Shown: one piece after another, positions 1 to 64,000 of the stretch
Position numbering within the stretch: the first letter of the stretch is position 1
How the letters are laid out: each line of letters begins with the position of its first letter
NCBI GenBank assembly: GCA_010093745.1
Contig: MU005994.1
Coordinates: forward strand, 1-64,000
Direction of reading: 5' to 3'
Length of the DNA stretch: 64,000 nt
Source: Piedraia hortae CBS 480.64
Lineage: Eukaryota
The notes under the pieces: model-generated
The model's input: the letters and a program-made list of their open reading frames with translations, nothing else
Database searches by the model: none
Told to the model about the DNA's origin: nothing
Translations under genes and position numbers: made by a program

Positions 1-39
1 CGTGAAGTCGAGAGCCGAGCGACGGTTACTAATAATGCG

Positions 40-330
40 CGTAATATACCGCATATTCACAACACATGGTGAATACGCCCCGCTAGTGTACGACGTGACG
101 TCACCGGCCCACCGGTACAGAATTTTCATTCTGAACGTCCCCTCATTAAAAATAGTCATTCACACTACCATGCTGCAACTGGTATTTTTGACTCATATAC
201 ATCTACATCTTTCCTGTCCCTGATTCCGTCTATCGCTCTGTCCTCTTCGGGTCGCTGTGCACTCTCACCCACGAGATCTAAATCTCTACACTGCGTACCA
301 GGGGCTAGATTCGATTCTGTAAGACGTCTG
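40..330 (+). mobile_element. Partial copy of an LTR family (same family as 62175-62583 and 23826-24155)
   Basis: 64-290 (catggtgaat...gacgtgacgtcaccggcccaccggt...ctgaacgtcccctcat...tagtcattcacact...gtctatcgct...cactctcacccac...ctaca) aligns colinearly with 62310-62541. Boundaries are approximate. Confidence 0.7.
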
Positions 331-3106
331 CGCTTGGTTATCGCTTCATGCTGAGGAGATGTGCACTTGGCCGCTCCCGTTTCCGAGCGAGTGGTAGGCA
401 TTTCAGGTGAGCTAAAGTAGATGCAGCTCAGTCTGTGTAACCCAGCTTGATGAGACATGCATTCACCTTAGTCTACGCGGTCTTTTAATTGTTCTTTTTA
501 TCGAACTTTGATCACGTGACGCGAAAGTAACTGCACGATCACTGATCCCGCGAGGGGAACTATGTACCTGTTCGACAAAGAATTTAGATTGGGAAAGCTG
601 AGCCACAATTTTGGGTGATTAGCAACGATACTAACAATGACATGCCTTCCTAAGCTGCTTACCCCTTATCCCTGTTGGATTGGCGGGCGACATTTTAAGC
701 TTTTTTTGTCAGTTCGGAGGCACGTAATTGTGCTAGCTGAGCCTCATGAGTGCCTCGTTATTGAGCTATAACAGAGGCTCAAGGGATGAAGCTGTATGGT
801 AATACGATGAGATGGATGGGAAAACGATGTGAATTTTTGTCAACAAATGTCCTTTCCTCACGTGGGAGGACTCTCTCTACTACAGTCTATGCCAAGCATG
901 CAACCCACGTCTTTTTCCATCGAAATCCTCTCGATAAATTGTGGCCTTCCCTTTCCGACACATTTCGTCACAACAGCGTACTTGCTACTGATAGTGATCA
1001 AGAACTTTCGTGGGAGTCAGGCTACAGATCGCCCAGGGTCGTAGCGTCCCTTCAGCTCTAGCAGACGGATGTGCAATTCACCTATTTCCAAATCATGTCT
1101 TTTTCGAGGGAATGTTACCAAGTCGAACAAGGGCACAAGCATATCGCGCTCAGCGTTCCAAATATTCCATAGCTTTGGGTCGATCAGTCAAAAAGTGCAA
1201 TAAGGTTAAATGCGGTAATGCCGCACAAACCCAACGCATACTCTGTTAACTGGACCTCTGATATGAATAAATATGGTTAGAGAAACCAAGTGCAGCGAAC
1301 AAATCTACATAGTGCGGGGCTGCCTGTTTGCTTGATAGTGGCTGTTGCTCAAGCTGACAGCCCCGCCTGCTAAGCTGAAGGGGCACTGCAGTCCGTCGCT
1401 TGTCTTCCACGAAATTGCGAAGCCACTACTAGTATCAAGATGGTGTTGTGAAACAAACGGTGTGGGCAATGGCAGAAGGCCACACTTTATTATAAATGAG
1501 GTGATAAAGAAAGGTGTGACACTGGTAGTGTGCTTCACAGCCAATTCTGCGTCAAGTGGAATCAACTTAAAGAATATTTGACCATCAAATGATATAAACA
1601 TATATTTCAATTGATCTACCACTTTTTAGATCAAATGAGCTAACAAACAAGCTAAGCTTACCTTTCTCCCTTATACGCACCTCAACTGCTAATCAGTGGA
1701 ATATTTATTGTATTCATTTCCCTCTTGTACTTTGCCCTCTAATCGTTCCCAGCGCTCAAAAGATGAAAAAGCCCTGTCTTTAAAAGCATACTTTGTTGTG
1801 AAAACAGTGAATTATTCATTCCTGTTTATTCGCTATTCGTACCTCTTTTCAAAGCGTATCAGTTTTTGAAGCAGTGGTGTCCAATAATTTCCATCTGAGC
1901 TATCTCACCCCTTTGGGACGCTCGATCAAAGATGTAAACTTGCATGTCTAGGAGCCACCGCCGTGCTATTAGACCCTCTCCTCGTCTCCATCAGTCACCT
2001 ACCACTTCACGTCCACACACCTCCAGCCGCCGCCGTTACCCCCACCAATTCAATCTCGTGCACCGAAAGCAGTTCTAACCAGATCTGCCTGAGCAGCTCA
2101 GAAACAAGAAAGACCTTTTGTTTCCCAGTCGCAAAGGCTGCACTGCAATACCTTGACCATATCTCCCTCCCCATGCTTCTTCTTCTGCACACTTCTTCTT
2201 CTGCACACTTCTGTCCACGGAAGAAGATCCCGCACTGCACCGTCATTATTCCGACTGTCCACATCAATTCAGATCCTCTCCCTCGAGATCTCGGGCCTCA
2301 ATGGTTTATTCGGGAGTATACTTCGGACACAACCCATGCCTGCGACTCTACTTTTCTCCCCAGTCTCGAGCTCCCAAATGTAACAAAAACTCCGCAAGGC
2401 TTCCCATATCACCTTCAATTTTCCCAACCTCTTGAATCAAGGTGACCATATCTCCTCTCCCTTCATTTCCAGTCCTCTGTCAGATATACTCGAGAACAAA
2501 ACTCATAGGCACTCACCTCTCCTTCTCTTCTATCTCAAACGTCCCTTCAGGGAAAGAGATCTCGCACTTTCCAGAGGTTTGCAGTAATTGTCCCTGCCCG
2601 TAAAACTATTTCGAAACGTGGGAGATGCCAAGACTCAGGATGCCGGCTAAATTTAAGAAATAGGCACGATGCAGGTCCACGTCAAGACGACAAGCGAGTT
2701 CGTGGCGTGGAGGGCAACTACGTTGGTGGCTTTTTCGTCCTGGTTTGCGTGATTTCGTTAGTTCGAGGTCTATCCACCCCGCCTATTTTTCCCCTCTCAT
2801 TTACCAAACGAGTATAAAGCAAGTTTGCCACCTTCTGCACTCGCATTCGAAGCAAAAGCTGATCATCTAACGGGATGCACAGTCCCTACGCAACTTCCTC
2901 CCTACTATACCTCCCTCCTGCCCAAGGTAAATCCCACGCCAAGAACGCATCATCAGTACCCTCTCACCACCACCCATATCTAATAGCTAGCATCCCTGCT
3001 GAATGACAAAAAATGGAACAAACTATATGTAAATCTGGAAACCCTCCAATCGTACCACGCACAAACACCTGTCTATACATCCATATCCCCCTCCTCTCTC
3101 ACCCTC

Positions 3107-4288
3107 CTAACCAGGCCACCCCACCTCCCCCGCGTCCTCCAACAGCGTCCCTCTCTCAATCGGCGGATAAATCCACCGCGTATTAATCCGTCCCTTAACT
3201 TGTTTCCCCTCCTCCCCCTGCAGTTCCACCCTCCTATCCCAACCTTTCGCAAAAACCGCCCCAGCTGCTCCAAGATCCAAACAAGTCACATACCCCTCCG
3301 GCTTAAACTCCACCAAAGGTAGTTTGAGCACTTCCCGCGCAACATTCGCCCCACAAACCTTCCCCATCGGCAGCGCATGCTGGCACGACTGCATGCTCGT
3401 GTGCCCCTGCTCGCACGGCGCGGCTGCAGTATCGCCGCATGCATACACATCTTCCACTCCCTTGACACGGAGGTATGTGTCTACGACGAGCCGGCCGAGT
3501 TCATCGCGCGGTGAGTTTATTTGGCTGGTGAGTGGACTAGCATGCATGCCCACCGTCCAGATTACGGTCGCAGAGGGGATGAATTCGCCCGATGAGAGGG
3601 TTGCGCCTTCGGGGGAGAGGGATGCGAGGGAGGTATTGAGACGGGTTTCCACCCCCAGGGAGGTGAGGGCGGATTGGATATAGGGGCGCGGGCCAGCGCC
3701 TAATGAGGGAGAGAGGACTGCGCTTCGCTCTAGGAGGATTACGCGCGCGGGGTGCGGGGCGAGGAGGGAGGGGAGTTCGGTTGCGATTTCGAGACCGGTA
3801 AACCCCGCTCCGACGACGATGACTGTGTATTGGCCTGCGTGGGTGGCATGGGTGTGGGGGAGGTTGTGGAGGTGGGCGTTTAGGGATGCGGCTGAGGTGA
3901 GGGTGTCGATGTTGAAGAGGTGTTCTGAGCCAGGGAGGGTGGGGGGGTTGAGTTGACTTCCGCTCGCGAGGATGAGTTTGTCGTAGGAGAGGATTGATTG
4001 GGTTGAGTCTTGGTTTGTGAAGGTTATGGATTTGGTGGTTGGGGAGATGTGGGTTACGGTTGCGTGGATGCGGGAGGCGTTGATGGGGCCCAGGATGTGG
4101 TCGAGAGGGACGCGCATGTTTTCTGGGTGGTTTTCGTAGAGGCGGGGGCGGATGACGATGTCGTCGGTTGGGGCGATGAGGGTTACGGTGATGGGGTCGT
4201 GGGTTGGGTTGTCGGATTCGATCCGTTTGATGCCCGCCGCGGCCCAGACGCCGGCGAAACCGCCGCCGATGATGAGGACGTGAGGCAT
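3107..4288 (-). CDS. FAD/NAD(P)-dependent oxidoreductase, NDH-2 / pyridine nucleotide-disulfide oxidoreductase family (393 aa, intronless, bacterial-type)
   Basis: Two Rossmann motifs (VLIIGGGFAG, VIVVGAGFTGLEIATE), YDKLILASGS, VYACGD, and C-terminal YVTCLDLG...INTRWIYPP. Start taken at MPHVLIIGG (ATG 4288). Confidence 0.9.
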   Translation of the reverse strand: MPHVLIIGGGFAGVWAAAGIKRIESDNPTHDPITVTLIAPTDDIVIRPRLYENHPENMRVPLDHILGPINASRIHATVTHISPTTKSITFTNQDSTQSILSYDKLILASGSQLNPPTLPGSEHLFNIDTLTSAASLNAHLHNLPHTHATHAGQYTVIVVGAGFTGLEIATELPSLLAPHPARVILLERSAVLSPSLGAGPRPYIQSALTSLGVETRLNTSLASLSPEGATLSSGEFIPSATVIWTVGMHASPLTSQINSPRDELGRLVVDTYLRVKGVEDVYACGDTAAAPCEQGHTSMQSCQHALPMGKVCGANVAREVLKLPLVEFKPEGYVTCLDLGAAGAVFAKGWDRRVELQGEEGKQVKGRINTRWIYPPIERGTLLEDAGEVGWPG

Positions 4289-4377
4289 GATTGAGGGAAG
4301 GGTTTTTTCGAAGGGTATATGTATGGTCTTTGGGGATGACGTTGTGGCGGTTTGCCGCATATGGGATGCCGTTGAAG

Positions 4378-6459
4378 CTACATTGCAACACACCATCCGT
4401 CCCGTTCCTTGGTCAGTTCCTCAACCATTTGCTCGACCCTTGCCACTCCGACTTTGTATTGCTCCACTCCGTCTTCGACATCCTCCACTCGGCCTCGTAG
4501 ACTCTCAACGCCGTATTCCAGTCTCGCTTTTAGACTTTCCATTTCTCTGAATAAATTTTCCGCGTTCTCTCGCTCGGAAGCTACAACGTCCCGAGCCCGG
4601 GTATGCCATTCATGAACCTCTTCCGCTCGTGGAGCTCGCAACTCTTCCACTTCTGTTACAGTGCAGGACATTTCCTCTAACAAAGTTCCCAACTCAGCCA
4701 GCTGACATGACGCCCACGGCTCCGTAGTAGAAATCAAATGACACAGCGCAGAATACGTCCTCTGCGCAACGACCTGATCCTGCGAGTCTGCAATCTGCTC
4801 CCATCTGAGAACACTCTCCTCTGCCAAACTAAACGACAGGTGACGCGGATAAGCATCCACCGACGGCTTCTTCACAGAATGACTCGAAGAAAGCGTCCGA
4901 CGAAGCGGCAACGGAACGTTCGTCTCCGTCTCTTCGCCCGACGGCAGGACCTCATCCAGGTCCACGTCGTGGTAAAACGATCCAATCGGCGAAACCGGCT
5001 CATGAACCGAAGCCTGCTCTGAACGGGTTTCCTCCACCGAAACCTCATCAACAACCCCTCTCTCTTCCACAACCGGACTCTGCGGTTTCTTGACGGGTTT
5101 CTTCTCATCCACCGAAAACTTTGCCCTTTCATGTCCCCTCCAGCCTTTCAACTTCCCCAACCCCGTACTTCTATTCTGCTTGACGGGGTCGCTATCAAAG
5201 GTTTCCCGAGCAGGAGTGGGCATATCAAAACTCTCCCTCTGCATATCCGCAATACTCTTCTTCGTCCATAGAAACCCTCCTTTATCATCCGTGTCGAAAA
5301 CCATAGTCTGTGAAGGTTCGGCTTTGGATTTAATTTTAATCGGCTTCCCCATCCAGAGCCACTTCGGCTGCTCTCCGTAGAGGAACTGGACAAACGTCTC
5401 CATGTCAGTAGTTTCGATGTCTGCGATTTCGACACGGTCTCGGCCTCTGCCGACGGCCTCCATGACGATATTACCGCCTTTGCCGCTTAGCTCGGCGGCG
5501 GTGTGTTTGATGACTTTGGGGAGGGTGAAGTGGCCGTGATCGGTCTTTTGGGTGACTTTGTGAAGACGGGAAAGGGTTAGTCGGTCCAGGCGTCCTGTTC
5601 GTTCGAGACGTTGTTGTTTTTGGAAATGTGAAATGCCGCGTTTCATGGTCTCGACGCAGAAGGCATCTTTTGTGACTGGAGCGCCGACTTCGTGGAGACG
5701 GTTGCGGGCGCCCATGAGGAGGCCGAGGAGGCTGGCGACTGTTGTTGGTCCAAGGATGCCATCGTGGGGTTCTAATTGATATCGCTCACTGCCGATGTTG
5801 AGCCACCAGTCGCTGATGGCTCGTTCAGTTACGTCGCAGAGCAGGCCGTCGGAGTAATCTGTTTCCAGCTGGTCGAAGAGCATGAGGGCTGTCTGACAGA
5901 GCCTAACGAGTCCGGTGACGGACTGGTAGATGCCATTCTTGTCGCTGGTGCGGTATAATTGATGGAACTTGGCGACGGTAGCGCCACTTGGGGCGGTGAG
6001 AGTCAGGCTGGAGCGGCCGGAACAGCCGAGCCGTTTGAGGTCCTCGTTGACGGTGAAATCCAGGCAGTGTTTTCCGAAATCGCCGTCTGGAACAGGGATG
6101 ACCGTCAAGGATGAAGGAAAACTGGACAGATTTGCTACCAACAGCAGACCAAGAGACGTTTCCCTTCGACTTGTATGGAACTGATTCAAAGCCTTGAAAT
6201 ACACCCGCAACCGTGGGCTCCAGAGACACTCGTCTTTGGGGATGGACAGTACATGGGCGACTACGCTACGGGCTGGATCGCCGGTAAAAGTGGTAATTAC
6301 GCAGGTTGGATGGGTGCGGGATGTGGCCCATTGTTCGACGATGTAGCATTCATATCCGCGCAGTTCGGCCGATCGCTCTACTACGGTCGTTGATCCATCA
6401 CCCGCCAAGTAATCGAACGCCACGGGGTCTGTAAGCACGAAGCGGCCATAGTCGTCCAT
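4378..6459 (-). CDS. STB2/STB6-like (Sin3-binding) protein with C-terminal coiled coil and CaaX-like end (CVAM)
   Basis: FVLTDPVAF, LRGYECYIVEQW, NEDLKRLGCSGRS, DGLLCDVTERAI, DGILGPTTVA are typical of fungal STB6-like proteins. Start taken at MDDYGRF; an upstream in-frame ATG at 6513 is possible. Confidence 0.85.
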   Translation of the reverse strand: MDDYGRFVLTDPVAFDYLAGDGSTTVVERSAELRGYECYIVEQWATSRTHPTCVITTFTGDPARSVVAHVLSIPKDECLWSPRLRVYFKALNQFHTSRRETSLGLLLVANLSSFPSSLTVIPVPDGDFGKHCLDFTVNEDLKRLGCSGRSSLTLTAPSGATVAKFHQLYRTSDKNGIYQSVTGLVRLCQTALMLFDQLETDYSDGLLCDVTERAISDWWLNIGSERYQLEPHDGILGPTTVASLLGLLMGARNRLHEVGAPVTKDAFCVETMKRGISHFQKQQRLERTGRLDRLTLSRLHKVTQKTDHGHFTLPKVIKHTAAELSGKGGNIVMEAVGRGRDRVEIADIETTDMETFVQFLYGEQPKWLWMGKPIKIKSKAEPSQTMVFDTDDKGGFLWTKKSIADMQRESFDMPTPARETFDSDPVKQNRSTGLGKLKGWRGHERAKFSVDEKKPVKKPQSPVVEERGVVDEVSVEETRSEQASVHEPVSPIGSFYHDVDLDEVLPSGEETETNVPLPLRRTLSSSHSVKKPSVDAYPRHLSFSLAEESVLRWEQIADSQDQVVAQRTYSALCHLISTTEPWASCQLAELGTLLEEMSCTVTEVEELRAPRAEEVHEWHTRARDVVASERENAENLFREMESLKARLEYGVESLRGRVEDVEDGVEQYKVGVARVEQMVEELTKERDGWCVAM

Positions 6460-6504
6460 GCTGCCAGTGGCATGTAGTGGCAGTGCCACAAATGTCACAA
6501 TGGA

Positions 6505-6526
6505 TGACGTCATCACAATGACGTCA
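6505..6526. promoter_or_regulatory. Two perfect CRE/ATF palindromes (TGACGTCA) in the ~180-bp divergent promoter of STB6-like / RMD5
   Basis: TGACGTCA at 6505-6512 and 6519-6526, between head-to-head ATGs at 6459 and 6642. Confidence 0.45.
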
Positions 6527-6641
6527 TACCTTGATGGCAGCCTCGGTGGCTTATGTAAGCGTCCAGCACCACCGCAGGAAAGAGTGACTCTCGGCGAATA
6601 GGAGGGTTTAAACCCCGTAGGTTCACGTAACACAGTTAGCA

Positions 6642-7883
6642 ATGGACGCGCTTCTCTCTGCCCACGAGCAAGTCTCAGCCAACGGGCTTGAGCGAGGGGT
6701 AGACATCTTAGACAATCTAATCAGCTTGTTGGAGTCTCAAAAGGCCCAATTACTTTCCCAACCAGCAACAATCACGGTCCCGAAATCGATGATCCAGGAC
6801 CCCTTTAACGATGCCTTAACATCCCTCAATGAGGAACTGTTAAAAAAAAACAAAGCTCTCAACGCCTACGGTAAAGCATTAAAAGACAAGTCTCCCAATG
6901 CAGCTTCTCACCCACAAACACCTTATCTTCCTAGTCCTACAGACTACCAGCACTGTCTCATTGACCGTTCTATCGCAGTCCATCTTCTCCGTGAGGGTAA
7001 ATTTGATGTAGCAGAGACATTTATGGCGGAGGCAGAGGACTCCCTCGCGGCGAAGCGTCTCTCAAACTACGGCGAAGACGTCCCCATGACGGACATCAAC
7101 GCTTTAAACGACATGTGGGCCGCTGAACTCTTTCCCACGGGTACAACAAGCAACCTAACCTCCAAATTCAAGGAAATGTATTCCATCATCTCCGCCCTGG
7201 AGAAACAAGACCTCGTACCAGCTATGAGCTGGGCTGCAGCCCATTCTGAAATCCTGAACCTACGCAAGAGCGACTTACAATTCCACCTTGTCCAGCTGCA
7301 GTTTGTTAAGCACTATGCCACTGGCGATGCCAAGTTCGCATTGGAATACGCACGCTTCGCATTCCCTTCCTTTGCGGGACGCTACCACGAAGAAGTCGCC
7401 GCTCTACTGGGCTCACTCGCCTTTATTAATTCCCGGCCACCAGCGTACCTCCAAAACGTCCTCGAAAGCGTAACATATCCCTCTGTAGTGGAGAACTTCG
7501 TTACAGAGTTTTGTGCGAGTTTGAACCTCCCGCCTTCCTCGCCCTTGTATCCCACCGTCGCGGCAGGAAGTCTCGCTCTTCCGGTCCTCCAAAAACTTGC
7601 CTCAAAAATGAACCAGGCTAGAAGCCAATGGAGCACCGAAGACGAATTACCCGTTGAGACGCCCATGCCGGATGAGAAGTTCCGCTTCCACAGTATCTTT
7701 GTGTGTCCGATTTCGAAACAGCAGAGCACTGATAAGAACCCGCCTACGCTGTTGAAATGTGGACATGTGCTTGCGCAGGAGAGCGTGCATCAATTGAGTC
7801 GGAATAGGGCTTCGGCAAAGTGTCCGTATTGTTCGGCTGACTTGGGGATTAATGATACCAGGAGGGTTTATATTGTGGATTAG
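6642..7883 (+). CDS. RMD5: GID/CTLH E3 ligase RING subunit Rmd5/Gid2
   Basis: LisH (IDRSIAVHLLREGKFDVAETF), CTLH/CRA region, and FHSIFVCPISKQQSTDKNPP..LKCGHVL...KCPYC degenerate RING. Confidence 0.92.
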   Translation: MDALLSAHEQVSANGLERGVDILDNLISLLESQKAQLLSQPATITVPKSMIQDPFNDALTSLNEELLKKNKALNAYGKALKDKSPNAASHPQTPYLPSPTDYQHCLIDRSIAVHLLREGKFDVAETFMAEAEDSLAAKRLSNYGEDVPMTDINALNDMWAAELFPTGTTSNLTSKFKEMYSIISALEKQDLVPAMSWAAAHSEILNLRKSDLQFHLVQLQFVKHYATGDAKFALEYARFAFPSFAGRYHEEVAALLGSLAFINSRPPAYLQNVLESVTYPSVVENFVTEFCASLNLPPSSPLYPTVAAGSLALPVLQKLASKMNQARSQWSTEDELPVETPMPDEKFRFHSIFVCPISKQQSTDKNPPTLLKCGHVLAQESVHQLSRNRASAKCPYCSADLGINDTRRVYIVD

Positions 7884-9685
7884 AGGACTATGGACATTAT
7901 ATCACTTCCGTTTTTGATTTGGGATTTGGTGGGCATTTTGTCTGATAGCATTAGTTCGGCGGATTGAGCCATGTATGGGTCCTTGACAATGTTAGTTGTA
8001 CCGGGATGGGGTGGGTTGGGNNNNNNNNNNNNNNNNNNNNNNNNNNNNNNNNNNNNNNNNNNNNNNNNNNNNNNNNNNNNAAGAGGGAGGGATGGTATTA
8101 CCTTCATCATTGTCGCGACGGCGACTATTTGCTCCCCTTTGCAGTAATACGCAATCCAGCTTTGTTTCCCCTCTGAGACGTTCGTTGTGCCGTGGATGAT
8201 GATATCGTCGTACCCGACAGATCCGGCTGTTGTGCCGCAATACCGAACCTGAGAACCCATTGCGGACCAGAAGACGGGAATGAACCTCTTGGGCGGTTCA
8301 TCGGGTTTGAGAATATCTTGAGCCACAGCCCGTCCCGCATTCTGTGCCACATCCCAATGTTCGATTCTGATGGGTTTACCATCCCCGCCGGGTCCGTAAT
8401 AAGGATAAGAAGCGATATCACCAACGGCATAAGCGTCCTTGACGCCTTTGATAGCGAAACGGTCGTCTACACTGACTGATCCGTCTTTTTCGATGGTGAT
8501 GCTGGAGTTGTGGTTGAGATACTCCGTAGCGGGATGGACTCCGACTCCTTCAATGACCACATCCGCTGGAAGTTCCGTCCCGTCTGCAAGCTTCACTGCA
8601 CTGATCATCTTCCCATCTAAAGAGGGAATCCCCTTTTCAACGCTCGCGCCAAGGTAGAATTCAACCCCATTCTTCTCGAGGAGTTTCCTGAAGATCGATC
8701 CGACCTCCGCCCCCATGACTCTTTCCATTGGCTCCTTCTCCATCCCCACAATGGTAACATGATGTTTCTTCGAAGCGAGACAATTTCCTACTTCCATGCC
8801 GATGAAACTACTCCCTATAACCACGATCTTCTTGCCACCCTCCTCCCCCGCGGCAGCAACGATCTTCTTACTATCCTCCAACGTCCGAATCTGGAATGTA
8901 TTCCCCAGTTCACCCCCCAACCCGCTTAGGGGCAACCAATTCGGTGTCCCGCCGGAGGAGAGGATCAATTTCTCATACCCCATCTCCTTACCACTCTTCA
9001 TCATAACCTTTTTGTTTTCGAAATCAACTCCCGTGACCTCATCCGTGACCAGCTCGATCGCAGCATCCCTATAAAAATCCACCCCTCGCCAAGCGAGTTT
9101 CTCAAGATCCGTAGCCAGCGCCTTGGAGAGTTTCGTCCGATCAATCGGCCTGAACCCCTCCTTCGCCACGTTCACTATCTTTCCCCCGTAACCCCCCGCG
9201 CGAAGCGCCTCCATCGCACCAACTGCGCCCGCACCCCTCCCAACTATAACCACCCCCGGGGTGGCTGCCTCCACCCGCACTTTCGGCTTAAGACACCGCC
9301 TCCCACTCTTAAGATCCGCCTCATCAGCGATGACATACACCCCGTCAGGTTCTTCTATGACATCGAAGCGGTGGAGTGAGTCAAGAGCGGGTGCATCCTC
9401 GACATCGCCGGTCGCGAGGGAGAAGCATGCGCCGTGCCATGGACATGTTATGCGGCCCGGGGAGAGGACCCCCTTGGAGAGGGGCGCGCCGTAGTGCGTG
9501 CATTTGGGACTGAGGGCGAAGGCGTTGGGGGGTTGGGAGATGAGGAGGATTTTGGAATCAGGGAGGGAGGGGAGGGATACTTCGTGGGGAACGTTGGGTT
9601 TCAAAGAGGAGAGGGAGGGGAGGGGAAGTTTGAACTTGGTGGACATTGTGCGGGTGAAGATGGTGGGAAGGCGGAGAGGGGGCAT
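7880..9685 (-). CDS. AIF-like Rieske [2Fe-2S] + FAD/NAD oxidoreductase (AIFM3-like); one intron ~7982-8101
   Basis: Rieske motifs CTHYGAPL and CPWHGACF, IVVIGSSFIGME, RIEHWDVA, FIPVFWS. The GTAATA...CTAAC...AAG intron spans the assembly gap and joins ATMMK|DPYM. Confidence 0.92.
   Translation of the reverse strand: MPPLRLPTIFTRTMSTKFKLPLPSLSSLKPNVPHEVSLPSLPDSKILLISQPPNAFALSPKCTHYGAPLSKGVLSPGRITCPWHGACFSLATGDVEDAPALDSLHRFDVIEEPDGVYVIADEADLKSGRRCLKPKVRVEAATPGVVIVGRGAGAVGAMEALRAGGYGGKIVNVAKEGFRPIDRTKLSKALATDLEKLAWRGVDFYRDAAIELVTDEVTGVDFENKKVMMKSGKEMGYEKLILSSGGTPNWLPLSGLGGELGNTFQIRTLEDSKKIVAAAGEEGGKKIVVIGSSFIGMEVGNCLASKKHHVTIVGMEKEPMERVMGAEVGSIFRKLLEKNGVEFYLGASVEKGIPSLDGKMISAVKLADGTELPADVVIEGVGVHPATEYLNHNSSITIEKDGSVSVDDRFAIKGVKDAYAVGDIASYPYYGPGGDGKPIRIEHWDVAQNAGRAVAQDILKPDEPPKRFIPVFWSAMGSQVRYCGTTAGSVGYDDIIIHGTTNVSEGKQSWIAYYCKGEQIVAVATMMKVIPSLPLXXXXXXXXXXXXXXXXXXXXPNPPHPGTTNIVKDPYMAQSAELMLSDKMPTKSQIKNGSDIMSIVL
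8021..8080. other. Assembly gap (60 N), inside the predicted intron of the AIF-like gene
   Basis: Run of n characters. Confidence 1.
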
Positions 9686-10145
9686 TTAGATGGGTGGAGG
9701 GGTAGCTGTGGGTATGATGTAGTTTGGTAGCCGGATCTGATAGGCATGGGATCTGATAAGGCTTGGGACCTGATAAGGCTATGCCATACGTTATGCGGAA
9801 GGTCGGGATCGGGGAGTCTGTTGTAGGAGATGCAGGTTGATATCACTGCTTTGCTGTGGGTTTGATGTAGTGTCGAGCTATGTTATGTGTGAAGCTACAT
9901 GATGTGTCATGCTAAGTTAGTTGTCATCCAAGGTTGGTGGTAGTGGGGGAAATGACACGCTGCATGGCTTTACAGGAAACTACAGCGATTACAGTAAAGC
10001 TAAATGGCAGCTAGATAGCAGCAGTATCCCACTGGCCGCTCCAGTGGTGTTGACCAACTCGGACGTACTGCAAACCCTAAGTTATCACATGCCACGGGCC
10101 ATACCGAGGACTCGTCCGTGAAGCAGCTTCACAGTTGTCAATGGC

Positions 10146-12574
10146 ATGGCCGTCCTATCGACGCCCCAGTCGGACCGGCTGTCGCAGCTGATTGACGTCT
10201 TCTACGACCGTCTCTTGGTGTTGTGGAAACACATCGAAACAGGCCAAAAGCGTTGGTCCCGCCGATCCACCCGTCTAGCCGCTACCGTCGCATTAATCCT
10301 CACCGTCCTAAGCAGCAGCTATGGCGGCTATCGCATGTGGAACCACCAGAAAAGAACCCAAGCACTAGGCCGCAAACTCATCCGCCGCAACAGTGGCCTG
10401 CGCCGCAAAGATGGCTCGAGGACGATATTCGTCCCAGACCGTAATGCCACAACGGCAGTTACCATCCGTCCGACGAAGCAGAGTACGTTTGAGGCACATA
10501 GGCGTCTTTTCCTCGCCCCGCCAAGGTCAACGGGACTGGAATCGGGTGTGCCGCCGACAAATGTCCGTCCTGGACTGAATCTGGCGTTTTTGCATCAGTT
10601 TGGTGCGCTGGTTAATATCATGGTTCCTAGGTTGAGATGTAAGGAGACGGGGTTGCTCACCACACACGGGTTTTTCCTTCTGCTAAGGACATATCTCTCG
10701 TTGGTGGTTGCTAGACTCGATGGAGAGATTGTGCAGAGTCTGGTTGGGGGTCAAGGGAGACAGTTTCTGGTTGGGATATCGAAGTGGCTCGCTGTCGGGG
10801 CATTGGCAAGCTACACGAACAGCATGATTAAATTCCTGCAGGCGAAAATCAGTCTTGCGTTTAGAACGAGACTGACGAGGTACATCCATGACATCTACCT
10901 TGGCAACGAGTTGGCTTATTATAAACTACATAATCTGGATGGAGGAGCTGGTCAGGGAGCGGATCAGTACATTACCCAGGACTTGACTCTGTTCTGTGAC
11001 AGTGCTGCTGCACTGTACTCCTCTCTTGGGAAGCCACTCGTTGATCTTGTTACATTCAACTTCCAACTATACCGCTCCTTGGGTCCAATCGCCTTAACAG
11101 GTCTGCTTACAAACTACTTCGCGACGGCAACACTGCTCCGAAAGGTCAGCCCGCCATTCGGCAACATGCGGGCAGTCGAAGGACGGAAAGAGGGAGAATT
11201 CCGTGCTCTCCACTCCCGTCTAATCGCCAACGCAGAGGAAGTAGCCTTCTACAACGGCGGGCCAACGGAACACGTCCTCCTCGACCAAGGCTTCAAAGAA
11301 CTGAGCAAGTGGATGGAAGGGATCTACCGCATCAAAATCGGCTACAACATCCTCGAAGACTTTGTGCTGAAATACTCCTGGTCCGCATTCGGCTATCTCG
11401 TAACCTCCCTCCCCGTCTTCCTGCCCGCCCTAGGCGGCATGACTCCCAAACCATCCCGCGAAACATCCCCCACCGACGACAGCAGCGGGCGAATGAAGCA
11501 ATTCATAACCAACAAGCGGCTAATGCTCTCCCTCGCCGACGCGGGGGGTAGAATCATGTATTCCATCAAAGACCTCTCCGAGCTCGCAGGCTACACTTCG
11601 CAAATCTACACGTTGATCTCAACCCTCCACCGTGTGCACTCAAACGCCTACGCACCCCCGCGAAGCAGCCCTCCATCCCTCTACTCCCTCGCCGACGTAC
11701 AGGGGACGATCCACAAATCCTTCCCCGGCGTGCGGCTGGAGAGCGTCCCCATCGTCGCGCCCAGCCTATATCCCGACGGAGGGGAGGAGCTAATCCGTAA
11801 CCTAACCTTCACCATCCACGCAGGCGAGCATATGTTAATAACAGGCCCAAATGGGGCTGGGAAGAGCTCTCTGTCCCGAATCCTGGCTGGCCTGTGGCCG
11901 GTTTATAGGGGACTGGTTTCGAGACCGAGGGAGGGGGAGGTCATGTTCCTCCCTCAAAGACCGTATCTTTCACCGGGCACGCTGCGCGATCAGGTCATTT
12001 ATCCCCATACGGAGATGGAGATGAGGATGATGGAGAGGACGGAGGGGGAGCTGGAGAGGGTTTTGGAGGATGCGAAACTGGGATATCTCGTGCAGAGGGA
12101 GGGGGGATGGGATACTAGGAAGATGTGGAAGGATGTGTTATCGGGGGGCGAGAAGCAGAGGATGGCGATTGCGAGGGTGCTTTATCATCAACCCCAATTT
12201 GTAGTGATTGATGAGGGGACGTCGGCCGTGAGTGCGGATGTGGAGGGGCTGTTGTATGAGGCTGTGAAAGCTAGGGGGATAAGTGAGTACTGACTGCATG
12301 CATGGGGGGGGAGGGCTGAGGCTGATGGTTTTTTTTTTTTCTAGCGCTCCTTACGATTTCGACCCGCGCGTCGCTGAAACGGTACCATCTTTATTCGCTT
12401 ACGCTTGGGTTAGGGAGTGAGGCGCAGGAGTATCAGTTCATGCAGATCGGGACGAAGAGGGAGGTGGAGAGTACGGAAAGGGAAATTGCGGAGTTGAAGG
12501 AGAGGCTGGGGAAGGTAGATCAGTGGAAGGCTAGGAAGGAGGAGATTGAACGCGAGTTGGGAAGGGTCATGTAG
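10146..12574 (+). CDS. PXA1: Peroxisomal long-chain fatty acid ABC half-transporter (ABCD family); exons 10146-12282 and 12345-12574
   Basis: ABCD TMD with EAA-like NAEEVAFY, Walker [10 protein letters not shown], signature LSGGEKQR, Walker [11 protein letters not shown]. The GTGAGT...CTGAT...TAG intron restores [17 protein letters not shown]. Confidence 0.92.
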
Positions 12575-12581
12575 ATGTATG

Positions 12582-13619
12582 TCAAGCGAATCGGTCGTTT
12601 CGTGAGGTTTTCGCTTTTAGGTCCAGCAGGGTTTCGTTATATCTCCCCTCCCTCTTCGCGCGTTTGAGCGTGCGTATCTCCTCTTCCGTGAGAGCCCGCC
12701 CGGCATCGTTCTCCAATGAGAGCTTCGAAATGGGTGCTTTTCCCTCTTGGGGTTTGGATGTGGTTTGTTTGGTGGGGAGGAAACGCGTTTGCATTTTTAT
12801 TTTCAGAACCGTGAGGGGAGTGTTGTTGATGATTGGGGTCCCAAGCGGGTTGTTGAGAGAGAAGGAATTCCCTCTTGGGGTGTGGGAGGGACTAATGTCC
12901 TTGGAGGGGCACCCTTTCAGGAAGGATTCTCCCTTCGCTGAAGGGTCCTCTGAGGTGATTTTCCCGGTGGAGGACCTCTCCTCCCTACTCCCTCCCCCCT
13001 CCCTACCGTCTTCCCTCTCCTTAACGCTTCCTTCCACATTGAAAATCTCTCTCATCGAAACCGCCTCCCCCTCCGCCCTCAAGCCCCCAGGCGTAAGAGA
13101 AAGATACTTCCCCAAATGCGACTTAAAACTGAATCCACCTCCGGGGAGGCGTGTTGAGATCCATATTTGGGTTGTGGACCAGGGTTCTGTTTCCATTGAT
13201 GGTAAGGGGGAGAGGTACGTTTCTCCTAGGAGGTCGCTGTTTAGAGTGAATAGAGTCTGGGCGGTGAATGGGCTGGTTGATGTAGGATTCGCAGATGAGG
13301 ATTCTTCGGGTAGGGAGGGTGCCGTTTGAGGGTCATGAGTGGGGGGTTCGCTACGCTCGCTGTGCCCATTGCGCTTCATTGCCTCGCTGGGTTTCCCATG
13401 CTCACCGCCGCTGACTTCGTTTCGCTCGTCCCGACTCTCATTATCAACGCAAAAAACAAGCATAACAGGCCCTCTGATTTGTTCGACATTCGTTACGGTA
13501 ATCCAGCCCTCTTCTTCTTCCGGGACGGCATCCTCCGGAGGCGGCGGGATATCGTGCACGCGTTTACGCTTCTTGGCTGGCTTAGGGGCGGAGTTTTTGA
13601 AGGTAAGTGGTTTTACCAT
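12582..13619 (-). CDS. FRG1-like protein
   Basis: MVKPLTFK N-terminus with basic NLS, FSFKSHLGKYLS fascin-like motif, IKMQTRF, and C-terminal LKRAKREGRYNETLLDLK...DRFA. Confidence 0.8.
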   Translation of the reverse strand: MVKPLTFKNSAPKPAKKRKRVHDIPPPPEDAVPEEEEGWITVTNVEQIRGPVMLVFCVDNESRDERNEVSGGEHGKPSEAMKRNGHSERSEPPTHDPQTAPSLPEESSSANPTSTSPFTAQTLFTLNSDLLGETYLSPLPSMETEPWSTTQIWISTRLPGGGFSFKSHLGKYLSLTPGGLRAEGEAVSMREIFNVEGSVKEREDGREGGGSREERSSTGKITSEDPSAKGESFLKGCPSKDISPSHTPRGNSFSLNNPLGTPIINNTPLTVLKIKMQTRFLPTKQTTSKPQEGKAPISKLSLENDAGRALTEEEIRTLKRAKREGRYNETLLDLKAKTSRNDRFA

Positions 13620-13778
13620 TTTGATTGCTGAGTGCTATGTAGTTGGGAGAGGGAAGAAATTGAATGGACCGTGCGCTGTCTACATTTCCAGTGCCTATAT
13701 CACGTTGCACATTCGCTCATCTTCACCGGTAGTGATTGATACAAAGGAGGGATAACCTAGGGTACAAGGACGTCTAGA

Positions 13779-14819
13779 CTAAAATTTGAACACCTGTTCC
13801 TGCGTGTATCCCAACTCCTTCAGATACCCGCTAAGCTCGCCCTGGTCAGCAGGCGACTTCTTCATCCCGGAAATAGCCTTGTACATGCCGGGGGGCCCGC
13901 AAACAAAAATCTTAACATTACCCTGTTTCGGATCGGGAAGGACCGTCTTCAGGACATCCTTATCAACCCGTCCCTTGCCCATTTTCCACCCCTCGGGAGG
14001 CTGCTCCAAGAGATAAAAAGCGCGGAATCGCTGGGGAAAATCCTGCTCCAGTTTCTCCCATTCGCGCTTCAGCAGGACATCGTTCTCCGAGACGTTGGCA
14101 AAGACGAGGGTTACTTTAGTCTTGTCTTCGGGGTTCTTGAAAATGGCCCGCGCGAGCTGGTACATGGGTGTGATTCCCGTTCCGCCCGCGACGAGAGCAA
14201 TGTGATCGTGCTTGTTGGGCGTCCAGGGATACTTGGGCAAAGGACCTTTGAATTCCATCTGCTGGCCGGGTTCCATGTTGTGAAAATGCTCAGACATGGG
14301 GCCATTGGGGTAACGTTTGATGATAAAGTCCATGTGGCCGGGTGAGTCCTCGTCGCTGACTGGCGTGTAGGGTCTCAGGACGGGTTTCTCCATCTCAGGA
14401 CCCTTGTACTTGGTCAGGATGGCGCTCGTCACTGGGAGTCCAGAAACCGAGTCCTCCGTCGGCAGCTTGAAGCTGAATTTCTTCGTGTTATGGTTGATTT
14501 CCTCCACGTCCTTGAGGACGAGGCTGACGAAGCCCTGGTCGCCGCCGGTGAATGTCTTGGGGCCAGTGCCGGCTACAGTTGTGGCCGGGGTCGAGGTCTT
14601 TGCCGCGATCTTGTCGCCGCCGCCGCCGTACATGGCATACGTCCCAGCGCCGAGAATAGCCAGTCCGGCGCCGGCCCAGAGCATGTTGTTGCTGCGTCCC
14701 TGCGGTTCAGTGGCATATCTGCGCACCTGCTGTGATGTGTTAGCTATCGATTCGGGATTTGTAGTCCAACTTACGCCTGTCAGCTGCCGCGCCGGCCGAA
14801 TCGCTTTACCCGCAAACAT
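13779..14819 (-). CDS. MCR1: Mitochondrial NADH-cytochrome b5 reductase 2; in-frame intron ~14730-14774
   Basis: [35 protein letters not shown], and an N-terminal presequence plus TM helix. GTAAGT...GCTAAC...CAG 45-nt intron. Confidence 0.93.
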
Positions 14820-14909
14820 GTTTGTCTGTCAACTGTTCCAGCCTGACGGAAAGTCCGCAATGACGTGAAAGTGCTAGTCCGGAAATGGTTAGCCTGGGAG
14901 GAGCTTGGC

Positions 14910-15200
14910 GTTGGTACATCTTTGGAGCGTTGAGGTACGACTTTCAACGTTTAGAAGCTGAAAAACGGGAGATCAACAAATGGTACAATGTCAGGAGAAA
15001 TATCCATGTGAAGACATATCAAAGTACGACTTTCCAAGCAAAACTTGATTAAAGTACGATTTTTCATGGTGAAATACACAATTTCTTAGAGGAAGCCATG
15101 TCAAAGTACAACTTTCGAACAATTACGGGGCCAAAGTACAACTTTCAAAAGATTACGAACTCAAAGTACGATTTTTAAAAACGGAATTCAACTTTCAATG
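14910..15200. repeat. AT-rich ~30-bp-period array with palindromic core AAAGT-ACR-AYTTT
   Basis: Core at 15021, 15051, 15103, 15133 and 15163 (exact 30-bp steps within each run), with degenerate copies near 14933 and 15186. Confidence 0.8.
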
Positions 15201-15224
15201 GTCCTACGGAGGATGGAAAACGAC

Positions 15225-15296
15225 TTGTTTTTCTTTTTTTTTCATTTTACGTCTATCAGGTCATAGCTCCTAAAGGGCGTTAGACGGCGCGGGGCC
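15225..15296 (-). mobile_element. 5'-truncated non-LTR (Tad1/LINE-like) 3' end with A-rich tail
   Basis: Minus strand reads ...TTAGGAGCTATGACC-TGATAGACGTAAAATG-AAAAAAAAAGAAAAACAA and matches a second copy at 58370-58450. GACGTAAAATGAA plus a simple-repeat tail resembles fungal LINE 3' termini. Confidence 0.6.
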
Positions 15297-15309
15297 GACT
15301 CTTTCCCTC

Positions 15310-15465
15310 TACATCGTTCTTAAACCCGAATCTTTCACAACATTACATTTGTCTCCAGCTAAGTTACATGTTAGAGGACTGAATACACCCTTTTTAACCC
15401 GAATCTTCCACTCCATTACACATAATTGAGCTGAATTATAGCACGTCAGCATATGGTACGCATTC
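15310..15465. repeat. Two degenerate ~73-bp tandem units, same family as the 58473-58885 array
   Basis: AACCCGAATCTT..CA...CATTACA at 15323 and 15396. The motifs (t)aattgagctgaatta and ggtacgc match the 58.5-kb units. Confidence 0.6.
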
Positions 15466-15504
15466 AGCTAGGCGGCACACATTTTCGCTCGACAGTCTCC
15501 ATGC

Positions 15505-16933
15505 TCAACGGACATCAAACCATAAACACCTCTCCAAACCCACCCTCAGCAATCCTTCTAGACTCAACAATAAAGCACATCCACCCCCCCCCTCCCATCC
15601 CCCACTCCCCTTGGCCGCATACCCGGTCACATTCCCCTGACTCTCCTGATAAAAAACCCACCTCACCTTCTCCCCGTTCGTCGTTACAACCTCCGCACCA
15701 TCCAACCTCGTGCCCTCCCTCGCCTTCTTCCCCACAAGCACCGGCTCCCCCACGGCCATCGTCCCATTACATTTATCTGCCTGCTCAATCTCCCTAACCG
15801 TAACCATATCATCCTCATTCTGCGCAAAAAAATCCTTCCCATCATTCCCCACCCAAGTCTCATTTTCTCCCAACTTCAAACTATACGTACACAAACCCCA
15901 CCACTCCGCGTCGAAGCTCATATCCTTTGACCAAAATTCCACGGCTTGGTCCTGTTTATAAACCATAAATTGCGCGCGCGAGGTTGAGGGATGTGTATAG
16001 CATCCCACCCCCGCTTCGGCGTTTTCGCCGGGCCAGTCGGTCTGGTAGACCCACACGCCGGCTTTGTACATGTATGAGGTTAGGGTCGTGGTGTTTGTGG
16101 CGTAGAAGAGGAGAATGCCGTCGGTGTTGGGGGTTGGGTTTGATGTGTTGGTGGAGTAATAGAAGTGACAGGCTAGCATGGCGGCTTTTTTGGCGGCGCT
16201 GCCATCTGGGGGCTTGTCAGGGTTGATGTGTGTGTTGGAGACGATGGTGTTGTCTTTTAGGTTCAGATGCGTGGCGTAGGAGTTTGTGTCGAAGTCTATT
16301 AAAGGTTACGGGGTAAAGTGTGTGGGTTTTGAGGGCTTACAGAAGAGGTTCCAGCTTGTGATGTTGTCGTGCGTGATGGACATTGCTCGGAGGGGTGTGC
16401 CGAGCTTGGCGGGCAGGTTGAGGGTAATTTCTGAATCTTGCCATGAGCCGTTGGAGAGAAGTTGGTGTCTACGAAGAGAGCCTTGAGGGTCTTGGTAGAA
16501 TAGGTTCGCGATGCCTTTTGCTTCTGTTGGGGTGGACTTTTGAAGAGAGGAAGCAAATGCTATGCCTGACCCGCTGAGGACGCCTGGGACGTAGGGCGAT
16601 TTGGGGTTCGGTTTGCAATCAAGTGATCCTGTGACTCGATCTGCTGTTGTGGGAGTACTGGATGCTGATGTTGATGATGTTGTCTGGGCAGGTAGCACTG
16701 CCGTCGGTTTATGAGGTTTGTTTCTGTACGCAACTCCGACACCCAAGCCGACGCTGAGTCCAATCAACGATAAAGAGTAACATGACGATCAGTAGTGTTA
16801 GACATGTCTTTGAGACACCGCAGCTTCTATCTGTGTGTTTTCTTGGTCGTGTCAATTTTGACTCGGAGTCATAAAGGGTGGTGCTATCCTCCCGTGGAGA
16901 AAACTCGCGAACAGAAACTGATGCTTTCTTCAC
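15505..16933 (-). pseudogene. Single-pass membrane protein with fungal fucose-lectin-like beta-propeller ectodomain; frameshifted
   Basis: The TM segment is split across two frames near 16768 (LLIVMLLFIV / IGLSVGLGVGV). It is followed by an S/T stalk and NLFYQDPQGSLR, GTPL and WVFYQESQGNV blade motifs. GTAAGC...TAG intron near 16297-16341. Could be an intact gene with a sequencing error. Confidence 0.55.
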
Positions 16934-17682
16934 TGGAATCAGCCCAGGGGTGCTGTCTCCTTCGATGTACAGCCAGCCATATATCGAGTTCTCTCGGTGA
17001 ATGCAGTGTTGAGGAGCGGAATTTCTTCAATTGTTAGCCAATAATACGACATCTGATTTGCATCAGACCTACTGGTGCTCGATGCATTGATTGAGAGGGG
17101 TCATTTTGGAGTGTTTTTGGAAGTTGACAGACGGCTCTCAAGTCCATATTCCTTATCCCCTCATATACTTCAGCCTCATCCTGGGACCTTCTGGCCGAGA
17201 AGTTGAGTGTAGATGGAGTAAGATTAAGGCTGAGACTGGTTTGCTTTGGTGTAGACTGGTCTCAACTGGTCGACCTGAACAATCGACGTACGCCACCCGG
17301 CAGCCTTGCTGGAGTGTTCCATTGGACCAATGAGGAAATCCGTCTTGTGGCTATCAATTGCCGAAGCAGGCACATGCGACCATATACTAAATCAGTGCAG
17401 TCATTTAATTGGGTGGCTCAGCATCGCTGTTGTAGACATCATCTAATGGCCGCATCGATATGCAACTCGGATGTACTCTCCGAGTAGAGGATCATTGAAC
17501 AAACTATATCCTCGACAATGCTACAGTCCCGTCCTTGATTGATGGCAGTACAAGGGTCACCCAAATATACAAGTCCCTACCTAAGCTGACGTGTACACCT
17601 TGACCCACAGTCTGTGGGTCTAAGATGCATGAGTTGTAGCCCACAGATTATACAGTCCAACTTGAATCCTTCATTTAGAAAA

Positions 17683-18293
17683 ATGTCCTTACCCGAGCCC
17701 TTCCTGTTCTCCTCATCTCAACACTCCTCCCTAATCTCGCAAATCGTATCTATCCATTCAGAATGCATCATCCACGACCTCCAAGCCGTGACCTTTCTCC
17801 CCGACAAAAACGGCAACATTGACGCCGGAAAGATGGAAAACTACTGGCATGGACTCGGTCGGGAAGTGGCCCAGGGCACGCGGCTGGTCATTGTTCAATG
17901 CACAGATGAGAAAAACGACGAGGTTATGGGGATAGTGAGCCTGAACATGCCCGTCATGGAATGCGGCCCTTTTCGAGGCTATGTAGAGAAGTTGCTCGTG
18001 GCGGTAAAGCATAGGCAAAAGGGAGTTGGGAGACGATTGATGGAGAGACTGGAAGTTGAAGCAAAGGAGAGGGGAAAGTGGTTGCTGGTTTGTGTAGCAG
18101 GGCTGTAGGGAGAGAATTGTGCTGACCTTTGAGACAGATTCTAGACACAGTTGTCGGCCCAGCTGCTGAGAAGGTGTATAGAAGGCTGGAATATATTGAG
18201 TGGGGTCTGTTGCCGAATTTTAGCATCAATCCGAGGGATGGGACACTGATGGATGAGAGGTGGTTTTATAAGGATCTGCGAAATGATAAGTAG
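17683..18293 (+). CDS. GNAT-family N-acetyltransferase; exons 17683-18087 and 18138-18293
   Basis: Motif A VEKLLVAVKHRQKGVGRRLM. The GTTTGT...GCTGAC...CAG intron joins WLL|ILDT..AEKVYRRLEY..WFYKDL. Confidence 0.88.
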
Positions 18294-18439
18294 TAGATTG
18301 GGACTGCAGTCACGCCATGATCCCCGGCTGGGTATCGCATGAACAATTTATCAGCACTGGGAAACACCCCACCATGAAAGAGAGTCTCATCAATAGAAAA
18401 AGAGCCCTTCTAATCGCATTTGGTTGAGCCCCGGAGACA

Positions 18440-19451
18440 CCCGCTAAGACAACCCCTGGCCCGACCTCGCGTTGCACCGCTACCCCCTCTTCCTCGTCCC
18501 CGGCCACGGCCACTGCCCCGCGCCCTCGTGCTTCCATATCGCCGGTCAATGTGACCACCAGTAACCCCTCTCGAGGATGGAGTCAGGTCTGGCTGGGGCT
18601 ACTCTTGATCCCGTGGTGGCGGCGTCCCGGGTGACCTGGGCTAGCAGCTCCGCGCCTTCCTCGTCTAGCGAGAATTCTCGTCTCGTCGACGTACCAGCTG
18701 AGTGCTCAGTCGGCATGGGAGCAACACCCCGAGGCCCCCGTCTCCATCCCGGCAGTGCATGTGGATCATTTTTGGCACGTCTTTCTCTAGCGACCTCAGA
18801 CTGCGGCTATCATTTCACTGTGTTAGCTGCTGGCCTAGCGAGACCAAGTCGACTTGCCATCATGTCAGCATCCAGATGCCAGTGGCGGTCTATGGAGTCC
18901 ATGGACAAGGCGGCTTCTTGATTGTTCCGCGCAGATTCCTCCAGGATTCCCATGATCTCGTGGCGGCCTGGTAAATCCCATTGCGTGCGGAAACGGTTCG
19001 TGCACTGGATCCTTCTGCTTTCTCCTTGGGCCTGTATTGCTTGGAGCTCTTGCAGAGCCAGCTTGAACTGGTCATACACCGGTTTCATTGGACGTCATAC
19101 CATCGCTCGTGAGATTGGCTTGAGAAACGGGATGTTTTCGATGGCGCCATAGGCCCGGCGGTATTCATGTCCACACTTTTGGCGGAATTTCGTTTCGCCA
19201 ACCTTCACTACCCTGACCACAGCTTCATGAAGCTTAAGCAGATCTCCGAGACGGTTGACAATGTACCTCTTCTGAGGTGTGCATACTCTCCATACGGCCA
19301 GTAATATATACCGGAGTTGCGGTATGTCAATGTTGCAAACCGCGCCAAGTGGTTCCTCCATGGGATGTATTGGTTCGCCAGCGATCTCAGCATGCCTATC
19401 GATTGCCAGGCTGAGTGAACGGATGTCGATATTTGTGGTTTTGCTTACCAT
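18440..19451 (-). mobile_element. Decayed Mutator-like (MULE) transposase, C-terminal half
   Basis: Frameshifted or stopped pieces: QYIPWRNHLARF, KRYIVNRLGDLLKLHEA, CTNRFRTQWDLPGRHEI...LSMDSIDRHWHL (degenerate SWIM-like CxxxF..GLPCxH...IHxHW) and STRREFSL. Confidence 0.7.
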
Positions 19452-20529
19452 CTTGTTCTGGGAATGTCGACTTCATCAGTTCCCATTTCGCCCAAAATTC
19501 AACCTCGCTAAGCCAAATGTGGTTAGAAGGACTCTAATTCTATTAATATGGGTCTTTTTTTATCTTGGTGGGGCGGAAAGCTGTTCCTCTGAGAATGTTG
19601 ATGCCACGCTAAACCAAACAGACTAGTTCTGGTCGGAACCTCGACAACGACGAGTGCTGGCAGAGCGTGTAGCCCATATTTCACGAGGCATCCCAAACAT
19701 GGAGATCATCACCATGTCCGCCCATTCGTCTGCTCGAAGGATTTCAAGCGAGAAATGGACCATGGGGTTTGTCTTTGACGTGCATCAAAGCCCTTGAACC
19801 AACCACGTGGAAGCAAGTCGGTCAAAACGATAAAACTGTGGAAGAGCACAGACCTCAAGTTCATCGGCACAAGTGTGCCGATGATCTGGTCATTCAAATC
19901 GTAGTTTCCCCACTGAAATGAAGTTGTCAGAGAAACCCGATCAGGTGTTTACAAAGAACAACAAAGTCGTCTCAATTGAGATGGACGGCACGTGGATAGC
20001 CCTATAGACTGAGCAATTTTCATTCGGCTACTGAAGCATACTGTGCAAATCCTCTGCTCTGCTCTACGCATCTTCGGTGAATACAAACTGCTAACGATAC
20101 CTTCATCTCATTCCTCGCAGTATCCCCTCACTGCTAGGCGATCCCGCCATCCCAACCCTCACAGTTATCCCTCACATGCTAACTGCTCTCATAGTCCTTT
20201 CCAGAAAGCCGTCTTGAACACACTTCCCTCGAATTACTGACCGGATTACAGACTGTGAACAGGAAAGCTTTCAAAGGACACAGTCATTGACAAGGCCCTT
20301 CTAAACTTCCTTATAATCCCCCCTTCAGTAAAATCAGCATTTGCTCAATTGCAGGCCTCTTGTCCAGCCAGTGATGGCAGCACGTTCACAGACGCAAAAG
20401 ATGTTCATCGTAAGTACACATAGCAGTGCACACCGAACGTATAAAATGTCTAGGGCTGCGGCAAAGATACAAACACAGTCAAGGGCTCTTCCAAGACTGT
20501 ATCGACTTCATTCGACGACTGCTTCGCTA

Positions 20530-22142
20530 TTTGCGATAGCTCCTCTACCTGCACACCCTTCACCTACGTCAGCGGAACGAACAGTGTCGGCTTGCTATCT
20601 TGCCACCGAAACCCAGGTATCCTTCCAAACAACCACACCCATGTCCGTCAGCGCCATTAAAGTGGTAAACCTCGTCCCTCTACCATATCAATGTCCCGCT
20701 TCGGATGGCAAGTTGATCCCCGACAGCACCGGAGCGCAGTACTTGGCTGGCTGTGGCTCATATGCCAGTGGTTTCATATATGTCACTCAGAACGTCAACT
20801 ACAATTGAAATGAGTGCTTCGCTTTTTGTTCGAATGGCAGTTTCCCAACGAAACTGGGCTCGGGAAGATGCTCAGGATTCACCTATGTTGGGAATCTGAA
20901 CGGCGAAGCTGGTGGTGTGTGCAACTTTGTGACCGATGCCAAGGATTACTTCTGCGGTGAGGCGGCGTACCGTCGAACACTGGTTTGTCAGCAACTGGCA
21001 CTGCTGGGCCAAGTGCGAGTGCATCGTTCGGCACCATATCTCAAACCGGGACTCCGGACACTAGCTTGACTGGCTCTAGGCCCTCATAAGCGTCGGCGTC
21101 GGCGGCTTCCATGGGCTCATTACCAGGTCCGAGCGCTATCGGCTCGGCGCCCGCTTCATTCGGTGCTTCTGGTTCAACCCAAACAGGTCCTGTATCGTCG
21201 AGCACTGTTTCTTCCGGGGCGTCTTTCGCTGCCTCGAGTGTATCCGCGCCATCTGGCACGATATTCCAGACTGGCACTTCAGCCACTGGCTTGACCAGAT
21301 CTGCAATGCCTCCACATCGGTAATTTTCAAGGGCTCTTCGACTGGGCCTGCTCAAGACGGTATCTCGTCAAACACAGCCCTTTCAGGATCTCTTGCTGCT
21401 GGGTCGAGTGCAACTGCAACCATAACGTCATCACAGGCTCTCTCTGGCTCTGAATCCCTAGCGGAAAGCACTGACACTGCCCTAACTGGTTCTTCAGCCA
21501 GCGAAGGCTCATTTGGGTCAACAATGACTCCCAATTCAGTTGCCACCCTCTCTGGAACCATTTCAGGCATGACAGCAGGGCCAGCGTCGCAGGCAAGCAT
21601 TACATCAATGTTCAGCCCTGAGTCACTATCCTCGCAAGCTATGACGGCTACCGGCACAACCTCCATCAGAACATTCTCATCGGCATCTGCCTCAGTCAGC
21701 ACCGCTGGTTCTGCTACACAGTCAGCCCCCACGGGCTCTGGATCTCTGCTAACGCAGATTACTAATGGCTTGCTAACTGTGACTGACACAGTCACCAGGG
21801 GCTCACCAACCTCGTTGACATTGTCTACTAACCAAACCCCAGTGCTATCCTCTAATATGCTCATCCAGTCGTCGGGTGACAGTGCGCATTGAAATATCTT
21901 CCTCGCCATCGACATCCTCGTCTGGTATCTCAGCAACCCCTTCAACGACCTCGTCAACGACTCCCTCGACAACCCCTTCAACTACGCCATCACGAACAGC
22001 AAAAAACCTCCTCACACTCACACGCCCCACCTCAGAATCAACACTCACCACAACACCTTCCTCATCACAAACACCAGCAGTAATAACAATTTACCAATAC
22101 CCAGAAAGCTGCACGCGCGCACACAAAAACAGTCTACACTAA
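20530..22142 (+). pseudogene. Disrupted Ser/Thr-rich secreted or cell-wall (mucin-like) protein with a Cys-rich PAN/apple-like module
   Basis: YQCPASDGKLIPDSTGAQYLAGCG..NYN*NECFAFCS..CSGFTYVG..GVCNF, then long S/T/A/G-rich tracts broken by several stops and frameshifts. Confidence 0.6.
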
Positions 22143-22438
22143 AAGTACAGTAAAGGTTTTACCTATGGGATGGGTGGTGAAGGTATAGAGAAAGGATTAA
22201 TGTACAGGAGAGAAATTTGATTTAGCGGTGGAATTTAACATGTAAACCCTCTAGAGGAGATTTGGTTCATAAGCGATGAAATGAGGGATTAATGTAAAAG
22301 AATTAATGCAAACCCCTCGGAGGAGAAGGGTGGGTTGTCTAGAGGACATGGAAAGGATTGATGTATCATTTTTTTCAGATGCCGTTTCGTTTCACTCGAA
22401 GTTTTGTTCGCAGGGGGAAAGCTTGGCTTAGCGAATAC

Positions 22439-23810
22439 TGTAAGTGATTCGTGCCTCGTCCCAGGGAAAACTTCCTCCTATGGAGGTAAAAACTCTGAGA
22501 AGCATCGACCTATATCTAAGCTCGCAGATGCGCCCTGGCTGTATACTATATGAGAGTCTTTACCGTCTCACACACTCCCCCAGCCAGATGCTGAATGGCT
22601 CGTTAGTAGAAAATTGGTATAGGACTTACCAAGAACAGGGTCGATGGTCTCGAAGCTCATTTGGCGTTTCTTGAGTGCTTGAGCTTCTGCCTTATGAATC
22701 CTTTTGTTATTCTTGTGTCTCGATTGGTAAGATGTTATTGGCATAGGCTTGTACGCACAATCGGTGCGTCTTGAAGAAGCTCTTCAGGTAGACTTGTGAT
22801 ACCGTAGAATCTTGGACTTCTTGATGTGCGGTCTTGTAAGATGACTGTGCTGTTTGTTGGAAAACAGTTGTTGCGCAGCGTAATCGTTCTGGAGATTGAG
22901 TTTTTACAAAGTTGTATTTTCTGATGTTCAGCAGTGAGCTTATATACAAGTAGCTTCTTTATTCAGACAGTCTCAAATATCACTCCATTGCCCCACCGTC
23001 CTCTTTATTATGCTCTTTGAATATTTTGCTATACAGGATTTTTCTTTGTAGAATCTTTGTTATCAGGCCGAAATATGGCACCGAAACTTCTCAGCAACAG
23101 CATGTAGAGGAGCCAGTTGTATTGGCTCCTAAGGCGATCGTACGATGAGCGCGACTGCAGTGTGGATGGATTGATCTGCTTGGTGCCTTGTTTCTTGGGA
23201 ACTGCCGAACGCTGGAACGGACGTTTCGAGTGGCTTGTCTGGACGTTAACGGCATGCATCGTGATGCGGCCAAGTCTAGGATTGTACACAGGAGACTGTC
23301 GATGTGGGCGGCAATGAAGACGCATAGATTGTGCAATCTTGTCGCGGACGAAGGCTACAAATGCAGAGTATTCCGTCAGAGTCCCCTACGCCAGTACGTC
23401 CGTAGATATATTTGGCTTGAGGTAGTCTTCCACACCGCTTTGGGATGAGTCTGCTGACTTGGGGGTTCGATCGCAGCTGGCATCAGCAAGGAGGCGTGAA
23501 ACTTGTTGTCTATCAGAGCCTTGACGATCCGTAAGGACTTTGAGAATTGGCTCAAGACTGGGCAACTCTGGTCGTCATTCGTTCAGTGCTTGAATGATCG
23601 CGTGGAGTTTTTAGTCGAACACTGGGTAGTTGCATTCGGGAGGGTCTCGTGTTTTCGACAAAGTGCAGGATGTACCAGTACGCTTTGCCATCCCAGGTTT
23701 TGGGGCCTGCAATTGTTCCTCCCAGTCGTCGATGGAACGTTGCAACTGGGATAGTGCCTTGAGCCATTCGTTCTAGCACCCTGTTTGAAAAATTATTGGA
23801 TCGGCCGCCA
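22439..23810 (-). mobile_element. Ty1/copia remnant: 3' LTR (22439-22572), polypurine tract (22573-22582) and integrase fragments
   Basis: Minus strand has TGGGGGAGTG followed by TGTGAGAC...CACTTACA. Upstream degenerate integrase motifs are HRRLGGTIAGPKTWDGKAYWYILHFVENTR and HNLCVF (compare HxDLxGP..GxRY.L.FVDDxTR and LRVFG). Confidence 0.65.
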
Positions 23811-23825
23811 GAACTTCTGCATTAG

Positions 23826-24155
23826 GCTTTGAACAATTGCAGGCGAATTGTAGCGATAGTACTCTCGTGGATGGGAGTGCGTAGCGACCCGAACTAGGAG
23901 AACGTAGCGATAGACAGTGTCGATATGACAGTGTGAATGACTATATGTGTCTGTGAGGGGACATCAGGGTAAATATTCTGTACCGGTGGGCCGGTGACGT
24001 TACGTCGTACACTAGCAGTGCGCATTTGCCATGTCACATATGACATGACCCCGAGGGAAAACCTCTGTGAGGGAAAAACCTAGGGTGCAGCTGGTAGTGT
24101 AGGAGGTATCGCTGACTTGCTATGCAAGTGCGCTAGCGGCGATGCTTGAAACCAG
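23826..24155 (-). mobile_element. Near-complete LTR copy (family of 62175-62583)
   Basis: The reverse complement of 23849-24150 aligns closely with 62181-62541 (tgcatagcaagtcagcga..cctacactaccagctgcaccctaggtttttccctcacagaggttttccctc..caccggcccaccggt). Confidence 0.75.
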
Positions 24156-24419
24156 CTCGAATTGACCAAACAGAAGGCACAACAACCCCTGCAAGCGGTC
24201 GCAGCACACATGTGCTGCACACCCCTTCGCCCTCGGAGTCTCGCCTGCGTCTAATGACTTCCCACTGTGACCTCTCCTCGGCCACCTGCTTGCGCAGATT
24301 GACCGGTTTGACCACGTCGGGCGTTGGTGTGTTAGACCTGGTCATTTGGATCGTCAATGGAAAAAACAACAAGGTCGTAAACGAGATGCCAGAATCCATC
24401 CTTTAGGTCAAAAAACGCA

Positions 24420-25837
24420 TTAGAAGCAGACACTTTTTCTCTGTCTTGCGCTTTCTCCGGAGCATAATCTCTGGATGTGCAATGGCTTGGCGACGTTAGC
24501 GCTATTGCACATCGCACTACTATTCCAGCGAGTTTGCATCGACATAAGTGGGTGCTCCATGAAGTCATCTTCCTCAGGCACTTCCCGCGACACCACTTCC
24601 AGATCTTCCATAAGCCACCTGAGGCCGCGGCAGACTATGGAAGTGTGTACTTGTCTATGTCAATTGACGCCACCATGCGCGTGTATCGGCGGACCGGCTC
24701 CGATAAATGTGCCCAATGGGATGCTGTTCACCATTCTGTACACGAACTGTGACATGACGCCTCCCACCATGCCCGATTTCCATGCAGGAACATGATGGCC
24801 CCAAATGTCTCGTTGGACATCGATTTGCGGTAATCGATCAGCACGCAACAAGCTTTGCTGAAAAGGCGCTCACAGGTGTTGGACGTCGGCGGGATCCAGT
24901 CCAGGCTAGCTGGGTATCTCGATGCTTGGACGCTCTGCGTCTTCAAACGAAGCCAGACTTTGATATCATCGCACTGCGCCAGTTTTTCCTCGGTCGCAGG
25001 CTCTGGATTTATCACCCTCACGATTTCGGACTCCCAGCGAACACGACGACCAGATGAATCGTAATAGATACGCCTGCGCATCGCCCAAATGAGTGAAAGG
25101 TCCCAAGAGCGCCTTTTAAGCGTGTAATCGCTCGCGACCCATCGTGCAGGTTGCCCAACCCCCTTTAACCATCTCAGTTTTGGTAGTTCCCTCGCAACGC
25201 TCTGTCCAGCGCGCAACATCGTGAAAGACGGCCCTCTCCCACCCACAGAGAAACTACGTATGTTTACCGGGGAGCCACGCACATCTGATGCCGTGAGCCT
25301 GGGGTGTCCATACATTAATACACTAGTCTTTTGTTTGATCCTCCATGAGCAGCTGCGCCTTGGCATGGTCGTAAACCTCTCGCGGCCCTCTAAGAAGTCG
25401 GACAGTTCGTGATCCTTATAAGTTCTCTCCCGCGAAGGCATTAAGAAGCCGAGTATGGATGCGGCGCCGTTATGAGTTTCGGCAATTTGTTGACAGCATC
25501 CATCAAAGGCTGTGGTCGTTCGTCGAACTGTAGTCCTACGCGAGGCAACAAGGAATGGACCGGCAGGCAAGGGCAGCTCCTGACATCCAGACCATTCGAT
25601 AACTGTAAAAGGCATCCTACAACTTGTGAACAAATCCACAAGAGCCGCAATGTAGCACGATTTGTTGAATGTGCCTTGAAAGTGATTGGGCGCCGCAGAG
25701 ATCAACGCTTGATTTCCTTTGGCTGCCTGCTCAAGGATAGCGGTATCGTTGCTGCCGCCGGAGCCGAAGCACTCGCTAATGAAACGGCGCGTGGTCGCTG
25801 CTAAGAAGGGATGGTATCCCAGCGTGCCCAGGCTCAC
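24420..25837 (-). mobile_element. Decayed hAT transposase fragments
   Basis: Dimerisation motif WIPPTSNTCERLFSKACCVLIDYRKSMSNETFGAIMFL, N-terminal LVDLFTSCRMPFTVIE, and a separate TRWNSS motif in ORF 24420-24611. Confidence 0.75.
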
Positions 25838-26062
25838 TCCAAGATGCTGCCCTTGATCACGTGGAAAAACGAGACTTCGCCAGCGGCGTTACGTATGCAG
25901 GTAAACCGCTACAATTTGCCCAATTCAGAAGGGCAGAAAACGGCTGCTGCCCAGACTTGCTCTGTGTATCCTGGCACTGCGCCCCTTGCTGCTCTACCAG
26001 TTGGTGCAGACTTGGCAGATGCATAGAATTCGTCGGCAGGTTTTGGAGGGAAGGGGGAGCTC

Positions 26063-26329
26063 CTATCGTTTTCTTGGCGTAGAATTTACGAGTCTTGCCC
26101 GACTGAACCTTAAGCTGTGTGATTTGAGGTGATCCCTCCAGCTTTTCACTACGTGGCTATGTTCCTTGCAGATTAGCACTCTGTCCCGCTCAATGTGAAG
26201 AGAGCAAGTCCTTGGGTCCGCTCCGCGTTCCATCTCAGCCGCTACTTTGCCTTGGCTCTCGACCATGCCAAAGTGCAGCGGGCTCAACATTTGCAGGCCT
26301 GACGACAAAATACCACGGCCCTTCCTCAA
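26063..26329 (-). pseudogene. Fragment resembling a DUF3505/OrsD-type CxxH...HL..H zinc module, often transposon-associated
   Basis: LHIERDRVLICKEHSHVVKSWRDHLKSH. Short match only. Confidence 0.35.
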
Positions 26330-27290
26330 TTACGGTGCGCGCTCGGTGGTGGGCAAAGACTGTCTGCCTAGTGCGCCCCGACCGTGAAAAGGACATATAT
26401 GGCGTACTGCAACAGAGACTCCATCAGGAGATGACTGCCTTGCCAAGCCGTAGCGATGTTAGGGCGCACTTGTTCTCTGTTGCGAGTTCCATCACTTGAT
26501 AGCTGAGCTACAGGTCCTTTCTTGCCTCATGGACCCTTGAACTTCTCGTCCGCGATGCGTATAATCGGATGGAATGGACCTTGCAGTTTCGTTTTGCGAC
26601 ACGGAAGTTCCATGACGTCTGTAGATATCGTGTTAGGCGATGCAATCAAAGAGCCTGAATGAAGTTCATTGGGGGCAGCCTCCATCAGTATTGTGTTCGC
26701 CATTATTTCAGAAGCACCCCAGGGCGGCTTGTCGCGCAAGAGATGCCCCTTGCGCGATGATAATTAGGCCATGTTACATTGGGCGTCAGATGCGCCGTGG
26801 ACTCTTGTTTTCGCAACGCCGGTTTAGCATGTCGGCGTACTCCCGCCGCATGGTTTACAAATTCATGAGCGGCTACTGCAACGAGGGAGAATGGTTAGCT
26901 TTCCGTAGTCGCCCGGCACCTATCCGGCCAAGAGTGGATGCAAGTCGTGGAGTGGAAAGTGGTTGTAGTTTGAAATTTCGTGACGCCAGGAAAAAGAGAT
27001 GTTGTGTGCCAAGACGGCCCCACACACGGAATGGCACGGGCGTGATTGGTCACTTCTCATCTGCTATCGCGGTACAAGGCAGAGTTCTCCGTGGTCCACT
27101 TTACTCGGAGGGCGAAGGCTTTTTCTATGAGGTTCTCGCTTCATCTTTTCCAACTCTTCGGATGATGTAGAATACACTTGAGGCGCACCTTCGCCTTTTG
27201 CCCGAAGCGTTATGCATAACATCAGAGAAGCACGCTGGTGTATTGGCGAGCCATTGACCAACGCCCCAGCAAGTAAAATTGCTGTATAGA

Positions 27291-28604
27291 TTACAACGTA
27301 AATGTCTCCCCTTCTTCCGCCCTGACCGCCTCCTTTCGCCTATATTGCCCCACACCGGTCAGCACCATCTCATCTTCACTGTCACTCTCCTCAAGGTCCA
27401 GCAAGACCGGCAAGCGAAAGCCGGCGGAGCGTCCATCCCCCTCCTGGACACTTAATACATCCACGACCTCATCTTCCGCATCCAGCCGTCTCCTCTGCAC
27501 CTCTTCCTGTGGGTGGATGTCAAACTCGTCCTCCTTCTCCATATACTCCACATTTTCCTCCACCTCCATGAAGTCCGGGGCAAGGGCAGACCATCGCTGC
27601 GGAGTCTTGATACCCCAGAGGTAGACGCGGCCGGATTCGACGCCCGTGGCGGCCACAAGGGGTCGGTACGGGTGCGCCTCAACCGCGCCCAGCTCCTCCT
27701 TTGGGCCTTCCAGGATCTTGACCAGCGACCCGTGTCCGCGCTCCCAGATATATATTTTATGTGAGAGGAGGGTGGACGCGAGGATGTGCTCGCCGTTGGT
27801 AGAGAAGGAGACGGAGTTCCAGCTCAGGTGGTTGACCACGTCCTGGAACTTGTGCTCAACCTCCAAGTGGATGTCGGTGTCGTCTGGGGCGGGGGAGGTG
27901 AGAGAGGGAGGGAGACGGATTGTGCGGATGATGGTATCGCTGGCGTTGACAACGAGGTCGGCGCCGGACTTGGATAGACGCATCAGCAGAATTGGCTTGG
28001 AGCAGAGCCGCATGCTGTGGACGATCTTGTGCGTAAACGCGTCCAGCACATTGATGTACCCCTTCGTGGTGCCGGTGAGGATATGTCGGCCGCCGAGAGT
28101 CCATACCGCAACAGTCGTGAAATGCTTCACGTCGGTGGATCCCTTGGGGCCATTCCCCAGCGGGGAAGCGACGGAAGTTTCAAGATTGACGTCTGTAGGT
28201 CGGAACTCGTACAGAGCTGCCACGCAGCGGCGGGGTTCGAGAGGGTGCATATCCGCAATGTATACCGGTGCGCCGAGATTCATGGCATGTATGCGGCTGC
28301 CGTCGTTGAGATCCCACAGGATTACTCGCCAGTCGACGCTGCTGCTGAGCAAATGGCGACCGCTACGCTCCCAGCAGAGGCTTTGGATCGGTTTACCGGG
28401 TGTGTGGCCGAGTAGTTTGCGGGCGATGCCATAGGTATCCATGTCAAAAATGGCGATTTGGCCTTTAGTGGTGCCAGAGGCCAACAGGTCACCGGCATGG
28501 CTAAAGCGGAGGCAGACGGCTTGGCCACCGGAGCGGACGTGGCAGATGAGGATCTCGGGGATGTCGTGGATTAAGCTCGTGGGATCAGAAAGTGGGAGGT
28601 TCAT
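27291..28604 (-). CDS. SWD1: COMPASS/Set1C WD40 subunit Swd1 (RBBP5 homologue), intronless
   Basis: MNLPLSDP start, HKFQDVVN, SLVKILEGPKEEL, WSALAPDFMEVEENVEYMEKEDEFD. Confidence 0.95.
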   Translation of the reverse strand: MNLPLSDPTSLIHDIPEILICHVRSGGQAVCLRFSHAGDLLASGTTKGQIAIFDMDTYGIARKLLGHTPGKPIQSLCWERSGRHLLSSSVDWRVILWDLNDGSRIHAMNLGAPVYIADMHPLEPRRCVAALYEFRPTDVNLETSVASPLGNGPKGSTDVKHFTTVAVWTLGGRHILTGTTKGYINVLDAFTHKIVHSMRLCSKPILLMRLSKSGADLVVNASDTIIRTIRLPPSLTSPAPDDTDIHLEVEHKFQDVVNHLSWNSVSFSTNGEHILASTLLSHKIYIWERGHGSLVKILEGPKEELGAVEAHPYRPLVAATGVESGRVYLWGIKTPQRWSALAPDFMEVEENVEYMEKEDEFDIHPQEEVQRRRLDAEDEVVDVLSVQEGDGRSAGFRLPVLLDLEESDSEDEMVLTGVGQYRRKEAVRAEEGETFTL

Positions 28605-29547
28605 GGTGGTTGTCTGGAGTAAGAGTCGCTACTGGGCCGAGCAAGGTGCGGCTCCATAGCCGTTGGCACGCACGCCAGCGATGAGATGAAGTTGGAAGGA
28701 CGAATTGGGTTAGCGTCAGTTTTGACAGATGGAATGCGGGGATGAGCTTCCTGCTTGAGTTCTAAGACGAGGTTCTTCTGTACGTGATGCCGGCTACGAA
28801 TCTGTCTATGCTACGGCATTTGGCAGAGCCAAGAGACCTTAACAGTGGTGAGTGTTGAGTGAAGGCAGTCGCGCTACCGCAATGCCACGTCGACAACGTG
28901 GATCAAGTCCCATGCCGCCCTGCGGAGAGAATCTCTTTTCCGAGTCAGGGCCTGCCCAGGTGCTCGATGCAAACAGAGCATGGGGGAGTTTTCCAGGGTT
29001 TCCCCCCTTTGAGGGTTTTGTACTGCGGTTCGTGCGATGCGTGCTCTCGTGGCCGCCACACGGTAAACGCGCTTCTACCAAAGACAAGACAAGACAAGGC
29101 TTAGATACTCCCCAACCGGCGGGGGAGGCCCGCAGCAGGAAGATTGAGAGAGTCCTAGGGGGATGTATTTGCTGGATGGGTTGGGTTTACCTGTGATTAC
29201 CTAGTAGTATAAAGGTGACTCTCAGATCAACTCGGCGGAAACGAGATTAAGATATCTTCCTAGAATGATGTCTAGAAACGATAACTTTCTTCTCGCCAAC
29301 GTGACGCATCAGCGGCATGGGCCGTTTCACCTCCTGTCGGAGGGGTGAACCTCCGAGGACTAGAGTGGAGTGGATATCAACGACAAAAGTTTTCACTTAA
29401 CTTTTACTGAAAAAGGTGAAAATGTAGATGTCTATCTCTACGAGGTGAGGTTCGAAACCTCCCCCACACTACCTCAGTCTAACCGCATTTGCCTGGACAA
29501 CGTCAGCGAACCATGCCCTTAAGCATGAACGAGACAATAACCCGACT

Positions 29548-29603
29548 CAGGGAAAACTTCCTCTATAGAGGTAAAAACCCTGAGAAGTTTCGACTTCTAT
29601 CTA
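29548..29603 (-). mobile_element. Short LTR fragment matching 22462-22518
   Basis: cagggaaaacttcctc-tatagaggtaaaaaccctgagaagtttcgacttctatcta versus cagggaaaacttcctcctatggaggtaaaaactctgagaagcatcgacctatatcta. Confidence 0.65.
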
Positions 29604-30114
29604 CAGTTCTGGTCATGGTGGGTGCCACATCCTTCTGACACCTCCCGACTCCAACCCCATAACATATAGGCTAGTACGCCTGACGCCCTTCGGGAGGCCC
29701 GCGGGCGGTCCCGTTTCCGCCCTGGCGTTAAAACAATAACAATAAGCTTAGATGGCGTAAAAGTAAACATGCTCCTACTCGTATCACTCCTACCTGCTTT
29801 TAATAGGTTATATATGGTGGATGTGCATTGTGTTAGCAAGGCTGCAGGTACAAACAATCTTGCATGAACTCTCCTCTGCATAGCAATTTAAGCGTTCGAA
29901 AGCTACTGGCTGATGATTGAGCAGTGGTCAAGCGTCTCGGATATATGACTTCGACGCTATGATATGCCTACAATGTCCCCGTAGGTCTTTACGATACGAT
30001 GTCTGCCTGGTGTAGACCATACTGTCACTTCGTATCCCAAGCGAGTAAATCGTGTTGATGATGAGTGATTTGGTAGCATTAAAAACCTTTTCAGGCCCTC
30101 AATTCTTGCCAAAC

Positions 30115-30868
30115 ATGAAGCTCCGTCTTCTTTCAGTAGTGGCTTTCTGCACTGCCTTTGCAACCGCAGCGCCAGTTCTGCAGACCTGCGGCGATATTCA
30201 ATTCGACCCTACCAAATTCACCTGCTATGTGGGCAGCAAGCCGGGGCTCTGTCCCATCATTTACGGCGTGCCAACCAAACCATGCGATGCGGCTTGCTAC
30301 AGTCCTGAACAATACAGGTAGGTATATAGTCCAGAGGCAAGGTTACACTGACCCCATCAGCTGCGATGGCAATACATTGACCCAACTCAAACCTAGCCAG
30401 GGTCGATTCTCCTTGGCGGCACTCCATCCAGGAAGCCCGATTGACGGAAGGCCCATCCAAGCCCAAGACAACCATTTCTGGATCGGCCAAGGGCCAAAGT
30501 GGTATTGCGCCTCAGCATTAATGTGTCCGACGCCAAACGTTACTGTGCTGGCGGACACGGAAAGCCTTTCCATTATTGCCCCTGGGGGCCAGAAGGTGTA
30601 CATCCAGGCAAACGGTGCTCTGGCGTTTTGGGGAGGTTTCGTCTATTCGACCAACCTTACAGTTACAGGACTAGGCGGCCCAGCTTATGCGGGCGGTTCC
30701 GCCTTTGGTCCAAATGGTATTACGTGGAAAGCTTGTCCGGTGAGAGAGGGCGTCTGGCAGGTCTTTTCGAACCTGCCCTCCGTGACGTTTGCGCAGGATT
30801 GCATTGATTTCTACGCACATGTTGTGCCTTTCCTATCTGGCGCGGACGTTGCATCGGCTTATGTTTAA
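30115..30868 (+). CDS. Secreted protein with CBM52-like glucan-binding module and cell-wall-protein (PhiA/IgE-binding-like) domain; exons 30115-30317 and 30361-30868
   Basis: Signal peptide MKLRLLSVVAFCTAFATA, CGDIQFDP..CY..LCP..CDAACYSPEQY|SC, GGQKVYIQANGAL, WKACP..WQVF..C. 43-nt GTAGGT...CTGAC..CAG intron. Confidence 0.85.
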
Positions 30869-31399
30869 GGGTGCCTGTTGATAGTCAAGAGTAGATGTTC
30901 ATTCAGAGCTTATTGAGCACAACCGCTTTGAATGCACCAAAGCGTTGGAGCTTAAGATGCTAATGAAGCATGGCTGTTAAGTGTTGCTCTGCTCACCACG
31001 ACAATTTACCTTGTCAGTCTTGAATAGAGCGACCTTTCATGGTTCTCCCAATGTCCAATCCGCTGTCGAGAAGTACATTGTCTGGAATGTGAATGAGCGT
31101 GTACTCGTTCACTGAAGGTCAAAGAGGGCGGAATGGAGCCGCTGTGTTGTTGCGGGTGTGGTCTGTGCGTGGGGCTCTGAAAACGGTCCACAGCCCGGGA
31201 CGCTGCCACCTCCACCACACCTCACCGCGCAGGAAGACAACACCCGCTTTTAGTTGCAAAAGGCGCCTCTGTTCGTGTTTTCTGGCCAACAACTGTCTTT
31301 TCGCGCGAGAGAGACAGCTTTTCAGCAGGTGGCGGACGCGCGCCGCCGCGTTTTCCAAAAGCGCCACACTAGGCGCAGATAAAATTTCCAGCCGGCAAT

Positions 31400-34300
31400 A
31401 TGCCCATCCACGCGAACCGGTCGACGGCGCCAGAGAAGGCGGTCCGGGAGATCCAGTTCGGCATCTTCTCGCCCGAAGAGATCAAGAGCTTCTCGGTGTG
31501 TCACATCGAGTACCCAGACACCCACGATGAGAAGAACCTCCGGCCACGCGAACGGGGCCTGAATGACCCAAAGCTGGGCACAGTAGATAGAGGCACCAAA
31601 TGCGCAACGTGCTATGAGACACCGGAGATCTGCCCCGGCCATTTTGGCCACATCGAACTCGCTCAGCCCGTCTTCCATGTTGGTAAGTGCGGGGTGGCAG
31701 CGCTAATGAGTCAAAGCTAACACGTCCAGGCTTCATCTCCAAAATCAAGAAGATTCTGGAGGCCGTCTGCCATAACTGCGGCCGGTTGAAGCTGGACGAC
31801 CGCTCGCCGGCATTTGCCGCGGCTGTCAAGCTGCGTGACCCCAAGCGGCGGTTCGAGGCTGTGCACGCCCTGTGTAAGTCCGTGATGAAATGTGAAGCCG
31901 ACGAGCCGGCCGAGGACGACCCCAAGGCGGCGCTGGAGCCAGGCCACGGCGGCTGTGGCAACGATCAGCCCATCGTTCGCCGAGATGGCCTGAAAATTAC
32001 AGCTAGATACAAGCTGTCCAAGGCCGATGAGGACGATGCGGGAGGCCGCGGGGCTAGGGAAGAGCGTGTCCTGTCGCCGCAGATGGTGATGAACATCTTC
32101 CGCAACATCTCGGACGCGGACTTGCTGCGGCTCGGCCTGAACCCAAATTACGCTCGGCCTGAGTGGATGATCATCACAGTGCTTGCCGTACCGCCGCCAT
32201 GTGTGCGTCCGTCTGTGTCGATGGATGGGTCGTCTGCCGGTGGTCGTTCCGAGGATGATTTGACGTACAAGTTGTCGGACATTATCCGTGCAAACTCCAA
32301 CGTGCGTAAGTGCGAGCAAGAGGGCACTGCTGACCACGTTACGGCCGAGTTCTTGCAGCTGCTGCAGTATCATGTTGCCACTTACATGGACAATGACATT
32401 AAGTATCTACCGGCCGCTTTGCAAAAGTCGGGACGGCCTATCAAGTCCATTCGTGCGCGTCTCAAGTCCAAAGAGGGCCGTCTGCGTGGCAATCTGATGG
32501 GCAAGCGTGTTGATTTTTCGGCCCGCACTGTCATCACCGGAGACCCCAACCTGTCACTGGACGAGGTCGGCGTGCCACAGAGCATCGCCAGGGAGTTGAC
32601 ATTTCCCGAGAAAGTTAACGCCTACAACATCCATAAGCTGCAGGAGCTCGTGCGCGCCGGACCGTCGATGCAGGATGGTGCCAAGTACGTGATTCGCGAC
32701 GATGGTACGCGCATCGACCTCAAGCTGTCCAAGGAAATCCAGATTCAGTACGGTTGGACCGTTGAGCGCCATCTACAGGACGGCGACTACATCATCTTCA
32801 ACCGTCAACCGTCGCTGCACAAGGAATCGATGATGGCGCATAGAGTCCGCATCATGCCCTACTCGACCTTCCGTTTGAATCTGTCTGTGACGTCTCCTTA
32901 CAATGCCGATTTTGACGGTGATGAGATGAATTTGCATGTACCGCAGAGCCACGAGACGAGGGCCGAGGCCATGCAGCTCTGCGCTGTGCCCAAGAACATT
33001 GTGTCGCCGCAGAAGAACGGTCCGTTGATGGGAATCGTACAGGATTCCATGGCCGGCATCTACATGATGACCCGTCGGGATGTTCTGCTCGATGCTACGG
33101 CCGCTCAAAGTATTCTCATGTGGGTTCCAGGCTGGGACGGTGTCATGCCGCCGCCCGCCATCTTCAAGCCAACTCCCAGGTGGACCGGTAAGCAACTGGT
33201 GTCCATGGCTCTCCCTGCAGGCCTAAACCTGCAGCGCTACGACGATGAGCCGACTCCGTGGATTCCTGTGCGTGAGGCCAAGGGACTTTTGATCCAAAAC
33301 GGCGAGCTCGTCATGGGTCGCATGGTCAAGAAAATCGTCGGTGCCAGCCAAGGAGGTGTGGTGCATTACATCTTCAACGACAAGGGTGATGATGGGCCAA
33401 GTGCTACTGTTGCGTTCTTCGATGCTGCTCAGAGAATTGTCTGCAATTGGTTGGTGCACAACGGCTTCTCGGTCGGCATCGGCGACACTGTTCCCGACTC
33501 CCAAATGGCCGAGGAAATCGAGCACGCAATCCAGGTGCAAAAGGATGACCTTACCGAGCTGGTCGACCAGGTGCAAAACAATGATTTGGAAACGCTTCCG
33601 GGCATGACAATCCGTGAGACGTTTGAGAGCAAGGCAAAGTCGTTTCTCGACAATGCCCGTAACAACGCCGGTGATATTGCCTTCCGTGGCATGAAAGACT
33701 GCAATAATGTTGGCACTATGGTGCACTCTGGATCCAAGGGCTCAACGACCAACGTGTCCCAAATGACGGCCGCCGTTGGCCAGCAGTCCCTTGAGGGCAG
33801 GCGCCTGCCGTTTGGGTTCCGGTACCGTACGCTCCCACACTTTCCCAAGGACGATTACAGTCCGGCCTCTCGAGGCTTTGTAGAAAACTCCTATCTCCGT
33901 GGCCTGACGCCGCAAGAGTTCTTCTTCCACGCCATGGGTGGTCGCGAAGGTCTTATCGACACGGCTGTCAAGACGGCTGAGACAGGCTACATTCAACGGC
34001 GCTTGGTCAAGGCTCTGGAAGAAGTCCAAGTCAACTACGACGGGACAGTCCGCAACTCCCTCGGTGACATTCTCCAATTCCTCTACGGCGAAGATGGCCT
34101 CGACGCCGTCTACATTGAGCCGCAGTCCCTAGACATAATCACCTCCTCGACTGCTGCCTTTGAGCGGAAGTACAAGATTGATATCATCAACCCTGCTTCT
34201 GACGACCTCACTCTAAAGAGCGACATGCTCGAGGCGGCTGACGAAATCCGCGGAAACGTGGAGATCCAAAAGCTGTTTGATGAGGAGTTTGAGGCAATTG

Positions 34301-36570
34301 TCAATGATCGTGATAAAATTCGCCAGGGCTTGACTGCTGAAGAGTCTGATCAGAGCAGGCAGTTGCCGTTGAACGTAGACCGCATGATTCGCAATGCCAA
34401 GGATCGGTTCAAGATCGCAGATGGTGCACGCAGCAACCTCGACCCGGTGTATGCCATCACGAGGGTCAGGGAAATGCTTGACAACCTGATAATCGTGCGC
34501 GGCGACGACCCTCTTTCCATTGAAGCTGATCGTAACGCAACGCTCCTATGCAAGGCAAACTTCCGCTCACGTTTGGCCTTTAAACGCATCGTCAAGGACG
34601 ACGGCCTGAATAAAGACGCCTTTGACAACATCCTGGGCGACATTGAGAACCGCTTCTCTCGTGCCCTGGCCAGCCCAGGCGAGATGGTTGGTGTCTTGGC
34701 TGCACAGTCGATTGGTGAACCGGCCACGCAGATGACGCTCAACACTTTCCATCTTGCTGGTGTCACTGCGAAAACTACCACCAAGGGTGTGCCGCGTCTA
34801 AAGGAGATTCTAAACGTGGCCAACGACCTAAAGACTCCGCAGATGAAGGTCTATCAGGTGGAAAAGTATAGACTCAACCAGGACAAATGCAAGGAGCTGC
34901 GTTCAAACATTGAACACACCAACCTTCGCGGCGTCACCGACTTTACCGAAATCTATTATGATCCTGACATCCAGTCAACAGTCATTGAAGCGGATAAGGA
35001 CATGGTCGAGTCTTACTTTGTCATTCCTGAGGAGGACATGGAACCTGTGGAGAGCCAGAGCAAGTGGCTTTTGCGCTTCGTTCTCGGTCGCCGCCAACTC
35101 CTTGACAAGGGCTTGACCGTCTCCGAGGTCGGTCGTGCGATCAAGGCCAATTACCAGGGCCACTTGGCCGTCATCTTCTCCGATGACAACGCTGACGAGC
35201 ACGTCATTCGCTGCCGAACTATCAAAAGAGGCAGAGGAATCAAGGATGACGATGATGTCTTGGAAGATGAGACACCGGATGAGACCTTGAAACGACTGGA
35301 ACAGAACATGCTTGAGAATGTCAAACTGCGAGGAGTGAAATCCGTGCGTCGTGCTTTTGTCTCTTCGGAAATTACCATGCGTGTCAGGGAAGACGGCGCC
35401 ATTGTCAAGAGCAAGAATGATCCGCTGTGCAAGGAATGGTACCTGGACACTGATGGCGTCAATCTCAAGCAGACGTTGGCCATTGATGGCGTCGATCCAT
35501 ATCGCACAACGTGCAATCACTTTGGTCAGATCATGAGCGTCTTTGGCATCGAAGCCACTCGTGCCGCCCTTATGCGAGAGTTGTCGGCTGTGCTTACCGG
35601 TGACGGCGCCTATGTCAATCACAGACACATGGCTATTTTGTGCGATGTTATGTGCGCGCGCGGGACGTTGATGGCTGTGACACGTCATGGCATCAATCGC
35701 GCCGATACTGGAGCTCTAATGCGCTGTTCTTTCGAGGAAACGGTGGAGATTTTGTTCGACGCTGCCGGCACTGGTGAATTGGACGATTGCCGTGGCGTTT
35801 CGGAGAATGTCATTCTTGGCCAGCTGGCGCCGTCTGGCACTGGTGACTTTGATGTCTTGCTTGATACCGAGATGCTGAAGACGGTTGTGTCGGTGAATCA
35901 GCGACCGATGACTACGGGCGCTGCCCTGGAGGGTAGCATGACGCCGTATAATATCGGTTCACCGCTGGCCGAGGATAGCTACGGTTCAGGTCCGGACTAC
36001 GGCGGTGCTGCCTTTTCTCCCATCATCCAGCCGGGTGAAGCCGAGACTGGTGGCCTTACTGCATATGGTGGAGGTTTCGGCGGTGTCAGTCCGTACTCTG
36101 GCGGCATGAGCCCTGGATACGCGCCTACCAGCCCATTTGGCTCCGGCATGAGCCCGAGTTCTCCTCGTGGCTACTCACCCACATCCCCCGGCTACTCGCC
36201 TACTTCACCTGGCATGGATGGCATCACATCCCCGGCGTATCAGGTCACAAGCCCAAAGTACTCCCCGGCTAGTCCGGCTTATACCCCCACCTCTCCGACG
36301 TATTCACCGACAAGCCCCGCGTACAATGCCGGAAGCAACATCTCCCCCACCTCGCCTTCGTACTCGCCAACGTCACCGTCTTACTCACCTGCATCACCCT
36401 CATATTCCCCAACTTCTCCAATGTACTCTCCTACGTCCCCGACGTACTCTCCCACGTCTCCCGCATACCACGCACCGGGCAGTGCAACGTCACCAAAGTA
36501 CTCGCCCACCTCGCCCAAATACAGCCCTACGTCTCCGGCTTACAGTCCCACGTCACCCAAATACAGCTGA
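31400..36570 (+). CDS. RPB1: RNA polymerase II largest subunit; exons 31400-31682 and 31730-36570
   Basis: [14 protein letters not shown] zinc site, catalytic NADFDGD, bridge helix [15 protein letters not shown]-terminal YSPTSP heptads. 47-nt GTAAGT...GCTAAC...CAG intron. Confidence 0.99.
36115..36570 (+). repeat. RPB1 CTD coding repeats (about 20 partly degenerate YSPTSPx heptads)
   Basis: Translation shows YSPTSP units with variable position 7 (S/K/A/T/G/M) and interruptions. Confidence 0.9.
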
Positions 36571-37469
36571 GGGGATTTTCAAGAGCAACATTTTTCCAAG
36601 TCAAGCGTTATGTTTTGAAATTTCACGCATAATGGGGGGAATGGCGTTTTGTTTACGAAGGGCATTACTAGGAGGACACCTCTACGGGAGTTTTGGGTGG
36701 CTTGATGGGCAGGATAAGAATGACTACAATGTGAGACTGTCAGAGTGTAATATTGCGATGTAATGTGAAACAATGTTTCCGCCACTTTCCTGTGTACTTG
36801 TGCCTTTTACTACTAGTAGAGGCCTACTGCATTCGTAATTCATACGAGCAGCACGTAAGTAACGGTAACAAAACCATCGTTTACGAGCCCACTGCTCCTA
36901 TTCTTATGCAATAGTCACCGAGACAACTTGCTCGGAGCGAACACGAGATTGGCACGTGGCCTGGGAGATCTTCTCGGCCTGTTTCAAGGAGCTTGTGCTG
37001 AATACGCTCCCTATCCTCTTTGAAAACCCACTTTCGAGTAGTTGTATAACTCAAATCGAGGCACCCCCTCGTGTTTGTGCGGGCCAGACCCCGCGCGGGG
37101 CTTCGTGTTTGAGCTAATCGTATCCCCGAAGGAACTAGGGCCCCTTGGTCGTACTCAGCCATCCACCTCAATTGAGCCCTTCTGCTGCAGTTCGAGTCCC
37201 TCTATCATTCTTTTCGCCTCTGGATGATCATCATTACGTAAACCATCAACTGTGTAATCAAAACTCGATTCATAGTCTCAACGTAAACTCTCATCCTCAC
37301 ACCCTAGTCACGACAAGGTACCCTCAATCCTCACGAAAAGCCCAACAAATCGAATCCGAATCCTTCTTCCAACGCATCATCCGCTAAACGCGTATCCAAC
37401 CCGAACAACGTTTATCAACCAATCCCCTTTTACATAAAACCCCCCTTCCCACAAATCAATCCACCGAAA

Positions 37470-37952
37470 ATGAAACCCACAGTTCTCCTCCCGCTCTTCC
37501 TTCCCCTTATATCAGGCTACATTACCATCAACCCCCTCCAAATCGAGCTCCACTCGGGAAAATACAACCTCAACTTCACCCAAACTAACTCAGAGGGCTA
37601 TCCCGACGGCCCCTCCAAACAACCCGATCAATGCAATCTCTCCTGGCTGTCATTCACACAGCCAGCAACATGCTACAAATCCTGTGAGGGAGGGACCCGT
37701 GCACGGATCACGCCAGGGACGTTTAAAGGTTTGGATGATTTTTCGTTGGATGTGTGGCAGGATTATCACGGGATTGGGTCGTGGTTGGATGTGCATGGGA
37801 CGGCGAGGGTTTCGACAAAGGATCTCCTGGCGGGGTACACCTGTAAAGGGAATGTTTGTGAAGTTAAGAAGGGGGGACGAGGGTTTAGGACCGAGGAGGG
37901 GGTGGTGGGAAGGGATGAGGGGCCCATGCCGGATATTCCGATTTGTATGTGA
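37470..37952 (+). CDS. Small secreted six-Cys protein, paralogue 1 (Alt a 1/AA1-like fold suspected)
   Basis: Signal peptide; CNLSW, CYKSC, ARITPGTF..FSLDVWQDY, YTCKGNVCEVK..GF, terminal ICM. Clear paralogy with the next two genes. Confidence 0.8.
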   Translation: MKPTVLLPLFLPLISGYITINPLQIELHSGKYNLNFTQTNSEGYPDGPSKQPDQCNLSWLSFTQPATCYKSCEGGTRARITPGTFKGLDDFSLDVWQDYHGIGSWLDVHGTARVSTKDLLAGYTCKGNVCEVKKGGRGFRTEEGVVGRDEGPMPDIPICM

Positions 37953-38455
37953 GGGGATTGCTTGGCGAGGGTTGGGAGATGTTCGTTTCTCGCGTACACT
38001 CTGTTATTGATGTCGTTTGTACATGGAAGAAAGATGATGTTTGTCCTGCAATAACGCGAAGCCAGCGATTTCTTTCTTTCTTTCTTTTTTTTTTCCACTG
38101 TCACTGCTGACCTTGACAAAACTTTCGGCGAGGCTCCTCGAGATCGAAGTACCCCATCTTGTGGATGCTAAAATGAAATCTGTGTGCCAAACTCAAAGCC
38201 TCACGCCGTCGTCAAACAGACCTTGTGGTCAAGCCCACCATGAACCTATAAGCAAGGACACACAAACCTGAGAATTTTACAATCGCGTGCATCTGGACAA
38301 GCGGGTACCAAAACGGAATGTATACAATATCACATTCAACCCAACAGCCATGACCTCGCTACCTCAGTACTTGTAGCAGAGACCTACTATCAAGAGCACA
38401 CAAACATATTACCTCTCCATCACCCCCACACAACCCCACCTCCAACCACCAAGAA

Positions 38456-38977
38456 TTAACAAATTAACTTCCCCTCCAACGATTGTGTCACCTCACTCTC
38501 AACAGTAGCATTAAACCCCTTCCCCGCCGGTTTCACCAAACACTCACCCCTCCTCTTACAAGTATACCCCGCGTGCGCATCCCTCCACGACACCTTCGCA
38601 GTTGCATTTCCCGCGACCCAAAAAATTACACTCCAGTACTCTTCCCAGATATTCAACCCAAACTCCCCTGGGGAGACAAATGTCCCAGGCTGGATTCGGG
38701 CGTAGTAGTGGGTACTAGCCGTATCTCCTGCGATGAGGCCGCAGCGTGTATAGCATTCTGTCGGGGCAGAGCCAGATCGCCAGGTTAGGTTGCATGTGGA
38801 GGGGTAGATGCTCGCGCGGTCGAATTGTCCACCATAGGGGTCTGTGATGTTGAAATTTAGGGTATAGGTTCCGTGTTGGAAATGGGTGGTTAGGGGGTTT
38901 ATGATGAGTTCGCGGTTGGCGTAGGTGGAGGTTATGAGGAGGAGGAGGAGGAGGGGGAGAAGGGTAGGAAGGTTCAT
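38456..38977 (-). CDS. Small secreted six-Cys protein, paralogue 2
   Basis: Signal peptide; CNLTW, CYTRC, ARIQPGTF..FGLNIWEEY, YTCKRRGECLVK..GF, terminal LIC. Confidence 0.8.
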   Translation of the reverse strand: MNLPTLLPLLLLLLITSTYANRELIINPLTTHFQHGTYTLNFNITDPYGGQFDRASIYPSTCNLTWRSGSAPTECYTRCGLIAGDTASTHYYARIQPGTFVSPGEFGLNIWEEYWSVIFWVAGNATAKVSWRDAHAGYTCKRRGECLVKPAGKGFNATVESEVTQSLEGKLIC

Positions 38978-39591
38978 TGTGTTGTGGTTTTCTTAGTGGG
39001 GTTGAGAGGGTTTTTGAGGGTGAGAAAGGAGTTCAGCTGGTGGGGTACGAGTGGGGTTGGTGAGGGATGCTAGGGGGACAAAGCGAGTATTTCGGATCAA
39101 GGTACGAGAATGTCTATTTGAGGTTCTTGTGCTTTTAGTTTGGTTTGAGTATGTCTCAGCCACGCTATACGAGCTGCGATCTCGCGTTGAGCCCATGATA
39201 ACGGTTCGTTACTTCCCTCATTTCAGTTTGTTTGACCGCTACTGGATTGCCACACATTATATGATATCTACATCATAACGGGCAGGTTTTATGCATCACA
39301 GTCTTCGAAAGAGTGAGAGATGAACCACAAACCCCATCCCGCATGAAACCTGCCAGTCGAACTCAGTACTCAAATACTCAGACTTATTCCCAAGTAGTAA
39401 ACACCCCCACCTCCCCCTTGACAAAAGACCGAAACCTGCATGACCACAATCCAAGCCATGCCATCTCAACAAAACCCTCGTCACGGAAAAATCAAGCGAC
39501 AGCTCGCATCCTCTCCCGTATCCCAATTGCCCTCAAACCCCGCCCCTTCCCAAATCCCCATATATACCCCCACCCGTCAACACCAAACCCA

Positions 39592-40107
39592 ATGTCTCCC
39601 GCCACAGTCCTCACAACCGTTCTCTTCTTCCTAACCCTTACGCACGCCTCAATCATCATCTCCCCCCTCACCGCCGAACTCCTTCCGGAGAAATACAGCA
39701 TACAATTCACGCAACACTTCACTGAAAACATCTCCGACGGCCCGTCTGATACCCCCTACACCTGCGTTCTCGAATGGCCTTTATCCTCCAAACCGCCAAC
39801 CTGCTACACAACCTGTCAAGGCTATGCTCGCGCACGCATAACCCCCGGGACGTTCAACGGGATTGAGGACTTCTCGATCGATGTCTGGCAGGATTATCGC
39901 GGCATTGCGTATTGGCATAACGTCCATGGGACAGTGGAGGTGAAGGTTGGGATACTGGGGGCGGGGTATTTTTGCGATGGGGATAGGTGTGAGATTAAAG
40001 GGAAGGGGTTTGATACGGGGGATAGTACGATTTTTGGGGATGATGGGTATGCGCCGGAGTTGGCGGAGAGGGATGATGTGCCGTATCCGGGGATTCTGGT
40101 TTGTTGA
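39592..40107 (+). CDS. Small secreted six-Cys protein, paralogue 3
   Basis: Start MSPATVLTTVLFFL (signal peptide); CVLEW, CYTTC, ARITPGTF..FSIDVWQDY, YFCDGDRCEIK..GF, terminal LVC. Confidence 0.8.
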   Translation: MSPATVLTTVLFFLTLTHASIIISPLTAELLPEKYSIQFTQHFTENISDGPSDTPYTCVLEWPLSSKPPTCYTTCQGYARARITPGTFNGIEDFSIDVWQDYRGIAYWHNVHGTVEVKVGILGAGYFCDGDRCEIKGKGFDTGDSTIFGDDGYAPELAERDDVPYPGILVC

Positions 40108-42628
40108 GTGGGACTTATGATAATGTGGGAGGTGTACGAGAGAGGGATTAAAGATAAGTTTGATTGAGGTTAAGGAGGAAGGGTTTTTGGTAGCGCAAGA
40201 CTGAGAAGGTGGATAAGATTTTACGTGTTCGAGGCTATGGGCACGGGTGAGGGTACGATGTAATTTCATTGATCCTTTCACTGAGGCAGTGGTTTATACG
40301 CGACGCATTGACTGCTTTCGCGAGGTTGCTCGGATTTCGTGACATGGTCTTGGTTGACTGGCGCGTGTTTTTGATTTATTCCTACTGCACAGCTGGAAAT
40401 CTCGAGGAGAAAGCAACAGCCCGTGGTTATGGGACAGCTTTTGTCTCATATAATTGTCACAGAGACGATGAAAACACACAGCAAAGCGTGCGATTTCAAT
40501 CTTCTTGACTGAACGTTCGGCCCACCGAAGACGATAGCTTGAGACTGGCGGTGAACTCGTAATAGTCATCTGCCTTGTCACCATGAGTCGATATCAGTGA
40601 AACCTTAAATCTTGTCCTTTGCTCTTGCAACCTTGGCCTAGGATGATTCATCTTCTACAGAATAGTGCAGAGAGGTCAGAACGACTTCATCTAGTTGTAT
40701 GATAGCCCATTCTCTATGATAATCGGGACTAGAGTTGTGATCTTAAAGGAAACATCGATTGCAGTTCCAAAAGCACCTGCGCTAGAGGCAAAGGCTTTGA
40801 AGACCAGGGAGATGCCGCTACGCTTCCTCCATTAAGCGCATCTCCCCACACATAAGATAAACGTTTTGAGTGGATTTGCGAGCCTCCACCACTAACTTGT
40901 CTCCCGTCTTTGGCATACACGATCGCGAAGCCCAAGAGATCGTCTATGAATTTGTAGGTGTGATGGCCCCAGAACTCTTGTCGCTGGCTGCTTCGCCCAG
41001 TGAAGATGCTAGAATGTGATCAAAAATTTTCAAGTCTTCGATGCAGCGGCCGAACGAGATTGAGACGGGGTTGCCAGAGCCGTCGGAAGTGATAGCGCTG
41101 ACTCTCATCCCCGAATCTCTCAACGAAGGATGAATCAAGACCGAAACCTCCATTCACTGCGCTCTCGCGACGCACCGTGTCCTCCGCGTTTGGCCAGTTG
41201 TGATATGAGCTTTCGAGGCAGTGCGTAGTACAAACATGTTGATGAATGGACCACTTGCAGTAAATTCCCTGCACGTGAATCTGCGACCTAGCCGTCTAAG
41301 GTTTGATGCTTTCCATTATGAGGGCTGTGTCTCTACTCCTGGTTTTTGGCTTTGGTGTCATGTCGCTGAGGTCCATTTGCCTGTCCGTTGCGCCCCCTCT
41401 ATCAACAGCTTCTTGAAGTTCCTTTGAGCCCGATGACTCTACGGAAATTGTGCGCGACAATCCGGTGAGGTCTTTCCACTTTGATATGTAGATTCGCCGC
41501 TCAGCCACATAAAGTGTTCCTTTTGTCTTGCATTCCCTTCTACCTCCATCAAGGCGCGATAGTAGTGTGTCCCTTTCCTGGAGAGGTTTTGATTTGAGCA
41601 GAGGTGTGCGATGACGGATGAGGAGTGATGTGGAAGAAGGCAACAAGAACATATCGAGGGTGCTGCAAGGTGCTTCATGGTGCGGTATACCGTTGAGTGA
41701 TTGGTACATTGCTTCCACCCTTGCCGCGCCCCAATGTTCGGAGTGACACGAAAGTGCTGTTCCGACCCATTGTGAATTTGCCAAGACAGCAAGCTCAAAC
41801 TCAATGTGAAAGCTGCCCTCTTGATCCTTGCTATCCACGCATAGATTGATGTGACATGTCTTTCTCTCGGGTGCGGTGCAGCGTGGACTCGTCAACAGAT
41901 AACAAAAAAGGGAAATAAACTCTTTCCTCCGTCGTAGCCGTCGGAACGATGCTTATGACGTACAAGTCTACAGCGATATATACTGACCTTTTGCCATGGG
42001 TCTGGAGTCCTTGCAACATAGCCAAGGAAAGCTGTACCAGGATAGAAAGCACGTGAGGATCCTTGAAGAACAGGCTTGACGACTGGGTATATGTGGAAGT
42101 ATTGCAGCGTAGCGATCTCCCTCGTCGGAGTTGGTCGCAGTAAAAGGTATTTATATCCTGGACTGGCTTGAAACTTTGTAGGGGACACTTAGTCGGAGAG
42201 AGCTTAGGGTAGTGTCAGGCTCACCCCGCGGAGATGTTGAACTCTTTGGCGTTCATTGCTCGAAAAGATTGAGGGTGCTTGGGCGATGAAGTTTCCTATC
42301 GGTCTGGCAAAGTAGATGTGGTCTTGTTGGGTTCAAGAGGGGTGTATTGAGATATATAGTCACATCTGACTCAGTCAAACTTTTCTAGTATTGGCCGGGC
42401 CCAAGAAAGACACGAACAACCTTTTTCTTCGTCTTCGTATAGGGTTTTCAACTAAAGATTACCAGTGGGGCACGAGACTTGTTATTAAGGTTTTCTTGTG
42501 GTAATATGTATAGCAACAATTAAGCATTGAGATATAGTCAATCAAAGGACGGTACACACTCAAACTCATAACGGTCCATCAAACCCCAAAAACCACTTGC
42601 TCCAAACACGAATACCTTCCCGGAAAAC

Positions 42629-43949
42629 ATGTCCACCTTCCCACCCACCCTCGGCACCGCCCTCCTCCCGCACCTCCTCGCCGCCTCCATCCCCCTATTT
42701 TCCCTACTCACCATCAACCACTCCTGGTCCTACTTCATCCTAGGATGCATCTGGTCCGCCGCTCCTCTCAAACAATTCCTCCACCTCCTGCCCTCCCGCC
42801 GACCTTATTACGCGAGCAAAGTCCGCATTTTAAAAATCTGTACCACCCAAACGTCCGCGCACCATGCCGCGACAGCTGGTTTGCACTTCTCGGCGACGGA
42901 GCTGGAAGCGTTAAGTCTCAGCGATGAGGGTTATATTGGGTTTTGGAGGTGGATGCAGTACTTCCCCTCTACGCTGACGCGGGTGAGGCTCTGTGCGATT
43001 GGGTTTTGAGGATGAGTATTCAGCCCGCGTTGGGGGAGTGTGTGAATGTAGAGAGGTTGGAGATTGATGTTTTATGGGTGTTTTGGGATTTGGGGAGAGT
43101 TATGGCTTTTGTAGATGCTTGTAGGGGGTTGAGGAGTTTGAGGGTTGAAGGGAGGGGGGCGAGGTTGGGGCTGCAGTATGAGTTTTTGAGATGCTTGGAG
43201 GTGAAGAGAGGGTTGGTGGAGGTGGACTTTGGGTTTGTGGTTCACTTGGGGGCGGAGAGGGATGTGATGGCTCTGCCAGAGTGGGAGGTTGAGGAGAAGT
43301 TTAGAAGTTTGGAGAGGGCGAGGATGAGGGTTAGGGGTGAGGATGTCCTGTTTGTGTATCGCGTGGCGAGAGTGGTGGAGAATTTGAGGTTGTTGGTTTG
43401 TACGCCTGAACCGAGGGGTGGATTGGTGGTTATGCAGGCGATTGAGTTTTTGCCTGTGCTGGCGACGGGGAATTTGAGGACGGTGTTTTTGATGTTTTAG
43501 GGGAGGGAGAAGGTTGAGGGGGCTGGAAGGATGAGGTGTTAGGGAGGATTACGACGTTGAGGGAGTTGGTCGTTATTGGGAACGAGAGTACGCTGATTCT
43601 TGTTGATGATAGGGCTTTTTTGGCCCTCGTGAGGCTGGGGAAGGAACTAAGGCTGCTAACATTGAAGAGTGATGGTGTGGGGATGACGCAGACATAGCTT
43701 AAAACGCTTGGAACATCGTGCACATTTTTGGAGGAGTTCGATATCACTGCAGCGGCAAATCTGGTGCCTCTAAGAGAGGAAGATCCGGCGCCGCTGTTTC
43801 CGAATTTGAAACGCATGGCGCTGAATAGGGGTATGGTCGCAAGCGAGTCTGGTATGCCTTGTGGACACAAGATCATACAGCAAGTCAATGATTTGTTTTC
43901 ATCTGCGAATACCAAGGCTGCGAGAGATGGAGATTTACGGCTACATTGA
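42629..43949 (+). pseudogene. Disrupted F-box/LRR-like protein
   Basis: F-box-like LFSLLTINHSW..IW..P...RRPYYASKVRIL, followed by LRR-like units (CRGLRSLRV, FRSLERARM, TTLRELVV, LFPNLKRMAL) over several frames. Frameshift near 43005 and stops at about 43500 and 43697. Confidence 0.6.
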
Positions 43950-44793
43950 CTGGATGATACGATTATCAATCACTTTAAGCATTGCTATTGCTAGGCAGCA
44001 GAGTAGAGCCAATTCTTCAGATATGGCCAATTACAATGACTGCTTGCCTCGTCTTCTCCGTTATCCATATCCAAGAGAAGAATCGTCCTCGACCTATGCC
44101 ATCTCAGCTCAGTCCTGACCGAGCGAGTTCTAATTCGCGTCAGGGTTTGCAAAATCAACCATTGAGGGCAAATCGTCCGCTATCAGATGACGAAATCATC
44201 TAGCAATGCCTCCATCAATACCGAATATACTCCAACACCGTCTTTTTCTATGATCACCTCTTGCATAATCACCTCTTCCATAATCACCAATCATTATCAA
44301 CCCAGGCTGGACACCAAATCCCGTCCGTCGTACATTTGCTATCGAAGACTTGTCCACTCCATCCACTACCTTCGAGCAACAAGAGAACCAAACCGGTAAC
44401 GATCTTGTGCATCCACCGTCAACTAATGGCATTCTCCTCAACTGAGAAGCTTTCCCCAACCAAACACTGCATTCCGCTCAGTCGACCAAATATTCGTCCA
44501 ATCATTCCATCTTCTCTTCGCCAATGTTTCACTCGCCAAATAGCACCCAATCTCCCAGCCTCCCTTCATCAACCTTTTCCACTCGCCCATAAGTAATATA
44601 GGCCATGTTAGACCAACCATCCAACCACATAACCCGTCCTCGCGTAAGCACAGAGCAGTGCCCACTCACTCCCGTCCATCTGAGAAACTTATCCACGCAT
44701 TTCGCGGGGAAAAAACCACAAAACCCCTCCCCAAAGATTTTTCATCGCCATGGTTATATTCCCCTGCAAGTTTGTTGATTGCGAAAAAAAAAA

Positions 44794-44901
44794 TGCCTGG
44801 ACTGAGAATCGAACTCAGATCTTGGGATGGCCCGAACTTTAGAGTTCGATCACACCCGGGGTTGTATGAGACCCACGTTCTAACCATTAAACTATCCGGG
44901 C
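44794..44901 (-). tRNA. tRNA-Met (CAT), elongator type, with 36-nt intron (44829-44864)
   Basis: GCCCGGA acceptor, D-arm GTTT-AATGGTTA-GAAC, anticodon arm TGGGT-CTCATA^A-TCCCA (U31:U39, typical of elongator Met), T-arm CTGAG-TTCGATT-CTCAG, then a T9 Pol III terminator. Confidence 0.92.
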
Positions 44902-45375
44902 TTGTTATGCTTGACAAGGGAGAAAAGAAAATATATTCTACAGGTAGTCTACTTGCGCAAAGACAGATTTCGGGGGGTCCTCCCGATGGGCCGATTTACA
45001 ACGTGCTTGCACTTCTTTACTGCGTGCATTTACTTTAAATATATCGCGTTGCGATGCCTGCTTCGTGTATCCTGTTAGAGATAATGGATGCTCAGTTGTT
45101 TACATGGGCGACGAGGATCAGGTTCGCATCTCAACGACAGGGTGAAGGAAACATCCTATGCCAACGAATGTAATTTTTCCAAGAACCGGCTGAACCATGT
45201 GCTATGCACAGTGGCTCAGCCAAGAGATAAAGAAGACGGGATCTAACTAATCAAGAACCAAATTGACAGCATTTTCTTGAAATCCATTTTATGATGCGAT
45301 CCCTTCTTCTTTATGGGTCTGTGATTGTTAGTTTCTGTTATGGCGTTTGGTTGGATGTTCACCTCTTTCTAGAGA

Positions 45376-47322
45376 CTAAGGCATCTGAGGCGGAGGGTAG
45401 TCGTCGCGATGAAGCATTCCGCTGTTCGAGCGAGGATATCTATGTCCGGCTTCTTCGGGTGAGTGCGCATATGCATCGTGTAACTGGTACGGAGGTCTTA
45501 TGGGAGGATGATCCATGGGAGGACGTGGGTGATGGCCCGTTGCGGGGTGCGGAGGTGGTCCCATTGGTCCCATTGGAGCGCGAGGATGACGGTCCATTGG
45601 ACGGTGCGGAAGAAGTCCTCCTGAAGGATGAGGATGATTTCCCATGGAGAGATGCGGAGGGCGATCCATGCCACGGCGATCCATAGGATGGCGATCATTA
45701 GGATGGCGATCGCTAGGACGTGGACGTCCCATCGGATGCCCATGGCTATTGGGATGTCCAGGTCCCATAGAGCGTCCATGGCCACTAGGATGTCCATGTC
45801 CCATAGGATGGCCGTGTCCTAGAGGACGTCCTACAGCAGGCCCCATTGGACGATATCCCGTTGGGCCCGAAGGAGGTCCAGGTGTGAGTGCATCGATGTC
45901 AAATGCCATTGCAATGTTTCGTTGCTGGATAGCCGTGTCTTCCTCATGGGCAGAATCATCAGGCCTGGGCACCTCGTCCTCTTGAGGAGGGAATATATCT
46001 TCGCCGAGGCCAACTTGAAGTCCTTTGTTTTGGGCGACCGTGGAGCCGGCTATGACCGAGAGCAGGGCCTTGAGCGAGGCCCGAGAGACGCATTCCTTGG
46101 GGGATGAGATGACAAGGAAGAAACCACATTTCTTGGAGTTTCCATTTACAGTGGCATCATTCTTCTCAGCTTCGCCATCCTCGTCGTGCTTCTGCTCAAC
46201 AGGCTTGGCGATGCGACCAAGGGTCGCATTGGCAATGGTTTGGATGGTGCAGACAGTTCTGCGGAACGGAGCCACAAGGTCGGCCTTGAAGATGTCATCA
46301 TTTTCTATTTTCTCTGAAGGCGGGAGCGTGACGATGACGCCGACGAGGTCTTCGTTCTTGTTGATTCTACTAGCGGACAAATTCGCGCATTCTGTCGTCT
46401 GTCCAGACTGCTGTCCCGACTGTTGCTGCGGCTGCTGCACCGGATGCTCTTCCGACTGCTGTCCCGATTGCTGCTCTGGCTGCTGTTGCGGCTGTTGCGG
46501 CTGTTGCGGCTGTTGCTGTATCGACTGCTGCTGCTGCTGTGGCTGCGGCTCCGCCTTTTTCTCCAGAGGTTCCTCCTCTTCGTCCTGGAAGTAAACTTCC
46601 AATGAACACTTGAGTCTTCCCATCAGACCCAAAAGGTCCATCTTCATGCTGTTCACCTTGTCCATGAACTTGTTTGAGGTGCGAATGATGATCCTTGACG
46701 GCTGCTGCGTCAAAGGTGAGGAAAGGAGGCTTTCCAGAGTCGCCAGCAGCGACCTATTATCCCACCTCTGCTCGTCCTTGTCGAAGGCAAGACAGATCAA
46801 CAGCGTGCCTGGACCCTCACAGGATTTAGGACATTTCTCGATCGTTTTCTGGACGCGTTTGGCGGCCTCGCCGTTGCGGTAGTTCATGAACGAAGGACGG
46901 GTCATGGCGGGCATGGCGGGGGTCTTGGGCGCCCTAAAGGAGAGTGGCGATGTGGGAGTAGCCGGGCTGGACACGCCCGACGAGGAGGTGGATCTAGAGG
47001 TGTAAAGCATCGGAAGCGGAACATTCGTCTCGAAAGCAGCAGCAACAGCAGCAGCAGCATTAGCGAAGCCATCCAGATCATGGTCGTCGTCGGTCATGGG
47101 ACGTCCGCCCTGATGAGAGTGCTCTCCTACGGAGCCATTCTCAACAGAACGAGTCTCGTCAACAGCGAAGGACTCACCGTGCGACATGTCATACAGGGCT
47201 GTGATATCACGAGGCGGGCCGTCAGCGAAGACTTCGTCAGAAGCCTTGCCATCAGTATTGATGGGCACTTCGTACAGAGTATTGGAGTCCCGTGAGTAGA
47301 CGCTGTTTGCGCGAGAATCCAT
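45376..47322 (-). CDS. Hypothetical protein with poly-Q tract and His/Pro/Met-rich C-terminal repeats
   Basis: 648-codon open frame with natural composition; QQQPQQ tract and repeated GHPMG/RHPMD-like units. No family recognised. Confidence 0.7.
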   Translation of the reverse strand: MDSRANSVYSRDSNTLYEVPINTDGKASDEVFADGPPRDITALYDMSHGESFAVDETRSVENGSVGEHSHQGGRPMTDDDHDLDGFANAAAAVAAAFETNVPLPMLYTSRSTSSSGVSSPATPTSPLSFRAPKTPAMPAMTRPSFMNYRNGEAAKRVQKTIEKCPKSCEGPGTLLICLAFDKDEQRWDNRSLLATLESLLSSPLTQQPSRIIIRTSNKFMDKVNSMKMDLLGLMGRLKCSLEVYFQDEEEEPLEKKAEPQPQQQQQSIQQQPQQPQQPQQQPEQQSGQQSEEHPVQQPQQQSGQQSGQTTECANLSASRINKNEDLVGVIVTLPPSEKIENDDIFKADLVAPFRRTVCTIQTIANATLGRIAKPVEQKHDEDGEAEKNDATVNGNSKKCGFFLVISSPKECVSRASLKALLSVIAGSTVAQNKGLQVGLGEDIFPPQEDEVPRPDDSAHEEDTAIQQRNIAMAFDIDALTPGPPSGPTGYRPMGPAVGRPLGHGHPMGHGHPSGHGRSMGPGHPNSHGHPMGRPRPSDRHPNDRHPMDRRGMDRPPHLSMGNHPHPSGGLLPHRPMDRHPRAPMGPMGPPPHPATGHHPRPPMDHPPIRPPYQLHDAYAHSPEEAGHRYPRSNSGMLHRDDYPPPQMP

Positions 47323-47401
47323 TGTGCAAGCTGTGCAGAATTCGACAACAATAGGGACAATGGGGGTAGCATGACGCGTACGATACCGTCGAAAAAACTA
47401 C

Positions 47402-48793
47402 TTACTTTTCCGAATACTTTGGCGGAGCACCCCCAACGGGACGGTATTCACCTGTGGTGGGAGCATAACCCCCTGATGGAGCTCCACTGGCCCCGGCTTT
47501 CGTTTGCTCCATCCGCCGTCGATCTTCGTCAGGGATTACCCCGCCATCTCCACCTCCAACCACAACCTCCCCGCCCCCACGCACACGGCCAACCACCATG
47601 CCCTTGGCCACCGACTTGATGACTGCGCGACGAGAGACGCCGGTGACGTCAATGTAGACAAGTCCCACGTTTTTGATCCCCCCAGCAAGATCGGCTGCAA
47701 GAGACCCGGCCTCGCTGCCCCAACGGTGGCCGACGACGGTTGTAGCCGCTTGGCCGCTAGTTGTCAGCAAGCTCTTTCCACCGTATGCAATGCCATCGGC
47801 AATGGTCGAAAAGGCAATCATGCTCTTGTTCAGCAGGCCAGGCTTATACTCGTCAGCCGGTAGCGGCTGGTTCTTCTCGTCGAAGCCTTTGTGCGGCCGC
47901 ACTTTGGTACGTCCCGTGAAGCGTGCTGCGGCATTCTGAGCAAGCTGAGCAGCCTGGCCAACGGTGCGAGAGGACAGTCCGGCTGCATTCTGGGTGAGAT
48001 TGTTAATCTTGCGCACACGGTCATGAGTTGCAGGGGTGAATTCCAAAGGCTTGGCTGGTTTTGTCTTCTGAGTGAAGCTTTCGGCACCAGAGGTGAGTAT
48101 CTGTCCCAATTTGGAGCTTCCGGTGACGATCAGACGGGATGCTGCCGCAGCTTCCTTAACAATGGTGCTGTTCTTGTAGGCGGGGTGGTTAGCCATGCGA
48201 AGATACTCCTCGGAGGCAGGAGCAACGTGAATTTGCTTTCCATCCGGGCTGACTTCAACCTCGACGGGCGTTTTGGAGCCGGCATGGAGCCTGGGATCTT
48301 CTACGATGGTGGCATTCTCTCCAAGTTCACCAACAACGCTTCCATCGTCTTCGTCAATCAGCACGATCTGGCCAGGCCTGCCCTTGCCGGGCGTCTCATG
48401 GCTTTTCCCTGTAGGGGGTTTGGCCTTTTCCATAAAAGCCGTACATTGAGCCAGGATGGTCTCAAACGTGTCTACCTCGTCTTGAGTTACGCCCTTTCCC
48501 ACTGGTGGGAATTGGATGCGAGTAAAAGCGCCCTGTTCCATGTCCCATCGTGGGATGAGATAGGAATTCGGGGGCTGATGGTAGATTTGCGTAGTAGCCG
48601 GCAACGGAAGATCCAACTCCGGGGGAAGATTGAGATGGAGGTAGAAGTCTTCCTCACCTTCTGCGGTACCAGTTGGGACCATTAACAGACTCAGAGTCTG
48701 CGCACCGGAGGGAGTGATGCATGATTCCGAGCCGTTTTGAAGGTGGTATCCCCTGATGTTGGGGACAGTGAAGAGCACCTTTGGTTGAGTCAT
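47402..48793 (-). CDS. Spartin/senescence-domain protein
   Basis: EDFYLHLNLPPELDLPLPATTQIY, GQIVLIDEDDGSVVGEL, and senescence domain VVGHRWGSEAG..NVGLVYIDVTGVSRRAVIK. ATG at 48793. Confidence 0.88.
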   Translation of the reverse strand: MTQPKVLFTVPNIRGYHLQNGSESCITPSGAQTLSLLMVPTGTAEGEEDFYLHLNLPPELDLPLPATTQIYHQPPNSYLIPRWDMEQGAFTRIQFPPVGKGVTQDEVDTFETILAQCTAFMEKAKPPTGKSHETPGKGRPGQIVLIDEDDGSVVGELGENATIVEDPRLHAGSKTPVEVEVSPDGKQIHVAPASEEYLRMANHPAYKNSTIVKEAAAASRLIVTGSSKLGQILTSGAESFTQKTKPAKPLEFTPATHDRVRKINNLTQNAAGLSSRTVGQAAQLAQNAAARFTGRTKVRPHKGFDEKNQPLPADEYKPGLLNKSMIAFSTIADGIAYGGKSLLTTSGQAATTVVGHRWGSEAGSLAADLAGGIKNVGLVYIDVTGVSRRAVIKSVAKGMVVGRVRGGGEVVVGGGDGGVIPDEDRRRMEQTKAGASGAPSGGYAPTTGEYRPVGGAPPKYSEK

Positions 48794-49518
48794 TTTGGGC
48801 AAACAAACTGAACAAGTCTCTTCTCTACATACAGTCTACATCTTGCCCGAGCCACTCCGCCACCGGTGACGTCGGCGTACCCCTCATCCTATGACGTAGG
48901 TGGGGGATTTATTGCCGCCGCCTGCGCTGACAGGGGGAGGTTGGGGGGTGCGGGGGAATTAGACGCCGGCAGATCTGCATCCAGAACAGAGGGCGATTGA
49001 AGTCAATATGCCAGGCACATGCCAGGCGCAATCGATCAAATCGTTGAGATGAGTCGTGACACCCAACGTCCTGTCCATTCCGTCGTGTCTCTTGACGGCC
49101 CGGCCCATGCCGCTGTCCAAGAAGTGATGGAGATTGCCAACATCTGGCAGATCACCAGCAACTCTTCCAACGTCATCAGGCAAATGGTAGAACATACGTA
49201 AATTGGCGTGCAGCTGAGCAGAGAATTGGAACCGTGAATCAGCAATAAAGTCACACAAACTGCAGCATTGCATACCGCGTAGAGTCACAGTGACACGGGG
49301 TGGGCTGGGCAGATCAAACTGGCGCCTGCGTAGACCTGTAACATGGCGGAGACAATTCAATCGCTCTTGGACCGCCGTGCATCTGCCCAAGCGCGCGCCT
49401 CCACCTGCTGCTGTGGCAACGCCTCGTGCGTTTTCAGGTCGCACAATCAAACGGCGCTAGATTCTTTGGCGCTCGACGCGCAAACGGCTGCGCGACTGGG
49501 TCAGGTATAGCATCAATC

Positions 49519-50838
49519 ATGGACCAGCAGAAGCGACGCAGTACCGAGAGTTCGCTAATCTTCTCGCTGCAGGCTCTGTTGATCCGACACGAGACTTATA
49601 TTGCCGATTCGGAGCGCGAGCGCAAGGCCATGGTGAAGCGCATTGACAGTCTGGAAGAGGACAAGCGCGCGTTGGAGGAGACGAATTCCGCGGCGATCAA
49701 GGAGAACAGTAAGCTGTTGGACCAGCTGGAGGCCGTTAACAACGCCGTAATATTGTCGGACGCGAAGGTCTCCAGTCTTCAGGCCACGTTGAAGGATACG
49801 CGCGAGGAAGTCGCCAAGTTGACCCAACTCGCCGTGCGCGCTGAGCGGTTGGAGCTGCAGCTGCAGGATTATGAGGCCGAGCAGGCGCAGTGGAGGAGCA
49901 ATCTGGCGGCGAGCGAAGAGGCAGAGAAGGCGGCCGTTCGGAGGTGGAGGCAGGCTGAGCGCATGCTGGGCAACATGCAGGATCAGATTGAGCGTGTGGA
50001 GCGGGAGGCCAAGGAGGAAAGCGAAGCCCAAGCCGAAGCCGTCAGACGCGCAGAGAGGAAGAAGGCGGTTGAGACGAGGGTAAAATCGTCTGGGAGGACT
50101 GTCTCTCCACTTATCCGAGACATTCTCCAAGACAACACCAACCTCCAAGTCAGTGTCATGGAGTTGCGCAACATGCTGCGGAGTTCACACGAAGAAATGG
50201 AAAGTCTGCGACGGCAGCTGCAGATCCGGCCACCGTCTCCAGAACCCGTCAGTTTGAAGACCGAGATTAAGAGGGCAGCGTGTCAGGAACTGCATGTACA
50301 CCATCATTACCATCGTGGCAATCAAAGAAGTCTACGACGAAAGAAGAAGCGACCCGGGGGAACTGCTGTGCAACCGGTGGAACCATGCGTGTCTACGTCA
50401 ACTGAGACATCTCCTTCTACGCTCCATCCATCGCTGTTTGACGGTGAGGAGAACAGCCACCAGTCTCGACCAACGACTCCTGGAAGTGAAGCAGAAGCGG
50501 AAAAGAAGGGAGGCAATTACACACCCGTGCAACTCGTACTGGGAGCAACCAAAGCGACAGTGAGCGATGCCTGTGCGTTCGCCAAGCCCTCAATTTCCAA
50601 GCCAGGGGGAATATCCGGGGTGGAGCTGTTGAGTAGCCTCCCAGCCAAACCTTTGCCCGCGCCACAGAGAGACAAAACGCCGGCAAAAAAGAGAAACAAG
50701 TCTACAACAAGACCCTCTGGCGTGAATCAAAGTGGTCCTCTGCCCGTCCTCCTGCCTATGCCCGCACCCATCTGTGCACCCATGTTGCAAAACCTCAACA
50801 CCGAGGAACTGCAACGTGCACTGATAGACGATGTATAA
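49519..50838 (+). CDS. Conserved-type fungal coiled-coil protein of unknown function
   Basis: Long heptad region (LLDQLEAVNNAV..., ILQDNTNLQVSVMELRNML) and ELHVHHHYH motif. ATG at 49519. Confidence 0.75.
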   Translation: MDQQKRRSTESSLIFSLQALLIRHETYIADSERERKAMVKRIDSLEEDKRALEETNSAAIKENSKLLDQLEAVNNAVILSDAKVSSLQATLKDTREEVAKLTQLAVRAERLELQLQDYEAEQAQWRSNLAASEEAEKAAVRRWRQAERMLGNMQDQIERVEREAKEESEAQAEAVRRAERKKAVETRVKSSGRTVSPLIRDILQDNTNLQVSVMELRNMLRSSHEEMESLRRQLQIRPPSPEPVSLKTEIKRAACQELHVHHHYHRGNQRSLRRKKKRPGGTAVQPVEPCVSTSTETSPSTLHPSLFDGEENSHQSRPTTPGSEAEAEKKGGNYTPVQLVLGATKATVSDACAFAKPSISKPGGISGVELLSSLPAKPLPAPQRDKTPAKKRNKSTTRPSGVNQSGPLPVLLPMPAPICAPMLQNLNTEELQRALIDDV

Positions 50839-50952
50839 TGAAGCATTACGATAGCCATGACCGTATACGAGACCATCACCGTACTGCATCCCTCTTACAC
50901 CATACCCCCCCCCCCCCCCCCCCCCCCAACCCATTACCCATGCACGCTTTCA

Positions 50953-52224
50953 TCAACACCCCGTCCCCGGAAACGCCGCATTCCTACTCAACACAACCAT
51001 TCCCCTCTCTCTGGCAATATACCCCTTCACCAAATCCCTATAAATCAAATTCGCCAGTAAACACTCAACCTCATCCCCATCTCTCCCATCAAAACCCGCC
51101 TTTCCCGCCCCTCTAACCCTCAACGCGGCCCCAAACTCCGTCAGCGGAACCCTGGTCCTTCTCTCCCCGTTTTCCAGCCTCGGCGCAGCCAAAAACACCC
51201 TGCGACACAAGTTCCTCAGGAGGACATACTTGGCCCTCTCCAACGTCAAATGCAGCCTCTGCTTCACAAAAACTTCTTCCCCTCTCTCCAGCGCAGCCTC
51301 AAACCCCGCGGGATCCGCGTTCCGAACTGCATCGCACACCGGGCCGAAGAGGCCCTCCAAAAACTGACTCTGCGCGAGCAGGCGCTTGCTAGGGATGCGA
51401 TGCGATGTCAACAACCTCGTCGGGATGAGGTACATTAGTATTAGGTCCAGGTTACGGGTTGATGTGGAAAGACACTTTGCGTGTGCTTCGCTGAGGTATT
51501 TGTCCGCGAGAGGGTAGTCTTCACTTAGGAAGGCGAGGACGCCGGTGTAGTAGTTGTAGGTAACTTGGTGGGATTTGGGGAAGGCGGATAGAGGGGGGAG
51601 TTCGTCTGCTTGGACGGCGATGGAACGGAGGATGTTTTTGCAGAGACTGATTCTGTTGAGGCGGAAGTAGATTTTAAAGAGAAGGTTTGCGAGGTTGTAG
51701 AGCGCCCATTTGCGGGAGGAGGAGATGCGGCTGTCGTCGCTCAGGCACAGGGAGAAGAGGCGGTTGATTTGCCGCGCGCAGTCTTCGAGGTTTTGGTTGG
51801 GGAGGGATGCTTCGCTTGGGGATTCGGGGAGGATGAGTGCGGTGGTGGGCGCGTGGGTGTCTGCGAAGAGGGCGAGGCGGCGGAGGGTTTCACCTGCGGT
51901 GTAGAGGCATGGTATGGTCCAGGCTTGGAGGGCGTTGTTGGAATAACCCCTGTGAAGGGCGCTGACGACGTCTTTGTAGGCTTTGTAGCGGGTTGTAGGG
52001 TTGGAAGGGGCTTGGGAGAAGGTGTGGCATGCGGTTAGGATGTCGGTCCAGGCGGATACGACGGTGTAGCCTCGCAGACATTGGCTTAGGTTGGCGTTGA
52101 GGGTTTGCAGGAAGTTGGGGTGGGATTTTAGTTGGCTGATGGCCGTTGAACTGATGGTCGTGGCCAGAAGACAGCCATCTTTGTTGCTCTGCGCTCGGTA
52201 GAAACTCGCCCAGAAGGTGTCCAT
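50953..52224 (-). CDS. CSN12: PCI-domain protein Csn12 (PCID2 family), intronless
   Basis: SRKWALYNLANLLFKIYFRLN, FPKSHQVTYNYYTG, DEVECLLANLIY..KGYIARERGMVVLS..FP. Confidence 0.9.
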   Translation of the reverse strand: MDTFWASFYRAQSNKDGCLLATTISSTAISQLKSHPNFLQTLNANLSQCLRGYTVVSAWTDILTACHTFSQAPSNPTTRYKAYKDVVSALHRGYSNNALQAWTIPCLYTAGETLRRLALFADTHAPTTALILPESPSEASLPNQNLEDCARQINRLFSLCLSDDSRISSSRKWALYNLANLLFKIYFRLNRISLCKNILRSIAVQADELPPLSAFPKSHQVTYNYYTGVLAFLSEDYPLADKYLSEAHAKCLSTSTRNLDLILMYLIPTRLLTSHRIPSKRLLAQSQFLEGLFGPVCDAVRNADPAGFEAALERGEEVFVKQRLHLTLERAKYVLLRNLCRRVFLAAPRLENGERRTRVPLTEFGAALRVRGAGKAGFDGRDGDEVECLLANLIYRDLVKGYIARERGMVVLSRNAAFPGTGC

Positions 52225-52297
52225 TGTTGTACTGATACGGGAAAATGTTGGCTGCCTGTTGCTATGCGGAGGTGTTCCGCGCCTATATCATATGGCT

Positions 52298-53593
52298 CTA
52301 CCTAGCAGTGAACCCCCCTATCCCCTCTTCATATCTACTCAAATCATACTCTCCCGGATACCTCTTCACCACATCCTTCAGCTCCTCCAGCTGCTGTATC
52401 TGCTCCTCCGTAAATTCCTCATATACATCTGTCATCATCTCCCTCACAGGCGGATGTCTTGCTTTCTCCGCCCTTCTATACGCCTCCAGAACCTCCTTCT
52501 TCGTCCCCTTTCGAAGCTCCTCTTCCTTTCCATCGTCCCACAACCCCTGCGCCTGCAGATACTTTCGCAACCTCGCAATCGGGTTGTCCCTTCTCCTCCA
52601 CTCCTCAACCTCAACCTTTGCCCTGTAGGCAAACGAATCGTCCGAAGTAGAATGATGAGCAACGCGGTAAGACATAGCCTCGATAAGCACCGGCTTCCCC
52701 GAGTCTTGCAGGGCGAGCTCCCTCGCCTTCAGCGTAGCTTCCCTCACAGCAAGAACATCATTCCCATCCACGCGAAGCGTCTCTACCCCGTACCCAACGC
52801 CTCGTGAAGCAATCCCATCGCCACGATACTGCTCCAGCGTAGGCGTCGAGATCGCAAACCCATTATTCCTGCAAATCCAAATAACCGGACAAGAGCGAGT
52901 AGCAGCAATGTTGAGTGCGGCATGGAAATCGCCCTCAGACGCAGCTCCCTCGCCAAAGTAACACGCCACTACCCTCTGATTCTGATCCGCATTCGCATTC
53001 GCCAACTTGACCGCGTACGCCGCGCCAGCTGCGTGAGGCAGCTGTGTCGCCAGCGGCGAGGAGATAGTGAATATATTCCCCTTCCTTGAGCCATAATGCA
53101 CAGGCATGTTCCTTCCCCGTCCACTATCCGCGGCCGTTGCGAATAGCTGTGCCATGAACTCATCTGCGGTGAAGCCGCGGTAGCGAAACACGCCTGGCTC
53201 GCGATACTGTGCGAAGATTGGATCAGCGGCGGAGAGTGCCGATGCGCTGCCCACGGCAATTCCCTCCTCGCCGGCACTAACCATGTAGAAAGATATGCGA
53301 CCTTGTCGTTGGGCGTCAAACATGAGCACGTCTAATACGGAAATAAAGACCATGTCTCTGTACATCCTCAGGAGCTCGTCGGTGGGGATGCCGATGGGGT
53401 GGGAAGGCATGCCATCTTGGTCGAGGACGCGATAGGTTGGCATCGAGGTGCTATCGTTTGGGTTGGCGAATCTCAGGGTATTCGTAAATGCGCTGTTGAC
53501 AGCGCCGGGGAAGTTGATGCCCGTGGCGCCAGGGCGTTGGGATATGCTGCTGGCCCATCTTCTGGAGATGCTGCGAAGAAGGTAGCGGGACAT
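52298..53593 (-). CDS. Branched-chain 2-oxoacid dehydrogenase E1 alpha subunit, mitochondrial
   Basis: QRQGRISFYM, GRNMPVHYGS, TPP-binding GEGAASEGDFHAALN...NN, YRVAHHSTSDDSFAYR; N-terminal presequence. Confidence 0.95.
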   Translation of the reverse strand: MSRYLLRSISRRWASSISQRPGATGINFPGAVNSAFTNTLRFANPNDSTSMPTYRVLDQDGMPSHPIGIPTDELLRMYRDMVFISVLDVLMFDAQRQGRISFYMVSAGEEGIAVGSASALSAADPIFAQYREPGVFRYRGFTADEFMAQLFATAADSGRGRNMPVHYGSRKGNIFTISSPLATQLPHAAGAAYAVKLANANADQNQRVVACYFGEGAASEGDFHAALNIAATRSCPVIWICRNNGFAISTPTLEQYRGDGIASRGVGYGVETLRVDGNDVLAVREATLKARELALQDSGKPVLIEAMSYRVAHHSTSDDSFAYRAKVEVEEWRRRDNPIARLRKYLQAQGLWDDGKEEELRKGTKKEVLEAYRRAEKARHPPVREMMTDVYEEFTEEQIQQLEELKDVVKRYPGEYDLSRYEEGIGGFTAR

Positions 53594-54025
53594 GGTCGCT
53601 GAGGTGGCATTGTGCGCGGGTCTTCAGGAGTTCTCAGTGGACTGTCGGCTAGTCGAGGTTTAGCGTGTGGGGAACGCAGGGGCGGACGTGACATTTAGTC
53701 ACCATTTGGTCTGATCAATAGCGTGCGCAGTTTCATCTCAAAGGGGCAGCGCAAAATGGTTTCAATACTCTAGATGGCAGACTTAGGCAAAGGTTCACAC
53801 GGTCTGACACTTCCATCATGCCATTCGTAGCAAAGTCAAATCAACTCCGACTTCCATGGCCCGCGTCATGCTATCTAGATGAGCCAGCACCTTTTGTGAT
53901 GGCCGATAGTGATGATGCGATGAAGGGATATGGAGCTCACTTAACTAGTTGAAGGATGTATCACGTGATGACCACAAACCGTGTTTAGCCACGTGACCTC
54001 GGCACGGCCCGCTCGGCACGGCCCG

Positions 54026-54805
54026 TAAAACCCTACAACGCTGAGACAGTTGCCCTTTTGGCCTTAACGCGTTGTTCTAGTCTTTTAGGCAATATAGAGT
54101 AGCGCATACCGTTTAGCTCCGTCATTTATGCCCTCCGGCCTCTCGGGCCTGACATCTCATGTATGTAGCATAGATGACTATACAATTATTCGCGTCTCAG
54201 TGTACTCACACTATCAGTTCGTCCCCATCAACTGGACTGGAGAAGGCGCCATGCTGACGCATATCCCGCCGCGTCATGATCGCTGGCTGGTTTAAGGCTC
54301 ACCAGGTAGCTCTCAAGCAACAATAGCATGGTGGAGGCGAGCCTTGTCCACTGTCATCCAATTTACAGCCCTCTTTCCTCTCTTAACTTTCCAGCCGCTT
54401 TCCTACAATTGCGCATACCTGATGTCGCCGTCTTTGATACAAGGTCAGATTATGGAAGGGCTGTGCTGCAAAGCTGAAGTCTTACAACTACATTAAGGTC
54501 GACGTCTGTGAGGACAGTCAGCAATAGTCCACAAGTAGCATGACAAGTGTAATGATTGTAAATCAGAAACAGCCTCTACGTTTTCGCAGCACGTGCCTTG
54601 GCATCTGAGTGAGCTGGGTTGCGATAGAGTTGTCATCATTTGAGGAGGAAAGGAGAGTGAAATTACCTGGTGGCATTTGACGGTCTTGCAACAAGGCACT
54701 CCAGGGCTAGACGGAGTGGTGCCCTTGATGCATTGTAGTACCTTTTGGCCATGATCAGTATTCCAGCACATCATTTACAGCGCATCGAGAGCCATCAATC
54801 GATGT
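54026..54805 (+). ncRNA. Candidate structured non-coding RNA; identity, strand and limits uncertain
   Basis: No credible ORF. Successive 8-11 bp helices: 54038-47/54194-203, 54069-79/54095-105, 54121-31/54168-78, 54247-55/54325-33, 54365-72/54457-64, plus a long hairpin 54687-54732. G-U pairs favour the + strand. Confidence 0.4.
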
Positions 54806-54988
54806 TAAGAAAGGTTCTTTTTCGGGGAGATTGTCTGACGTCGACAGCGCTTAGTCATCGAGTCGCATGCTGAGTCAGCGCGTCTTGGCACAGCACACCT
54901 CTTTTTGTTGCACCCGCCTCACGTACGCACCAACAGCGTAACTGTAAGTACTCCAAGGCGCATTATAGCCTTCGCTAACACTGCTCAG

Positions 54989-55611
54989 ATGGGTAAGATA
55001 CTAAAACGAGTCTCCGCAAGACAGCGCTGATTCTGTTTCTGAACAGGTCGCCTGCAGGAGTATCAAGTGATCGGGCGCCATTTGCCCACGGACGCGAACC
55101 CGACGCCGAAGTTGTATCGCATGCGCATCTTTGCGCCGAACGATGTCATCGCCAAGAGTCGCTTCTGGTACTTTCTCGCCAAGCTGAAGAAGGTCAAGAA
55201 GGCCAACGGCGAGATTGTCAGCCTCAACCAGGTCAGTGCTGCGGAAGCGATGAATCCACACAGCTGACCAAGCAGATCCATGAGAAGCACCCGCAAAAGG
55301 TCAAGAACTTTGGCATCTGGCTGCGCTACGACTCACGCTCGGGTACGCACAACATGTACAAGGAGTACCGCGAGATGACGCGCTGCGATGCCGTCGAGTC
55401 CATGTATCAGGACCTTGCGGCCCGTCACCGTGCTCGTTTCAGGTCCATCCACATCCTCAAGGTGGTCGAGGTTACGAAGACGGACGACATTCGCCGCCCG
55501 TACATCCGCCAGCTGCTCACCAAGGACCTCAAGTTTCCCTTGCCGCACCGCGCACAGCCGAAGAAGGGCCGCACCATCTTTGCGTCTCGCAGGCCCAACA
55601 CCTTCTACTAA
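54989..55611 (+). CDS. RPL20: 60S ribosomal protein eL20 (L20/L18a); exons 54989-54992, 55047-55231, 55276-55611, with a probable 5'-UTR intron 54944-54988
   Basis: Spliced [62 protein letters not shown]. Canonical GT/CTRAY/AG signals. Confidence 0.97.
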
Positions 55612-55632
55612 AGTGGGTAGGGTAGCTACGTA

Positions 55633-56562
55633 TTAGAACCTCCACAACCGAACTGCGCCATCCTCCCCACATGTATACGCCCGATCATCGTAGAGCACAA
55701 AGTCCCGCACGACATCCTCCCCATGTCCACCCGGAAATTCTACCCTCTCTCCATCTCTCAAATGATGAACATCAGCCATAGCCAACGTCCCGAGCGAATT
55801 ATCCCCATAAAGCAGCACGCTCCCTCCTCTCCACTCCCCCAATCCAACACAATACTTTGCCCCCAAAATCCCTCTAACATCGCCCCAATCCCTCTCCCCA
55901 CCCCCCTTCAAATCATACACATTAAACTTCTCATCCGTAGTAACAACGCCCACCCCCCTCCCCCCCTCCATCCACACGCATCTATTCACCGCCCCGCGCA
56001 CATTCCCAACCCACTCCAACGCCTCGTCCTCGTCCTCGCCCTTCGTCAAGTCAAAAACATTAACCAGTCCGTCCGCTCCGCCAGAAAGTAACCCCGTCCC
56101 ATAAAAACCCAGACACGTAACACTATCGCTATGCGATTCCGTGAACATACACTTCAGCGAAGCAGCGTTCCCTCGCAGTTCGTAAATCGAAATGATAACC
56201 TCTCCCACCCCTTCACCCGTATTCTCCGTCCCCATCGCTAGGACGGGCAGGGTAGGATGCGCTGCGAGCGCGGAAATACCTTTCCCTCCCGCAGGGTTGA
56301 GGGTTAGGAGACTCGCTCCTCGGGCGTTGAAAATGTGGAGTGTTCCTCTGCGGGTTCCGAGCGCGAGGAGGTTGTTTGGTAGGGCTGCTAACGCGCTTGC
56401 ACTCCCCGCAATGGGGTGGGCTGATTGGAGGGTTAGTGGCTGCGTGAGGATGTAGAGGTTTGTGGTGGAGATTGTGGCAAGTTCGCCCGAGGGGAGGGGG
56501 GCGATGTGCGTTAGGTATACGTCGCCTAAGCGGGTTGTGGTTTGGAGGTGTGTGGTGAGCAT
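55633..56562 (-). CDS. WD40-repeat protein, WDR89-like
   Basis: ESHSDSVTCLGF, LLSGGADGLVNVFD..EDEAL, GHGEDVVRD, YTCGEDGAVRLW. Confidence 0.85.
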   Translation of the reverse strand: MLTTHLQTTTRLGDVYLTHIAPLPSGELATISTTNLYILTQPLTLQSAHPIAGSASALAALPNNLLALGTRRGTLHIFNARGASLLTLNPAGGKGISALAAHPTLPVLAMGTENTGEGVGEVIISIYELRGNAASLKCMFTESHSDSVTCLGFYGTGLLSGGADGLVNVFDLTKGEDEDEALEWVGNVRGAVNRCVWMEGGRGVGVVTTDEKFNVYDLKGGGERDWGDVRGILGAKYCVGLGEWRGGSVLLYGDNSLGTLAMADVHHLRDGERVEFPGGHGEDVVRDFVLYDDRAYTCGEDGAVRLWRF

Positions 56563-58369
56563 TGCCGTGGTGGAGTGGGGGGAAGTGGTGGTGGGTTTGG
56601 AGTTTTTGGCGACGACGCCGAGATGGAGTCGAATGGGGTGACAAGTCGGCGAGTCGCGTAAACAGATCTGCCGATTCCATTCCCCATGAGTTCCTTCGAC
56701 GACAAGCGAATCCCAAGCGAAAAGTACAAAAACCCAAGAGACCTCCTACCGCGGTACACCCTATCCACCGCTAACATCGACATTGTTCCCGAAGACTCCG
56801 CCCAAAGACTTCACCTACGCGATGTAACCTATCCTTCCCACCCATCCCAACACCCCCGACTACTACCAAATTTATCAGCACCCGTCACCCCACGGAGTGG
56901 GATTCATCCCCACCCGCCCCAAAGCTCTCGCCTCATCCTTCAAGAAAGTATACAAACCCGTGCCCTCGAATTCTCGGGGCCGGCTTCCCTTCGAACTCAC
57001 GACAAAATCCCAATCAGTTCCATCTAATCCCAACCCAGCGAGTTCAACGCGTGTATGCAGTACGCTGTGCTTTACCGCCGCCCCCCTAACCAACTAGGCG
57101 GTCTGCAGGGAACGCGAGATTCGCAATGCTTAAAATTACGAAGCTGAAATCAATCTGCGCGAAAAGTGAACGGGGAGTTGAATGCTCGATTGGGTTGGAG
57201 TTTCTATGGTTGGATTTTAAGGTCTGCGCCGGGATGGATTGGGGAGGAGGTGGATGGGGGTTGATAACTCCGAGATTGCATTATTCGCAAATTGAATTGG
57301 ATTGACTATTGGGGGGATATAAGGAGCTTTGATGTTGGGGGGAGAGACAGCTTGCGGGAGTAGGAGAGGGCTTGGGTGGGAAGAAGTACCTCTATGAGGG
57401 TGATTTCTCTATCGGAGGGCTGGGGGCAGGATGGGGACGAAGATTTTGGAGGGGATGAAGAGGAAGAGGAGGTGGGTGGGTGGTTCCAGCATTTGCGCTG
57501 ACGAGAGGGGGGGGTATCCGATGGGATAATGATGTAAATCAGAGAAATGAGAAGTCATTCACTTGGTAAGATTCTTTCGGGGGCGAGATCTCGACCATGG
57601 GTAGGGTTTGATACTCTTCTTCTTCGTTTCAATCGCTCTGCAGAAAGATGATCTTTTTGGGGATGATATAAGGGGACTTGACTTGTTCAACTCCACGGCG
57701 TAGAAGTCCCGAGACTTTTTGGTAACTGACCACTTCATTTGAATAGATCGCCTGCATCAACAGAGCTATGTTCCGGCGCTTCCTCAAATGATGGACGGCC
57801 TGAACGTTCCTCGCCACAGCATACAACCATGTTGATATTGGAAGCTTAGTTCAACTGACCAAATCAGCAAAGAAATAGCACGAAAGTGTTGTAAAGACCG
57901 TCAACCAACGTCTGATGCAAAGTGATATCCCAGGACGGGGAAGCCCTAAGTTAGCTGATGGCTTTTGGACTTCCAAAAAACACCACAAGTTGTTGATGGC
58001 ACCGATATCCCCATCTACGCCCCGTCGTGTAGCATGCATCCCAACAGCACACAGTTTCACTCAACCAATACCATAGCCATAGCGAATCAACATACAATAT
58101 TCCCTTGTTCAACGCTCGTTGTCCAGGATTGACACAATCCTGACGAACGAATTCAAATATTGGGAGATTCCGAGGGCCATAGCCATTGGTTCTCGGGTCC
58201 ACGAAGTCGAGAAACATCATACACACGACACGTCATTTGGCCAGTGACCCGCTCACTGTGAGGGAGTAGCCTGTGTACACACTATCCCTCTCTTGAAAGG
58301 AGAGGGGAGGTTGTCTTTGAACCCAACGCCGCCCTATGCGCTTAGCGCGCTGACAGGGATGAGGAATCA

Positions 58370-58450
58370 TTTGTTTGTTTTGTTTGTTATTCATTTTACG
58401 TCTATGGATGGGTCATAACTCCTAATGAGCTTATGCCCGGACCCTAATGG
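58370..58450 (-). mobile_element. Second 5'-truncated LINE-like 3' end with (AAAC)n tail
   Basis: ttgtttgttttgtttgttat-tcattttacgtctat..ggtcataactcctaa matches 15241-15273. Confidence 0.6.
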
Positions 58451-58472
58451 GCGCATCTGGCATTGCATTCCA

Positions 58473-58885
58473 CTGTTACGCTTAGTTTGAGCTTATTTAT
58501 ATATTTGAGGAGAGTGGTATGACTTTCCGAGCACCAAAGTTTCAGATTGGTACACTTAAATTAAGTTGAGTAATATGTCGAGAGAAAGCGGTACGCGTTT
58601 CTGAAGGTCAAACTTGCATATTGGTACGCCTACTTTGTGCTGAGTTATCCGTGGTTGCGGTCGGGGTACGAGTTCTTAGGCCCCGAAGTTTCATATGAGT
58701 ACGCTTAATTTGAGTTGAGTTACACATTTAATTAATGAGTACACGTTTTTGGACACCGATTTTTCACATAAGCGTGCTTGGATTGAGTTATACTATTCTG
58801 ACTCCTTAAAAATACACATGGTACATTTAATTTAAGCTGAGTTATATATAAGAGAAAATGAGTATTTGTTTTGAGGCTGGTACAT
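58473..58885. repeat. Degenerate ~74-bp tandem array (about 5-6 units) with two GTAC-centred motifs per unit
   Basis: Unit starts at 58473, 58547, 58621, 58696 and about 58818 (ggtacrcttaatttragytgagtta...ggtac...ccgaagtttcata). Confidence 0.75.
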
Positions 58886-61800
58886 ATTCTTGGTGATTTG
58901 ATTTCGTGACGGGATTCGATATTCGTCCAAGACGAATGGTATCATCCCAGTTACTCTCTGGAATGCAGATGTCTGAGCATCGCGTCAGTCAGATAAGAAT
59001 AGTATTATATCAATTTAGAGTGCTATCTGGGCCCCGGAATTTACTACTTCATCCGGCATCATCTTACGCTTTCTTCGCCCAGAAGGACGTATAGATATAA
59101 CTTCTCCTCAAGGCCATATATCATTGCTTGTCTGGTCGCCATGGGCAACATCAATTCACATTATAATATAGTACAAACGCTCTGCAGCACAATAAACCGA
59201 TTGAATGTGACAAGCATGTTTTCTTCCTCCCTCCAAGTGTGGCGATCTGTTCTCGCTTCCCCAGGCACTCGGTGAAAGTGACCAGGCTGCTGTTGCGTTC
59301 GCAAAAACTCTCTAGAGCTGTTCTATTTCCCTGAGCGGCGGCCTCTTCCACGCCCGTTCGATACCTGCCTCTGCTAACCCTGCTTCATTTATTTCCCGAC
59401 CTTATTTCCACCCTGCTCAATTTCATCTCCGTCCTCATCACTGCCGGTATCGTCCCTCACTGCAGATGGCGCAGTTTGACCATGATTGAAGTAAGCAAAC
59501 TTGTCCACCAACATACGCTGCTCGTGCTTCCAGAACGGGGCTGTGTGGATTTGATTTTATGTTGGCCTCGACATTATTCAAACTCCACTTCAATGCCCAC
59601 AGATGTGCTTCCAACTCGTTCCCCTCTGGCGGTCTTGCGATTTAGTGAGACATGGTCGAAGAAAAGCCAGGGCTCCGGCAAAGGATTGAAGCATTGGACG
59701 ATATGCCTGCACACCAGAAATCGGTTATCGGTCATACGCTACGTTGCGTTCATCATAGATCCGGCATGGACGATAACGTTCTCCCAGTCCATGTGTGATC
59801 TTGTTCTGGTCAACTTTGATGTTCCAGAGGTTAACTGCTGGGCAGCTGAGAGACTGTATGGTGCTAATGGTGTTACTTTCTCTATCTTCGTTGAGGGCCA
59901 TACCGATACATAAGGGATCGGGAGTAAGCATGCTTAAATCTCTGTGTACCTTCTGGCGTTACACAACATTCCCTCTTAGGCGTCATTGCCAAGCTACACA
60001 CATTAACACAAACCTCTGCCAGTCTTGTTTTTCATTATCTTGGCAATGAAGTGCGGGACTTCGAGCAGGCTGCTTGCACGGCTGGACGGGCTACGGCACT
60101 CACACTCTAAATATTCATGTCTACGTCTAGCTTAGTTATCTCCGAACCAATAGCATCATTCCCTGCAACGATCCTACGACATTCGTCTGCTTTGTTCTTG
60201 TGTTCGGCCAGAAGATCTGGTTGTAGCCGATTTGGAAAGTCTGCATCGACGCCGTAGTGAATGTCCCTCGCTTTTTCGCCATGCGACGGCTTTGCTAGTA
60301 ATCTCGCGGGTCTTGCGCCTTGGTGAGTTGGGGGAAGCACTGCAATGACCATAAATACCTGGGTAAGGCTGCGATACATGCTCGGTCCAAAATTTTCACT
60401 ACAATCCCGCGAAACAACCGGTTTGTAAGCCTCCAAGGAGGCACCCCGGTTTATCTCTTGGTTCGATTGAAGAAAATTACAAAGGGATAATTTCGAGATC
60501 GATGTTAGAGCGTGTTTTCACCATGTTTGCTATCGGCAGCACGTTGACAATGTATTTTGCCAGGAGCTGTGACGCAACTTCGATCATGGCATGTACGTAC
60601 TGGTGGTATCTTTTTTGACTGAAAGTGAACGATCTTATTTCCTCGTTTTATAGACCATGCGCCCGGGATGAACGTAAGCGCCTTGCGGACCCTCGATAGT
60701 ATTCTTGAGTGTCATCCCGAGAAAGCGCTTGACTTTGGGCGGCATTCCTGAGCGAGGGAACATTAGGATGGCTATATCCACTTCTGTATCGTCATGCTTG
60801 TTGACACCGTTCACATTGTTACTCCGACATTGTCGTTATATGAGGTATAGGGCACCTCCTGTCTTGCATAACAGCACGCTGATAGTGCTATTATAAAAGA
60901 TAAGGCTCGGTGATTTCGAGCTTCTTGACTCCGGACAAAAAGCACACAGCACTCATCATTTTGGATTTCCGCATCGTCGTATTTCTCGTCATCGCGAAAG
61001 ATCTTATCGACACCACTGACATCATCTGACTTATCTGCCGCGTCGAGATTATCGAATGTGTCCGACCGACGTCTTTTCTCCGATCGTGTTCGATGCAACA
61101 GCCAAGGAGGCTCGATGGACTTTCTCGCCGCAACTGAATTGCAGTATATACCAACAAATTCTGGGCGGTTTCGTTTCTTAAACGGATTCGGCTTGTTAAC
61201 CAAATGAAAGCGAAGGTGGACTAGTTCCTCTCTGAGACAACAAAGGTCGGCGAGATTTAGAGATTTTTCGTGATCAGCTCGCGTAGCTCATTAGATGTGC
61301 ATATCCCACCATTGGAAGTGGTCAATGCCAACCGCACATCAGATTAGTGGGCCTGCGTACGCCCTAACTCCGACGTCTTGAATAAATTGTTGGTGCACCC
61401 TGTCGACCATTTCACAGCCATCGCCAATCGGCCGTCGCCAATCGGCCATCACTCCACCACGTCAGGTGATGGAGCACCATTTTTGACTAGATCTCTTGAA
61501 ACAATAATGCATAAGTTAAGCTGTACCGAAGTCCAGTTGGCATCGAATCCAGCCAATCGTTGCGGTTTCATGAATACGTCATCCTTGATCACGCCATCCT
61601 GCAACCTCGACATCTACAGGACAAGACAAGGAAAGGCGGTGAGGGAGCTATGAATAATATTGTGCTTCCCAGTAGAGTGAAGGTTGGGGGAGACTGTGGG
61701 TGTTCAATGGCAAAGTCTAACCAAATGATTTCATGATCAGCAGAGGTGACGGCACTGATCGATGCGGGCATTCAGGACGCAGTGTTGCACAGGACGAGAT

Positions 61801-62174
61801 CCAGGGTAAATCCGGCGTTCGGGCTGGTTTGGCTGAGCTCTGAATGAGTTTGCTCCTGGTGATGTGCAGATTGGAAAATTGCAAATTTGAATTTGCAACA
61901 CCTTAGTTGCAATTCCGCCCGAACCGAGAAGCCGATACTAATCCGCCACCCCATACATTGCAAAATTGCAAAATTACACCTTGAAATTTTACAACCAATC
62001 GGCATGTTCAAGAATGACCGCACACCGGAACAGCTGTATTATCTGCGCACCCACCAGGTTCAATCATCCGACTCGACCTACTCGATGCTTCACGTGCTAC
62101 TGTGCAACATCGTCGAATTCCAAAACACATCTACGATTCTCATCTTCGATACCACTGCTGGCAGGTGAGAGGAC

Positions 62175-62583
62175 TGTTGGATTGAAGCATCGCAGCTAGC
62201 GCGTATGCGGGGCTCCTGCATAGCAAGTCAGCGAGACCTCCTACACTACCAGCTGCACCCTAGGTTTTTCCCTCACAGAGGTTTTCCCTCAGGGTCATGT
62301 AATATGTGACATGGTGAATGCGCCCTGCTGGTGTAAGACGTGACGTCACCGGCCCACCGGTGCCGAATATTTATCCTGAACGTCCCCTCATAGAGATAGA
62401 TAGTCATTCACACTGTCATTTTGACACTGGTATTGACTCATATACATATACATCTGCATCTGTCCTGTCCCTGATTTTGTCTATCGCTTCGTCCTCGTCG
62501 GGCCGCTGCGCACTCTCACCCACAGGAGCCCAATCGCTACATTCCGGTGCTCAGATGAAACGGTTCAATAAGTCCCAACAACG
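62175..62583 (+). mobile_element. Solo LTR (copia-like) with target-site duplication
   Basis: Begins TGTTGG and ends CCAACA(ACG). Flanked by AGGAC at 62170-62174 and 62584-62588. Two further copies occur in the window. Confidence 0.8.
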
Positions 62584-62775
62584 AGGACAATCAGAACTGC
62601 TATCTACTGGGAAGCTAGAATACTATAAACCAATCTAGAAGCGCCGTTCATCTGCGCGTGGTAGTGAGTGTAGTTATGAATAACTAGCAAGGCGCGTTGG
62701 TGTATTAAATTCCCTGTGCGCTTAGGCGGCGCGGGTCGACCCGCGCGCACTTACAGCCTTTCCTCAACAGTAAGA

Positions 62776-63864
62776 ATGCCTTCAAATACTCGCTGTCAAC
62801 CTCTTATTGAGATTACCAATCAACGAAAATCTCGCCATGATATTTTTGAGTGGCAGGGGGGTGCCATTGTTGCGAGGTACAACGCTTGGGAAGGACCTGT
62901 CAATGTCTCTAATGCAGAAGGACTCCCCCAATCTACTGTGACCAATATCATTCGTCGAGCGAAGCAGGACAAGAGCGTGGAGAATAGGCCGAGGTCTGGA
63001 AGGCCGAAGAAGGCGAATAAACGTGATGAGCGGGCGATACTACGTTGTATCCGCCTAAAGCCCAAAATGACATATCAGGAGTTGGTGCAAGAAGTTGGGC
63101 TGACCCTGAGCCGCCAAACGTACCGGCAAATTCTTCAAGACTCTAAAATTGCTTATTAGAAGGCCAGGAAGCGTCATGCCCTTAACCAGGAAACTGCCAA
63201 CAAGCGACTAAGATGGGCAAGGCAGCATCAAGACACAGACTGGGGCGTCCTGGATATTCTCGTACGAGTGCTCCGTTGAAACAGGGGCGGGAAATAAGCC
63301 CTAAAGGGTTTTCGGAGCTCCAGGCAACAAGTTGGATAAGGCCTTTGTCCAAGATTACTCAAAAGGTAAGCAAGGCCGCGTAATGGTCTGGGCAATGACT
63401 GGCAAAACGATCGAGGAAAGCCATCTTGTCGTCATGTAGCGTGATCTCACCTCGCGTAGCCAAGGCCACACCTCTCGATCTTACGTCGCAGCCATGCAGG
63501 CCGGGCTGCTGCAACATTACAATGGGCAGGTATTCCAGCAGCACAACGCCCGAATCCATATCCTCGTCAGGCGATGGCCTTTCTTCGGGTCCAGGGGGTC
63601 AGGATGATTGACGACTGGCCGCGGTACAGCCCAGACCTGAATCCTATCGAGCAAATTTGGGGTTTTTTGAAGTGGAAGGTCTACGAGATCAAACCAGACA
63701 TTGACTGCATAAGAAATAAAGTAAAGCAAATGGCCATGCTCGAAGAAGTTCTGCCAATCGTTTGGAAGCAGATTTATCGTGGAATCGTGGAAAACCTGGT
63801 CGACTGCATGATAGAGCGCGTTGAGGCCATCATCTTGGCTGACGACTGGTACATTCGCTTTTAG
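62776..63864 (+). mobile_element. Tc1/mariner transposase pseudogene (DD34E-type)
   Basis: HTH GLPQSTVTNII, RSGRPKK, KRLRWARQH, VMVWA, FQQHNARIH (catalytic D lost), WPRYSPDLNPIEQIW. In-frame stop at 63157-63159 and frameshifts. Confidence 0.9.
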
Positions 63865-64000
63865 TTCACGATAGATCATTCATTCATCTTGTTGAGCCCT
63901 TTCCAATACTATTTTTAAGTTGCGGGTCTTCACGATGTTGTTGGCTGAAGTAGTGTTGCTTCAAACTTGACAGCATCTGGGCTGAATCGGAAAGGTGTTG

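Follow-up and report, generated by a model that had tools for sequence, protein, structure and literature searches.

Genes and features of the interval

Within the window, the 64-kb stretch of Piedraia hortae DNA analysed here (from an assembly of 16.9 Mb in 132 contigs), an interval of ~1.4 kb lies between the start codon of the BCKDH E1 alpha gene (minus strand, 53593) and that of RPL20 (plus strand, 54989). Both neighbours had been named in the original prediction, and both identities are supported by protein matches: the best solved relative of the left-hand protein is 2-oxoisovalerate dehydrogenase alpha (E 9e-129), and the exon at 55049-55231 on the other side matches the 60S protein L20, or eL20 (E 1.8e-30). 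As read from the sequence, RPL20 has an apparent intron abutting its ATG (54945-54988) and a first coding exon of 4 nt. The space between the two genes is as poor in open reading frames as had been described, the longest ATG-initiated frames in 53601-54990 comprising 55 aa on the plus strand and 93 aa on the minus strand.

Three components that have nothing to do with one another make up this interval, and its features are collected in Table 1. Scanning the whole 64-kb window with Rfam at gathering scores gave a tRNA at 44794-44901 as the sole match, corresponding to an intron-containing tRNA gene on the minus strand. A second snoRNA, besides the one described below, was sought with Rfam in 54235-54505, where we obtained just one weak, low-complexity lncRNA match.

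Table 1. Features of the BCKDH E1 alpha–RPL20 interval and its flanks, with positions counted from the first letter of the window
Feature	Position	Strand	Evidence or remark
BCKDH E1 alpha CDS, left neighbour	52298..53593	-	Pfam E1_dh, E 2.5e-88
Repeat B, 5′ piece, starts AGTTGAAGG	53947..53974	.	at least 6 other genomic matches
Repeat A, inside repeat B, 5′ end lost	53984..54154	.	at least 28 other genomic matches
Stable multibranch fold, repeat A paired with repeat B	54038..54203	+	z -3.78; rank 42/103
Repeat B, 3′ piece, ends ...CAACT	54155..54233	.	at least 11 other genomic matches
Single-copy stretch of unassigned origin	54235..54345	.	0 other genomic matches; fold z -0.57/-0.39
Decayed KAP123 exon (exon after the snoRNA intron)	54424..54509	-	gapped similarity on to ~54345
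Predicted 161-nt host intron	54506..54666	-	donor, branch site, acceptor
Acceptor CAG	ends 54506	-	
Branch site CTGAC	54521-54517	-	
Donor CAG/GTAATT	54666	-	
Putative box C/D snoRNA, 77 nt	54563..54639	-	boxes, guides, second genomic copy, 10 related loci
Box C AUGAUGA	54639-54633	-	
D′ guide	54620-54608	-	
D′ box CAGA	54607-54604	-	
Internal 4-bp stem	54603-54594	-	
C′ box	about 54591-54586	-	
D guide	54577-54567	-	
Box D CUGA	54566-54563	-	
Presumed non-coding exon upstream of the intron, with the promoter side of the host RNA	54667..54900	-	single-copy; putative role
Hairpin within 54667..54900	54687-54732		
TGACTCA site within 54667..54900	54877-54871	-	
RPL20 (eL20) gene from ATG	54989..55611	+	head-to-head with snoRNA unit

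Two nested repeat relics

No recognisable transposon had been seen in the interval, a statement that is wrong for ~290 nt (53947-54233), which consist of two dispersed repeat families, here called A and B. A search of the genomic DNA with the region returned 47 matches. Besides the locus itself, these comprise repeat A (28 copies), the 3′ piece (11) and the 5′ piece (six) of repeat B, and a single match to 54562-54640; as 40 of 111 candidates were scored, these copy counts are lower bounds. Repeat B measures ~119 bp when whole, and its two pieces are continuous in intact copies; repeat A has therefore inserted into repeat B, with the left junction lost afterwards. Whole copies of repeat A read TGTCAGG...CCTGACA, span 174-193 bp and are flanked by 5-bp target duplications, exact in eight and matching at four or more of five positions in 13 of the 22 copies examined out of at least 28. 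For repeat B, an exact 5-bp duplication accompanies four of the ten tallied copies (one interrupted copy was left out) and a match at four or more positions accompanies five, while the flanks of the window copy agree at three of the five positions. The window copy of repeat A is 80-91% identical to other copies. It includes a tandem 14-bp duplication (54000-54027) common to a subfamily of 191-193 bp, as opposed to one of 174-178 bp.

Target duplications, short inverted ends and dispersed copies are marks of solo LTRs, and we are all but certain that A and B are two nested solo-LTR-like relics. Like the solo LTRs of fungal LTR retrotransposons in general, they are short and dispersed, with 5-bp duplications, inverted termini and nesting; repeat A also shares the TG...CA ends, whereas repeat B ends in AG...CT, and for the latter a MITE-like origin is possible. 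Among the 13 integrase loci checked, no parent element of either family was found: repeat A lies near none of them, and repeat B near two, where it is solo or interrupted. We rejected repeat B as the LTR of a copia element, as this copia-type element (gag_2, protease-like, integrase; L087 3647-8757, G000:C32) sits inserted within a copy of B. At L036, a contig-end repeat is found inside another B copy, and insertions seem to land in repeat B frequently.

A third short repeat, ending in ...TTCACAACA, occupies positions 1-65 of the window and the starts of contigs C1, C2, C4-C9, C11-C13, C15, C18 and C20 (L014-L033). It stands in either orientation at these contig starts and also occurs near several integrase loci. 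Because this repeat caps contig starts, assembly breaks fall at an LTR-like family and not at telomeres.

Folding of the region

All motifs and helices named in the original prediction are found at their positions. The dense folding of ~0.75 kb that they had suggested is not borne out, as the 826-nt region folds at the level of its shuffles (plus strand, z -0.37, with 8 of 20 shuffles equally good; minus strand, z +1.40). When we slid a 200-nt frame along both strands, one of 32 frame-strand pairs fell below z -3 (53800-53999, minus), and this one is mostly outside the candidate region. Two of the named sub-structures are likewise at shuffle level (54240-54340, z -0.57; 54360-54470, z -0.83), and the hairpin at 54680-54740 scores z -1.00 on the plus and -2.18 on the minus strand.

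The truly stable block is 54036-54206, with z -3.78 on the plus strand (none of 200 shuffles equal) and -0.60 on the minus strand. Its boundaries were picked after the helices had been seen; with boundaries left free, it ranks 42nd among the 103 plus-strand local folds of the 64-kb window with z <= -3. Helices 54038/54194 and 54121/54168 each couple repeat A with repeat B, and on the plus strand only, the interaction of the two repeats reaches -14.9 kcal/mol, compared with a mean of -5.1 and a minimum of -11.8 in 242 other copy pairs, which were formed from 22 A and 11 B copies and hence are not independent.

Besides the snoRNA, could there be an RNA transcribed on the plus strand from the side of the BCKDH promoter, in which the nested repeats have become a structure under selection, a new LTR-derived non-coding RNA domain? 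The strand bias of the stable block, an interaction energy beyond all 242 other pairs and, by our own reading, six rare states in the two cross-repeat helices, none of which breaks a pair, would be in line with such a domain. Against this, the block is unexceptional in rank once its boundaries are freed, the compared pairs are interdependent, several of the helix states occur in other copies too, several are C-to-T or G-to-A differences such as fungal repeats commonly show, and no two-sided change was identified. We consider a selected structure very improbable and take the mutual pairing of the nested repeats to be incidental. The excess interaction energy speaks against this view and is not fully dismissed; we weigh it lightly because of the 22 × 11 design, because the locus was picked for its folded look, and because several of the helpful bases are present in other copies.

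Elsewhere, a local fold on the minus strand at 53785-53998, upstream of the BCKDH start, reaches z ~-4.3 (-3.2 in a fixed frame) and partly overlaps repeat B. The strongest local folds of the window, with z between -5 and -7, are at 6460-6542 (plus), 12847-13032, 45183-45319, 45671-45822 and 23690-24115; they far exceed the studied region and may represent inverted repeats or small RNAs.

A box C/D snoRNA on the minus strand

As a fallback, a snoRNA-like RNA had been proposed for the interval. This was the right kind of molecule in the wrong form: instead of a 0.75-kb plus-strand fold, the minus strand holds a box C/D guide of 77 nt. Scanning with Rfam by E-value returned two overlapping sub-threshold matches, to snR71 (RF00479; 21.8 bits, E 1.7, below the gathering score of 60 bits) and to SNORD95 (RF00189; 16.5 bits over model positions 39-64 only, below the gathering score of 55 bits), which turned out to be two halves of the same 77-nt RNA. 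Neither family gave a match at E <= 1 in ten relatives. The RNA would be expected to work like snR71, yet it is no formal member of the Rfam family.

Box C lies near the 5′ end and box D near the 3′ end, and the length falls within the range of 60-120 nt. Both the CAGA of box D′, which formed part of our search pattern, and the UGCUG of box C′, which did not, are invariant in nine aligned sequences; the internal stem is 97% paired, with no two-sided changes. The guides pair over 12 nt and 11 nt, within the 10-21 nt of rRNA antisense elements that end next to D or D′, with N. crassa 26S targets as given in supplement 4 of PMC2780460; the assembly yielded no rRNA of the fungus itself, and pairing was therefore judged on the N. 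crassa targets. Both guides, the snR71-type and the U95-type, sit in one RNA here. We also considered U5 as the target of the D guide, in analogy to N. crassa CD24, and rejected it for want of a register-correct pairing with the genome's own U5.

A home in KAP123 and a decayed duplicate

Where does this RNA come from? The genome DNA search, on which the copy number rests, revealed at least one second copy among the matches listed, 90% identical and located at G000:C74:28970-29048. The gene whose intron harbours this copy contains two long open frames and encodes an importin-beta protein, with Kap123 (importin-4) as its best solved relative (E 6e-94). Searching metagenomes with a pattern of both guides, we recovered ten loci in approximately six distinct groups, and in all ten the RNA occupies the intron that also hosts the C74 copy, interrupting an importin-beta gene at one and the same codon; conservation of the guides among these loci follows by construction, whereas the search imposed no such constraint on box C, box C′ or the place of the intron. 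Judged from these sequences, the ancestral home of the snoRNA is a KAP123 intron that has been conserved in related fungi. At one of the loci (L008, ~3356-3450), the importin exon differs in length by one base from that of L009/L010, shifting the frame, probably owing to an assembly error.

The window copy has retained a trace of the same host. Positions 54509-54424 match the exon following the snoRNA intron at 48 of 86 positions in an ungapped alignment, a score attained by none of 2000 shuffles; a profile built from eight exon pieces finds the remnant with E 0.0013 in a targeted search and as the best match of the 64-kb window at E 0.2. The remnant contains stops in all three frames. Upstream of the intron, likeness to KAP123 is not significant (57 of 1000 shuffles as good as the best match). 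With an exon remnant beside the intron, the event must have been a DNA-level duplication of part of KAP123 and not a retroposition of the snoRNA, and we have little doubt that the window RNA is a snoRNA homologue derived from this duplicate.

The predicted intron is 161 nt long, compared to 162 nt in KAP123, and a comparable intron context was seen at 14 of 18,200 random anchors. Its acceptor corresponds in the alignment to a formerly exonic AG, which in KAP123 lies 14 nt into the exon; the duplicate has thus kept a usable 3′ splice site in spite of losing the original one. The donor has no G at +5, and its distance to box C is 27 nt, as compared to 35 nt in the C74 copy and 41-49 nt in those relatives for which the right C box was picked. 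Taken together, intron signals and snoRNA homology suggest that the fungus is a filamentous ascomycete.

Between the two genomic copies of the snoRNA, none of 43 positions in boxes and guides differs, as opposed to eight of 34 elsewhere (Fisher p 9e-4) and to 38 of 86 in the adjacent exon remnant (p 6e-9). In the alignment, the two copies are nearest to each other (8 differences vs 10-28) and share two states that are absent from seven aligned relatives. Unchanged boxes and guides beside a decayed exon would thus speak for long purifying selection on the window copy. Alternatively, the copy could have fallen silent, as a pseudogene of the snoRNA within a defunct piece of KAP123, and owe its similarity to past selection or to gene conversion from the KAP123 copy. 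The short distance from donor to box C, the non-consensus +5 position and the existence of an intact KAP123 copy, which makes the window copy redundant, fit a silent locus. The absence of changes in boxes and guides next to an exon that has changed so heavily does not; moreover, the eight differences all avoid functional positions, unlike the outcome of recent conversion, and the intron flanks of the two copies are not alignable. We therefore hold silence to be unlikely and consider the window copy probably still active, as judged from this pattern of substitutions.

The telomerase reading

In one of the two original readings, the interval was a compact plus-strand telomerase RNA templating TTTTAGGG. 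The proposed template, TAAAACCCTA, is indeed present at 54026-54035. It is, however, a drifted variant within repeat A, which also contains the hairpin at 54069-54105, and it is absent from all 22 other copies examined, making it private to one of 23. Checked for the single-copy state of a telomerase RNA gene, the template region thus proved to be multicopy. In the available part of PMC3592445, telomerase RNAs of Pezizomycotina are represented by two examples, one 2049 nt and the other 2425 nt long; the template there has 9 nt, corresponding to 1.5 repeats, and the base triples involve invariant uridines. To judge from that part, the region shares with them just a short CCCTA-containing motif: its would-be template comprises 1.25 copies of a unit seen nowhere in tandem and lies within a dispersed repeat, and the available gap of 1.4 kb is too small for the published lengths of these filamentous-ascomycete RNAs.

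Telomeres were looked for in the assembly and not found. Neither (TTAGGG)3 nor tandem TTTAGGG nor tandem AAACCCTA occurs in the assembly, the two internal matches to (TTAGGG)2 are not more than in a reversed control, and none of the 20 contig starts read, out of 132, is telomeric. The Telomerase_Asco model (RF02462) gave no match at E <= 10 in 53500-55100, a scan that extends indirectly to the three-way junction with P6 and P6.1; this model was blank genome-wide too, which makes its sensitivity here doubtful, and the genome searches with Telomerase_Asco and with LSU rRNA, both blank, were run with a stricter first look. In favour of the telomerase reading, it may be said that this weak search found no telomerase RNA elsewhere in the genome, and that the assembly yielded no telomere repeat.

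A triple helix had further been suggested by a parallel match between a pyrimidine and a purine 10-mer. The match is real and rare, being found in two of 158 overlapping 826-nt windows, most likely both the present locus, but it gives no evident sign of three strands coming together. No antiparallel partner pairs perfectly with the purine tract, and those with one mismatch are limited to that very pyrimidine tract and another at 54899; the proposed triplex is C-rich, comes without a separate third strand and does not form a uridine-triple pseudoknot. Its purine half is the complement of the pyrimidine stretch that precedes box C in the intron. Of the two halves, one falls within the snoRNA intron and the other within the decayed exon or at its end, on the opposite strand. 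In addition, two of the long helices join two unrelated repeats, and the 3′ half of the region is accounted for by its minus-strand history. The interval is not a telomerase RNA gene, and we give the compact-RNA reading practically no credence. Nor can AACCCTA serve as a promoter element of the snoRNA, as had been proposed, because the motif belongs to a repeat that lies downstream of it.

Discussion

What, then, is the most plausible history of this locus? Taken as a whole, a mosaic of a KAP123-derived snoRNA duplicate and nested repeat relics is the explanation that we regard as likely. A piece of KAP123, comprising the snoRNA intron and at least the start of the next exon, was duplicated at the DNA level beside RPL20, as the homology shows. 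The coding piece then decayed, with the snoRNA boxes and guides left unchanged, presumably under long purifying selection. At present, a non-coding Pol II transcript may start at the RPL20 promoter region and head away from RPL20, the 161-nt intron may be spliced out of it and trimmed to the 77-nt RNA, and this RNA may bind the box C/D proteins. That the snoRNA is made by splicing from an RPL20-divergent transcript is a proposal we lean towards, on the strength of the predicted splice signals.

According to the standard box C/D rule, the base paired to the fifth nucleotide upstream of box D or D′ is methylated. Applied to the window RNA, this rule would place 2′-O-methylation on two adenosines of large-subunit rRNA, one corresponding to N. 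crassa 26S Am2904 (paired with the D′ guide) and the other to Am1845 (paired with the D guide). This target assignment follows from the standard mechanism in combination with the published N. crassa pairings. More tentatively, and with slightly less than even confidence, we suggest that the locus represents a non-coding snoRNA host of readable origin, in which a KAP123 duplicate came to stand head-to-head with RPL20 and shed its coding sequence along with the original 3′ splice site, an exonic AG was recruited for splicing, and a two-target guide, with snR71 and U95-type guides fused, is expressed from a ribosomal-protein promoter, tying guide output to ribosome synthesis.

The analysis removes one telomerase RNA candidate and opens no long-standing question. 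It contributes a snoRNA that had escaped annotation and stays below the Rfam cut-offs, along with a home for this RNA in a KAP123 intron of related fungi. The duplicate offers a natural example of how non-coding snoRNA host genes may arise from decayed copies of protein-coding hosts, and its decayed exon provides a built-in neutral yardstick beside the conserved RNA.

Compared with known systems, the RNA is best described, from its sequence features, as a putative intronic box C/D guide that resembles snR71 and carries a U95-type guide in addition, in a duplicated host whose origin can still be read. As far as the available parts of PMC2780460 go, its closest counterpart is Nc CD27, the N. crassa homologue of snR71/U29, which is likewise an intronic box C/D RNA with an AUGAUGA box C and a C′ box of the UGCUG type, and whose D′ guide and box D′, AACCCAGCUCACU-CAGA, directed at 26S Am2904, recur in the window RNA. 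In contrast to CD27, for which no D guide is listed there, the window RNA has a second guide at D, and its window copy is a duplicate outside the ancestral host gene. This second guide, the 11-nt AGAGGCUGUUU for 26S Am1845, is the same as in Nc CD28, the snoR33/U95 homologue; according to the same parts of PMC2780460, however, CD28 is an RNA of its own, with Am1859 as a further target, and carries this guide at D′, whereas here it is found at D of an snR71-type RNA. Guide moves and target switches between snoRNAs have been described for other fungal families, as can be seen from the accessible portion of PMC5824354. Neither a fused-guide RNA of this sort nor the present duplicate is described in the accessible portions of the literature, including PMC2780460, PMC5824354, PMC5644071 and PMC13736004, although the supplements of PMC5824354 may list the family in Dothideomycetes. 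Finally, non-coding hosts are known from the UHG/gas5-like clusters I-V of N. crassa (PMC2780460) and from vertebrate SNHG genes (PMC13736004), which, in the parts of these sources available to us, have non-coding exons round a snoRNA intron, as proposed here. Unlike those hosts, the present one contains a single snoRNA, its exon is a recognisable, decayed piece of the ancestral protein-coding host, and its transcript is a predicted one.
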